A stretch of 64,000 nucleotides of DNA from Anthoceros angustus (taxonomy: Eukaryota; Plantae; Anthocerotophyta). The DNA lies in contig VJWM01000019.1 of assembly GCA_010909165.1 (NCBI GenBank), forward strand, positions 682,001 through 746,000. Direction: 5' to 3'. The position numbers and the translations under genes were made by a program. How positions within the stretch are numbered: position 1 is the first letter of the stretch; the number at the start of each line of letters is the position of its first letter. The notes beneath the pieces are model-generated. The model searched no databases, was not told where the DNA came from, and worked only from the letters and a program-made list of their open reading frames with translations. This document shows positions 1 through 64,000 of the stretch, piece by piece.

Positions 1-174
1 ACAATGCTGATACGAGCATAAAGCGATATCTGATTGGTTCGGTGAACCTTCCCAACATGCGCCCTTGGCAATTCTGTTCAATATCAAGCACAATGCTGAT
101 TGGTTCGGTGAACCTTCCCAACATGCACCCTTAGCATAATCGCGGCTCACCAATCTTCTTCAAATCCAAGCCCC

Positions 175-1560
175 TCAGCATTTGTTGATTGTTATTGTCA
201 TCATCTTAATGTTGTCCTGCACTCCAGTGTGCCCCAAGCATTGATACCACAAATCTACTGACCCAGTGCTTTTAGGCGAGCTTGACACAAATGTGCAAGC
301 TTGTTGATCACCTACAGAAGAACACAACTTATTATGATTGGCTTCCCTAACACCTCGAGCTATCACCTTGACATTAAGTGATTCTGGTTGCTCGGGTTGG
401 ATGTGACATCCCTTTCCCTCGAGTTGAACACAATCTCATTCCCAAGGTCAGTGATTCTTGCTACTGAAAGAAGATTCTTCACAAGAATATGCACATGGTG
501 CACATCCTTGATTGTACCTTTGGATGGTCCTCCAGAGAGTTGAACCTTGATCACACCTCTTCCTTTGATCTCATGTGCCCTATTGTCTCCAAGCGCTACC
601 TTATGCCTTGCCAGCATTTCTTCATAGCTTGAGAACTAAGGCCGATTGTAGGTGAAGTATAGAGACGCTCCAGAGTCAAGGTACAAACTCTCATCCTTCT
701 TTGATGCGCGCTGTCGTACCCTTTTTACGGTTGAGACAGCAAAGAAATATTCTTTCTCCTTACTCACTTGATTGTCTTGTGATTCCTTTTCACTTCTTCT
801 TCAAGTTAGCCAACCTTGTCCTATAATCCTTGGCATAGTGGTTAGGCTTTTTGTAAGAATGGCAAGTACCCTACATCTTTTTCTTTGCACCTTTGTCCTT
901 CGATTCTTCTCTACAGTTGGCTTGTGAAGTCTTCCCACGTGTTGTTCCCTTCTTTGGAAAGAGCACCGAGTCTCCATTCTCTTCTTTCTTGAAGGAATTC
1001 TCCTTGTAGGAGCAACCCAACCATCTCATCCAACATTGGTGGTTTATTGCTTGGACGCATCGCTACCGCCGTTCTGAAGGCCAACACAAATTGTTTGTAT
1101 GCGGAAGGTAGGCTACTCAACAACACCATGCTAACCTTTCTTTCAGAAGGTTTAACATCCGCTGCCTTCATTTGATCCACTAAGTTCACAAACTTGTTGA
1201 CATGTTGTTGAATGGTGTCACCCTTGGTCATCTTGAAGTGGGCAAATTATTGCTCCAATAAGATCTCATTCACCAAGCTCTTCTTCTCATATGTGTTGTA
1301 GAGGGTCGTCCACGCCACATTTGAGGTTGCACGCTCACTCAATTGAGAGAGCATGTCATTGGACACATTGAGGAGGATTATCGCCAGCGCTCGTCTATCT
1401 TTCTCGGTATCCGCTTCGGTGGGTATTTCTCCGAGGCCGTTGTCGACGAAATTCCATGGTCCTTAGTCGATGAGAAGCATCTTTAGCTTCAACTTCCACA
1501 ATGAAAAGTTCGTGCCTCCAAACTTCTCCACTAGACGTGTCTCCATGCTTGTTGATGTCA
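175..1560 (-). mobile_element. Degenerate Ty1/copia gag-pol fragment (gag, zinc knuckle, protease, GAG-pre-integrase)
   Basis: Minus-strand translations give VEKFGGTNFSLWKLKLKMLL (gag N-term), LLSSLPSAYKQF (UBN2-type gag), a degenerate knuckle near 830-870, YLDSGAS...VALGD...IKGRG (protease) and DLWYQCLGH. Several stops and frameshifts. Confidence 0.9.
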
Positions 1561-1839
1561 TGCCTAGCTTCCCTTCAATCGATCGTTCAGATTGATCAGA
1601 ACAGAACACCTCACTTAGATGCACTACAAGGACTACTACCAAGACCTTCTTAATTGCACACAAGTTCTCACAAGCACAAGGTTAAGAGCTAGATGCATTT
1701 ATACACAAGATTTCCCACTACTACTAGGGAGAGGGGTATTTTACAAAACCCCTTTTGCCAATCTCCCAATCTTTGCAACGTCTAAAAACCTCTGCTGTAA
1801 ATTGGTTTAAGTTTCGCTGATGTGGCAAGTTTTAAGACT

Positions 1840-2235
1840 CGATTTACAACGGGGGTTTCTAGTTGGATGATGTGGCACTCTTTTGGGTGCTCATTTACAA
1901 CAACAGATTGATGACAGGGCTCCCACGTTGTAGATTACGTTGTAAAAGCTTTTTTTTTCAAAATTTGATCTTTATTTTTCAAAAAATCTTTATTAATAAT
2001 CATAAAAATATGATTGGAAGCCATTTACAACAGCATGCGATGACATGGCTCCCTTGTTGTAGATTACGTTGTAAAGCCTTTTTCTCAAAATTTGTTCTTT
2101 ATTTCTTCAAAACTCTTTACTATTATTATTTATCACAAAATCATCGTAAATGGCCTCCAATCATTAAATTTGGAGGCCATTTACAACAACGATTGATGAC
2201 ATGGCTTCCTTGTTGTAGATTACGATGTAAAACAT
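1840..2235. repeat. Three diverged ~130-160-bp direct repeats upstream of copia gag (probably LTR/leader), with an internal hairpin
   Basis: The unit atttacaaca..gatgacatggct..gttgtagattacgttgtaaa recurs near 1893, 2022 and 2179. Confidence 0.7.
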
Positions 2236-2384
2236 TCTTAGCCTTGCAAGCTCAAGGCTAAGAAACTATGCAATTGCGCACAACTTTTCACAATCACAAG
2301 GCTAAGAACTAGGCAATAGGACTTTACTCAAGTATCTAATTGGTAATACAAGGAGGTCTTTATAACAACTTTTCAACAAAAACT

Positions 2385-2810
2385 TTATTTATGTCTACTA
2401 CTACAACAACAACAACTTTTTTTATGTCCGCTAAGGATGGAAGAACCATCATGGGACAGAGATAGTACAGCGTAAAAGAGGTCTAAAAACCGAGTATACT
2501 TTTGTGCGTCACGAACTAGAAGCGATTCTTGTATGAGGAAAGCGAAAGAAGGCGAAGACTACAAGGAGTCCAACAAGGTCTGCAAGATCAAGAAGCTCGA
2601 GAGACATAGTCCAGAGCACAGGAATGTGGAAAGAGAAAAATCTGCGCAGCGAGAAGCCGGCACACTCAAAAAGATGAGAGTAACGGGACCGAATATCGGC
2701 ATAGGCAGGACAATAAAAGAGGAAGTGTGATTCAGATTCAGGGTCCAAGGAGCAAAGCTTGCAGATCCTTTCGTCTTGGGGAGGGGTGGAACATTGCTCT
2801 ACTATCATGT
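2385..2810 (-). mobile_element. Non-LTR retrotransposon (LINE) 3'-end fragment
   Basis: ERICKLCSLDPESESHFLFYCPAYADIR fits the C-terminal CCHC finger of LINE ORF2. An A7-(GTT)4-(GTA)n tail follows on the minus strand near 2395-2423. Confidence 0.7.
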
Positions 2811-2921
2811 TAAAAAAAGAGGTGAGTCTTTATTGAGAGAGAATACAATACTCCCATATAATATGGGGTATGTGCACTAGGCGCTAGCCCACATGCACAG
2901 TTGCACACACCGCACACCGCA

Positions 2922-3168
2922 CACCAAAGTGTGGTGTGTGGTGTGTGGTGTGTGGTGTGCGGTGTGCGGTGTGCGACACGCCGCACACCACACGCCATAC
3001 ACCATACACCGCACGCCGCACACCACACACCACACGCCACACGCCACACGCCACACGCCACACACCACACGCCACACACCACACACCACACACCACACAC
3101 CACACACCACACACCACACACCACACACCACACACCACACACCACACACCACACACCACACTTTGGTG
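2922..3168. repeat. 7-bp (CACACCA/TGGTGTG)n minisatellite arranged as a foldback
   Basis: A TGGTGTG run switches to a CACACCA run. The termini caccaaagtgtggtg and caccacactttggtg are inverted. Confidence 0.9.
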
Positions 3169-3202
3169 GGCTTGGCCTTATATAGTCCTAGCCTTAAATT
3201 CT

Positions 3203-3462
3203 ATTGGTCACTTGACCTTGAATCCTGCTGGTCATTTGACCTTGAATCCTGCTGGTCACTTGACCTTAAATCCTACTACTGGTCACCTGACCTTGAATCC
3301 TACTACTGGTCACTTGACCTTGAATCCTACTGCTGGTCACTTGACCTTGAATCCTCCTACTGGTCACTTGACCTTGAATCCTACTACTGGTCACTTGACC
3401 TTGAATCCTACTACTGGTCACTTGACCTTGAATCCTACTACTGGTCACTTGACCTTGAATCC
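3203..3462. repeat. Tandem repeat of 21/24-bp unit ctggtcacttgaccttgaatcctacta (~11 copies)
   Basis: Directly visible in the sequence. Confidence 0.95.
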
Positions 3463-3618
3463 TTCTTGTTACTTAACTTGCCCCTACTCTTGAGCCTTTG
3501 TAGAAGATACTTTCTAGAAAATACATGACTTTCTAGAAAATATACAAGTTTATTATTTTTAGGATACTATTCATAACATATTTTGATACGTTGTAATAAA
3601 TCATTTCTAACATATTAC

Positions 3619-4200
3619 ATCTCGGTGGTGGTGAAGGCCTTGGATGAGATTGGCAGCCTTTGCTGCTAGCTGGCTTGATCACCGCAAAGCCCATGGGGAT
3701 CATCATCATCTGGCCCTCTTGGAGCTCATCGTCGAAGCAGCGCTCGCCGTTGGGCTTGAGCACCTCCACTCGCACGCTTCCCTTGCTGCAGTAGAGCATG
3801 GTGTGGCCGTCAGCCAGGTACCCGGGAGCCAGCATGGCGTCAGGCTCGAGGTGGATTCCGATGGCGCCCAATCCTGTGCCCGGGCGCAGGGTCTTGAGCA
3901 CAGGCAGGCAGAATCGGTTGAGCACCGTCATGCACCCACCATTGCTGCTGTAGTGATCGCAGTTGGCGGTCTCCAGGTCGTACATGAAGTGCATCATGGA
4001 CATGGACAGGAAGGAGCCGCCGGTCTCAGCGTTCCCACCACGGCGGCACTGCCTGCGCATGCGCTGGTGGAAGGGATGATCCTCCTCCACCCGGATGATA
4101 CCCGTCTTCTTCTGGCTCGTCGTCAACCTCTCCACCTGCGCCAACATATCCTAGCTGAAGCCTTGCATGGGGCCGCCGCATTCCTCTGTCCTGCCCCCAC
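3619..4200 (-). pseudogene. Legumin/11S-like bicupin pseudogene fragment (corresponds to exon 3 of the gene at 11.9-14.2 kb)
   Basis: GGRTEECGGPMQGFS*DMLAQ has an in-frame TAG. AWDVDEQT is deleted, there is a frameshift near KGCQ, and the fragment ends at a GTAATG donor. Confidence 0.88.
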
Positions 4201-4594
4201 TTTCGTGATACCGCTTGTAGAGACCGGGTAATTCGAGGCACACACACATGTTGTGATAGACCAAGCCGGGGCCGGGTTTTGTAGCACTGCGGCTCGCGCC
4301 CCAGTTCAAATGACGGGCATGTAACTCCCCGTTAAACGAGAACGCTCTTCAATTAAAACGACATCCCTGTCTCGCCAATCTCCCACAAGATACAGATTCG
4401 ACTTGAAAAGACGGACGTCTACTCTGGGACACAACCCGATTTTACAGATCTTGCACAAGAGAAGATATGTGCGAGCTGAATTCATTTGGCTTTATTCACA
4501 TTGATGATGAATCCAGCTCGCTGTGTACAGTCATCACACTCTTATGCTCTTCTATGCACAGTAAAAACATCCCTAGCTTAGCACAAGGTTCAGC

Positions 4595-6998
4595 CTAGTT
4601 TTTGAGAAGATTCTTGAAAAACTTGTCGATGTTAAGAGGGAATCCACCATGGGCGCGGTTTCCATCCTCACGGCGCTGTTCTCTTTGCTCACGGCTCGGC
4701 GGCAGGATGGCAGCATACCTGGGGTGCCCCTGCATCAACTCTCTCACAGGCTTCTCGTCCACGTTGAATACGGCCATGAGGAGTTCTTGCGGCATGTTCC
4801 TCAACACACTGTCCTCCCCAGCCATATGCATCTTCATAGGTCTGCATCCCCAAGAGCACAATATCAGATCTCGTTTAAGAAGTATCCCACATAACGAGCG
4901 AAGCAAGAATGAAACAGATCCCCTCACGTGTCGCAGGTGGTGAAGGCCATAAGATGGCATCCTTCACGCCCAGCTCGCTTGATCACCGGATGCCCCATGG
5001 GGATCATCATCATCTGCCCCTCCTTCATCTCCTCGTCGAAGCTGCGCTCACCGGTAGGTCTCAGCACCTGCACGCGGGCACTTCCCTTGCTGCAGTACAG
5101 CAAGGTGTGCGCGTTCGCCATGTACCCGGGAGCTATCATCGCTTCCTGGTGAGCCATTGTACACACAATCACAACTCAAAACCGCAATGCAATGTAATGC
5201 AACGCAAGCTCTGGACGAGATCTCGCTTACAGGTTCGAGTTCAGTTCTGATAGCGCCCAATCCAGTGTTCGGGCGCAGGGTCTTGAGCACGGGCAGGCGG
5301 TACCGGTTGAGTACGGTCATGCACCCGCCTCCGCCGCTGTAGTGGTCGCAGTTGGCGCTGTCTAGGTCGTACATGAAATGCATCATCGACATGGATTGCA
5401 TGTTGGCCTCGCCGTTACTCCCGCGCCCGCACTGCCTCTCCCGCATCAGCTGGTGGAACGGGTGATCCTCGTCCACCCGCATAAAGCCCATCTCCTTCTG
5501 GCTTGTCACCAGTTTCTCCACCGTCTGGTCGTCCACATCCCATGCCTCCGCCAGAAGCTCCTTGCTGAATCCTTGCAGCACGCTGCCCCATTCCTCGCTC
5601 TCCTGTCCGACCAACGAGAATCCCTGCACACAACCCCGTCACATCCCACAGGATTCAAGAACTCATCAATTAGATTTGCCAAACCCTTGCTACTGCCTCA
5701 GCCCTACCGAGCAATCATGAAACAAATTTGCCAGAATCACGCTACTGCCTCAGCCTTACCGGGCACTCATTGAACAAATTCATGCTACTGCCCCAGCCTC
5801 ACCGAGCAATCATGAGCTTTACCGTGCATTGCCCAGGGTTCACTGCTGCCACAGAAGTGTCGGCGATGGCCACCAGATGACACTCTCCGCCGAGCTCCTC
5901 CTCCCGGTCGCGCTCCCTTTCACGTCGGTGCTTCCTCTCACCTTCCTCTTCACGACGCTGGCGTTCGCGTTCCCTCGCACGCTCCCGCTCTCGCTGCTCA
6001 CGTTCTTCCTCACGTCGCCCATGGTGCTGCTCACCCTCCTCCTCCGATCGGCCGCCATCTCTGTGCTCGCGCTCACGCTCGCGTTCCCTTTCCTCCCGCT
6101 CCTCTCGTTCCTCGGATCGGCCACCATCGCGATGGCGTTCGCGTTCTTCTCTCTCGCGCCCGCGCTCACGCTCCTCTTCCCTCCGCTTGCGCTCGCGATC
6201 GCGCTCGGACTCCTCGCGGCCGCGGTCCTCGTGCTCGCGCTCACGTCTTTCCTCCCGGCGATGGCGCTCGCGTTCCTCCTCCCTGCGCCTGCGCTCGCGC
6301 TCCCTCTCCCTCTCGCTCCTCTCGCGCTCGCGAGAGCGAGAGCGTTCTTCCCGTTCTTCCTCCGGGAGGCCAGCATCTCGCTCGCGCTCGCGTTCCTCCT
6401 CTTCGCGCTCACGTTCGCGCTCTTTGCGTTCACGTTCCTCCTCTCGGCGCTTGCGCTCACGCTCGCGTTCCTCCTCTCGCCCGTTGTGATACCGGCGCGC
6501 ACATCCCTTCTCTCCGGTGTTGTAGAACCAGAACACCATGCCGCGCGGAACCGCCACGACCTGGCCCTTCCTGATCATCTGGTAGTCCCGGCGCGCCCCC
6601 ATCGGCAGGCTCATTCCCATGATCGCCGACCCTGCCATCACCAACACGGTCCCAATCCAGAATCAGCACGCAGATGGTAGAAATCTGCAGAAAGCACATT
6701 CTGACGCTCAACTCCGATCGAAATGCTCACCTCGGGAACAGTAGAACAGCATCGCGGAGTCGGCGTACGTAGGGAGCAGCAGCCCACGCTCCTTGAGCTG
6801 GAACCGGGCGCCTTCCATGCGCGCATTCTTCAGCGACTCATGCTGTTCAGAACGCCACATGTCGAGCCGTCCCCCCTTGGACTCGTGCATCTTCTCGGAT
6901 TTCAGCATCGAGTGCCTCTCCTCACGGCCCATCGCCGTGGCCAGTAGTGAGGCCACCAGCAGGCTGGCCACCACCGATCGCATCCTCCCCGTCGCCAT
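4595..6998 (-). CDS. Secreted legumin/11S-globulin-like bicupin with Arg/Glu-rich insert, paralog A. Exons 6998-6731, 6631-5823, 5623-5231, 5145-4928, 4841-4595 (644 aa)
   Basis: Signal peptide MATGRMRSVVASLLVASLLATAMG. Cupin motifs GLLLPTYADS..FYCSRG, GQVVAVPRGMVFWFYN, GFSKELLAEAWDVD, NAHTLLYCSKGSARVQV, EGQMMMIPMG and AGEDSVLRNMP. All introns are GT-AG and the exons splice into one open frame. Confidence 0.9.
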
Positions 6999-7084
6999 GG
7001 TTGCAACTTCGATCAGCAGAGTTCTTAGCCACCAAGCAGTCGATGCAAGCACCGACGTGCGACAGATCAAGCAGGGGCCGGATT

Positions 7085-7276
7085 CTTATAGATGCCTGTT
7101 CATGCCCCAGCTGGAACCACGGCCAATTATCCCGCATGCAAGTCCCCGTTAAAAACTGTTGCCAGGCCTTGTGGATCCGTAACGTTCTGAAACTGCCGCA
7201 AGGTGTCTTCACTTGGTTCCCAAAGGCCAGTTTGTCGGCTTTCACCACTGACAGTTCGCTCCATGCTTTGAATCAG
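7085..7276 (-). promoter_or_regulatory. Promoter of paralog A: TATA (TCTATAAG) and RY element CATGCA (7135-7140)
   Basis: Blocks caattatcccgcatgcaa and ctccatgctttgaatcag are identical in the promoter of paralog B. Confidence 0.65.
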
Positions 7277-9621
7277 CAGCCTCCGTGTAGGAACAGCTCT
7301 CCCGTTCACTCCCGAGGCCCTTCAGGATGAGGATTACTTTCTGCGGGTAGTCCATCTGTGAAGCGGACTCAGCCTGCCGCCTACTACTTCTCATTGGCTT
7401 GAGTTTGGATTGACGCGGAAAAATAATTTCTACAACAAAAAAACTCCCAAGAAACCCTTGGGAAGGGACCTGTGGTTAAATTTAAGAATGGTAAAATCAG
7501 TTTTTAGTCTCAGCTGGTTACGTTTTTTTATCTCAGGCTATATTTTTATTCTCTAGGCTATATTTTCCATCCCCCGGTTATGCTGATCCTATGTTATGGT
7601 TGTCCCACACCACGACATGCTCGGAGAAGAGGTAGTTTCGAGATCCCGATAGATGGGAGTTCCATCTCTTTTTTCACATAAATTCTATAGTATGGTTATT
7701 TTGTGGATAAGAGATTATTTTAAATATTATTATTACATAGTAAATTTTGTATACCACTTTAAATACTATATAAAATCAAATATTATTATTATAGAGTAAT
7801 TTTTTCTTTCTAGAATTTCACCTTCTCCGTCCGTTCTAGTGGTCGAGTGCGCAAGGGCTCTTGACTAAGACAACGGCTTGACCTCATTTAAACATGCAAG
7901 CTTTTCTCTAGGGGAAACCAAGAAAATGCATATTAGATGAGTGGCAATGGAACGGAACCCGTTACCCAGCCTAGAGCCATGTGCACGTAAATTTGTCATG
8001 TACTGCTATGCCTGGCCCAACCAATTTGACCCTCCCTCAACTCATCTCTCGCTTGCCTCCGCCAGCAGCTGGTGCAGCTTGCCACAAGATCCGCGGTATG
8101 ATAAACTCAATTATTCATTGTATGTTGCAAATAATTAGTCACCACATGATCCATAATGTGATAAACAAAATTATCTATTTTATGATAAACGAAAATACTC
8201 CGATGACAACCCCAACATTGCCTGTTTACATCTCATGAACAAAATCACTGTCACTTAATCCACCATGTCTTGTGCGCTTCAAGACACTGTAATCACTTAC
8301 TCGTGACGAACTTCCCTCGTCCTACTCAGCTACCACCCTCACAATGCACCTCCGCGCGAGCTTCCAGAGCCCCATTTCCGTGTCTCATTCGCTCAACCCG
8401 CTTGCTTCAAAAACACCAAGGATTGCTTCCGAGGATGCTGAATATTAACCCCATTACATACATATGGTGTTTATAGTCATTCCTAATTGATATTAGCCAA
8501 ACATGATTTCCGCCTCTGTGAGTGGAAAGCACAGATCCTCTACATTGCAAGGCAAGCTTTGATCGGAACCAGTACCGTTGCAACCAAATCGGATTTGAAT
8601 CTAGATTGAGAGACAGCCACTTGAGCTGCTTTTTAGAAATAGCTCATGTGCTTCATCAAGAAATTGTAATGAAGAACTAAACCTAGAACTTAACTTAGAC
8701 ACTTGTTTAATAAATTCAATACTTAAAATCTAAATTCTCCATACAATGTGCTACTTTAGTGTAGATTGAGCCAAATATGGCTTATGGTATTCATACGACT
8801 TCGTGTACAAGAAGGTCTCAGGCGGATTGTGGTGAGAACCCATGAAAAACTGAATGCCGGTTGTGAATTCGAACTGTTGTCTAACCTAACTAAGCTATTT
8901 TATCTATCCTAAATTGGATTTATATCATTTAGTTATAGAACTTATGGTTTCTAGTTATGCATGCTATGACCGAGCATTCAAGGGAACGAGATGTGGGTAC
9001 ACCCTAGGGCTAGCTGCGGCCTGACGTAAGCTAACCTACTACTTGTGTACCGGTTGCATTGTCCCAGTGATGTTGCAGTTGGCAATTACTCTGCATAGCC
9101 ATGACATTGCCTGAGAATTCAAATTGCTCGTTTTTTTTGTTTGGATTGGAAAAATATTATCAAAAACTTGTAACGAACCTAAAGTTCATCTTGTCATAAG
9201 TTCTGGTAGAGGGAAAGGAATAAAGATTTAATTCCACTTCACTTGAAAGAATGTACTATAAAAAATATTTTTTTTTTGCTTATAAATATATATCATAAAT
9301 ATTGAACATATAGATATCGTGGTTTATAAATGTTGACACACTTATCATGTTTGTCGCATACATTTATGATTTATTGAGATATGATTGTCCAATTTAACAA
9401 GATTTATATTTATGATTTTTTTTCATATATGATTACCTAGTCCAACAAGGCTAATCCCCTCACTCTGAAATTTTGGGATCCCCATCAAGCCGCGATTGGA
9501 AAATGCACCAAGGTCACCATGAGTGGCATTTATACGGAACCGTACTCGGCCTAGAGCCAGATACATGTAATTTGTCATAGATTGTTATGCCTCTGCGAAC
9601 TAAATCCCTCCGTCACATCGC

Positions 9622-10160
9622 TCAATTCCCTTCGCTAGCGTTTGCTTCCTGTTGTCTTAGTTCATGCACCATCCATTCTATGATAAACGGACTTATGAAT
9701 TCTAAGATAAAATAAATTACTCCACCGAGACGTGGAACCCGGGTCAAAAGACTTAAGAAAGATATGATAGAATAAATTACTTCACCAAGACCCGGAACCT
9801 GGGCCAGCACTGTCAGTAGACCTATCTTATTTAAGATAAAAGGAATTACTCCACGAAGATGCGGAATCAGGCCACACAATGCCAATATAACCCCCATGTT
9901 GAAGGAAATTGCCATCACATGATCCACCACGAATGTTATCTTAGGACTTATGAATTGAACTATGATAAAATGAATTACTCTGCTGACACCCCGAAGCTCG
10001 GCCAACACTGCCATTAGACCTTTCACTAACAAAAACAATACTGGCAGTTGAGACTGAAACTGTATGATAAAATAAAGTACTTCGCGGAGAGCCGAAACCT
10101 GGGCCAACAATACCAGATGACCCCGAAGTTGAAGGAAATTACTACCCCTTGATCCACCAT
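9622..10160 (-). other. Hydrophobic ORF with ~20-aa internal repeats, probably frameshifted; degenerate paralog at ~7.9-8.3 kb
   Basis: Repeats of the type LAQVPGLGEVIYSII. An upstream MVDQGVVISFNFGVI start is in another frame. Confidence 0.35.
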
Positions 10161-11943
10161 GTCTTCCGTCTCAAGACTATTACACAATAATCAAAACTAG
10201 GTATCGATACTTTAAACTGCTCCCAAAAGAGGTCAAGCGTGACCAAAGTTAGCTATACTGCATCATAGTAAGACGGAATGTGCTTGTTGACATCACCAAA
10301 GTCGTCCCCTCTCTTTCAAAGCACTCCAGAAATCAAGAGACCTTCAAATTAAAACTCTGACGCCAAAAGACTAACCAATTCAAATATGATCGGTCTACTC
10401 ACATTCTCACGCCTCTTTATAGCGGATCTTATTTCGTAAGACCTAACGGCCGAATCAAACGTTCCTGTTGAACCCTTGAGTTTCCGTTGTGTTCAAACAT
10501 TTTTTTGGCCTGGGTCTGGGAACTTGAATACAAAGCATAACACCAGGTGGTTGGGCAAAGACTCCTGGGAGTTCATCAAAGATCCCATCACTTGCTTCTT
10601 CGTGCGAGCATAGACTATAACATGAGTGAAATTAAGGAAACGTGAGCACAAGTCCCCCGATCGATCCACATAGAAAAACATTCCAGAAGTTCTTGCTGGG
10701 TCTCGTGTTTCTATGCTCATGCCCCTCTCGACCAAGGCACGTGGTTCGCGAAAAAAAAGATGAAAGTGTCTCCCAGGTCCAGGACAATCGGCTTGGGAGG
10801 TGATCCAGTGGGACATCTTTCAGTTTCAGCACTTCCAGAAGCAGTAAAAACTAGTTAGCCGACAAGAGCTGTCTGCTTTCTCTGCCCAACTGTCACCATC
10901 CACAGTAGTGCCCGGTGTTTCTCTCTGAGGTCTTGGTTTGCGACGCTTCCGCTTAGTTTGGTTCAAAGTGCGCTTCGCATTCTGGGTCAGAATCTGACTG
11001 ATTCCGGGACCGTCTTCAGCAGCATTTGTTTCACATAGATCGAAGACCAAGGAAGCGTGAGGTCGAATGCAGTCGTCAAGGCTTTGGATTCCTAGCTGTG
11101 CACCGGCTGCGGTCAAGATGCCCAAGGTTGGGGAGGCTGGATAGAGAAGTAGGTAGCGTTTGGAGGCTACTACTACTGCCAGAGAGTGACAGAGTCATCG
11201 AAACTTAGATGACGGCTCATATGAATCGACTGTGACGACTCCTACAATTTCAGGTGGATTTCAAACTTGTAAGTGTTCACCTGCTGGAAAGCAGCTTCAC
11301 CAGGACACATAAATTGGCAGTCATGGCACTCTGGAAGTGTGAATCAGCTGAGCAAGGTTCCATGATTCCTACGCTGTTGACCCACAGTTTCAATTCACGC
11401 CTATTTGTACCCACTTGCGTGGCAAAGCCTGCTGAAGAATCGTCCCAACTGCGCAGAAGTGAAAGGCTTCCTGCCTACTCCGAATCCATCCATCGCCAGT
11501 GCCATTTCTCTGTAGGCCGACTCAAGATTACTCACGAATTTGCTTTGCAAGCTCAACAGTAAATGTCGTCACAACTTTATCTCATCGTAAAGGCACATGG
11601 ATCATTCACCATTTTCCCACCTCTGCAGTGTGTTTCTAAGGGTCAGCTTTTGTACTTTGTTTCTAAGGGCCACTCTCTGTTGTCTGTTTCTAAATGGCCC
11701 CCGCCGATAATCAGGCTGCCAGTCCACAGACCCGAAGATGGACAATTTACCAATCAGAATTTTAGCTGTCTGTTGCAAGTGCAATGCAAATTGCTAAACT
11801 CCGTTACATCACTTTGATGCTCCACTTGCTAGATCAGCAAGACGCTGAATCCAGCTTTCTTTGGACAAAAGAGTTTTTCCACTGGTATACACTCACTTCT
11901 CACTCTATGTACAGGCGAAAACGTCCTAACTGACATTAACTGC

Positions 11944-14220
11944 CTAGTTCTTCAGCAAGTTCTTGAAGAACAGCTCGATGTCGATGGGAAGAGCGAACCC
12001 TCCATGACGCCGACCTTCATCATGTCCACGCTCTCTTTCCTGGCGGCTCGGCGGCAGGATGGCAGCATGCTTGATGCGGTGCTCCATCAACTCTGTCACA
12101 AGTTCTTCGCCGACGTTGAAGGCAGCCATGAGCAGTTCTCGCGGCATATTCCTCATCACATTATCTCCTCCAGCCATATGCATCTTGATGGGCCTGCATC
12201 CATCACAGCACAAAATGCACACGACGGAAGTTGGATCCCAAACCACACAGACTATAACACTGCAAACAGCCAGAAAGGACAGGGTTTTGGACATACAAAT
12301 CGGAGGTGGTGAAGGCCATGAGACGACATCCCTCGCGACCAGCTCGCTTGATCGCCGGATATCCCATGGGAATCATGATCATCTGCCCCTCCTGAAGCTC
12401 CTGGTCGTAGCAGCGTTCCCCGTTGGGCCTGAGCACCTGCACGCGCACGCTCCCCTTGCTGCAGTACACCAAGGTGTGCGCATTGCTCATGTACCCGGGG
12501 GCCACCATCGCTTCAGGCTCCAGGTCAGTTCTGATGGCTCCCAATCCAGTGTTCGCGCGCAGCGTCTTGAGCACCGGAAGGCGGAATCGGTTCAGCACAG
12601 TCATACACCCGCCCTCGCTGCTGTAGTGATCGCAGTTGGCCGTCTCCAGGTCGTACATGAAATGCATCATCGACATCGACTCCATGGACCCCCCGCTCTG
12701 GTCGTTCATACGGCGGCACTCCCTGTGCATGAGCTGGTGGAAGGAGTGATTCTCCTCCACCCGGATGATGCCCGTGCCCTTCTGGCTCGTCGTAAACCTC
12801 TCCACCGTCTGCTCGTCCACGTCCCAGGCCTGCGCCAGCATATCCTTGCTGAAGCCCTGCATCAAACCCCCGCATTGCTCTGTCCTGCCTCCCGCCAGCA
12901 TGAAGCTCTGCAGCACGAAGTCGGTTTGCACATTCAGATTCCATCACCTCACATTCATCCCCGGCCGTTTCTTGAAGCAAGCTCAAGACAAGATTACCAT
13001 AATCCACTCATGATGCTGCTATTGATCATTACTGGAGGTGCTAGTACACGCAATGATTCTGCCTTACCGTGCATCGTCCCCGCTCCACTGCCGCCAACGA
13101 TGTGTCCGCGATGGCGACGAGCTCGCACTCTCCACTGACCTCTTCCGGGTTCTCGCCGTGCTTCCGCCCGTGCCCTTCACGCTCGCGTTCGCGTTCGCGC
13201 TCTTCCTCCTCTCGTCGCTTGCGCTCGCGTTGGCGCTCGCCTTCCCGCTCACGGTCTTCCGCACGTTCGCGTTCTTCCTCCTCCCGGCGCCTGCGTTCAC
13301 GGCGCTCGCGCTCCTTCTCCTCCTCGCGTTCACGCCGTTCTTCCCGCTCCCGTTCCTCCTCGCGGCGCTTGCGCTCGCGCTCGCGCTGCTCCTGGCGCTC
13401 GCGTTCTTCCTTCTCTCGGCCGCCGTCCTTGCGTTCACGCTCGCGCTCACGTTCCTCTTCTTGGCGCTCACGCTCGCGCTCCTCCCGCCGGTGCCTGCGC
13501 TCGCGTCCTTCCTCCTCTTCGCGCTGGCGTTCTTCCTCCCGACGGCGGCGCTCGCGTTCGCGCTCCTCCTGCCGTTCACGATCTTCCTCGCGGCGGTGGC
13601 GCTCGCGCTCGCGTTCGCGTTCTCGCTCACGCTCCTCCTCACGTCGACCGTTGTCACGGCGGCGGCCACCTCCTCCGGTTTCTCCCGCGTTGTAGAACCA
13701 GTACACCATGCCGCGCGGGACGGCCACGACCTGGCCCTTCCTGATGATCCGATAGTCTCGGCGGGCGCCCATGGGGAGGCTCATCCCCATCATCGCCGAC
13801 CCTGCGGTCACCAACACAGTCCCAAGACAACATCCATCAGCAATCGGATCGCAAATCGCACCCCGCTGCATAGCAGAATGCACACATTGTATTGAATTTC
13901 GACAAACTGGAAGCAACTGCAGCTCGGATCCAATTGTGGAACAGGCACTGACCGCGGGTGCAGTAGATGAGGAGAGAGGAGTCGGTGTACTTCGGCAGCA
14001 ACAAGCCGCGCTCCCGGAGCTGGATCCGGCCGGCTTCCATGCCCGCATTCCTCAGCGCCTCATATCGGTCGGATCGCCACATGTCCAATCGGCCTCCCTC
14101 GGACTCGAACATCTTCTCGGCTTCCAGCGTCCCTCGGCTCTCCTCACGAGCCACCACTGTGGCCACCAGCGCGGCCAGCAGGAGGCTGGCCATCGCCACT
14201 CGCATCCTTCCCGTCGCCAT
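11944..14220 (-). CDS. Secreted legumin/11S-globulin-like bicupin with Arg/Glu-rich insert, paralog B. Exons 14220-13953, 13801-13068, 12907-12297, 12193-11944 (620 aa)
   Basis: Colinear with paralog A. Signal peptide MATGRMRVAMASLLLAALVATVVA, the same cupin motifs, GT-AG introns, open frame and C-terminus FFKNLLKN. Confidence 0.9.
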
Positions 14221-14300
14221 GGTCGCAACTTCGCTGTACACAGCTTCAACACCAAGCACTCGAGGCGCACACAGATGTGATTTGGGAAGCAGGGCCGGAC

Positions 14301-14480
14301 TTTATAACACCTGTTGGACCACTTCCATCCTCAAACGACGGGCAATTATCCCGCATGCAACTCACCGCTAAAAACTGTTGGCAAGCCTTGTGGTTCCCTA
14401 ACTCAAACTGCCGAAACATGTCTTCTGTTACTTCCCAAACCGGCACCATCACTGCCAGTTCCCTCCATGCTTTGAATCAG
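14301..14480 (-). promoter_or_regulatory. Promoter of paralog B: TATA (TTATAAA) and RY element CATGCA (14354-14359)
   Basis: Same order and similar spacing of motifs as in paralog A. Confidence 0.65.
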
Positions 14481-16739
14481 AAGCCTCCATGTCGAGCGTC
14501 CTCTCGCAGACAATTCGGGCCTCCCCGAGGAATACTACGGACTCCGTGCTAATAACCTAATAACTGAGCCGACCTTTCCTTTTCGTTTTCGTTGGCTTGA
14601 AGAGCTTCATGAAAATTCGGAAACTGGATAAGTTTCGGGTGGTAAGAGTGGGTGCAGAATTCAAACAGAACATGGATGTGCGGCTTTTCTTGGCTAGATT
14701 GAGCGTAACCTCCGAGGCTCCAAGTGAGGTGGTACATAAAATGCAATAGATGGTTTAAGCTATTCCTCCCAAGCAGGCCAGAGAGGATGAGGCACTACTT
14801 CAAGGGATGATTTCTACAAGAATGAGATCCAATTGATGCCGAACATGGGATGTGAGGCTTTTCCTGAGGCTAGATGAGCGTCAAGGCTCAAGTGAGTTGG
14901 TACAGATGGTTCGTTGCCGTGATGTTCGGAGGGCTGGACCGTAGGGGCCACAGGCACACCCTGACTACTCAGCTCCTAATTGAGGCTTTGTGGGCATTCC
15001 GCCCTCTTCTCTTGATTCCTAGATTCAGCATTTTTATGTGTGCTTATGAGTCGCTGCTTTCCGAGCTCAACTGTCCGAACAGTGGAAGGCATACTTACTT
15101 ATGTTTGATGACCCACAGATTCTGAACAGAGTCCTTACCCACGTCGCCCCTCACTACAGAACGTTCACCCTCACTTGATCGCCAGGCGTTCCGCTTCAAG
15201 TTGTTAAAATGCATAATTTATGCCTGATTGAGCCTAGCCCAAGCCCCGGCACGGATAACATCTTTGGGCCGACGCCGGGCCTCATCAATAATGCTTTTGA
15301 GTTAAATTATGATCGCTTTCATATGAAAACGATGAAACTTTTATCATTCTTTACTACGGTTTTCCCATGAGGTAGTATGGTGAACAAAACGAATATATTT
15401 CCTAAAAATAAATTACATTCTGATTATTATGTTATCATTGGTATCCAATTATATATAATTCAGAAATATATTAGACAGTTTTGAATAGTTTGTTATCATT
15501 AGTTAGTTCCACAAAGTGTCAAAGTTATGAACAAATATCCTTGAAATTCATTGATACAAAAGAAACAAACTTCCTAACATTTGCAAACACACTAGGAACT
15601 TAATTGTACCATCCCCAATTCTCAATGTCCTCAATGCGGTTACTCTTTACTTACAATAATATTTGAGAACCTTCTCAATGAATTCAGAAATCACAAAATA
15701 AGTTGGAGATCACTAAATTGAGTTCATAAGTAACAACAAACTAAGAGCTTCACCTTAGCCTACGATTCATTTCCCTCATGTCTCAACTAGTTCTTGTTTT
15801 CTTTAACATACATGTTTCTATGCCAGTGAAGTAGTCTTTTTTCTACCAAATTTTATCCTCATTTTCCATAAGTACTCAGGTCATGCTTGTAAGTCCTTAT
15901 TTTTCCCAACTAGATGATCAACTATATCCAATTTTCCAATAGTCAACATTGTTTTCTAACAATAAATTCAACTCTCTAACATAAAAGATGTACCGCAATG
16001 TAAAACTCAACTTCACAATATATGTATCGAATTTCCCAAATGAATTCACCATTTTCCAAGTAGAGTCTTGCTTTTCCAAGTGGGTTGATATCTTCTCAAG
16101 TAGCTTTATGAATCGTTAAATACAAGTAACAATTATTTTCCCAACAAAAAATGACTACTTTAAGAGTGAATGTTCATTTTTTGAAATCTTCCCAACAAGA
16201 TTACTCATTTCCTCAACAATAAAGTCAATCTTCCCAACACAACGGCCCAACTTCCATGTGATTTCTCAATTAAAAAACTATAAACATCTTCTATGATTAG
16301 AAATGCCATGCCCAACTTCCCTACGAGAGATACTCATTTCCCCTAAGAAATTACTGTATTCTCATTTGAAGGCGTACTTTGCCAATTGACTTGCCCATAA
16401 CACCATAATTCTGTAAGGAGGTTAATATATACTATGGGGTTTTTTGTCTTTTATACGCCTAAGGGGGTTTCCAATGGGTCTTGAATGAGGGGTTTCTGGC
16501 ACTTTGTTCAAAAAAGGCCTTAGAAAAAGGGTGGACACTTGCGCTGAACATAACATTCATGTCCATATCATGCCGGCAAAGGGTATGGAACCATAGATTG
16601 TCCTTCAGTTTAGGCCTAGTTAATGCCCATGTATGAGGAGCATTAGTGCCGGTAAAGTTGTAAAATTATGAGCATTCTACGACAAATCTATGGCTAAGCA
16701 TGGTAAGAATAGCTTCCACCTTCGGGTTTTACACAAGAC

Positions 16740-18460
16740 TTTGTAGGCCACCGGGTTCACCTGTTGTGTGATGTGAAACGGGCCGGTGAATCGGTAGGAG
16801 AGCTTGCTCTTCTTCTGGACTAGTGATGGGTATCGGTGTGTCTTCATTCGGAGCCATACTAGCTACCCCACGTGGTAAGTGACTGCCCGCCGATGCTTGT
16901 TAGCCGATTTGCTGTAGCGGTCTTGGGCGGCTGTTAGTTTCTTCTGTGCTTGCTGAATCTCGTGGAAGATATCTTCCGCCAGTTTAGCTGCACTCTACCG
17001 TTTTCTCTGTGCAGAGGGCTGCAAACCAGGTGGAGGCGGACACTCACCATCAAGAAGCTTGAAGGGAGCAACGCTTGTGGCAGTATGGCGGGAGGTGTTG
17101 TACGCAGATTCCAATAATGGTATCATCGCTTCCAATTAACCTTGCTTCTCATGAGTGAAATGTTGCAACATGTCTTCTAAGACGATTGTGGTTCTCCGCT
17201 TGTCCATCCGACTGGGGTGGCATGAAGAGGAGAGGTTTTGTTGTATGCTCAATGTCTCGGTGAAGGTCCTCCAAAACCCTGAAGTGAACTTTGTGTCCCT
17301 GTCTGACACGATCCTGTCCGGGGTTCCGTGTAAACGGAAAATCTCTGATGAATAAGCGGGCGGTGAATCGGTAGGAGAGCTTGCTCTTCTTGGACTAGTG
17401 ATGGTATCGGTGTGTCTTCATTCGAGCCATACTAGCTACCCGTGGTAAGTAGCGCTTGTTAGCCGATTCTTTGCGGTCTTGGCGGTATTAGTTTCTTCGT
17501 TGAATCTAAGTGGAAGATATCTTCCGATTTAGCACTCTACCGTTTTCTGCAATGTGCAAACCAGGTGGAGGCGGACACTCACCATCAAGAAGCTTGAAGG
17601 GAGCAACGCTTGTGGCAGTATGGCGGGAGGGGTTGTACGCAGATTCCAATAATGGTATCATCGCTTCCAATTAACCTTGCTTCTCATGAGTGAAATGTTG
17701 CAACATGTCTTCTAAGACCTGATTGTGGTTCTCCGTTTGTCCATCTGACTCGGGGTGGCATGAAGAGGAGAGGTTTTGTTGTATGCTCAATGTCTCGGTG
17801 AAGGTCCTCCAAAACCCTGAAGTGAACTTTGTGTCCCTGTCTGACACGATCCTGTCTGGGGTTCCGTGTAAACGGAAAATCTCTGTGATGAATAACTGGG
17901 CCAGTTTTGCTGCCAAAACCGTTGCCGTGGTCTGGATGAGGTGGCATGCCTTGGACAAACGGTCCATGACCACCCTTCTGCTATTCTTACCAGATCGAGT
18001 CCGGAGAAGATGTGTGATGAAGTCCATCGAGATGGATTGGAACCTGCTTGTTGGTATCTGCAAGGGTAACAACAAGCCGGGTTGTTTCTGATTTTCGGTA
18101 GCGGACCGAGTTGATGGTATCAGCTCTTAAGCCATCCCAATAGAAATGCTCCTTCACCTGTGCATATGTCTTGTCTATGCCGAGATGTCCAAGGATGGGG
18201 CTGGCATGTAGATCATGGAGAATTGCTCTCATCACATCTGATAGCTGCTGAGGTATGACCAGGCGTCCCTTCCTATACAAACAAGCATCTTTGATGGTGT
18301 ATTCTTGCATGAGGCTAGTGGGTACACCTGTATGAGCATTTGTTAATAATTGTTGATATGTTGCCCAATGTAGGGTCTTGGGGGAGGGACTCCCTGACTT
18401 GACGTATGGTGTCCAGCTGGGTAGTCATGAGAGAACAGGCTCTATGACTGAGGGCGTCTA
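16740..18460 (-). mobile_element. Ty3/gypsy integrase region (partly duplicated in tandem)
   Basis: HASPILGHLGIDKTY (HHCC finger), ISMDFIT...VMDRLSKACH, IVSDRDTKFTSGFW, HPESDGQTE and KLSYRFTGPFHITQQVNPVAYK (GPF motif). Confidence 0.92.
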
Positions 18461-18461
18461 C

Positions 18462-18935
18462 CGAGTTGGGAAGATGACAAAACGGTTGGCAAAATGGTTA
18501 ACCGGGTTGGAAATTGTGGCAATGTAGTTCAGAACATGGGCCACTGGATTGGCAACGTGGGTAACCCGGTTTGGAATTTCTGGCACCTAGTTGGCAACAT
18601 GGAGAACCCGGCTAGGAAAATTGGCAACCTAGTTTTGAACTTTGGACATCTAATTGGCAACGTTTTCCACCCAGTTGGGTAGATTAACTCTAGAGTTGGG
18701 AACATCGGCAACTTCATAGAGAACCCAAGCCACCTAATTCCAAACATTCGCAACCTTATTGGGAATATTAGCAACTTGATTGAGAATGTAAACAACTTCG
18801 TTGGGAACATTATAAACCTCGTTGGGAACCTTAACAACGTCTCTAAATTGCACTCAACCTTGTTAGGAACATAAGTGGCTTCATGGGTATACAACAAACC
18901 TTGTTAAGGTGGTCGGCATGTTTGTTGAGAACATG
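18462..18935. repeat. Degenerate 21-bp-period minisatellite (gttgggaa/gttggcaa cores)
   Basis: Translates as LVGNxxN heptads. Complementary ttcccaac cores occur at ~15.6-16.4 kb. Confidence 0.65.
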
Positions 18936-19809
18936 GAACACCATAATTCTGTAAGGAGGTTAATATACGAACCTCTTTCTTTTAGTTTTGAACCCCCTTA
19001 ACGAAATCGACACAGTCCTTAAAAGAGGGTTTTAGCCCATTCTTAATGACATTACCCTTGTTGTTCCGTCCACAAACAGAAAGTCTGCATTCTTTCCATT
19101 GACATGATAGAGAGCCTGTCTACGGCGCCGGCCGGCCAGTGCCTCCGTGATGTGTTCATGGACACCATTCAATAAATTCAGATCAAAACTACATGGTTCT
19201 ACTTTGGAAAGAAACAAAACCGAAGGTTGTGTGTGAACGCCAACATGGCGACGTCCACATCGACTAGGACAAAAACGGTAAACTTTAAAACAAGCATATG
19301 CAAGCGGCTTTGCCGCGAATGGTCCCTCATGAGGACCAATCTGTAACTCATCCGGGCTTTGAGCCAACACTGAATGTATGACCACTTCTAAGTTCCACAT
19401 GTGCTCCACTTCCGGGTCATCAAAACCGTCATTCTTGCCTATGGACTTGGTGTCTTCATTCTCCCCAACTTCTGCCTTGTCAAGCACTTTGCGTAAGCGT
19501 CCGGCAACTGTGGTCGTAACCTATGCATCATTCCTTTGCCGTTTTGGTTTACGAGGACGTTTTCGCCTGCCCGGGTTTTAGCTTTCACGGGTTTGAATCA
19601 TTGCCTTCATCAAACAAGTAACCCATTCCCTCAACCGTTTGAATGTATCTTTAAATTGAATGAGCAAAAATATGATATCTTTCACATGTCAAATCACAAT
19701 GTACAGCCTTGGTCGATCGCAAAGATGGTGTCCAAGACTGAAACACATGCCTAGGAGCTATGACCTCCACAATATACTGGTCGCGGCCTCCAATGAGCTT
19801 GATATGTCG

Positions 19810-20167
19810 CACTTTCCATGTCTCCATGCTGAAGCCGATGGTCGAGCATCCGCCTCACTTCAAGCAACCTTCAGACGGGACGTAGGTACCTCAGAACCCT
19901 GCACCCCCCCTCTCCGATGTCTTGCCACAGAGCCTGGAGGCCACCACAGCCCCGACACCGGTACCTACCAGCCAAACAGCTCAGCATCGCGATCAGCTTT
20001 CAGCACACAAGCCCAACAGAATACTATGGTATCGACACAAGAAGCTCCACACCCATACCATCACAGATTACCTGGTGGGATGGAGCGGCGAACCAGATGA
20101 CCTCGCGTCCTGGGAAACCGCCAAATGGTGCCAACGCTTTCTGTGGGCTACGGACTCCTCTTGGGGG
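19810..20167 (+). mobile_element. Ty3/gypsy (chromovirus) integrase C-terminus and chromodomain
   Basis: TFHVSMLKP followed by PNRILWYRHKKLHTHTITDYLVGWSGEPDDLASWE (YLVxWxG...SWE chromodomain signature). Confidence 0.85.
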
Positions 20168-23100
20168 TTAGGAAATAAGTTGGGTTTTGTTTTTTTCGTA
20201 GGTTCGAAGTGTAAAATAAGGCGGAAAAGGAGGAATAAGCAGACGGCACTCCGGACTGTGCTCCGGAGTGCAGTCCGGACTCCGGAGTAGGTAACGGACC
20301 CCGGTACCACTACGAAGAACCTCGGACCGCGCACCGGGGTATTGGGATAAGTCCGGACCCCACTCCGGGTCAAAACAGGATAAGTACGCCAGGGAAAGTA
20401 ACTTAGAAGTTGGGTCGTGAGTTAGACTGAGCGGCGCCACGTGGACGGCCCGGAATGGAAGACGGCATGCAGCAGCCAACAAGGAGGTTCGGTCTAAGAG
20501 CCTTGAGAGGAAGGCGGAAGGCGGATAGGCGGCAAGGCCGCAGTAGGCAGCGTAAGGCGAGTAGGCGGGCGTAAGGCGAGAGTAAGCCATGCGGGCCCAG
20601 CGATTATGGATAGCAAGAGCCACCCCTCCGCTGCTACTCCGACACGGAGGCAAGGCGGAGGTCATTCTCCCAAGTAACTTCGCAGCGATCTTCGCCTGCT
20701 CTCGCGCTCAGACACCCGGCCCTCTGGCGTTGTCTTTTTGATCACCCAGGCACCCTTCGGCGCAGCTCGACTTCGCGGAGGAAGCAATTGACGCCGCGGC
20801 CAAGGAGCGGACGACTGCGGAACCTCACACTCCAACAGCGGGGCAGAAGGAGCGGGGAGATGGGACCCAAGAAAGCGGCGGAGGTCTGGGCGCCATGGAA
20901 CTTGGTGGAGCGCAACATTGTCACCCGGCGCTATCCGGACTTCGGGCCGTGGCTGGAGGAGGCGGGGGAGTTGGTCGAGGAGTGGCACCTGGACGTTTTC
21001 CAGGCTGTCTGGACATTTGACAGTGTCACCCTAGTCCGGGAGTACGCCCGGAAGATGTTGGCAGCAGCCAACAAGGAGGTTCGGTCTAAGAGCCTTCGAG
21101 AGGACCCCAGGAGGTGGACAGTGGAGGTCCTGAGGGCGGTGTACAACCGCCCAGCGGAGGAAATTGGGGGCGTAGTCCCAGAACCCCTCAAGGCCAGAGG
21201 GAAGATAGAGGCGGCAAAGGCCGCCCTACTGAAGCCAGGAACGCAACGGACCACCAATGGCTGGCTGATGTCGGAGTTGCTAGACAGGAGGGTGCGAGCA
21301 GTGGCCAGGATAATTGTCCACTGGAACATGCTCACCAAGGTAGATCACCTTGGTGACAATCTGCTGGTGTTCCTGCATGCGCTACTGAGAGGAAGGCGGA
21401 TCGGGAAGGATCATCTTCGCCAGATCAATCATGAAGCTCACAAGCTGAGGTGTGAGAAGCCTCCTCCGTCGGCGTTATCGCCGTTCTTAATTCATGTGGG
21501 CACGCGACCTCAAGGAGGGAAGAGGAGCGCGACCAAGGGACCGCCGCCTACCGGAGGCGTAAGGAAGAACCAGAGGTGGAAGCCCGGCCCGTCCGAGCAA
21601 GAGGGCGGAGGAGGAAGGCGGATAGGCGGGAGGAGGAATCCCGATTCCATACCTTTGGAGCGGACTCCCTCGCCACCAAGGGAAGTGTGGGAGGACATCC
21701 CCGCTTCCCTCCTCCTGGTGCCCCACCGAGCAAGAGGCGGCGGAGGCGGCCCTGTGAGGTGGAGGAGGCGGCCCGGCTGCACAGCCCCACCGCCCCACGA
21801 CGGCCGATGAGCCCCGACGGACTCGTCGGGGGCCGAAGAGGCGGAAGACGGTGCCACCCGCCAACGCAACACCGGACGGCGCCTGTGCCCTTGCCCCTGC
21901 CAACGGAGTGGCAAGAAGTCAAGAGGCGGTGAGAAGGCGAAGGCGGGGAGGCCGAGGAGGCGGGGAGGCCAGGCAGCCCCACCCGAGCCGGGTCCTGCCT
22001 CCGACGGGAGAGGCAAGAGGTCGCTCGAACCCCTCACCCTCCGAGCCCCAGGAGAAAGAGGGCGAACAAGGAATTGGCGGCCAAGAGGGCCAAAGAAGGT
22101 GAGGCTCCGGACCTCGGTACTCAGGACCTAAGGGCCCTGATTAGGACCGGAGAGCCCAGCCCGGACTCGCTCCGGACTGCGGTATGGAGGTCCTTGGCGG
22201 ACCGAGAGATGCCCGCCCCCACAACGGACTTCTTGGGGGCCTCACCAGTGGCAGCCGTGGAAGAGACACGGCGGGTCCTGGCTACCGTCATGGACGGTAT
22301 GCTCTGGGGTCTCTGCGGGACGGCCGAGAAGACCCAGGAGGTGGAAGCCACAAGGAGGCGCATGGTGCTCCTCCGGGAGGCGAGATGGAGGCGGCCCTGT
22401 GAGGCGAGGAGGAAGGCGAAGCCTCGGCCGCATCGAGGAAGGGAAGCGCCGGAGGCCGGAGGAAGTCCGTCCATTCGACAGATCGACTAAGTTTCTTCAC
22501 CGTGAGTGAGCACAAGGCGCATAGTGCTCCTCCGGGAGGCCCAAGCACGGCCGAGGATCTCGCCAACGGAGGAGGCGCAGCAGAGGCGGAGAGGGCTCGA
22601 GACCTAGGCGGGAGGCCGAGGCGGAAGATGCCACCCGCCAACGGAGTGGCAAGAAGTCAAGAGGCGGAGAGGGCTCGAGACCTAGGCGGAAGCGGAAGCC
22701 AAGAAGGTCGACCGGGATCACTATCGACGTGATCGAACCGGTGGAGGAGGCGGCCGGGAGGCGGAAGATGCCACCCGCCAACCTCAAGGCCGAGGCGGAA
22801 GGAAGGAGGAGGAGAACGCCGAGCCGTGAGGAGGCGGAGGAGGAAGCACCCGGGAGATCGGGGACCTCGAGTGCAGTGCAGGAGGTAGAGGCGGCGGGGA
22901 GGCGGAGGACAAGAAGGATACCTTGAGCCGCAACTCCAAGACGACGGAGCAGCAGGGGTTCTCAACGAGAGAATCCAAGACTTCGAGGAGATAGAGCGCC
23001 CAGCCCGCTTGAAGACGGAGGAGAATAGGCGACGGTGCAAGGAGTTTGATGTCGCGAGGCTGCAGCGGGAGGTGGAGGAAGTCAGGAGTCGGACGGGGAT

Positions 23101-25098
23101 ACCGGCCCGCCTGGAGAAGGAAGTAGCGGACCTCCGGGAAAGGATAACGGAGGGAAGAAAGCACTTGAGGAGAAGCAACGGCTGCCGTCCAGTGAAGTGA
23201 GAGGAGCTCGGCTCCATGGCCCGCAACCGCAGAGCCGAACACGGGAGGAGGAGAACGCCGAGCCAAGGCCGCAGGAGGTGACGGAGGCCGCCTTGACGCA
23301 TCAAGGAGTCCGCCCGCCTACGGTTGGTAAGCTTAGCCACGGACGGCCAGCCGACAACATGCCCACCGGAGCACCTCCGAGGAGGGGAGTACCGGTGCTC
23401 CGGCTCATGTGGAGGAGGCGATTCAACAAGTCGATTCCGACCGCCTATTACCACGCAGAGCTCCTCAAGGCTTTGAGGTCCCGCGCCACCCCAGGCGGAG
23501 GTGGACTTCGGAAGGCGGAAGGAAGGAGGAAGGACTGGGACAGCAGCCCACGGGACCCTAGGAGGCGGAGAGGGCTCGAGACCTAGGCGGGAGGCGAGGA
23601 GAGCAGCGGAGGAGCCGGAGAAAGGGTCACTACATCGGAGGTAAGCACTCGGCACCCTTGCGGAAGGAAGGAGGAGGATCCTGGGAGGCCATGGAAGGGG
23701 CGAACCGGGCATTCGGAACCAAGGGAGGGCTCGGTGGATGAGCCGTGATCGCCCGGGAGGAGGCGTAACAGAGCCATTGGGTGGACTTTGTCCGGACTCG
23801 AGGAAAGGCCGGCTCAAGTCCGCCCTCAAGGAAGTCCGGACTTAGAGATCCAGGACTCTAGTGACGAGACGGACCACGAGGTCCGGACTCTAGGGAAGGG
23901 TTGGGTCCAAGACCGGACCCGAGGCAAGTCCGGACCCGAGGTCCGAACTCGGAAAGGAGGCGGAAGGAGGCCGGACCCAGGCCGGACCTAGAGGTCCGGA
24001 CTGGAGTCGAGACGGGTCCCGAGGTCCCGACTGTGGAGTGGGGAGAGCCACCAATCACCACCCCAGATCAGCCTTGAGGGCCTGCGCAGGGCCCGCCAGA
24101 GATAAGAGAGGAGGGGAGGAGGACTTGGTGGTGGCCGGACCCGAGGCAAGTCTGGAACCCGAGGTCCCGACTCGGGGAGAGGAAGGGGTCCCGCCTCGCG
24201 GATCATCCGATTGGGTGCGCCGCAGTCGTCAGGGCTCGGCTTTGGGCCGCCGGTGCCAAGAAGGAATTAGGGGCCATCCCAGTCCCACCACCGACGGCGG
24301 AGATAGGGGGGATAAGGAGGATAGTAGGCAGCCGGTTAGGGCACACTGAGCTGCCCCTCAGCCCAGAATAGAGGTGTAATAAAGGCGCCGACCTTCGGCG
24401 TAGTATAAGAGGGCTGAGGCTGCTCTGAATAAATCATCTTCTCTTGGTGTTGATGCGCGTTTTCCTTACGGACCCTTGTGCGCCTTTCTTGCTAACGTGA
24501 GTCCCGAGTCACTGAAAGGTGCACGATGAGAGATCGATCAAGGTCCCGTGACGGACCCTAACGTGTAGTTGTGTGTGCAGGAAGAGCGATCGGGGACCCT
24601 TGTTCGTCGAGGCGGCCAGTCGAACGGACCGGAACGTGTGAGCTGGAGGAACTCCGGGAGGGCGTGCAGAGCCCGGACGGAGAGACCCGGCAAGAGCGAT
24701 GGAGGAGCTCCGGACTGTGCGGCTACTCGCGTTTTTCCCAAGGTTGATGAGGGTAGTGTGAGTGGTGAGAGGAACGGACTAGAGGAACGGGTGACAAGCG
24801 TAAGCGATACGGACGCGAACGGGTCCTTAAACGTTTGGCCACACCGGGCCTGTTCGGTGGACATTACGAGTAGTTAGGCGCAAAATGACGGATGTGTGTG
24901 TTGAGGCTGAACGTTCATAAAGTGAGGTGAGAATCGATTGAAACGCGGCAAATGGAGCCTATCATTCTCTTGGGAGCGGACTCATTACTACAACGACACG
25001 GGATTGTGCGCGCCCGGCTGGCCGTCAGCGAAAGTCGCGCCACACTTTCCTTAGCTCCGCGCAGCCCTTGATGGTCAAGAGGACCAGACCATGCTTAG
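20168..25098 (+). mobile_element. GC-rich retroelement-associated region carrying an extra ORF (starts MGPKK at 20860; frameshifted coiled-coil portion downstream)
   Basis: Lies between the chromodomain and PPT/LTR. Homologous pieces occur at 42.5-43.5 kb and 45-47.3 kb. Contains gaggtccgga-type subrepeats. Confidence 0.7.
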
Positions 25099-25430
25099 TG
25101 GGGGAGAATGACACAGCAGGTGACCAGCTTGGATCTAAACAGACTCGGGATACGCAGCCGCCACACTGAACAGGAATCCGGCTAGGTATTCACATACCCA
25201 CTCAAACCTCGCTCCGAACAGCACAATAGGAACCAACGGAATGGGATCCGTAATAGCGCGCAATTAGGTAAATACGTAAATAGGTAATTACACTATATAG
25301 AAACGTGTAAAGAATCTCATAACCGGTAGCTATAATGCCTTTATGTATCCACATATCGTGAAAGAAGATAGCCATTCCGAGACTCAATATCCAGCCTCCT
25401 GGAGCCGATCAAGCCCGTGGAGTGTTGCAC
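25095..25430 (+). mobile_element. Polypurine tract and putative 3' LTR
   Basis: ttagtgggggagaa is immediately followed by TGACAC (25109). The segment ends gtgttgcaca and contains TATA-like motifs. Confidence 0.6.
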
Positions 25431-25571
25431 AAAAGAGTTTATGGAGTAAAGCCTTTTAAATGCATAAGCGTTGTCCTATGAAGATAATTATTGATTTTGA
25501 AAAGAATAGTTTTTTTGTCAAAAAAATATAAATTATCTCAACATTCCAACTCCCAACTTTCAAATCTCATT

Positions 25572-26010
25572 GAATCATGAATCGCGAATCATGAATCATG
25601 AATCGCGAATCATGAATCGAGAAGCTGCGAACTACGAACTTCCAACCGAATCATGAATCGCAAATTGTGAACTCCAAATTCCAAACTCCAAACTCCCAGC
25701 TCTCGACAACGATCTGCGAAATATGAAATTTGAACTATGAACTACAAACTAGCAAGGAACCATGAACAATGAACTATAAATCATAAATCTCCTGCTTTTT
25801 AACTTTCCTACTCCCAACTACGAACTATCAACACAACTCCAATACCTAACTTCCAACTTTGAATTTGAACACCCAACTCCCATGTATGAGCATCCAAATA
25901 CCAATGCAAAATCAATCCCTAGTCCCAAATATAAACATTCAACCTTCAATTACAACTCCCAATGGCGAGCTGTATTATTGTTACTCCTTAGCGCGAAGTC
26001 CCAACTCCCA
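25572..26010. repeat. Degenerate 7-bp minisatellite (GAATCAT/GAATCGC grading into AACTCCC/AACTCCA)
   Basis: Directly visible periodicity. Confidence 0.7.
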
Positions 26011-27985
26011 AAGTGTGAATTCTCAAATCTCATTTGAAGCAGAATCTAAACTCCCAAGTATAAGTATCTACCTCGCAACTACCAACCATTATCTCATTAT
26101 TCGATTGAGAAATTTCTAAATACACACATCACCCTCCGCTTACGAGAGCTATTTGTCAATTGTAAATATCAATACCCAACATTGAATACTTACTCTCAAC
26201 TTAGAACACCAAATCCAAACTATGAGCACTCATTGTTAACTAGATTCACTAACTCCCAGGTGTAAACAATCAACTTCCAAGGATTAATGCCAACTTTCAA
26301 ATGAAAACTTTCAATCCAAAATAAGAATATGAAGCTTTCAACTACAAATTCTAACTATCAATGATATACTCTAGAAGCCAATTGCAAACTTCTAATCTCA
26401 AGTCTCAATTCCCAAGTATTACTTTAATTTTACATTCTCATTAACAACTTCACATTCTGAAGTTTATCTTAAAAATAAAAAAGTATTATATCAGATCTCA
26501 AGTACCAGGTTCTTCTATGAATTAAAACTCCTAAATTTATACGTGTATCAACTAGTAAAGAATGTGAGTTCCAAAAACGATCTACCAATTAGGAAAATTC
26601 ATTGAAATTACATTGAATGAAAGTATTTATTATTATTTTTTTACTTCTCAACCTCTCGGCAAAGTTAAGAAAGCAACTTAAGATAACAGAATTAAGCATT
26701 CAAAGCTCTTAAGTATCTACATATAATACAAAATTTTGAGAATTATGATAACCAGTTCATATTTCATGCCCTATATTTCTTAATAATGTGTTAAAATTCC
26801 CAAATGATAGTATATGTATATGTCAGGAATCATAACACATTTGACCATATTTTCTCAAGAATACGAACTCATTGGTCGAATATTTATGGAAATGCCAAAG
26901 CATTGTCCAAATGGTACCCCATAGAATCGTACAGTAACAGCCCAAAATGTATAGAGTAGATGTGTGTTGGTGTACTCTGTATGTACATTTGTATGATGTA
27001 GATGCCAAATCTGGAATGCCCTTTCCCACTTCGCAAGGTGGCAAATTAATCCAAGCTGGAAACTCAAGAGCGTGCACACACAGTGCTACCATTAGCCCAA
27101 AGTTTGCTCTAGAAGTGTGCACAAAGTGGTACCATTAGCCGAAAGTTTGTTGTAGAAGTCCAAATGCAAACTCTAGCCTCCTCCTTGTCGCAAATTATCC
27201 CACATTGACAAACTCCGTAGCGTGCACACGCGGTGGGCAAATTTTGAAATATTTTAACTATTTGCAGCCTAAATATTTAGGGCTCAGATATTACAGATTT
27301 GGTTTATAAATCTTAGATATTACAACTGACACTCTTAAACCTCAATATTTTTTTAGATCATTAATTATGGCTTAAAATTTTAATTGCGCAATACATATGA
27401 AATAAATAATATTAATTTTTAATTAAAAATAATCTTCATACATAGAATAAATAATTTTACTCCATTGATGGTGATTTCTTTATCAAGAAGATTCCCTAAA
27501 TAAGAAATATCTTCTGAATAATAATTTCTTAATTAAAAGTTATCTTCTGAATAGTAATTTCTTTTTTAAGAATTTTCTTCACTTGAAGTATGAACAAAGG
27601 AAGTTTTTAACAAAAAGTGCCCTATACTCAAATTAGAATTGTCTTTACTATAAGTATGAACATACGAAGATTTTAACAAAAAAAGGTTCTATATTCAAAT
27701 TAGAATTGTCTTCACTATAAGTATGAACATCTTAAGTTTTATTCTACTTGAACCCTTTGAGTACAATTCCAGTTTGTTGGTTATTTAATAATTAGCGGAA
27801 ATCATATATCAACAGGCCACGTAGAGCCCTTTTTGCAAGTGAGAGAGTAGAGGTCACCCTTTTTGTGGGCGAGAGAGCACAGGTCACCCTTTTCATGAGC
27901 AAAAAAAAAACATAGATCATGTGGAGACAATAGAGATCATACATCAACTGAGACAATAGAGATTATATACTAGGCGGCCCAAAGG

Positions 27986-28245
27986 ACTTCATAATAAGCA
28001 AGGGTAGTTCATCCCAATTGGGATCCAGACGGAGGGCCAAAGTAATTAGGAGAGAGGTGCCATCCCAATAGTGATTCGACTGGAGGGTTGCTTGATCACG
28101 GAGTTTCAATTAACTTCATAATAAGCAAGGGCAGCTCATCCCAATTAGGATCCAAACGGAGGGCCAAAGTAATTGGGTGAGAGGTGCCCCATCCCAATAG
28201 TGATTCGACTAGAGGGTTGCTTGATCACGGAGTTTCAATTAACTA
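27986..28245. repeat. Tandem duplication of a ~128-bp unit upstream of the TFIIB-like gene
   Basis: acttcataataagcaaggg...cacggagtttcaattaact is present twice. Confidence 0.9.
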
Positions 28246-28703
28246 CTAGCTACCAGATTGATCCTTCCTCAAGGGAAGACAAGAGAACTTTTCTATTGAA
28301 CCAAAGACAACGGGTACTTGTGAGATATAAAATATAAAAACACAAGCATCGAAATTGCTTGGAAATTTGGTGAGCTTCTCCATCGAATCAAAGAGAAAGG
28401 TTCACGTAATGTGGAATAGAGGGTGAGAGCACATCCAAGTCATTGGATGTATTATTCTCGCTTGCTTTCTAAAGCATTTTACAAAGACTTCATTCAACTT
28501 ACTCAAGTACGTTAGACTTATAGATGTTACAGATGTGTAATATAATTTGTAACTTGTTTTGAATTAAATCTTGATTCATATTAATGTAGTTAAGCTCCTT
28601 ATATATTTACACTGATACATTAACGAGTCTCTAACGATGGCTGTTTTGCAACAGAAATCCCGGTGCCTTAAATAAAGAAGAATATACATATAGAAGAAGA
28701 ATC

Positions 28704-29945
28704 ATGAACAATAACGATACGCATATGAATGTCTCTTATGAGCACATAGACGGGGAATGCCGAAACTGTAAAACGGCCACCTACATGCTATGTGATAGAC
28801 ACTCCGGAGACCATGTATGTACCAATTGCGGCTTGGTATCGGAGGTACATTGCATCGACACCACCGCCGAATGGAGGGTAGTTGCTTATGATACCTGCTT
28901 TTCAAGCAATCATATGGGGAACCCTAAGAATAATATTTTGCTCGAAAATGCTAGTCCAACAACTAGCTTAAATGGCAGGGACGCAAATGTGAAGCGTAAG
29001 AGGATTACACATATACCACCAATAGGAATACAAAACTTAGATACCGATCCTCACGAAGTCCTAGATGTGAACCGTAAGAAGATTACACATATACCACCAA
29101 TAGGAATGCAAAACTTAGATAGCGATCCTCACAAAGTCTTAGATGTGAAGCGTAAGAAGACTACACATATACCAATAAGGATCCAAAACTTGCCAAATTT
29201 GCCAAACTTGCCTATGGATACCAATCTTGACGAAGTCCTAGATGTGAACCCTGAGAAGATTACACATATACCAGTAACGATGCACAACTTGGATATTGAT
29301 CCTCAACTCAAAGTCCTAGACGACGCTAGAGAATGTATCAAAGCAGCTGCTAAACATTTGGATTTGAGTGACGAAGTTCAAAATTCGGCAATGTTCTTTT
29401 TTGCGCAACTGATGGATTTGGGTGAGAATAATATCCAAGAGTGCCTCGCTGCAGCCCTTTATGTGGCCAGCAAATGGAAAAGCACTACTCGCACCACCGA
29501 GGAAATTAGGTGTTGTGTAAGTATGGACTTAGAAAATAAAGCTATTAAGCAGTTGGCAAAAAAGCTGGAAGCATACATCCTAAGTAAGGCTGATGAACAA
29601 ATTAAAGTAGCTGCTGAAAAATTGGAATTGAGTAGTGAGGACCAAGTTTCGACACGCTTTCTTTTTAAGAAATTGGTTACGGATGTGAGAAGGGACAATT
29701 TGCAAGAGACCGTGGCTGCAGCTCTCTATATAGCTAGCATTCACACTCTCGACGAAGTTCGATATGGTATAAATATGGCAATTAAAAGGGAGGTTATTAC
29801 ACAATTGGCAACTAAGTTGGAACAATTCTTACATCGTGAGAAAGAGGCAAGGATAAGGGCAAAAAAGGAAGAGATGAAATTAGAGGAAAAAAGGGAACAA
29901 GTAAGGGTGGGAGGACAAACCGAAGTCCAAGCCAAAGCTGGTTAG
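28704..29945 (+). CDS. Divergent intronless TFIIB-like protein (413 aa)
   Basis: Zn ribbon CRNC..D..SGDHVCTNCGLV..HCIDTTAEWR aligns with the plant TFIIB N-terminus. Two cyclin-fold repeats with AAALYVAS/AAALYIAS. TATA near 28325 and a plausible 5'UTR intron ending at 28654. Confidence 0.8.
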   Translation: MNNNDTHMNVSYEHIDGECRNCKTATYMLCDRHSGDHVCTNCGLVSEVHCIDTTAEWRVVAYDTCFSSNHMGNPKNNILLENASPTTSLNGRDANVKRKRITHIPPIGIQNLDTDPHEVLDVNRKKITHIPPIGMQNLDSDPHKVLDVKRKKTTHIPIRIQNLPNLPNLPMDTNLDEVLDVNPEKITHIPVTMHNLDIDPQLKVLDDARECIKAAAKHLDLSDEVQNSAMFFFAQLMDLGENNIQECLAAALYVASKWKSTTRTTEEIRCCVSMDLENKAIKQLAKKLEAYILSKADEQIKVAAEKLELSSEDQVSTRFLFKKLVTDVRRDNLQETVAAALYIASIHTLDEVRYGINMAIKREVITQLATKLEQFLHREKEARIRAKKEEMKLEEKREQVRVGGQTEVQAKAG

Positions 29946-31050
29946 TTTCTATCATGTTAGACGGCAGGATCAAACCTAGAGTTGATGAAATTGCTGCTAG
30001 ATGCTTGATGGAACATTCACCAATGTGATCAACTGTAGGCATGAAAGGGATGTATGTCCGAATTCAAGGCTAGTAAAATATCTTGTCAGTTGAGCCTGTT
30101 GTGATCGATTGAATCTCGTAGAAATTGCGCACATGTCGAACTGCTGGCAACACTTATCAGCAGGGAAAGAAACATACAACCTTGATTAGCGCCTCATCTA
30201 AAGGAACAGGGAAATCTCCAGTAAAGCTTGCAAGGGTTGGCGGAAGATAGAGTGGGTGATTTGCTATGGTGACTTGTAGACTGTGTAGTGGCAAGTTCCT
30301 TTGGACGAATCAATGCTTGGATGCGGTGCCACCCTTCCCCAGCTTGATGATGGCCTTACGGCTAAAGAGGCCACCTAGTATAAAACCATCATGCCCTTGT
30401 CTCCACACGAGCGAGGCCGCCAAATGATAGTGTTTTATAATACATCATGCCCTCATTGTTAGTGTTTTATAACACATCATGCCCTCGTCTCCGCAACCTG
30501 CATGTGTGGGGCCGTTAGTTGTTAGTGCCTAGTGTTTTAGTCTTATAGGGTTGCTTCAAATGAAAAAATCCGAGGGCGGGATTTGGATGTATACTTTAAA
30601 ATATCTATAAAATCTCATAATTCACTCAAGGTCGTGCTGCATGAAATTGATGCACATTTTCGTACTAAGGAGTACGTGACTCGTGGGCGTTCGCAATCAC
30701 GTGGAGGGTTCACCTAATCAAGGTTTCACGATCTCAGTACATACACCCTTGGACATACGAGTGTTTAGATGCGCAAGGGTTATCAGGCCCGCCTTGTAGA
30801 TGGGCATTTGAGTGTTCTTATAAAAATTCAGTTTGGATAGATTGTATCACCACAATGCAATGCCCAATACAGAACAGTGACAAAAATGGGCTTTGATGCC
30901 CCCGCCCTTTTACAAATTGATTACCTAGTGTACATATGGGCACCCACAATGCAGGTTTCCATGCAGCCATAAACTCACCAATCTTATAATACATTCCGTC
31001 TCTACGAGTCTTAAGCTGGTTAAAACAGAGAGGCACTGTAGCATGTAACA

Positions 31051-32403
31051 TCACGGCTTCACGTGTTTTCTCATGAACTTCTCGATTTCCTCTGTCTTCC
31101 CCGTTAAAACAGAAGCCTCAACAACCGTCACCTTGTTCTCTTTAAGGTCGGTAAACTTAAATGCTTTACCCTCTACACCGAGATAGACATCGGTGTTGAG
31201 ATCAGCATCTGATATCGCTCGCCTTGAGACTCTCAACTTGTCTCTGCAAAGGGCAACACCAATCCATTATCCCGCGAAAACAGGTTCCTACCTCAGACAA
31301 CAGCATGCAGACCACTTTCGCCTTCAGAATACTCACATCTCCTTCTCAATCTGGTTCCTAATGAACTCCGTGGAGTGAGCTGTTAGTTTGTCCATCTTGT
31401 TGCATACCAGAAGGATAGGTAATTTTCTCCTCACCACAAGTCCTTTCGTGAGGATATCATATAAGTATCTGCACAAAAATACACTTGGATTCAAGTCCCA
31501 CTTGAGGTCCACCCAATCCCACAGACCCAAAAATTCCGGGATAGGCACTTACTCTGCGCTTGCTCCCATAGATAAGAGAAAATCCACTGCATCGACCAAA
31601 AATACGATAGCCTGAGCTCTGGGAAGATACTCATCCAACTTCGGCCTCAATCTGGCCTCGCCAGGAACATCCACGACATGGATCGCCTTGATTTTGCCAT
31701 TCTGTAAGACGCGGAAATTACAAGCCCACCCTTCCACAAAGTTGTCCCGCCAAAAGCACGAAAACCCATAGCAGCTCACCTTGGATGACTCCGAGTGCAG
31801 AATAAATTGACCCTCGTTAGGCTCCATGGACGTCACAGTTCCTTGGTGAGTAGTTCCATCCCGCAGCTGTCAGTACGCAATTCAGATACCTCACAAACGC
31901 AATCTGGAAACCCGTAAGGGCCCAAAATTCCCAATCACCGAAAACCTAAACCCTGCCTAGCCTCCACTTCCCTCCCACCCTCTAATCCTTCCCCGCATAG
32001 CGTGCGGCCAATGGGAACCGAGCTCCACGCCTCACCTGGTAAAACAGAGCAGTCTTCCCGGCACCGCTCAGGCCCGCCAGAAGCACCGTGTCACTCCTCT
32101 TGCGCTTAGAGGCAGCTCGGATCACTGAAAGTCAGGACAAGATCAGAAACCCGGAATTCCACTTCAACAATAGCCCAGATCTAGGTCCTGGCCCGCACCT
32201 AGAAACACCAAGAGCAGAGTGATGAGCAAGGCGGCCACGCTGCCCACCAGCGCCGCATCCCGCTGTTGCTCCAAAAACGCGTGCAGCCCATTGAGAAACA
32301 CAGGAGGCTGGATCTGCGTGGGCAGCAGCGCCTGATCCAGCGGCAGCGCCCCACCCTCCACCTCCAGCGGCCCCCCTGCCACCTCCTGGTACGCTTCTCC
32401 CAT
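31051..32403 (-). CDS. SRPRB: Signal recognition particle receptor beta subunit (6 exons)
   Basis: TM anchor, P-loop LLAGLSGAGKTALFYQ, GTVTSMEPN, VVDVPG.RLR, LVCNKMDK and C-terminal LGVEGKAFKF. Confidence 0.92.
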
Positions 32404-33825
32404 TTTCCCGCTGCCTCGCTTCTTGCTTCCCAGACACAAGAACGAGACCAGCAGAACAATCAGAAGCGACGCGTGCGAACGCGGCAGAATACCCAATGGG
32501 ACCACGGGACCGGGCAGGTCTGAACTGGGCCGGGCCGGGCCGTCATCTGCCCTTATTGGGGCGCCCGGGATTTACACCTCAGCACCGCATGACTTGAGAC
32601 TATGCATGTTTCATGGACTCCATCGTTTTACAGCAAATTAGAAACAGGCATAGAAACTTGGCCATGTGTCGCTGGTTCTCGGTGCACCCTGCTTGACAGA
32701 GCAGGTGCTTGCAGGTAGATGACGGCCCTTGCCTTCACTTTGTGAGAAGACCCTTAGCATGGATGTTGTTCTTGAAATGGGCATGCGTGTTATTGTTGAA
32801 ATGGTTCCTCACGGGCTGAAGGATGGGGAAACGGGATAAGCGCTGGCCTGGGGCAACACGTACTGCATGTACTTCAACAAGGGTTTCCCTGAAAACATTT
32901 GAAGGGCAATATGCCTTCTTCGTATCTTACTCCATGCCGACGAGAGTTAAGCAGCCAATCTGGCCTCATACCACGCAAGGCCATTGAATTACACTGGCGA
33001 TCTGAAATTCATGTGCTTCCAAAGGTGAAACAGAAGACCAGAACAAGGAAACGATGTGACATGTCCCTAGCAAGAAAACTCACCTTGTGTTGGTCGGTAC
33101 CCAGCTAACAAAGATCTGCCTGGAAGGAACAAAGGACACACACTCTGCATAGGTTGTTAATCTGAATCAGCAAGTCTGGGGAAGAAACAAAAGAGAGACA
33201 AACCCTTCAGGAAGAACCTGTCTGCATATTGCATACAAGGGTACATAATCTGTGCTCCCGACAGAGTCTCTCGTTCACTCCTCCCCATAATCTGACAACA
33301 CCTGGGCATACGTTGCACCTGAGATGTGAAGGATAGTGCGGCAGGCTTATGAGTAACAAGTGGCCTAAATATTATGCCGCCCTCAGGGAGGCATAATGTG
33401 AGCAATCCAGAATTTGAAGACGCAGCCTGCTTGCGCCACCTTGTTAACATTTAGGACCGTCATCACTCATTGCTCTACGTACGCCTTCCATTGTGGTTGA
33501 ATGCTGATTTCCCCACTTGACATACAACATTTACCAACCTGGTACGCTGAGCTCCTTCTCCTTTTCCAGAAGATCTCGGAGCCCTTCTCCCTCCACGCAC
33601 TCCGGACCCACGCTGCGCACAAAGTGATTACTCTTTTGCATGGGCAACTTAATCACATCAGATCACACAGCACACTCTCAGCAGCATAACCTAGCGATTT
33701 CGAAGATACTATCTTCAAAATCGCTGGGTGCGCACAGGGATACTCCATATCACAATCCCAACTTCGATGTATACTTTGAAATACCTATTACGTCTCCGAA
33801 TTTAGTAATCACTAAAAACAACGAT

Positions 33826-33856
33826 CCCTAAACCCTGAACCCTACAAACCCTAAAC
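33826..33856 (+). promoter_or_regulatory. Telo-box cluster (AAACCCTA) in the RPL3 promoter; pyrimidine tract near 33952-33965
   Basis: ccctaaaccctgaaccctacaaaccctaaac, plus a reverse telo-box (ttagggttt) in intron 1. Typical of plant translation-machinery genes. Confidence 0.7.
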
Positions 33857-33914
33857 GGGGGTAAAGAAACACCCAGTCGGAAATCCACGTTAGGTCTGGC
33901 ATGTCTAGACCTAA

Positions 33915-35507
<1,593 letters not shown>

Positions 35508-36368
35508 AGGGTGTGACCGCAGATCGTGCAGAGTGGTTTATGATTGATATGAGGCACTCGTGTGAGGTGCAATGCCTCTTCCGGCACACTTATTCATGTG
35601 GTGTTTTTTTGTGACTCGCATGATTTTTGAAGTTCCTCATTTCTTTCACCTCGTTCAATTCGCTTCCTCGCTCCTCACCTACTCTGACCACACACACACG
35701 TTGCATGTTCGACTGCTTGCTGTGCCTTATCCTTTCTGGCTTGCCTGGGAGGAATATCTCTGAGGTTACGAGATAACCTGTATGGCACGCGGTGTGGGGG
35801 TTACTGCAGCCGCATGCCCTTGCATCTGCTTCGAGTCTCTGGTCGATCGATGATGGTGCTGCGAAGTCGGTACGATATAGTATCAAGGCCGGACTTTCTG
35901 TGACAGGTTGAGCGGTGAACCTTTCGTAGCGCCTCATGCTCCAGTTGACTTGTTGCTCGTTCCAGTCAGATGCCATCAGGTTCTGTTCCCCATCAAGCAC
36001 CGCCAGAGAACAACTGCCTTCAGAATGGTCACACACAAGCCGTGGCAACTGCATCAATGCCTACGTTTGTCATCGATCTCCATATTACATCGTAGTAATA
36101 CTGTCCCCACCCAAGGTTGTAGCAGAACACTCAAATGGCTAATGCAGCCAAATACCAAGCGGCCTGATAGCCCTTGCCTATCTGAACACTTACATCTCCA
36201 GGAGTGTTCTGAGATCGTGTGGGTGCCCAAACGTACACTAATCTCAATTTGTAAAAGGGCGGAGGCATTTGGCAATTGTTCTTCCTATTTAATAGTCTGC
36301 CATGGTTGAATGGGGATCGTACCTCGTCAATGTTCGAGGCAACCTGGGTATGATCCCATGTCCACTCA

Positions 36369-37566
36369 TCACACATGGCCGTGGGGAGGCACCTTGTTGT
36401 CTGAATCAGTGCGCAGGCAGGATGCTGCAATTTCCAGCAAATATTGGTGCAAGCGTTCAGGGGCAGAGAAAAAGGGGCTGTGGTCGGTATCCAGGTCAAA
36501 GACTCGCGCTGGGGGATTACTCTGGATGCATACGTCTGCCACCTCTACAGGGAAAAGGAGATCCCTAGTGCACCTGATGAACACCCTGTTGACAGACCCG
36601 TACTTGTACGATGTGTGAGGAGTTTCGATCTCCACCAGACCCAGGTTAGGGAAAGGCCTCAGCAAGAGACTGGCCAGAGTCACATCCTGTAGGTGCATTG
36701 GGGCATCGTTCAGTCGCCACAGTGTTGCTGTTCTAAACATGTTATTGCTCCAAACAACTGACCATGGAAAGAACACTTGGTTGAAGCTTGATGTACACAT
36801 TGGGCTGCTGTTCTGTTACCTCCGGCGGACTCAGGTGATAGAAAAGCTCATAGTGTCCGGGGCCGATGAAGCTCGTTCGCGCATTCTGTGCCATGCTCGC
36901 GAACTTGGCAGCCACCAGGGAGAAAAACTGTGGCATGGCTTTCAGAGTCAGTGTGGCAGCCTGGCAGGGAACAAGGGCGAGGAGAAAAGCTGTGGCACGG
37001 CTGTGAGAACCAGCTGTGGCAACGCAAGGGAACACCTTGGTATGGAGCTCTTGCCAATGCACGCCAGCCTTACCTTGTGCGTGGCCTCGTGGCCAGGGGA
37101 ACCAGGTCTGCTCGGGAGCATCATTGCAGTGATGAAGACAGCAGCGGAGATTTTGCCTGGAAACCTCTCCATCACATAGGACGCAATCACTCCTCCGAAA
37201 CTGTGCCCGACAAGGATCACCTGCCAACATTCCACACCCGATTCACAGTCAGATCCTTCAGCTTACAAGCCCGGGCTTTGGCATCAACACCCGTCGCATT
37301 GAAGGAGCTGTAACTTTGGCAACCTGCTCGTCGGAAGGCAATGCCTGGACGAAACGGAGCACAGGCTGCGCCAAGTGCGCTACAGACGTGACCGTGGCGG
37401 GATCCGTGGTGTCGCGACCGCAGCCGGTGAGATCCAACGCAGTTGCTTTGTGGCCTTCTTTGTGGAGCAAATTGATGGTCTTATACCAGCACCAGGCGCC
37501 ATGGCAGGCCCCGTGCACCAGCAGGAAATGCCTTGGGCCGGGAGTGTCAGCCACTGTGGTCGCCAT
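36369..37566 (-). CDS. Methylesterase (MES/SABP2-family alpha/beta hydrolase), 4 exons
   Basis: HFLLVHGACHGAWCWYK, nucleophile motif GHSFGG, Asp in CTRDLL and His in DTDHSPFFS. Confidence 0.93.
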
Positions 37567-39747
37567 TGCCTTCCCCAGAAGCTCAATCCTGCCTCATCCG
37601 CGGATGTTGTAGGTCAAGCAGGAGGGGTAAGAGGGATCTGCTGCCCACTCGTGTACTTCCAAGTAGCAGCCATTTTGAGTGCGAGGAATCTTTATCATGT
37701 CCTTCACGCTCTGCCCACATGATCCTCTCCTCCACATGATCCTCTCCTCCACTAGCTCATTACACCCACCAGGCACGCGCATTGCAGGACTGTTACGCGC
37801 AACTGCCAGCTCACCGCGCATTCGGAGCAACCGTCCGTTTAGCAGAATGCTCGTCCTTCCCCTGGAGATGGGATTGCCTCCACTGCAAGCGAATGAATAC
37901 TTGATCATGACGAGCGGTCAGCGAACAATGTAGTGGAGAAAGTGGTGAAGCCAGCACCCAATCCCGATTGCAAGGATCATGGAGAGCAAAGTTTTTAGGT
38001 GACTACAGTTTTGTGCTTTCCCAGAACTGCCATGTTTTGCTTGCTCCTTTTAGCTTTTCAAGATGTACCTCGCCTCCTCAGTGATACTGTCGTTTGGATG
38101 CTCCCCAGGAAAGTGCAACACATACGAGGCAGGTGACCTCGCACTCCAAAGCCACAAGCTCTAGGAAAAACAAATATATGGAGAGTGGCTGTGAAATCGT
38201 TGCTTTCCATGCGTAGTGGCAGAGAGCATATGAGTGGGCAGTTTAGACAGGAAATCCTTGACCGAAAGCTGACTTGGAAGCTGAGGTATACCTAGTGGAA
38301 GATGGCAGTAGAGTACAGACCATGGCAAGGTATTGTGAGACACTTAACTAGGTACACATCATTTCTTTCTTGCGCTTGCAGTGAGTGAGCTTTTCTGTAG
38401 TATTCTATCACAGCTTTATGCTCAAAGCGCAGTGTGGTGAAATCCTAATGCCTTCTCCTTCAAAAGAAGAAATCAGAATTTGCAAACAATATTTTTTGTT
38501 TAACAAAATGCTGCACTTAAATAGACTTTGATTAGTAGCATTTGGCAGCAGTAAACTACTAGGTCTTCCATATTCCGTAGGTCCATCCCTGCCCCGAATC
38601 AACCTTATCATGGGCTCTTGGATTGCCTACCTCCTCTCACCCACCGAATTCAAATAAAACTGCATCAAAGAATGCAAGGGGAAAAAGGACCATAGATGTC
38701 CTAGGAAGTCCTTAATATGTGGAACGAGTGCTGAGAAGCTCTAGTCTATTGAATTTAAAGATCTATGTAGATATTATTGTATTATGATAGATAATAATAT
38801 CTAAAAGTTAAGAAAGTTTTATCACTATATTGTGATAAGCCAAGAGAGACTCATTAACTAATCTTCCTAGTTGTTCTCGGGCTTTAACATTCTTCAAATT
38901 ATCCATATGGTATAGATGCTAACTTTGTTGTAAGCTTCACTTTAGTTTTGTTTAGTTGCACACTAATGTATATATTGTAATCGTTTTCACACCATATATC
39001 AAATGTTTTGATTAGTCCCATGACGTCCTCCATCCATACTAAATTTCAATCCATTTGAATTTAAAATTTATTTTGAAAGAAAAAATTAGTCACTCCTTTA
39101 TAATTAGAAAGGTAGGTTAGTTAGATGATTTCACACATGGTTTCATGCTAATAGTTGTGCACGCGTACAATTAACGTACCCTATATATGTACACTGAATC
39201 AAGTGATGTTTTTTTTGTGCGTTATTTTTGAAATCTTTTAGGAGCAGACAAAAAGGCCGGCAAGATATCGCTCAACAGCTAGCCCCCAATCGACTAAATA
39301 GAGAACCCAAAGTCGTTGAAAAGACTCACCCAACAAAAACAAGCTAGGATCTTTCTAGCCCAATAGGAAACTCGATAACTTACTCGAGAGCAAGTAACAT
39401 TGAAGGCCCATCAAGTGAAGATGAACACCGAACCAGTACATCATCTCAACCGCAAAATAGGTGAGCAGCTAAACTAGAACCTCATCTATACACCACACAA
39501 CATTGTAAGCTAGCCTCCCACATTGCAACCAAATAGGTAATGCCTAACGACCACACATCGCAAATCCAGTGGAGCAGTTATTAAGCAAGTCCACAAGCAA
39601 GAAAGGAACCCCAAGGGCCTCGCATATGCTAAAAACTTCTATCCAATCAATCAAGTCATTCCACTTCTATGGAATATTCCGAACTCTTTCATGCCCACCA
39701 TTATTTTTGACTAATATTGGATCACTATCACCAACAATTGCACTGTA

Positions 39748-40824
39748 CTACGTCAAGCGACGTCGTCGTGTTGCAAACCTACTTGCGGCTGCTTCGTCTA
39801 ATATATATTGACGATATTTTTGAATATCAGTTATTTCATGGGCCTCCGGGTTGCACATGTCAAGCAAATATTCTTCTACTGGGAAATTTAAAATGATCTT
39901 ATATGGCTCACTGTTGGCAGATGATCTTGCTCGACTAACTTGTAATCCACATAGATACATCTTAATTTTCATCTTATCTGAAGCACGGCCAGCAGCTTCC
40001 GCAGTATTCCAACTCCCACAATAGCATTGTTTCCCTGATATTTTTGTTTTTTGATAAGGTTCTACTGATGGCTTGCGACATGCTCTTGTTGGACGACTTG
40101 AGGAAGATGATTGAGCATTGTCAAGAGATGAATGCTTCTCATCATTGGTACCAAGGACCCAAATATAACAATCAAATAGTTTAGTAGTTTGATTGAATTG
40201 GACTCCTTCGTATTGTGGCTCATCTTTATTGATGCATTTTATCATTGCATATTGTGTATCAACCATATCCAATAAGCGTCTCAATATGGATTCCCTGAGT
40301 TCCGCAGTGGTTATAGGTCGTTTAATGGGCTTCAACTTTTGTGCACGTTGTCGGATGACTGGGGAGCTATTTTCCTCTTCTAATCGAATTGCAGGCTGAT
40401 TGGTTGAAGATGATGCCTTTTGTGCTCGATTTTGCTCTTCCCACTCAGAAAACGGAATATGAAGTGTTGGAGGCTCATTATTGGGCACATCGTACTGATA
40501 TGCAGGATTTGGAATCACCATAAACGTACGACTTCCTGCTACATAGGGCCAAGGCCTAGGTTCCAAATGTAGAGGTCGCAAACGTTCTAAAGGATAATTC
40601 CCTCCAGTGTCTTCAACATAGCGGATAGGTGATGGGTTTAAGTTTTCTTCTGCATCTTGGAAATTTGCATCATCAGATGTATACTCACATATTGACATGC
40701 ACCCTTCTTCGTCTGATTGTTCACCACCTGACATATGCCCATCTTTCTCATATTTATCCCTGCTTGACATGTTTTCTTTTTCCTCTAATTCCTCTCTGTT
40801 GACTGAGTTTCGTATAGAAGACAT
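39748..40824 (-). CDS. Intronless divergent AP2-domain protein (AP2/ANT-like first repeat plus linker)
   Basis: YEGVQFNQTTKLFDCYIW...GKQCYCGSWNTAEAAGRASD...LNFPVEEY matches the AP2 pattern YRGV..GRYEAHLW..GRQVYLG..AARAYD..NFP..Y. The ORF is open for more than 350 codons. Confidence 0.7.
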   Translation of the reverse strand: MSSIRNSVNREELEEKENMSSRDKYEKDGHMSGGEQSDEEGCMSICEYTSDDANFQDAEENLNPSPIRYVEDTGGNYPLERLRPLHLEPRPWPYVAGSRTFMVIPNPAYQYDVPNNEPPTLHIPFSEWEEQNRAQKASSSTNQPAIRLEEENSSPVIRQRAQKLKPIKRPITTAELRESILRRLLDMVDTQYAMIKCINKDEPQYEGVQFNQTTKLFDCYIWVLGTNDEKHSSLDNAQSSSSSRPTRACRKPSVEPYQKTKISGKQCYCGSWNTAEAAGRASDKMKIKMYLCGLQVSRARSSANSEPYKIILNFPVEEYLLDMCNPEAHEITDIQKYRQYILDEAAASRFATRRRRLT

Positions 40825-41012
40825 TGAATTCTTTGACCAAATAATGAAAAGATAATAATATGGTAGAAATTCACACGCTGAAAATAGAGTGAGGAGCTGG
40901 ATAGCCAAGGCCAACTCAATGAGCAAAGTCACTTGTGCCTTGAATAAATGTAATGCTTATGGACACAAACATATATAGACATTTATATTAGATTCATGTG
41001 CATATCGAGAAA

Positions 41013-41215
41013 CCTTTGTGTAAAATACAAAGATGGAAGGAGAATACCTTTGTGTAAGATACAAAGATGGAAGGAATATACATTTGTGTAAGATACAAAG
41101 ACGGAATGATAATACCTTTTTGTAAGATACAAAGATGGAAGGATAACACCCTTTTGTAAGATACAAAGATGGAAGGATAATATTAACCTTCGTATAAGAT
41201 ACAAAGATGGAAGGG
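41013..41215. repeat. ~30-33-bp tandem repeat (gtaagatacaaagatggaagg core, 6 copies) upstream of the AP2-like ORF
   Basis: Directly visible. Confidence 0.9.
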
Positions 41216-42161
41216 TAATTTCTATTTTAATTAAAATATATTTATGTAGTATATAGATGATGCAATATTCTATTACATGGTACTCGCGTAAAACGTAAAT
41301 GCCTCAGCCTCCAAAAGGAGAAATAAGAATTAGAAAAACATTTTTTCTTTAACAAAATACTACACTCAATTGCGGCAGCAGTAAACTACTCAGACTATGC
41401 TTATTCCGGTAGTACCGTCTCTAACCATCAGCAATCACTTCATCGGTTGTTGGCTTGCCTTTCCCCTCTCACCTGCATTGAAGAATGCAAGAAGGAAAAG
41501 GACCGCGGAGGTCCTAGAAAGTTTATAATATGGGGAACGATTGCCGAGAAACTGTAGTCTATTGAATTTAAGGATCTATGTGGTATTATGATAGATAATC
41601 ATATCTAAAAGTTAAGAAATTTTTATCAATGTCTTGTGATAAGCTTACAAAGACTCATTAATTAATCTTCCTCGATGTCATTGGCTTTAACATTCTTCAA
41701 ATTATCCTTCTGTTATAGATGCTAACCGTATTGTAAGCTTCAATCTAGTTTTGTTTACCTGCACACTAATATATATATTGTAATTGTTTTCACACCATAT
41801 GTTAAATGTTTCAATTAGTCTCATGCCGGTCCTCCATCCCTAGTGAGTGCAATCCATTTGAATTTAAAATATATTCTGAAAAAAAATAGTTACTCCTTTA
41901 TAATTACAAGGTACCTCGTTATGTGATTTCTCACATGGTTTCATGCTATTATTTGCGCACGCATATAATTAACATATCCTATATATGTACATTGAATCGA
42001 GTGATTTTTTCCTCTTTTTATTGGAATCTTTCAAGAGCAGGCAACAAGACCAGAAAGATATAGCTCAATAGCTATCCGCCGACTAAATAGAGAACTCAAA
42101 GTTGTTGAAAAAACACACCCAACAAAAACAAGCTAGGATTTGACTAGCTTAATAGGAAACC

Positions 42162-42467
42162 TGTTGGTATTTCAGAGAATCATGCTCTCGATGACATTCA
42201 CGCACAAGCTCACATGACCGTAAGTGTATTGACAAAAGAACAACAACATGAAAATAGTCTTAAGCAATTGTAACCGTCAAGCAACCTAATACTACCATAA
42301 ATTCTAAGATATTAAGCTAATGTATATAAGTATATGACCTATACTTTTCAGCACTCCCACTCATTACGTATATCTTAGTTGGATAATCACACTAGACCCT
42401 GAACAATCTGAATCATTGTTGTTGTGCAATACGGGTTACGCCTCAGTGCAATACGGGTTACGCCTCA
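42162..42467 (+). mobile_element. Probable LTR fragment interrupting the second direct repeat
   Basis: Begins TGTTGG where homology to 39371 stops. Contains a TATATAAG motif and a 22-bp tandem duplication at the right end. Confidence 0.4.
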
Positions 42468-42509
42468 ATCGCTTGAATTGTGCTCACACGCTGTGGACAA
42501 GCGAAGAAC

Positions 42510-43490
42510 GGTAGACTCCCCATTAAGAAGGTATTAGGAGTTTTTTTTTTGTTTTTTGTGGGTTTGGTGTGAGAAATAAGGTGGTAGATGAGGAAAATAA
42601 GGCTAAACGGACCTAACTGTGGTGGACGGGGAAGACGTGGGAAAAGGGCCTCGCTGAACAATGTCGGGGACTCCAGAGCAACTCCGAAGGAACTCCGACG
42701 CAGACCAGGGTGAAGTCCGATGGAAGGAGTGACATGGGGAACGAGTGTGAAGCGTAATTTGGTAAGCATGACACGTGGACAGTGCCGAGTGGATGACTGA
42801 CATGCAGCAGACCAGGACTGTAGAGTTGTCAGCAGCCATTATAGGCAGGTAGCCACGACACCAAGGACATGCACCAAGAAGGCGACGGGCGTGAAGTTAC
42901 AGTACAGGATGCAGGACTCTGGCAGTTACTAGCAACGAAGGGACACATTCCCTTGCATCGATTACGCCCGACGTCCCGCTGTTGAGAGAAGGTCATCTTC
43001 CCGGGCGACCTCTCGGCACTTCTCTTAGTCGCTCACGCTTAGGCACCCAGCTCTTTGGCGCTTTCTCTTCCGAGGCTCGGGCGCAATGCCCTATAGCCTT
43101 CGACACTTTCCGGCGCGCCAATTTCTTTCAAGCTTAGGAGCGTTGCAAAGAGCATCACCGCCCGCCCTACCTCAGCAGCAGAATAAGCGGCGAGCGCACA
43201 TGGGGCCCAAGAAGACAACCGAGGTCTTGGAGCCCTGGCACCTGGTGGAGAAGAACATAGTGATCAAGCGCTACCCCGACTTTGGTCCCTAGCTTGAGGA
43301 AGCGGATGAGCTTGTGTAGGAGTGGCACCTGGACATCTTCCAGGCGGTATGGACCTACGACAGTGTGGCGTTGGTCCGAGAGTATGCCCGAAAGATGCTG
43401 GCGGCGGCGAGCAAGGCCGTCCGTTTGAAGAGTTTGAGGGAGGACGCGAGGCGATGGACGGTGGAGGTCCTTCGCGCGGTATACAACTGA
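42510..43490 (+). mobile_element. Second, degenerate copy of the extra-ORF element (5' part)
   Basis: MGPKKTTEVLEPWHLVEKNIVIKRYPDFGP*...LVREYARKML...WTVEVLRAVYN from 43200 is homologous to the ORF at 20860. Confidence 0.8.
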
Positions 43491-43619
43491 CCACAATGGT
43501 GCAATAATGCGTCTCTCTTTTTTGTTTGGTTCTTCTTGAAGTGTTAGGTCACTTTCGTTTTGTACCTGAAGGCTCAATGGCGGTAAGACTATGAGTCATA
43601 GCCGGGGTTAATCGAAATG

Positions 43620-44940
43620 CTAACTATATCATAAGAATCATCAAAGACATCAACCACAATCTGTCCAGCACGCGAGCCAACAAGACGAGGTACCTTTTAG
43701 AGATCCTCGCTGCGGTAAGGGGGCTCATGCCACTAGGTTGGAGGTTAGTAAGGTCTAGTCGAGCGACGAGGTTGAATAGGCTGAGGAACAGGCATCACAT
43801 ACTCTAGATGGTCATCAGAGTCATGAGGGTCAAGGACAGGAGGAACTAGGGCAACTGGTTCGAGTAGACCTAAATCAGGTGGTGTAGGATCTACATCAGA
43901 AGCTAACCCATCAGGCAAACCAGCAATATCGGGCATATCTTCAACCCCAAGTGTGGGGTCAGGACCACTAACGGGGGCAAGACCAGGAGCTGAAGGGACT
44001 AGAACAACAAGATCAGGGAAGGATGAGTCAAAGCTGGGAAAATCAACAACATCGGTGACATCATCTTCATTAGCTGTAGGATCCAATTTAACAAATTCAG
44101 ACTCAAGAACATGGTTTGTACGAGCTGGATCTGGAGGATTCAAAACAAACTCATCATCAAAGGAAACTGTCACGGCATGCACAACTCTGCAAGAGGTATA
44201 TTCGAAGACCTTGTACCCATATATACCTGCTGTGTAGCTAATAAAGATGTGTCTTTTAGATCTATATGCGAACTTCTCACGAAGCTTGTCCGGTATATGC
44301 ACATGTGCAAGACTGCCATTTACTCGAAGATGAGACAAATCGGGCTTCAAACCTGTCCACGCTTCAAAGGGGGTTACCCTTGCAGAGAAGAAACGACAAT
44401 CCTGTTTTGAAGGTATGTTGCAACTTGAACAGCTTCAGCCCAAAATCGTTGGGGCAGCCTTCCCTGAAACAGGGGTGACCTAACAGCATCCTGTATTGTC
44501 TTGTACTTCTCTAAGCCCTCCCATTCATACCAGAATGGCAGGGAATAGTGAGCTACCTGGTAATGCCTCTTTCCTCAAAGTACTCATGGATTGTTGTTGA
44601 AAGATACTCTTTGTCATTATCTAATCTTATGCACTTAAGTTTGAGACCAGTTTGTCTTTCAACATACTCCAAGTAATGCTTAAAATTGTCAAAGACTTGG
44701 CTTTTTGCAGGAGCTCAGTGACTGTAAAATGTGTATTGTCATCTTCAAAGATCACGAAGTACCGAGCTCCTCCTCATGACGGAGTAGACATCAGTCCATA
44801 AATATCAGCATGCACCAAGTCCAATACTTTAAAGACTTTGTAAGGTGGGATTTATATTTTTTGCCATGTACACATACAACACATACAATTTGATTCTTAG
44901 AATCCAGTTAGCATCTTTTCCTTCAGCAAACATCAGTTGC
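43620..44940 (-). mobile_element. Degenerate Ty1/copia integrase region
   Basis: LVHADIYG..TPS*GGARYFVIFEDD, VERQTGLKLKCIRLDN.KEY and KPDLSHLRV.G..AHVHIP...GYKVF. Confidence 0.88.
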
Positions 44941-44949
44941 TGTTAGCGG

Positions 44950-47350
44950 AACCAGAAAAAGACGACAGGCCTCACTCCCGGAGGGGCGCTGACAACTGCT
45001 GTCACCACAAGGTCTTCCTCTGGTTCCGCTGACAGTAGCACCAGAGGTTGGGCATTGCTCCCCCTGGTGGTCCCCTCATCCACTAGTCCAGTTGAAGGAG
45101 AGACCGGAGTCCGTGCGCTCTAAGTCTGCTAGGGCGGTTTGCCATATGCCAATGGGTCTGTCCCTAACTCCGGAGGCCGGACCCCTGGGTCCGTCCCTAA
45201 CTCCGAAGGCAGAACCCCTAGGTCCGTCCCTAACTCCGGAGGCCGGACTCCTCGGTCTGTCCTTTCCCCCGGGAACGGACCTCACTGCCCCCTACCATGG
45301 GTCCTTCCCTTAGCTCCGACTCCTCCCTCCTCGTCGGACCACTCTCTTCTGGGCCCTTTATCCTGAGTGCAGGGTCCGGAGAGCATACCTCGTGGTCAGT
45401 TGGAGCTGCCGTTCTTGGTCCGGCTTGGTGCTCCGATGGCTCAGCCTCGCCACTGCTCTCGTCCCCAAACAGGGCACCTAGGGTCCCCGTTACTGCATTC
45501 TCCCCTAGCCCTTCTTCTCCCGCGACATCCTCCGACTTCTCGGGGGGCACTACCGCCTCAGCAGGTTGATGCACCATGCTTACGGCCTTCAGGAGCTCCG
45601 AGTGGTAGTCGGCAAAGCTCGAATCGGACGGCTTCTTCCACATGGGCCTGCAAGACCCGGTACTCCCTGCAAGACTCGGTAGTCCCGCCTCCATTGGTGG
45701 TCAGGTAGTCGGGCGTACTCTCCTACTCGCTAGGCCGTCTCGTCTCCCAGTCCTTCCAGCCGAGCCTTTGCGGCATCTCGGGAGGCCGTAAGGGAAGCCT
45801 TCGTGAGCTCTCGAAGCCGCAGCTTCTCACTGGTGCGCTCCCTCTCCCGTTCCGCCTTGAGGACCTCTAGTTGGGCCGTCAGGGCCCAAATTTCCCCTCC
45901 TGCGCGACGTAGTCGGACCAGCAGCTTCTGCTCCTCCACCTTCCACTAATGCTGGTCCGTCACCTGTTGCCTCAATCGCTCCATCTCCCTCTCAAGTCGC
46001 TCCGGGACTTGAACCAGACGAGTGGTCTCTGCGCGTTCCTTCTTGAGCTCGTCGACATCCAGCTGTTTGCTTTTACAGTGGGTTTCCTCGCCAAAAACAT
46101 GTCGGAAACTAGAAACCCCTCACCGGCAAAAATCTAAACCCCTTGCCAAAAACCAGAACACCTTGCCGGAGCCCTTGGACACGGATCTGGGCCACGCTGA
46201 TAGACATAGGCCGGAGTCAGCAAGTGCATGAGCCTGGGCCTGCAAGACCCGACTCCGCAAGACTCGGTAGTCCCGCCTCCATTGGTGGTCGTAGCTGCAT
46301 CTCCTACTCGCTAGGCCGTCTGCCTCCCAGTCCTTCCAGCCGAGCCTTGCGGCATCTCGGGAGGCCGTAAGGAAGCCTCGTGAGCTCGGCCGCAGCTTCT
46401 CACCGTGCGCCCTCTCCTGCTCCGCCTTGAGGACCTCTAGTTGGGCCGTGGCCCAAATTTCCCCTCCGCGACGTAGTCGACCAGCTCCTCCACCTTCCAC
46501 TAATGCCGGTCCGTCACCTGCCTCAATCGCTCCATCTCCCTCTCAAGTCGCCCGGGACTTGAACCAGACAGTGGTCTCGCGTTCCTTCTTGAGCTCACGA
46601 CATCCAGCTGTTTGCTTTTACAAAGGGGTTTCGCCAAAAACATGTCGGAAACTAGAAACCCCTCACCCAAAAATCTAAACCCCTTGCCAAAACCGTAACA
46701 CCTTGCCGGAGCCCTTGGACACGGATCCAGGCCACGCTGATAGACATAGGCCGGAGTCAGCAAGTGCATGAGCCCGGGCCTGCAAGACCCGACTCCGCAA
46801 GACTCGGTAGTCCCGCCTCCATTGGTGGTCGTAGCTGCATCTCCTACTCGCTAGGCCGTCTGCCTCCCAGTCCTTCCAGCCGAGCCTTGCGGCATCTCGG
46901 GAGGCCGTAAGGAAGCCTCGTGAGCTCGGCCGCAGCTTCTCACCGTGCGCCCTCTCCTGCTCCGCCTTGAGGACCTCTAGTTGGGCCGTGGCCCAAATTT
47001 CCCCTCCTGCGCGACGTAGTCGACCAGCAGCTTCTGCTCCTCCACCTTCCACTAATGCTGGTCCGTCACCTGTTGCCTCAATCGCTCCATCTCCCTCTCA
47101 AGTCGCTCCGGGACTTGAACCAGACGAGTGGTCTCTGCGCGTTCCTTCTTGAGCTCGTCGACATCCAGCTGTTTGCTTTTACAGTGGGTTTCCTCGCCAA
47201 AAACATGTCGGAAACTAGAAACCCCTCACCGGCAAAAATCTAAACCCCTTGCCAAAAACCAGAACACCTTGCCGGAGCCCTTGGACACGGATCTGGGCCA
47301 CGCTGATAGACATAGGCCGGAGTCAGCAAGTGCATGAGCCCGGGCCTGCA
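44950..47350 (-). mobile_element. Extra-ORF element 3' part in reverse orientation, with an ~550-bp segment triplicated
   Basis: MWKKPSDSSFADYHSELLKAV resembles MWRRRFNKSIPTAYYHAELLKAL (23.4 kb). The coiled-coil PERLEREMERLRQQ resembles PARLEKEVADLRER. 33-bp ggtccgtccctaactccg subrepeats. Confidence 0.75.
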
Positions 47351-47912
47351 TGGACACAACGTAAAAATGCATGGAAAAATTGTACACAATGTTGAAGAAC
47401 ATGGGTGGAAAGGCTTAAGTGGGTTGGGCATTATGGGGTTAAATGTACTGCATAAATGGGTTTGTCCTCGGTTATGATAGAAAAGGGCAACTTTCGAATG
47501 ATTCTTGAACTCCTCAAATACGTTTGCCTCGATTCTACCTATTGCTCTACCGTAGGCTACCGTCAGAAGCCTCCGTTGCGATTCGTGTAGGGTTTTATTC
47601 GGCACCGACTTGTGAGGAGAACCCCAAAAAGCTGCAATTGCCTCTGTGGCGATGGTTCCACGAGATGATGGTACCAACTTTGCATTGTAGACCGAAGCGG
47701 CTGCTTGTATGTATATGGCTAGGATGTAGCTGAGGGTCACTGGTTGTTTGCATAGCTCGATTCTAGCTGGCAATGAGCTTCTGACAAACTGGTGACATCA
47801 GCTCACGGGGGAACCTCGGTATGGTATGGCGGGTATGCGGATGCGTTAGCTGGGCAGGAGCAGCAAGTTTTCATGCGTGACCGTTGAAGTTCTTGCGTCT
47901 TCAGGGGGGGAC

Positions 47913-50073
47913 ATGGCAGGGGGTGCGATCTCAGCGTATGTAGTGCTTTTCCTTGTGCTGGCAGTGAAATGGTTTGAAGGGGGGAAATGTGCGCCCGATT
48001 ATGGACTTGATGCTGCAATCTCCCAGGCGAAGACGGATCCTCTTGGTTCAACGGACAGCTTTACCAGCCTGTCCCCCCGTCTGAAGTCGCGTCTGTCTCA
48101 GCTGTCGAACCATGACCTTTCGGAGAAGCGAGAGAGTCTGCTGTCTCTCCGGACAACACATCGGGTGGCGGTTTACCTTGTGGGGTTCTCGCCAAATCAG
48201 CGTGCTCAACTGCGCCGATATCTGGACGTTCTGAATCAGGACACACATGTGAAGGTGATAGGACAGGAACCCCATCAGCTTTTGGTCAGAACGGGAATTG
48301 CTTTTGACCTGGAGTTGAGGAACGATCTTGAGAACCAGATAACCTCTGCCATATCTACTTACGTGGAACGGATGTCTTACACCACTGCTGCGACCGCCCT
48401 GATGAGTGTTCCGCACAAGGAGGTTGACGATATTATTGCCGCCCATGAAGATCACGTAACGGATTCTTATGCTGTGTATCTTCTCAACTTGGGAGCTCAA
48501 AAGCGTCGCTATGCGTACTCCTATGCCGACAAGGTTTCTTATTTAAGGTGCTTAGGGACTCACTGGGCAGGTATCTGATGTGGCCACATTCTTACAGGTT
48601 GGATTTGTTTTGTCCTGAGATGTGAATGAATTGAGGGTTGTTCTAACGTACTGGTGGTTGTGGGTCGTAGGGGCACGACGGTACATGTGGATCGATTTAG
48701 CAGCTGGCCCAGTGGAATATGGTCCTAATATGGCAGGGGAAGGGTTCGTGAAAGGGGGAGTAATGCCTCATAAAGAGTCTTACACTCCAGCGCAGCAACA
48801 AACAGTTTATCTTTCAGACCTAGCTTCTTTATTATGGAGTGCTGCACGCATGCTTATCATCCCAGCTATTCGGACACCTGTACATTTCGAAGAACAAACG
48901 GAAGTTCACTTTTACCACATACAGGGATCAGATATGGAGCTCCTGAACTGGGTTGACTACGGAGATAATGCAACAGATTCAGAGCAAGTGAAAGGTGGAA
49001 AGGGTCTCAACTGGAAGAGGATTGAAGGAGCTTTCCGCACAGAAAGCAGGGATGTTGTAATGCTTGCGGGGCAGACACTGAAATTTACAACTTTCAGCTT
49101 ACAGTTTTCCTCCTGTCCCCTTTGTATTACGGCTTTCACGCGGTCTTTGAAGTCTTACACTTCTCGCATTCTGCTGGACAGGTTTAGTCTGTTTGTCCAT
49201 GAGTACCTGGACTCTAAGCAGCTTCACGTTCTGCTTTCTGAGTACTCTGAGGAAATATCTGAGCAGGCTGGGGTTCCAGAAGTGACAAGAGACCAACCGC
49301 CACGCATAATTCCTGTCTACATATTTGATATAGAGTCAGAGAAGCAGCTGGTTCTCGACCGTTTCCATCAGGTCATACCTTTCAGAGACATGGTCATTGC
49401 AGTTCGAAGTAAGACGGGTCAGATGGTTTCTGAGTACTCCTGCAACGGACGTCCTACAATCACACAGACACGGGAACTTGAGCGTCCGCTTGTGGGAGCT
49501 TTGCTGCAGACAGTATGGGGTGTGGCTCCCACACACGTGAGCTGGAGTGCGCAGCATAACAGTACATTCGTAGACTACCGGTGGAGTGTAGGGCAGACTC
49601 CATTTGGTCCCTTTTCAGAGCTTTTTTCTCTATCCTTTGGTCAATCTGACCCAGCACGACGGAATGTGTTGCTTACCATGCTGAACTCGACAGTGTCAGC
49701 AGCCCTGGATGTGTTGGATTCCGTTGACATGCAAGGTGGGGAGAAGAATTTATTTGGCACTCCCAAGAAGCTTGTGGAGTATAACCAGCGCTGGAACTTG
49801 TTTGTATACAAGCTCAACAAGGCAGTCTCAGCAATTTCTCATTTTGACTTCGACGCGGCATTGTTCTTTCTTAAGTCATCAGAACATGATCTATACGCAG
49901 TTCATTCTGCGGTCTACACCGCTTCCGGGCAGTTGGTGGCAACCATTGAGTGCTTTCAGGATCCTCCCTTCCCATGGGTGTGGATATTTGTATTGTCAGG
50001 GCTTTTCACTGTGGCGGTCTACCTGTGGATCAAACGGGACCAAATTTTTATCAATAAGAGGAAAATGTTTTAG
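47913..50073 (+). CDS. KNS3/SPOT1-homolog family type-I membrane protein (At3g28720-like). Exons 47913-48570, 48671-50073
   Basis: Signal peptide, CLGTHWAG-RRYMWIDLAAGPVEYGP, WGVAPTHVSWS..HN and a C-terminal TM followed by KRDQIFINKRKMF. Confidence 0.8.
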
Positions 50074-50384
50074 TGCGAGCTAATTAGGGAACCTTCAGGG
50101 CACCTGCTTGCTATGGCTCGTCTGAGCTGCCGAACTTCAGTTCTGAATACAGTGCGCAGTTGTCCTTCAATGGACAGTGGTGCCACTGAACACTGAACAT
50201 GCAGGTTCCGTGGGAGGATCCTGGTGGCTAGAAGAGCCGAAATGCTATCCCCCAGTGAATGCACCTGCTGGCAATATCAGATCTCTCACCTCTGCTATGG
50301 GGCTTGGATGATTCTGTTTAGAGCAGACAGATGGCAGTTAGCTCGAGCATCCAGGTGCAACTAGCTGGACCCTAAAACGCACGT

Positions 50385-51590
50385 CTAGAACCCAAGCGCT
50401 TGAGGTGCAAGCTTCTCCAGCACGTGTGCAGTCCCTGCAGCAAACTTGCGGGCGAACAGGAAACATGGTGCGTGTCTGATGGCCATATGCGAACATGGCA
50501 AGGACGCGTTGTCCGCTGCAGTATCATGCCGGGCTCCCACCATGTCGAACTGCAAGCCTCGAATCTCATTTAGAAACTCTAGAGAAATCGTGTCCACATC
50601 GTAGGTGAAGGGTGAACTCGTGTGAGGATGCTTCCAGTTCACGTACATGATGGTCCGGTTGGCAATGCCCCCTGCATCCTTGATATGCAGCAGAGTCTGG
50701 ATGTACTGCTCATCAGGAGCACACATCCAATTGCAGTCTCGAAGAAATTTGTAGTACAAGGACCATTCCCCCACAATCATCCTAGCGTGCCTGCGATGCA
50801 CTGCCATCCAAAGCTCACCCTTCCTAAGCCTGTCCATGGAAAAATCAGGACGACTGTCCCAGCTCAGATATCTCTCCACCGGCCGGAAGGACTCCACGAA
50901 GCTCACTTGCGAGCTCATCAAGTACTGGTAGACGAACGGAAGACTCCGTAGCGGGATGGTTGATTCGCACACGAAGGTGAACCATTCATTGGACCTCTCT
51001 TCATCCAAGAGTGCGTTGGCCAGGAGCCTTCTCATTGCATCCACCAGGCTCCCAGAGAGCCTTTCCACCGGTTTGCTGGCAATCTCTTTGCCCCAGAAGA
51101 TGGAACTCTTTGGATATCTGAAACCTGGAGATGCATGTATGTAGATGGCGTACTTGTCGTCATGGCCGTGGAAGAATTTCGCCCACAGTGCCTCGTGAGG
51201 CATCTGTCCCCGTACAATAAACAGAAATGCCACCCTCTGATGGGTTTCAGACTGAATCGGTCCAGCTGCAGAGCTTGCTTTCATGAGCAATTCCGCTTCT
51301 GTCAGATGCTTCCAGGTCTTGATGTAACGGACAATGGTCGGCACACGTAGAGCTGCCAATTCCTCGCTCCTATGTCCGTTATCATCTCCTACAGGAAGCA
51401 TGGTTGTAGACTTCCGTGTGCTGCCATCCTTCTCTCTGGAGAAAGCAACGTTGATCCCCAACCCCCTCGACCTGAATGTCGATGGTGACGACACCGACCA
51501 CAGTTGCAGGAACAAGAGAACAGCTGCAGCACACACCATCGCGGTGCACACCATCATCTGCATGCCCTGGCAACGGGACAAGGTGCCCAT
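50385..51590 (-). CDS. Core-2/I-branching GT14-like (DUF266/BC10-type) glycosyltransferase, intronless CDS
   Basis: Type-II TM, RVAFLFIVRG.MPHEALW.KFF.GH, DAMRRLLANALLD, ESTIPL, PDEQYIQTL and FLFARKF. Confidence 0.93.
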   Translation of the reverse strand: MGTLSRCQGMQMMVCTAMVCAAAVLLFLQLWSVSSPSTFRSRGLGINVAFSREKDGSTRKSTTMLPVGDDNGHRSEELAALRVPTIVRYIKTWKHLTEAELLMKASSAAGPIQSETHQRVAFLFIVRGQMPHEALWAKFFHGHDDKYAIYIHASPGFRYPKSSIFWGKEIASKPVERLSGSLVDAMRRLLANALLDEERSNEWFTFVCESTIPLRSLPFVYQYLMSSQVSFVESFRPVERYLSWDSRPDFSMDRLRKGELWMAVHRRHARMIVGEWSLYYKFLRDCNWMCAPDEQYIQTLLHIKDAGGIANRTIMYVNWKHPHTSSPFTYDVDTISLEFLNEIRGLQFDMVGARHDTAADNASLPCSHMAIRHAPCFLFARKFAAGTAHVLEKLAPQALGF

Positions 51591-52425
51591 GCCTTTTCCT
51601 CAAGATGCCAAATTGCCACATCGTATCCAAGAAAGGTCCCAAGCGCCTCAAGAAACCTTTCAGCTGAAAGCAGAGTTCACAGGCTCGGGATGTGGCAGGC
51701 GGGTGAGAAGCGGTTGTCATTAGGGTTATTGCCGGTCAGGTGGTATCAACACATGAGTGTTCAAATCGTGAACAGGTGTTCGAACTGTGAAAGTGCGGGG
51801 AGCCGTGAGCACCTGTGAGCTTCTCACTTTCTGGTTGTTGCAGGCAGGACTACAACAGGAGCGTGGGTGTGTCTACTTCTCACTTCGCAATCATGTAATG
51901 GGGTGTGGGCGGTACCAGCGGGGACGTTTCACAAACACGCAAAGCCGCCAGCCACCCCTGCGACTCCAGATTGTCCTGCTTCCACATGCCCCACGCGACT
52001 CACTTTCGTCGCAAAGCGTCTCGTGCAAGCAAGCGACACGTCCATACACTGGGGCCACATTAGCCTTACCTCAAGTAGGTGGCATCAACGATTTCGGAGC
52101 TGTGCATGGTAAGTGCAATCAGGTGTCCACAAAGGCCCCTCACTTTTTGTACATGGAGGTCTTTGGTCACAGCGGCAGGTAGGTCCTGCAGTAGGCAAAA
52201 AGTCCTTAGCGAGGTAGGACCTGAAATCGCTTGACCACCGCCACCTGCGACCCGCGGATGCTGTGAGAGTAAGTGAAGCTCGAGTTTCTCGAGAGAGATC
52301 CGCAGTCGTCCACCAGTCACCTCCCAGTTTCTCCAGCTGACTACCAGTCAACGTCCCTCGGCGACGCCGTGTTCTTGGAGTTCTACAACATAAAAAACGC
52401 TGCAACGACGCTCCACAGTCTTCCA

Positions 52426-53089
52426 CTAGTTCTTAACTGTGGTCACATACTTTAGTACCAGCTCTATGACCTGTGACACACACCACGACGGCATCCGAAT
52501 GCATGAGGCACTAATCCTACAAGAATCTCCGCAACGTTATACTCCTTCGATACCAATCTCGTCGCAGAACTACGTCACCAAACGGCTGTTCTCCATAAGC
52601 CATACCTCCGGTCTGACCTCAGCTGCCGCCGCCTCCAGAGCCTCGATCTTCACTGCAGCCTCATCCTCAAGGCGCTTCACGTTAGATCCCGTGTTACTAC
52701 TAACCTTGCGCACACACAAACACAGACTGAGAGGCAACGCAAGGACGTGTCGAGCTCAAGCCCAAGCTCAAGCTCAAGACCAAACAGATCCAAATTCATC
52801 ATCCAATCCTCCAATCTAACCACCACCACACCTTCTCCATCTGCTTCTTGAACTCGGCAGCTCGCTGAGCGCGGTACACGGCAACCTCCTCCTCCGCCTC
52901 CTCCGTCGCGCGACGCAATCTTGCAACCTTTGCTGCCAAACTCCAACTAAACCACATCAACTCCCTAACACCACCGCCAAAACCAGCGCTAACAATCCCG
53001 CCTCACATCTCACCAGCTCTTGCACTGGCCACAATCTGCTGCGCCTCCTGCTCCGCCGCCAGCAGCATCCGGATCCCGCTCTCCTCCAT
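52426..53089 (-). CDS. VHA-G: V-type ATPase subunit G. Exons 53089-53014, 52932-52832, 52704-52606, 52470-52426 (in-frame upstream ATG at 53101)
   Basis: Spliced translation [49 protein letters not shown]...GSNVKRLEDE...VIELVLKYVTTVKN*. Not in the ORF track. Confidence 0.93.
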
Positions 53090-55008
53090 CCCGTCTCGCA
53101 TCAACTCACTTCGATCCAATCCGATCCCGATCCACCAGATGCCGGATCCCGCCACCGCCTTACAGCCGCACCACAAACCGCGTAACGGTTCCGTTTTCCC
53201 TCACCAGAATCCCGCACCACACATGTAACAAAATATACCATAGCCTAACATAATCCGATTCCCCGCCAAGGCGAGGGGCGTCAGCCATCCAAGTGGCCCG
53301 TCCTTCCACGCGTCACAGCCACGCGCAGGAGCGTGCTGGGCACCACGAGCTGCACCGCCTCTGCTCCAGTCCTCTGGCCATGGCAAATCCGACCAATCGC
53401 AACACTGGCCCCCGCCCCGGGAACCGGGCACCGAAAAATGGGCCACCCGGCGCGCCTGGCGCAACCCATTTCGCCAGCCCTCACAGTCGCCCCTGTCGTG
53501 ACTGACAGCGCCATCAGGGCCCCAGCCACACACGCCCTTATCGCACTGGCCCACCTACCCAGCCTGTAATGACGAGCTCTGGCAACCGGCTCGCCACCGG
53601 CGCACCGCACACCCCCAGCCTGCAACCCATGTATTCCATAGGAGACGCTTTCACACGTCTCAAACTAGCTACTGCCTAATGGATTTTGTTTTTTGGGTGC
53701 AGGTCATTAGTCCAATATTAAATTATTTTATAAAATTATTAATTTAATATATATAATTAGTATACATACATAACTAGAATTTAGGTATAAGCAGGAATAA
53801 AAGTCCGAGCACGGTGTGCCATTCTGGTTGTTGTGTGATCGTTTTACAAGTTATTTTCTGTGATAAACTACTTGTCTATGATAGAAATATATTTTTTTTA
53901 TCGAATGAACATATCAACTATGGTATTAGGAGACATTCTAATTCATCACCATAGTTCTTTGATGGATGATTCCTTGGTTGAAAGAGTCGTTTAAGGAAAT
54001 TCTTGTTGTTGTTATTGTATAATGATCACAATCAAAGAGTGGGTAATCTACTTATGTACACAGGTCATACCAACATTGTACCAAACTTAATTCCAAAACG
54101 TTAGGTGGAGACTTGATGTAAAAAAATATTCCTAAACAAACTTGGTAGAGTTTTGGACTCCCAATATATCGTAATCTTTAGTTGTTTTACCTGTATAACG
54201 TGATAACGTAGGAGAGGTCACAAACCTGCCTTCTTTTCTCTGTGAGGAGTCTGTTTACGGCATTAAAAATAAGCATCGGCAGCCGGTTGATGCGAACTTG
54301 GACTTAGAAGGTGGAGGAAGGCCATGGTATTTGGGCGTGGGGCCGGGAGCGGGCCGGCTGCTACTGCTCGCGTGGCTTCTTCTGGCTTCCCTGCTGTTGT
54401 GGCCTCGTCCGAGCGCTCACGCGGGGAATTTTCTCTTGGTCGACGGCCCGCACAGTTCCTGTGCTGCTGCCGCGGCAGAAGCTGATAGAGAGCGCAGCAG
54501 CGGGCGATCCGAGTGAGGCCCTGGCGAATATTTTCGGAGTGGAGGGGAGGCGTGTGGGTCGGACTGGGCGTGGCGCAGCGGGAGCGAGGAAGGGCGGAAC
54601 CCTAAGGAATGAGACCGGATTGCAGATGGTGCTGTGGCGTGCGGGCTGCTGAGGAGGAAATTTGGTGCGGTAGGGTGTGGAGGGCATCGGAGGATCTTCT
54701 TGGCGGGGTATTGTGCAACTGCGGATTGCACGGATTATGAGAATCGGAGGGAGTGAAGGGGGTGCTGGATCGGGGCGGAAGGGGCCGGGTGCGGGAGGCT
54801 GGTGTGGGGAGGATGCGAGTGTGGATGCGGGTTGGGGTTTGGGAGTGTGTAGGAGCGTGATGGCAGGGTCCTTCGGAGCGGAGGAAGGCTTTTTGTGATG
54901 GCTTGTTTCTTGGCCTCAGGAGCCGATGAAGCCTATATATGTGGCGGGCGCGGGGCTGTGGTGTACGCAGTTGTTGTATGATACGCATTGCGTTTATGCT
55001 CCGAGGGA

Positions 55009-58000
55009 ATGTCACGAGACTGGGATGAGTCCTCTTGGGCCTGCGGAGGAGGTGTGGCTGCCAAGTCACTGCGACGCTCCGCCACCTCGTCTCCCGCGGG
55101 GGGGAGCAAGAAGAGTCCTACGCCGCAGATATTTCCTCCCGCTAATCTAAGGCCCAAGGTTGAGCGTCTGACCTGTTTAGGCGGTTTAATGGAAGGTTGA
55201 TTAAGATGCTGTAGCCGGTTTGAGCAGTTTTGGGGTGGGTTAGTGTGCTAGATGGTTGGGAAGGGACTGACTGGGTATTGCTAATCTCTGTTGTTGCAGG
55301 GATCCAAGAGGCTGAGGCGGGACAAGTGGGAGGCAGCATTTGATGGTCAGGGGAGGCCTGTGGGATTTCGGAAACTGTTGAAGAGCATTGTTGCGGGGGT
55401 TAGTGTTGGCTGAAACTGCTTTTGTCTGGTCAAGTTGATGGGATGTGGCTTGGCTGGACCGGCTGACCTGGGTCTGAAACTTCTGCCTGATGTGGCAGGG
55501 TGTTGACCATTCTATCCGTGGCGAGGTATGGGAGTTCTTGCTCGGTTGTTATGGTCTCAGCTCGACTGCGGAATCTCGCCAGCATGTTCGCCAGGCCCGC
55601 CGGTAGGTGGATGTTTTTTTTGTTTGTATGAGGTTTGTGGACAGAACCATGACGCGTTCCTTTTTACGTACATTTGCTAAACTTTGTTGTCTGTGTTCAG
55701 ATTGAGATACAAGGAGCTCATTCGCGAATGTCAGTCCATGCACTCGACTGTAGGTACTGGTTCTCTTGCCTACACGGTTGGGAACAAAGTCATGGATATG
55801 AGAGTGACGTCCCAGGACAGCGCAAAGCAAGATGCAAAGCTCGGCATTGAGCACATGTCACTGGATTCGCAGTTGGGACTGGATGCTGGCAACGACCAAC
55901 AGCCTAAGTCACCGCTGGTTCAAAAGGCTTTAGCAACAGTAGTAGGTATTACTACAGATTTTGACTTGTCTGGAGATTTTGGTAGTGCAAGGGGCATGGA
56001 AAGCGTGGGAGTGTCTGGTCCTATATCAGAGCCATTGTACGATTATTCAGGTCCCAGTGATCATGCAGATGACGATGCAGAGTCAGAGGCCAGCGATTTT
56101 TCGTTTGGCAATGTTGATGACGTAGAAGAGTTGCCATATCTGCCTACAGTGGACCTCTTTGCAGAGGATAGGAAGAAAAATATTGGAAAATCTCATAAGC
56201 GAGCCGCTCCAAGACAGAAGATCTCAATTCAAGAGAACTCAGCTGGAGTTGCTGACTTATTAGCAGTGGGAGAGCAAAAGCATGTAATCTACCAGGTCCC
56301 CATCAAGTTTGATACAGAGCCAGCAGATTCTGGTTCTGTTCGGGCCTTAGATGTTTTGGGAACTCCATTTCGAGATGTTGCATTGCTGAACTTGGAGGGT
56401 GGATTCCAACAGAGTCCAAAGCCTACTGGAAGTGCTGCAGTTTCTAACTTCTCTGCTAAAAGGGAACCCACGGAGGAGCAGGTGGCCGAGTGGCTTTGGA
56501 CACTGCATAGAATAGGTATGGTCACAAATTCCGCTTCAAACTTTGTTTCGCAGAGTTGGAGATGATGTTAGCGTTTTTCTTGAGCCTGATACAGTGGTCT
56601 TGTGGGTGTGTTGTAAAATTGTCTTGGTGCCAGTTGTGGATGTTGTCCGGACTGATAGGCATCTTGAGTTTTATGGTGAGACAAAAAACCTGGCTCGGAT
56701 GTCGGACATTCTTGCAGTGTATGCGTGGATTGACACCTCCACTGGGTACTGTCAAGGTAACTGGCTTCTGCCTCACATGATACCCTCGTTTTCTTTTTTT
56801 CGCTCAAGGCAGCATAATGTATGCCAGTCATATAGGCTCAAACACAAACACATGTCTATTGCTCTTAATATATCTAGTATACTCCACAAGCTCTGTGCAA
56901 TACACTCCTGACCAGTTTGTTGCTTCTCCAGGGATGAGTGACCTGCTGTCGCCTTTTTTAGTGTTGTTTGAAGATGATGCCGATGCCTTCTGGTGCTTTG
57001 AGAGCCTCCTGAGGCGAGTGGTAAGAACTTCTGTGCTGAGAATTTTCAGGTTTTCTGGATGTCTAGCACCAGTGCCGTCATTCAGGCTTTGTAATACCTC
57101 TGTTGACTTTTGTAATCTCAGAAACAAAACTTTCAGATGGAAGGTCCCGTTGGTGTTATGAAGCAACTAGAAGCTTTACCAAAGATTTTGGAGCTGACGG
57201 ATGCACAGATGTCAAGGCATTTTATAAATGTTGGTGCAGAGAGTTTCTTGTTTGCATTTCGTATGCTGCTTGTTCTCTTTCGTCGGGAGCTTTCATTTGG
57301 TGAAGCTCTGTATATGTGGGAGGTGAGTTGGCCTGCATGAAATCCTTCCGGTTGGCGAGGTCATGTGCATCTGCATCTTTTCTCTTTCTCTTTGCTGACG
57401 TGAGGTTTCAGTGTTGAAGAAAGCTTATTCTTATTGTGCTTTGTGCAGATGATGTGGGCTGCTGACTTCGACCAGTTCATGACTTCTACTAATGAAGGCT
57501 GCACTCCGGAAGCTCTTTTGTTCAGATCCCCATCCATGTCGTTACAAGAGCGTATGAAGGAAGATGATCACAGCCCTGTGGATTTGAAGCTGCATTCCAG
57601 GTCTCCATATGGTAGCCCAAAGGAACATGGAAGTGATGCCAGTGGCCTCAATCTGCTTGCCAAGAGCCCCTTTTGTGGCTTGCGTCCAAGTATATGGGCA
57701 AGGCCTAGCCGACAGAAGCCACTAAAAGCGGGTCCATTTTGGAAGAACGGGGATGAAGAGCTGTCAGTGTTCTGTGTTGCCGCTATTTTGGTGATCAACC
57801 GGGCAAAGCTCTTGAAGGATATTCAATCTATGGATGATGCGGTCAAGGTCAGTAAGATACTATCTCCTGCCAAGTGCTTCCGAGCTTCTGTTTAAGAGTT
57901 GTATGTTGCACCTTGTGTATCGTCTTAGGCTCAAGATAATTTTTTTAGTTACTGAGTTTGAAAAACATCATTTGCTTGACGGTGGAGCTCAAACTAAGAG

Positions 58001-58379
58001 CTTTTCTTTGGTGGGTTTAGGTATTCAATGACATGCAGATGAAAATCAGAGTGCACAAGTGCATAAAGACAGCATTAAGCTTACGAAAACGGTACCGCAC
58101 ACAGGTAGGTCAAAAGCTTTGGCGTGTACCTGTTAACATTGTACGGTAGTGGTGGAGGATGTTGTGTTCCTGTCAGTTTTTCTTTCCAAGAATCAGACAC
58201 TGGAAATTTTGGCTCTAGTGGGTAGAGCTCCAGAACCTCCAGTTGCCGAGCTGATATGTGATGCGCTCAGTTAGCATGGGGTTTTTCTTGTTGGTTCTAA
58301 CAAGCAGTTGCGGTGTGCCTTGCTTGTCCAGCTTGTAAAACGACCTTCCTTAAGGAGATCTGCGTCCATGAAATTGTGA
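55009..58379 (+). CDS. TBC-domain Rab GTPase-activating protein (multi-exon)
   Basis: GVDHSIRGEVWEFLLG, WLWTLHRI-VVDVVRTDRHL, GYCQGMSDLLSPF, FAFRMLLVLFRRELSF and FCVAAIL. Start codon and last exon are less certain. Confidence 0.92.
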
Positions 58380-59734
58380 ATTCATGGGAAATGTTGTCTG
58401 CTTCATTATCCGCCTCGTGATATTGAAGTCATGTTGATCTAACCGAAACGGAAGATCAGCAACTACGGCTCTTCAGTCCAGGTGGATGTAGCTCAGACTG
58501 ATGATTCCCACTTGTACATTTAGTGAGGTGAATGGGATAAGCCCCATAGACGGTAGTCAGCGGGTCTCAAGTTCAGAACTGCTGACCACCTGCATGATTC
58601 AAAAATGAATCTGAGGCCAAAACTAGGTTTCTGGATGCTCCCAAGGAGCAGCTAGTAGTATAGGAACATTGTTCATTGTTCTTTACCACAATTGCAAGGC
58701 AAACAGCCGGCCAAAACATGAATCCCGAAGTGCAGTGCAAGGTAGCATCCTACCGAGAAACTGATGGATTTACTGCATACTGTATGCCCCTACACCTCGT
58801 GACATTACAGAAACTGTTACCTGGCATACAACAGCGGGCTCCAGTGTGGCGAATACCAAGTATGCCACGGTCATATGCCAGTGGACTGGGAACGTGAGCA
58901 GGAAAGTGGGCACAGCCTGTTCCCTACGTGCATATACAAACATTCTTCTAATCCTGGAAGCTTCTGAAATGAGAGTCCTGTTCCAAGAATCTAAGCGCAG
59001 TCGGGTACGCCAGTCCAAGGCTGATGAGCGCATGCAGGCAGCAGCAGACCTTCTGGGGCAGATAAGGAGATGGCTTTCCTGACACTGCTTGCTACAGCGG
59101 TCTCATTTCCAATGTTTGGCAATCCCTGGACAGCACCAGGACTGGAACTTGTCGATATATGAATGGGCTCCATGTACCGCTGACTGCAATATGTGAAGGT
59201 ACTTGGTTGAGACCATCCCGATTCCCGAGGGGCCTCTTCTGGGTCACTGCGCTGGCAATCGTGATCTCATGAGGTATCCTAGGCTCCCTGTCAGCAGTTT
59301 CTGGAGCAATGAAAGGTGAAAGCTGCTTGAAAGTTGGAACAGACTCATGTACCTCTAGGTGTGCGCCTCAAGGTTTCTTGAACAAAACATAAAATTGGAC
59401 CGCATATGGTGAAATCCTACAGCGTACGGTTTCGGTCAAGGAAGACTCTTTCAATGACTGTAGACACTGCTTCTTCGAGTTGGGGAGCTTACCCGAATTT
59501 TCTTCAAATTTGTATCTTTTATGCAGGTTCGCTCAAGATCCCAAGAGCAATCCAAAGACGATGGAAATCCCAGACACACAAGCAAAGTAACGAGAAGTTT
59601 TTTGAATTGCAGTTGCATGCCTAAACTTAGCGACTTGTGACAAAAGGAATACCTATACACATGCGCAGATTTTTGTCTCCCTTGTCTTCTGTCTGGATGT
59701 AGAGAACAGAAATTATATACACGAAAATGACAGA

Positions 59735-61965
59735 ATGTTGTCGTTTAAGGTTTTTGCCTTGCATGCCAGGGCTGTGGCTCGTCTATCAAGAAAGGGAGTT
59801 TGTCACGGAATGTCCACTTGGAGGTGTGTGAATGGCACATGCTGGCTAGCTGCGTTTGCATCACACCAGCGCGTGCCTGCTGTTCCAGCATCAACGATGA
59901 ATTGCACCACCTCCAATCCCTTGCGGGGGGGGAAGCTCAGCTTGCCGTGTGCCCCTGATCGCTGCAAAGCTGGAGTTGCTGATGCACTCAGATCCCCATT
60001 TGCTTGTTTTAGCACGAGGGTCGCTGCACCATCCGGCAAGGTTGCCTGCTTTACAAAGCGTAGATGGCAGCATCTTACGGCCAAGGAGAATGTGAGACAA
60101 CAGCCTGGGAGAACCGGAAGGGCAGCTGGAGGGACCGTGGTGAAAGCCTTCGCCGGCTCTTCTCCTTTAATTGCGGCCTCTGATCACTGGGGGACATGGA
60201 CAGTGCTACTCACGGCTTCTGCATTCGGGCTATGGTGAGTGTGTGTCTGAGGTCTTACATTTTGGGGGGAAGGAGATGTCGTTTTTCCGGCACTTTAGCT
60301 GCTCTGTACAGGCATAGAGTTTCTTTTCAACATGCGTTGGACGGAGTTGTTCTTCATTGCCTGATGATTGCAGACGCAACGCTTAGGACTGCTGTGTATC
60401 TTACGCCATTTCTGATGAAAGGTCAGAAAAAACAAGATGGGGGAGCACTTTGAGCGGAGCACTTGTCAGCACCCTGGCTGGACTGGCAGCCAGCAACCTA
60501 GGCATCATCGCTGCTGAAGCCCCAGCCTATGCAGTGGTCAACGGATATCTGTTGCCCCTAGCAGTGCCTTTGCTGCTATTTGCAGCCGATTTGCGGCGGG
60601 TGCTCATGTCTACTGGCCGCCTGCTCCTTGCCTTCTGCCTAGGATCTGGTAATGCTGACTGTCTCCTGGCCTGTAGGGCTCCTCTAGTGAATAAGCATGG
60701 TAGATGTCCACGTTATTTTTCAGGCCTTTTGTGCAGCAGGCCTCATCTGTTTCTTGTACTGCCTGGCAGTGGCAACCACGGTTGGGACATATTTGGCCTT
60801 CCTGATGATTCCATTGCATTCTCTCGGCCCTGACAGATGGAAGATTGCTGCAGCACTCATGAGCCGTCACATTGGTGGAGGCAGGTTTCTCACTTTCCCT
60901 TTGACTGGTCCAACGAGAGTTGCTCTTTTCTCTTTGCCTATGCAAGCTAGTGAAAGAAAAGTTGATATACCACTGGGCGTCTGATTAAACTTTTGTTTTA
61001 CCTTGCCTTGAGGTGCAGCTGTGAACTATGTCGCCGTGAATGAGGCGTTGGGTGCATCATCCTCAGTAGTGGCTGCAGGGTTAGCGGCTGACAACTTGAT
61101 ATGCGCTTTGTACTTCACAACTTTGTTTGCTTTGAGCTCTTCAATCGCTGCCGACAGCGATGATTCAACAGTTGCAGGTGCTCGGCCTGCCATTCTCACC
61201 TTTTAGATGGATGTAGGAAGACAAGCAAGCAAGCTGGAGCCTCTTCTGTGAATTTGCCGTTGGGGAACTAATCTTTTGGTCTGCGACTTGACAGAAAGCG
61301 ACGTCAAGCCATCAGGGGAAGGTGGTGAATTCAGAGGCAATATTCAAGTGCTGCAAGGAGCCACAGCATTGGCTGTTGCAGCTGCAACCTGTGCAGCTGG
61401 AGTGCAGCTAGCAAAGTTATTGAGCTTCACCGGTGGAAGTATTCCTTGTATAACAGCAGTTGTTGTCATTTTGGCAACCGCATTCCCGACCTGGTTCGGT
61501 AAATATGCTGCTTCTGGAGAAGGATTGGCCACTATCCTTATGCAGGTAAGTGGTTGAATGCAGCAGACAGTTCTGTGCTTCCTGCCCGCATGCGTCATTA
61601 CGCTTGTTAATGCTCATAGCCGTTCCTTTTCTTGCACGCAGGTATTCTTTGCCACTGTTGGGGCCAGTGGCAGCATAGCAAGCGTTATCCGTACGGCGCC
61701 CTCCCTGTTCGTATTCAGCCTTGTGCAGGTTGCGTTGCATGTCATCATCATTCTTGGCGTGGGGAAATTCGTGGGCTTCGATCGGAAGACCCTCCTGCTA
61801 GCATCCAATGCTAATGTGGGTGGCCCCACCACGGCAGCTGGAATGGCCTCGGCGAAGGGCTGGAAATCTCTCCTTGTTCCGTCCATACTCGCAGGGATAT
61901 TTGGCATCGCCATAGCCACTTTCGTGTCCATCGTCTTTGGAATTACAGTGTTGAAAAAGATGTGA
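59735..61965 (+). CDS. DUF819 (YjcL-like) membrane protein with organellar transit peptide
   Basis: DHWGTW..L.ASAFGLW-SEKT, SGALVSTLAGLAASNLG, RHIGG-AVNYVAV and ASNANVGGPTTA.GMA..KGW. Confidence 0.92.
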
Positions 61966-62965
61966 TTCCCAGGGCACCATGTGTGTGCCACTGCCCAGTG
62001 GAGAGCAGCCCACATTTGTGCCCAATGGTTTGAGATAGGATAATGCGCGTACGGTGTTATGCGATGTGGGCTCCTTAGATATTGGAGGCCCTGATAAACA
62101 ACAATTTCCACCGTTTGGTATTTGATGGAGCAGGCGAGTCGCATGGAATTCCCAAGTGGGTGGCAGCACTCTGGTACAGATATGCGGGTGCATGGGAGAC
62201 ATGAGAATATTATATTACCGGAGCGCACGTACACATCCCAATGAAGAGTTGTTTTTATGACTATTCCCCAGCAGTGAAGGCGGAGCAAGAATGTCTTCCA
62301 GTAGGCATGGCAGACACGGTTGGTTAGCGGCAGCAGCCCGACAACGGCTCCCAACAGTGGGTCGCCTAGGCACGTCGAATGTCGTCGTCTTCTTGCAGAT
62401 TCCAGCAGTTATTCAATCAGTTATCACATTGCACAAACGGCTGGCGCAGGTTTCATGAGACACGCACTGGAGTAGGCTGGCTAGCTGGCCGGCTGGCTAT
62501 CATGTGCGCTGCGTGCAACACTGCCCTCGGGCTACAGACTCCCGCCTCCGTCCTCAATCCCGAGCTGGCAGATTATACGTACTCCACATCCATATGTACA
62601 TTCACCTTAGAGTACAGTGTATGTACATAGCAGAGTCGCGCCCTGGGCCCTGGCGCCAGTGGGAGTTGGAACTTGAAACCGCAAGTAGACATTTATGGAC
62701 AGGAATCTGGGAGTACTTCGTCAACCCGCCGGCCATGTGATCGTCGTGCTGGGTACATCCGATAAAGCAAGTTACCGTATGGGAAGGAAGGGCCATGGGA
62801 TCATGGGTTTGTTTAGAGTCAGCACTGTTGGATCATCAGGTGCCTTGCACTTCCCTACTTGCCGTGATCAGTCCCTGCCGTGAGGCCCAAGGTATCCCAG
62901 CCCAATCTCCAGGAACTTCTTGCATGCACTATCGACAACCTCCACTATGGACTCATCAGAGCCTG

Positions 62966-63026
62966 GCAGCAGGCAGGGGCAGGCAGGCACGCAGGCAGGC
63001 AGGGAGGCAGGCAGGCAGGCAGGCAA
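62966..63026. repeat. (GGCA)n microsatellite
   Basis: Directly visible. Confidence 0.85.
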
Positions 63027-64000
63027 GCCGGCGGGCAATGGGCATCAAGAGAGAGACCCATAGTGTTATCATGGCACACCCAGCACCGTCGATGATGGAA
63101 AGCCAACAACCAACAAGCCGGGGCCGGGGCCGGGCCCGGTACTGTTTTGCCGACAATCAATGTACAGGGCTCGTCCAAGGACCCCAGTTTATGGTATCTA
63201 ATGGAGTGAAGGACGCGGTACGAGCACACGCCCCGGGGAAGTGTGGAGTGTGACCGCATGCGTGCGGCGGGGCCGGCTCGGCTTCCTCCGACTCAGGGAC
63301 GGCAATGACATTCGCAACTGAACAGTTACACAAAGTGCATGCGGCATGCGGCACGCCCAGTTTGGAGGATGCCCAAGGCCCTAGTGCCCGACGCCTGGGG
63401 TGGATGATGGATCAACTGTGGATGCCCCTCCTGGGCCTGGCCTGCCCTGGCCTGTGCAGCTGTGCTCTCTGTCTGTCGGTGCCGCCTGTTCCGTTCCCAC
63501 GTTCGCTTTGGCCGCATTCGGAGACCTCCCCAATACACCGCCTGGAGGCTGGCTGTGGGTGACGACGGAATGCAACAGGCGGTACGACACAAGAGTGCGC
63601 GCGAAAGCGAGGGGCGCGCGCGCCGGGCACGAGCCGGGATACGGATCCCTGATCCTTCCGCCCGCCCGTCGACGTCGCCGCTGCTCCGTCCGCTCCGCTA
63701 CCGGTCCCCGTCCCCGTCCCCGTCCCGCTGTGGGCCAGTCCCCCGCCTCCGCCTCCGCCCACGCCCCCGCCCCCGCCCCCGCCGCGGGGTCGTGGAAGCT
63801 GCCTACCAGTTGCCCGCACCGTGCACCGTGCTCTGGTCGCCATCGCTCCACGGCGACCCACCTGTCCCCGCTGACGCGGAAAAGCTCATTTCCATCTCCT
63901 TCTCTTTTAGCCTCCAACTTGTGTATCATTTTGTCCGAAGCGAAGGTTTTTGTCAATCATTCCTCACGTTTCAGCCGCATTAAGGCTTTCTGTTTTGGGA

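Follow-up and report, generated by a model that had tools for sequence, protein, structure and literature searches.

The whole stretch of DNA analysed, here called the window (64,000 nucleotides), carries on its minus strand two intact genes, A and B, and one broken copy, C. Judged from their sequences, A and B on balance probably encode secreted, non-enzymatic, pre-11S "legumin-like" bicupin globulins whose role would be to store nitrogen and sulphur, as is suggested by the Met richness of the proteins together with a large Arg/Glu insert. More tentative is a narrower reading, by which a bryophyte lineage, probably a hornwort one, would use them as storage globulins of its spores and turn them on via an element of the RY/ABI3 type.

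Gene models and locus structure

The models of A and B, including translation of the whole insert, were derived by sequence logic, and their signal peptides were judged by eye:

4595..6998, minus strand: gene A, five exons, 644 aa (splice sites, phases and stops checked)
6998..6731, 6631..5823, 5623..5231, 5145..4928 and 4841..4595, minus strand: exons of gene A, separated by four introns of 99, 199, 85 and 86 nt
6927..6998, minus strand: predicted signal peptide of A, 24 aa, with a basic n-region, a 14-residue hydrophobic core and A-x-G before REERH
11944..14220, minus strand: gene B, four exons, 620 aa
14220..13953, 13801..13068, 12907..12297 and 12193..11944, minus strand: exons of gene B
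14149..14220, minus strand: predicted signal peptide of B, 24 aa, with V-x-A before REESRG
3622..4198, minus strand: pseudogene C, homologous to exon 3 only
4205..4400, minus strand: decayed promoter/5' remnant of C

All splice sites of A and B are GT-AG, and neither gene contains an in-frame stop. When the exons of B were used as tblastn queries against the whole window, exactly two complete copies were recovered, plus one that consists of exon 3 only, which together with the gene models confirms the two intact paralogs and one broken copy on the minus strand reported by the first-pass annotation. The sequence motifs which it listed (MQSMSMMHFM, GQMMMIPMG, PMKMHMAG, IDKFFKNLLKN and, as AILPPS, the final xLPPS) are all located in gene A, and the linker Asn contexts are as claimed, namely SNG in A, MND in B and GNA in C; the C-terminal tail, however, had been called hydrophobic and is actually amphipathic and charged. 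The Glu/Arg insert was missing from that description, though it makes up about one third of each intact protein. A search of sequencing runs listed a single run and no RNA run for the locus, and that run gave no contigs over 3500-7400. Signal-like N-terminal starts also occur in homologues of A and B. The two paralogs share 63–84% amino-acid identity per exon; their dS of 0.67 and dN/dS of 0.26 indicate purifying selection, and both have therefore been retained by selection since an old duplication.

Copy C is 83.7% identical to exon 3 of B at the DNA level and shows a premature TAG (4151-4153), a 24-nt deletion and 5 additional nt near its 3' end. Because it is devoid of intron 3, it is B-like. 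Alignment of its upstream remnant shows a mutated RY core (TTACATGC) and the loss of an 11-nt piece. As a decayed promoter copy thus precedes it, C arose by deletion from a whole gene. The earlier term "pseudo-exon" fits in so far as C is a broken copy of exon 3, but it does not describe a lone exon, since the promoter remnant marks a former whole gene.

Cupin fold and relation to 11S globulins

All searches were run with single exons rather than with joined spliced proteins. Exons 1, 2 and 4 of gene A matched Pfam Cupin_1, so that the two cupin domains previously claimed are supported by matches in both halves of the protein; the NCBIfam search returned zero matches, and a word-index protein search with B exon 3 (range 112–355 aa) found nothing. 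Among solved structures in the PDB, the best relatives of B exon 3 are 11S globulins (E 4.5e-27), and exon 1 of B matched 11S N-terminal barrels (E 2.9e-6). Like the 11S globulins (amaranth 3QAC, glycinin, cruciferin), A and B combine a signal peptide, predicted in their case, and two Cupin_1 barrels with charged low-complexity regions that can expand and with a promoter motif of the RY type. In contrast to 11S globulins, they are far richer in Met and carry their insert in a loop of barrel 1, whereas the 11S hypervariable region lies before the cleavage site.

A and B also differ from 11S globulins in lacking the NG-EE-C processing signature and the four canonical cysteines of the intra-chain and inter-chain disulfides; the absence of the Asn site and its Cys, already noted before, was borne out by alignment and by a motif scan, neither of which found the signature in A or B. 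The scan was positive in 29 of the 85 tree homologues, every one of them in the 11S clade. In the alignment, the 11S processing site falls on GGSMESMSMM in B and on a stretch ending in ANMQSMSMM in A, and at the four aligned positions of the canonical cysteines neither protein has a Cys (0/4 in each).

Proteins of the At1g07750/At2g28680 type, among them the Phaseolus "glutelin type-A 2-like" and Acorus proteins, share the motifs GFS..AWD.D...V..L..SQ and FPP with A and B, and intron positions 1 and 4 with A; introns 2 and 3 are absent there. They comprise about 356–358 aa and have no signal peptide, whereas A and B, with 620–644 aa, have a 24-aa signal-like start. The core was proposed to resemble both families, and it does: 11S globulins are the best PDB matches, and GFS..AWD.D and ILPPS are common to A, B and the At1g07750 type. 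On the same grounds, A and B could be taken for ordinary seed-plant 11S members or for signal-less At1g07750-type members. This is very improbable, because NG-EE-C and the cysteines are missing, a signal peptide is predicted (unlike in the At1g07750 type), the host is seed-free, and the phylogenetic analysis described below places the protein outside both families. For two neighbour genes, the named sequences that match best come from lycophytes, mosses, liverworts and ferns, in agreement with the seedless host suggested by the first-pass annotation.

Family placement and intron history

Trees were unrooted and calculated from B exon 3 alone; the homologue set came from an exhaustive representative search with the same exon, and 85 homologues were kept. 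Both the 11S clade of seed plants (100/99) and the At1g07750-like clade (100/95) exclude the window protein, which sets it apart from both types, as had been claimed; it forms one clade (98/98) with Ceratopteris P0006 and the transcript P0001. In a first quick tree the window protein adjoined the 11S branch; this placement was dropped because the careful tree did not retain it and puts Psilotum P0011 there instead (88/89).

Secreted legumin-like bicupins were found in Klebsormidium, Chara, Zygnematophyceae, a liverwort, lycophytes and ferns, and this assemblage forms a grade that is poorly resolved and probably paraphyletic. By sequence comparison, A and B are divergent members of it, the assemblage being old and widespread. 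The notion of an "intermediate lineage" is not borne out in that wording: the proteins fall outside both families, but they are no new lineage, since the assemblage already spans Klebsormidium to ferns. The seed-free bicupins compared (Ceratopteris KAH7437763, Selaginella "legumin A" XP_002988902, Diphasiastrum KAJ7298410 and Calypogeia CAM6089674, besides Chara, Spirogloea, Closterium and Klebsormidium proteins) resemble A and B in having a signal peptide and two cupins, in the absence of the NG site, and in the motif I(F/L)PPS followed by a variable C-terminal tail; their genes, too, are often arranged in tandem. However, their identity to A and B is just 33–40%, they comprise 350–480 aa without a large insert, and they are mostly not Met-rich (family median 1.7–1.9%). 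A tandemly expanded bicupin family is already known from the hornwort Anthoceros angustus (PMC7027989), whose genes, auto-annotated as 11-S or nutrient reservoir, share with A and B the tandem arrangement and the seed-free host. Compared by description, that report gives counts and a tree only, and does not deal with Met richness, a Glu/Arg insert, intron history or a promoter element.

Intron positions 1–4 of gene A are common to the Selaginella, Diphasiastrum and Calypogeia genes, and the Klebsormidium gene has positions 1–3 in common with A. An 11S gene of the angiosperm Erythranthe likewise shows positions 1–3 identical to those of A, the fourth being absent there. The intron splitting ...LEP|EAM... 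is present in A and absent from B. As read from the gene models, the four-intron structure is kept by A, and intron 3 is lost in B and C.

Amino acid composition and the Glu/Arg insert

The storage-like composition claimed for the proteins is borne out by the Arg (17–18%), Glu (18%) and Met (5.5%) contents of whole A and B, and by the comparison of Met with the family median. Met accounts for about 8% of the barrels and for 8.4% of B exon 3, the C-terminal barrel, versus a family median of 1.7%. High Met contents recur in the nearest relatives (P0001, 7.5%; Ceratopteris P0006, 7.1%; L001 gene, 12.7%). Of the 17 Met residues of B exon 3, only 7 stand in place of conserved aliphatic residues of the core, a point against the reserve reading.

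A secreted metal-binding cupin, for instance one binding Cu(I) with the Met/His clusters SMSMMHFM, PMKMHMAG and MGMSLPMG as thioether ligands, would account for the recurrence of Met-x-Met and Met/His clusters in A, B and the L001 relative, and for the roughly one half of the Met residues which lie at variable or linker positions outside the core. We nevertheless consider metal binding improbable: on reading of the alignment, the classical His/His/Glu/His ligands of cupin motifs 1 and 2 are absent, with no HxH...E motif and a single NAH, as in 11S proteins; structures of Mn-cupins (germin/oxalate decarboxylase type) match only at E ~0.007; seven Met residues occupy buried aliphatic positions; and the large Arg/Glu insert would have no role.

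The insert occupies the same site in both proteins, a barrel-1 loop between ...WFYNTGEKG and CHLVAIADTS (sequence of A):

5883..6503, minus strand: Glu/Arg insert of A, 207 aa, 39.6% Glu, 36.7% Arg
13128..13673, minus strand: Glu/Arg insert of B, 182 aa, 41.2% Glu, 37.9% Arg

An unrecognised intron or a simple repeat at the DNA level was considered as an explanation of this stretch and rejected on codon statistics, GC content and conservation of the frame in both copies, so that the sequence argues for a coding region. The insert of A uses six Arg codons, with an entropy of 1.87 bits at the third position versus 1.28–1.51 at positions 1–2, and has a GC content of 68% versus 45–51% in the introns; in the insert of B, tandem structure at the DNA level is weak and degenerate. 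The two inserts differ in length and are not alignable, while their composition is alike, and in both every Arg codon family is used and third positions vary freely, a pattern to be expected from selection on composition. In the AlphaFold model, exon 2 of A forms three long helices (49–85, 90–186 and 203–246), and the insert is predicted with high confidence to be helical.

A conserved RY-bearing promoter element

Upstream of A and B, the following elements were located:

7124..7141, minus strand: element TTGCATGCGGGATAATTG of A, 18 nt, holding the RY core TGCATG, 126-143 nt before the ATG
7084-7090: TATAAGA upstream of A
14343..14360, minus strand: element TTGCATGCGGGATAATTG of B, the identical 18 nt with the RY core, 123-140 nt before the ATG
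14301-14306: TATAAA upstream of B

The element has two exact matches in the window versus 0.05 expected. It is identical in 18 of 18 positions at a like distance from both start codons, although the synonymous sites of A and B differ by 45%; in pseudogene C the same element has decayed. The RY motif is a target of ABI3-type B3 factors, and in bryophytes RY/ABI3 control is associated with the desiccation tolerance of vegetative tissue. As the RY core is a 6-mer only, B3-factor binding here is putative.

The known role of RY/ABI3 control in bryophytes also fits a stress- or desiccation-related (ABA) bicupin of the vegetative gametophyte, which would be induced on drying and would be protective rather than a mobilised reserve; Met residues are able to serve as oxidant sinks, and the Anthoceros angustus genome paper (PMC7027989) explains the tandem bicupin expansion as drought-stress adaptation, not as a spore reserve. 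On the other hand, the extreme Arg/Glu and Met content and the free expansion of the insert point more to selection for amino-acid content than to a protective fold, and we regard the stress reading as unlikely, though not far-fetched.

A proposed reserve globulin of resting stages

If A and B are reserve globulins, the signal peptide would direct the chain into the ER and the secretory or vacuolar route, and the two cupin barrels would fold like an 11S or 7S protomer. Without the Asn-Gly site and the inter-chain disulfide, the protein would probably remain single-chain and form trimers at most. Nitrogen would be stored in the helical Arg/Glu insert, which is free to expand in a surface loop, and sulphur in Met residues distributed across core and linker positions. 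Transcription would probably be driven via the conserved RY element, a presumed target of ABI3-type B3 factors, and the protein may build up in a resting stage that tolerates desiccation, maturing spores being the likeliest, to be broken down at germination.

According to a recent genome paper (PMC10006428), 11S globulins arose in seed plants. The locus and its relatives show that secreted legumin-like bicupins, together with their intron structure, are much older than seeds, and that at least one seed-free lineage has given such a bicupin a composition of the storage type and a promoter with an RY motif. If the spore reading is true, the "seed" storage module of RY promoter and secreted legumin-like bicupin would already have been a spore programme in early land plants, and this lineage would independently have made the protein more nutritious, through Met substitution and through a helical Arg/Glu nitrogen store that grew in a barrel loop. 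Spore expression would then make the genes a tractable bryophyte case of a seed reserve programme recruited from a spore programme, and also provide a natural Met-rich globulin scaffold which tolerates a 200-residue insert.

Gene cluster and gene structure

The cluster of tandem legumin/11S-like genes described in the first-pass annotation was confirmed as two intact minus-strand genes, A and B, encoding putatively secreted legumin-like bicupins, and one broken exon-3 copy, C; all strings quoted there are present in the sequence. The models of A and B were read from the sequence and checked by script, with introns of 85–199 nt that are GT-AG throughout and consistent in phase.

Bicupin genes in the window
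6998..6731, 6631..5823, 5623..5231, 5145..4928, 4841..4595, minus strand: gene A, 5 exons, 644 aa
14220..13953, 13801..13068, 12907..12297, 12193..11944, minus strand: gene B, 4 exons, 620 aa
3622–4198, minus strand: copy C, exon-3 homologue only

A tblastn search of the window with the exons of B recovered genes A and B, one exon-3-only copy, and no further match. The DNA of C is 83.7% identical to exon 3 of B and is interrupted by a premature TAG (4151–4153), the loss of 24 nt and a +5-nt change that breaks the frame. Directly upstream of C lies a decayed copy of the promoter shared by A and B, which rules out a stray exon and indicates that C arose by deletion from a complete B-like gene. 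On its downstream side, where homology to gene B ends, C adjoins an (ACACACC)n microsatellite (~33 copies) and then a 27-nt minisatellite (10 copies), together at 2929–3463.

For intron comparison, the exons of six relatives were placed on their genomic loci. Introns 1, 2 and 3 of gene A occupy the same alignment columns in genes of Selaginella, Diphasiastrum, Calypogeia and Klebsormidium, and also in the 11S gene of Erythranthe. Intron 4 (between FTTCD and T) is common to the Selaginella, Diphasiastrum and Calypogeia genes and an At1g07750-like (signal-less legumin-like) gene of Phaseolus, whereas the angiosperm 11S gene (Erythranthe) lacks it. Intron 3, after ...RLEP, was lost precisely in B and C and is kept in L001, the genomic contig of a relative. 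The positions held in common with relatives support the gene models, and the comparison shows gene A to retain the gene structure ancestral to the whole superfamily. Outside a large insert, A and B share 63–84% amino-acid identity per exon, with dS of 0.67 and dN/dS of 0.26; their duplication is old, and constraint acts on both copies.

Secreted legumin-like bicupin relatives are also clustered in Chara braunii (CBR_g40949, 40951, 40952), Calypogeia fissa (several genes on one contig) and Spirogloea muscicola (s20:636912-639648 adjoining s20:641881-644391), and the tandem arrangement thus recurs across streptophytes.

Host and neighbouring genes

Two neighbouring genes bore out the proposal of a seedless host.

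Neighbouring genes in the window
34420–35507, plus strand: RPL3 gene, used for host placement
50385–51590, minus strand: GT14 "BC10-like" glycosyltransferase gene (PF02485), intact, single exon

For the RPL3 exon, matches reach 88–91% in Riccia, Diphasiastrum, Sphagnum and Adiantum, as against 83–86% in angiosperms. The best named match of the GT14 gene is from Diphasiastrum (48%), followed by mosses (46%), with Calypogeia at 38% and angiosperms at ≤39%. Together, these matches show the host to be a seed-free land plant. Elsewhere, a 413-aa ORF (28704–29945, plus strand) starts with a TFIIB-like zinc ribbon and contains an internal near-repeat run of the type KKITHIPPIGIQNLD...VLDV. A GC-rich block at 20000–24000 (62–65% GC, strong AT skew, long overlapping ORFs on both strands), near a retroelement integrase-like ORF (17671–18075), is probably transposon debris.

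Family membership and phylogenetic placement

Both halves of the proteins match Cupin_1 (Pfam), and the top matches among solved structures all belong to the 11S globulins. Exon 3 of B matched these over the inter-domain region and C-terminal barrel (E 4.5e-27) and exon 1 of B matched the 11S N-terminal barrel (E 2.9e-6); among solved structures, vicilins and Mn-cupins matched no better than E 5e-4. In the alignments, the 11S processing site N-G-x-E-E-x-x-C is absent from B, the aligned stretch being GGSMESMSMM, and four of four canonical 11S cysteines are replaced. Cupin metal-ligand motifs were not found in A or B in the alignment as read by eye. A and B each start with a predicted signal-like sequence of 24 residues, likewise read by eye.

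An exhaustive search with exon 3 of B yielded 286 relatives, all at ≤52% identity, the best full-length match being 39% identical. The closest relative found was L001 1-1093 (Logan SRR33208241; 52% identity), from another sample. Named top matches were from Diphasiastrum, Ceratopteris, Spirogloea, Calypogeia, Chara and Selaginella ("legumin A"), then Psilotum, Closterium and Klebsormidium. Where labels were checked, proteins with the NG-EE-C signature were seed-plant 11S, 13S or legumin, including those of Ginkgo and Pseudotsuga, and signal-less proteins of ~358 aa were of the At1g07750 type (Phaseolus, Acorus, a partial Selaginella sequence).

In the more careful of two trees, inferred by ML (60 rows, 194 columns; exon 3 of B only, unrooted, with a weak backbone), the window protein fell outside both the 11S clade (100/99) and the At1g07750-like clade (100/95), as the first-pass annotation had proposed, and grouped at 98/98 with Ceratopteris P0006 and the related protein P0001 among seed-free secreted proteins. 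A quick tree, also of exon 3 of B only, likewise put it outside the 11S clade. The novelty claimed for the lineage was overstated: the window proteins belong, as a divergent member, to an assemblage that is both old and widespread. The Torreya genome paper did not find 11S globulins before seed plants (PMC10006428).

The Glu/Arg-rich insert

Barrel 1 of both proteins carries, between ...WFYN.GE and LVAIADTS, an insert of 207 aa in A and 182 aa in B, composed of ~40% Glu and 37–38% Arg. Both Arg codon families are used in it, with five or six codons in all, and codon entropy is 1.85–1.87 bits at third positions vs 1.1–1.5 bits at positions 1–2. The GC content is 68–70%, vs 45–51% in the introns; tandem structure in the DNA is weak, and the reading frame is maintained in A and in B. 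Codon use, third-position entropy, GC content, weak tandem structure and the kept frame all speak against an intron and against a simple repeat at the DNA level, and argue that the insert is coding sequence whose composition is under selection. An AlphaFold model of exon 2 of A alone predicts three long helices (49–85, 90–186 and 203–246; pLDDT mostly >90). In the L001 relative this loop holds only ~30 residues, and the expansion is therefore lineage-specific.

Composition, promoter and probable role

The storage-like chemistry attributed to the proteins holds, with overall contents of 17–18% Arg, 18% Glu and 5.5% Met. Met reaches 8.4% in exon 3 of B vs a family median of 1.7%, and the nearest relatives are also Met-rich (P0001, 7.5%; P0006, 7.1%; L001 gene, 12.7%). 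Seven of the 17 Met residues of B exon 3 occupy conserved aliphatic core positions, the others variable or linker positions.

The upstream regions of A and B are alignable over ~230 nt. Both promoters contain the same 18-nt element, TTGCATGCGGGATAATTG, without a mismatch; it precedes the ATG by 123–143 nt, and ~35 nt downstream of it comes a TATA-like box. The window has two occurrences of the element (0.05 expected), and the copy at C is decayed. Inside the element lies the RY core TGCATG. As the legumin-box motif, RY is a binding site of ABI3, FUS3 and LEC2, and its presence may link the A/B promoters to these regulators.

Judged from sequence, A and B stand a somewhat better than even chance of being reserve proteins; spores and the vacuole, proposed in the first-pass annotation, would be putative sites of accumulation. 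The main rival is a role in the vegetative desiccation response: the Anthoceros angustus genome contains 31 bicupins, above every other plant compared, and their expansion by tandem duplication was interpreted as drought adaptation (PMC7027989). In the same study, "nutrient reservoir activity" was the top enriched term in families specific to this species (PMC7027989). Our literature search turned up no account of the high Met content of such hornwort genes, of their Glu/Arg insert or of their expression. As reserve proteins or otherwise, what is new in A and B is the combination of Met-rich barrels with a helical Arg/Glu insert, on an otherwise known kind of protein.
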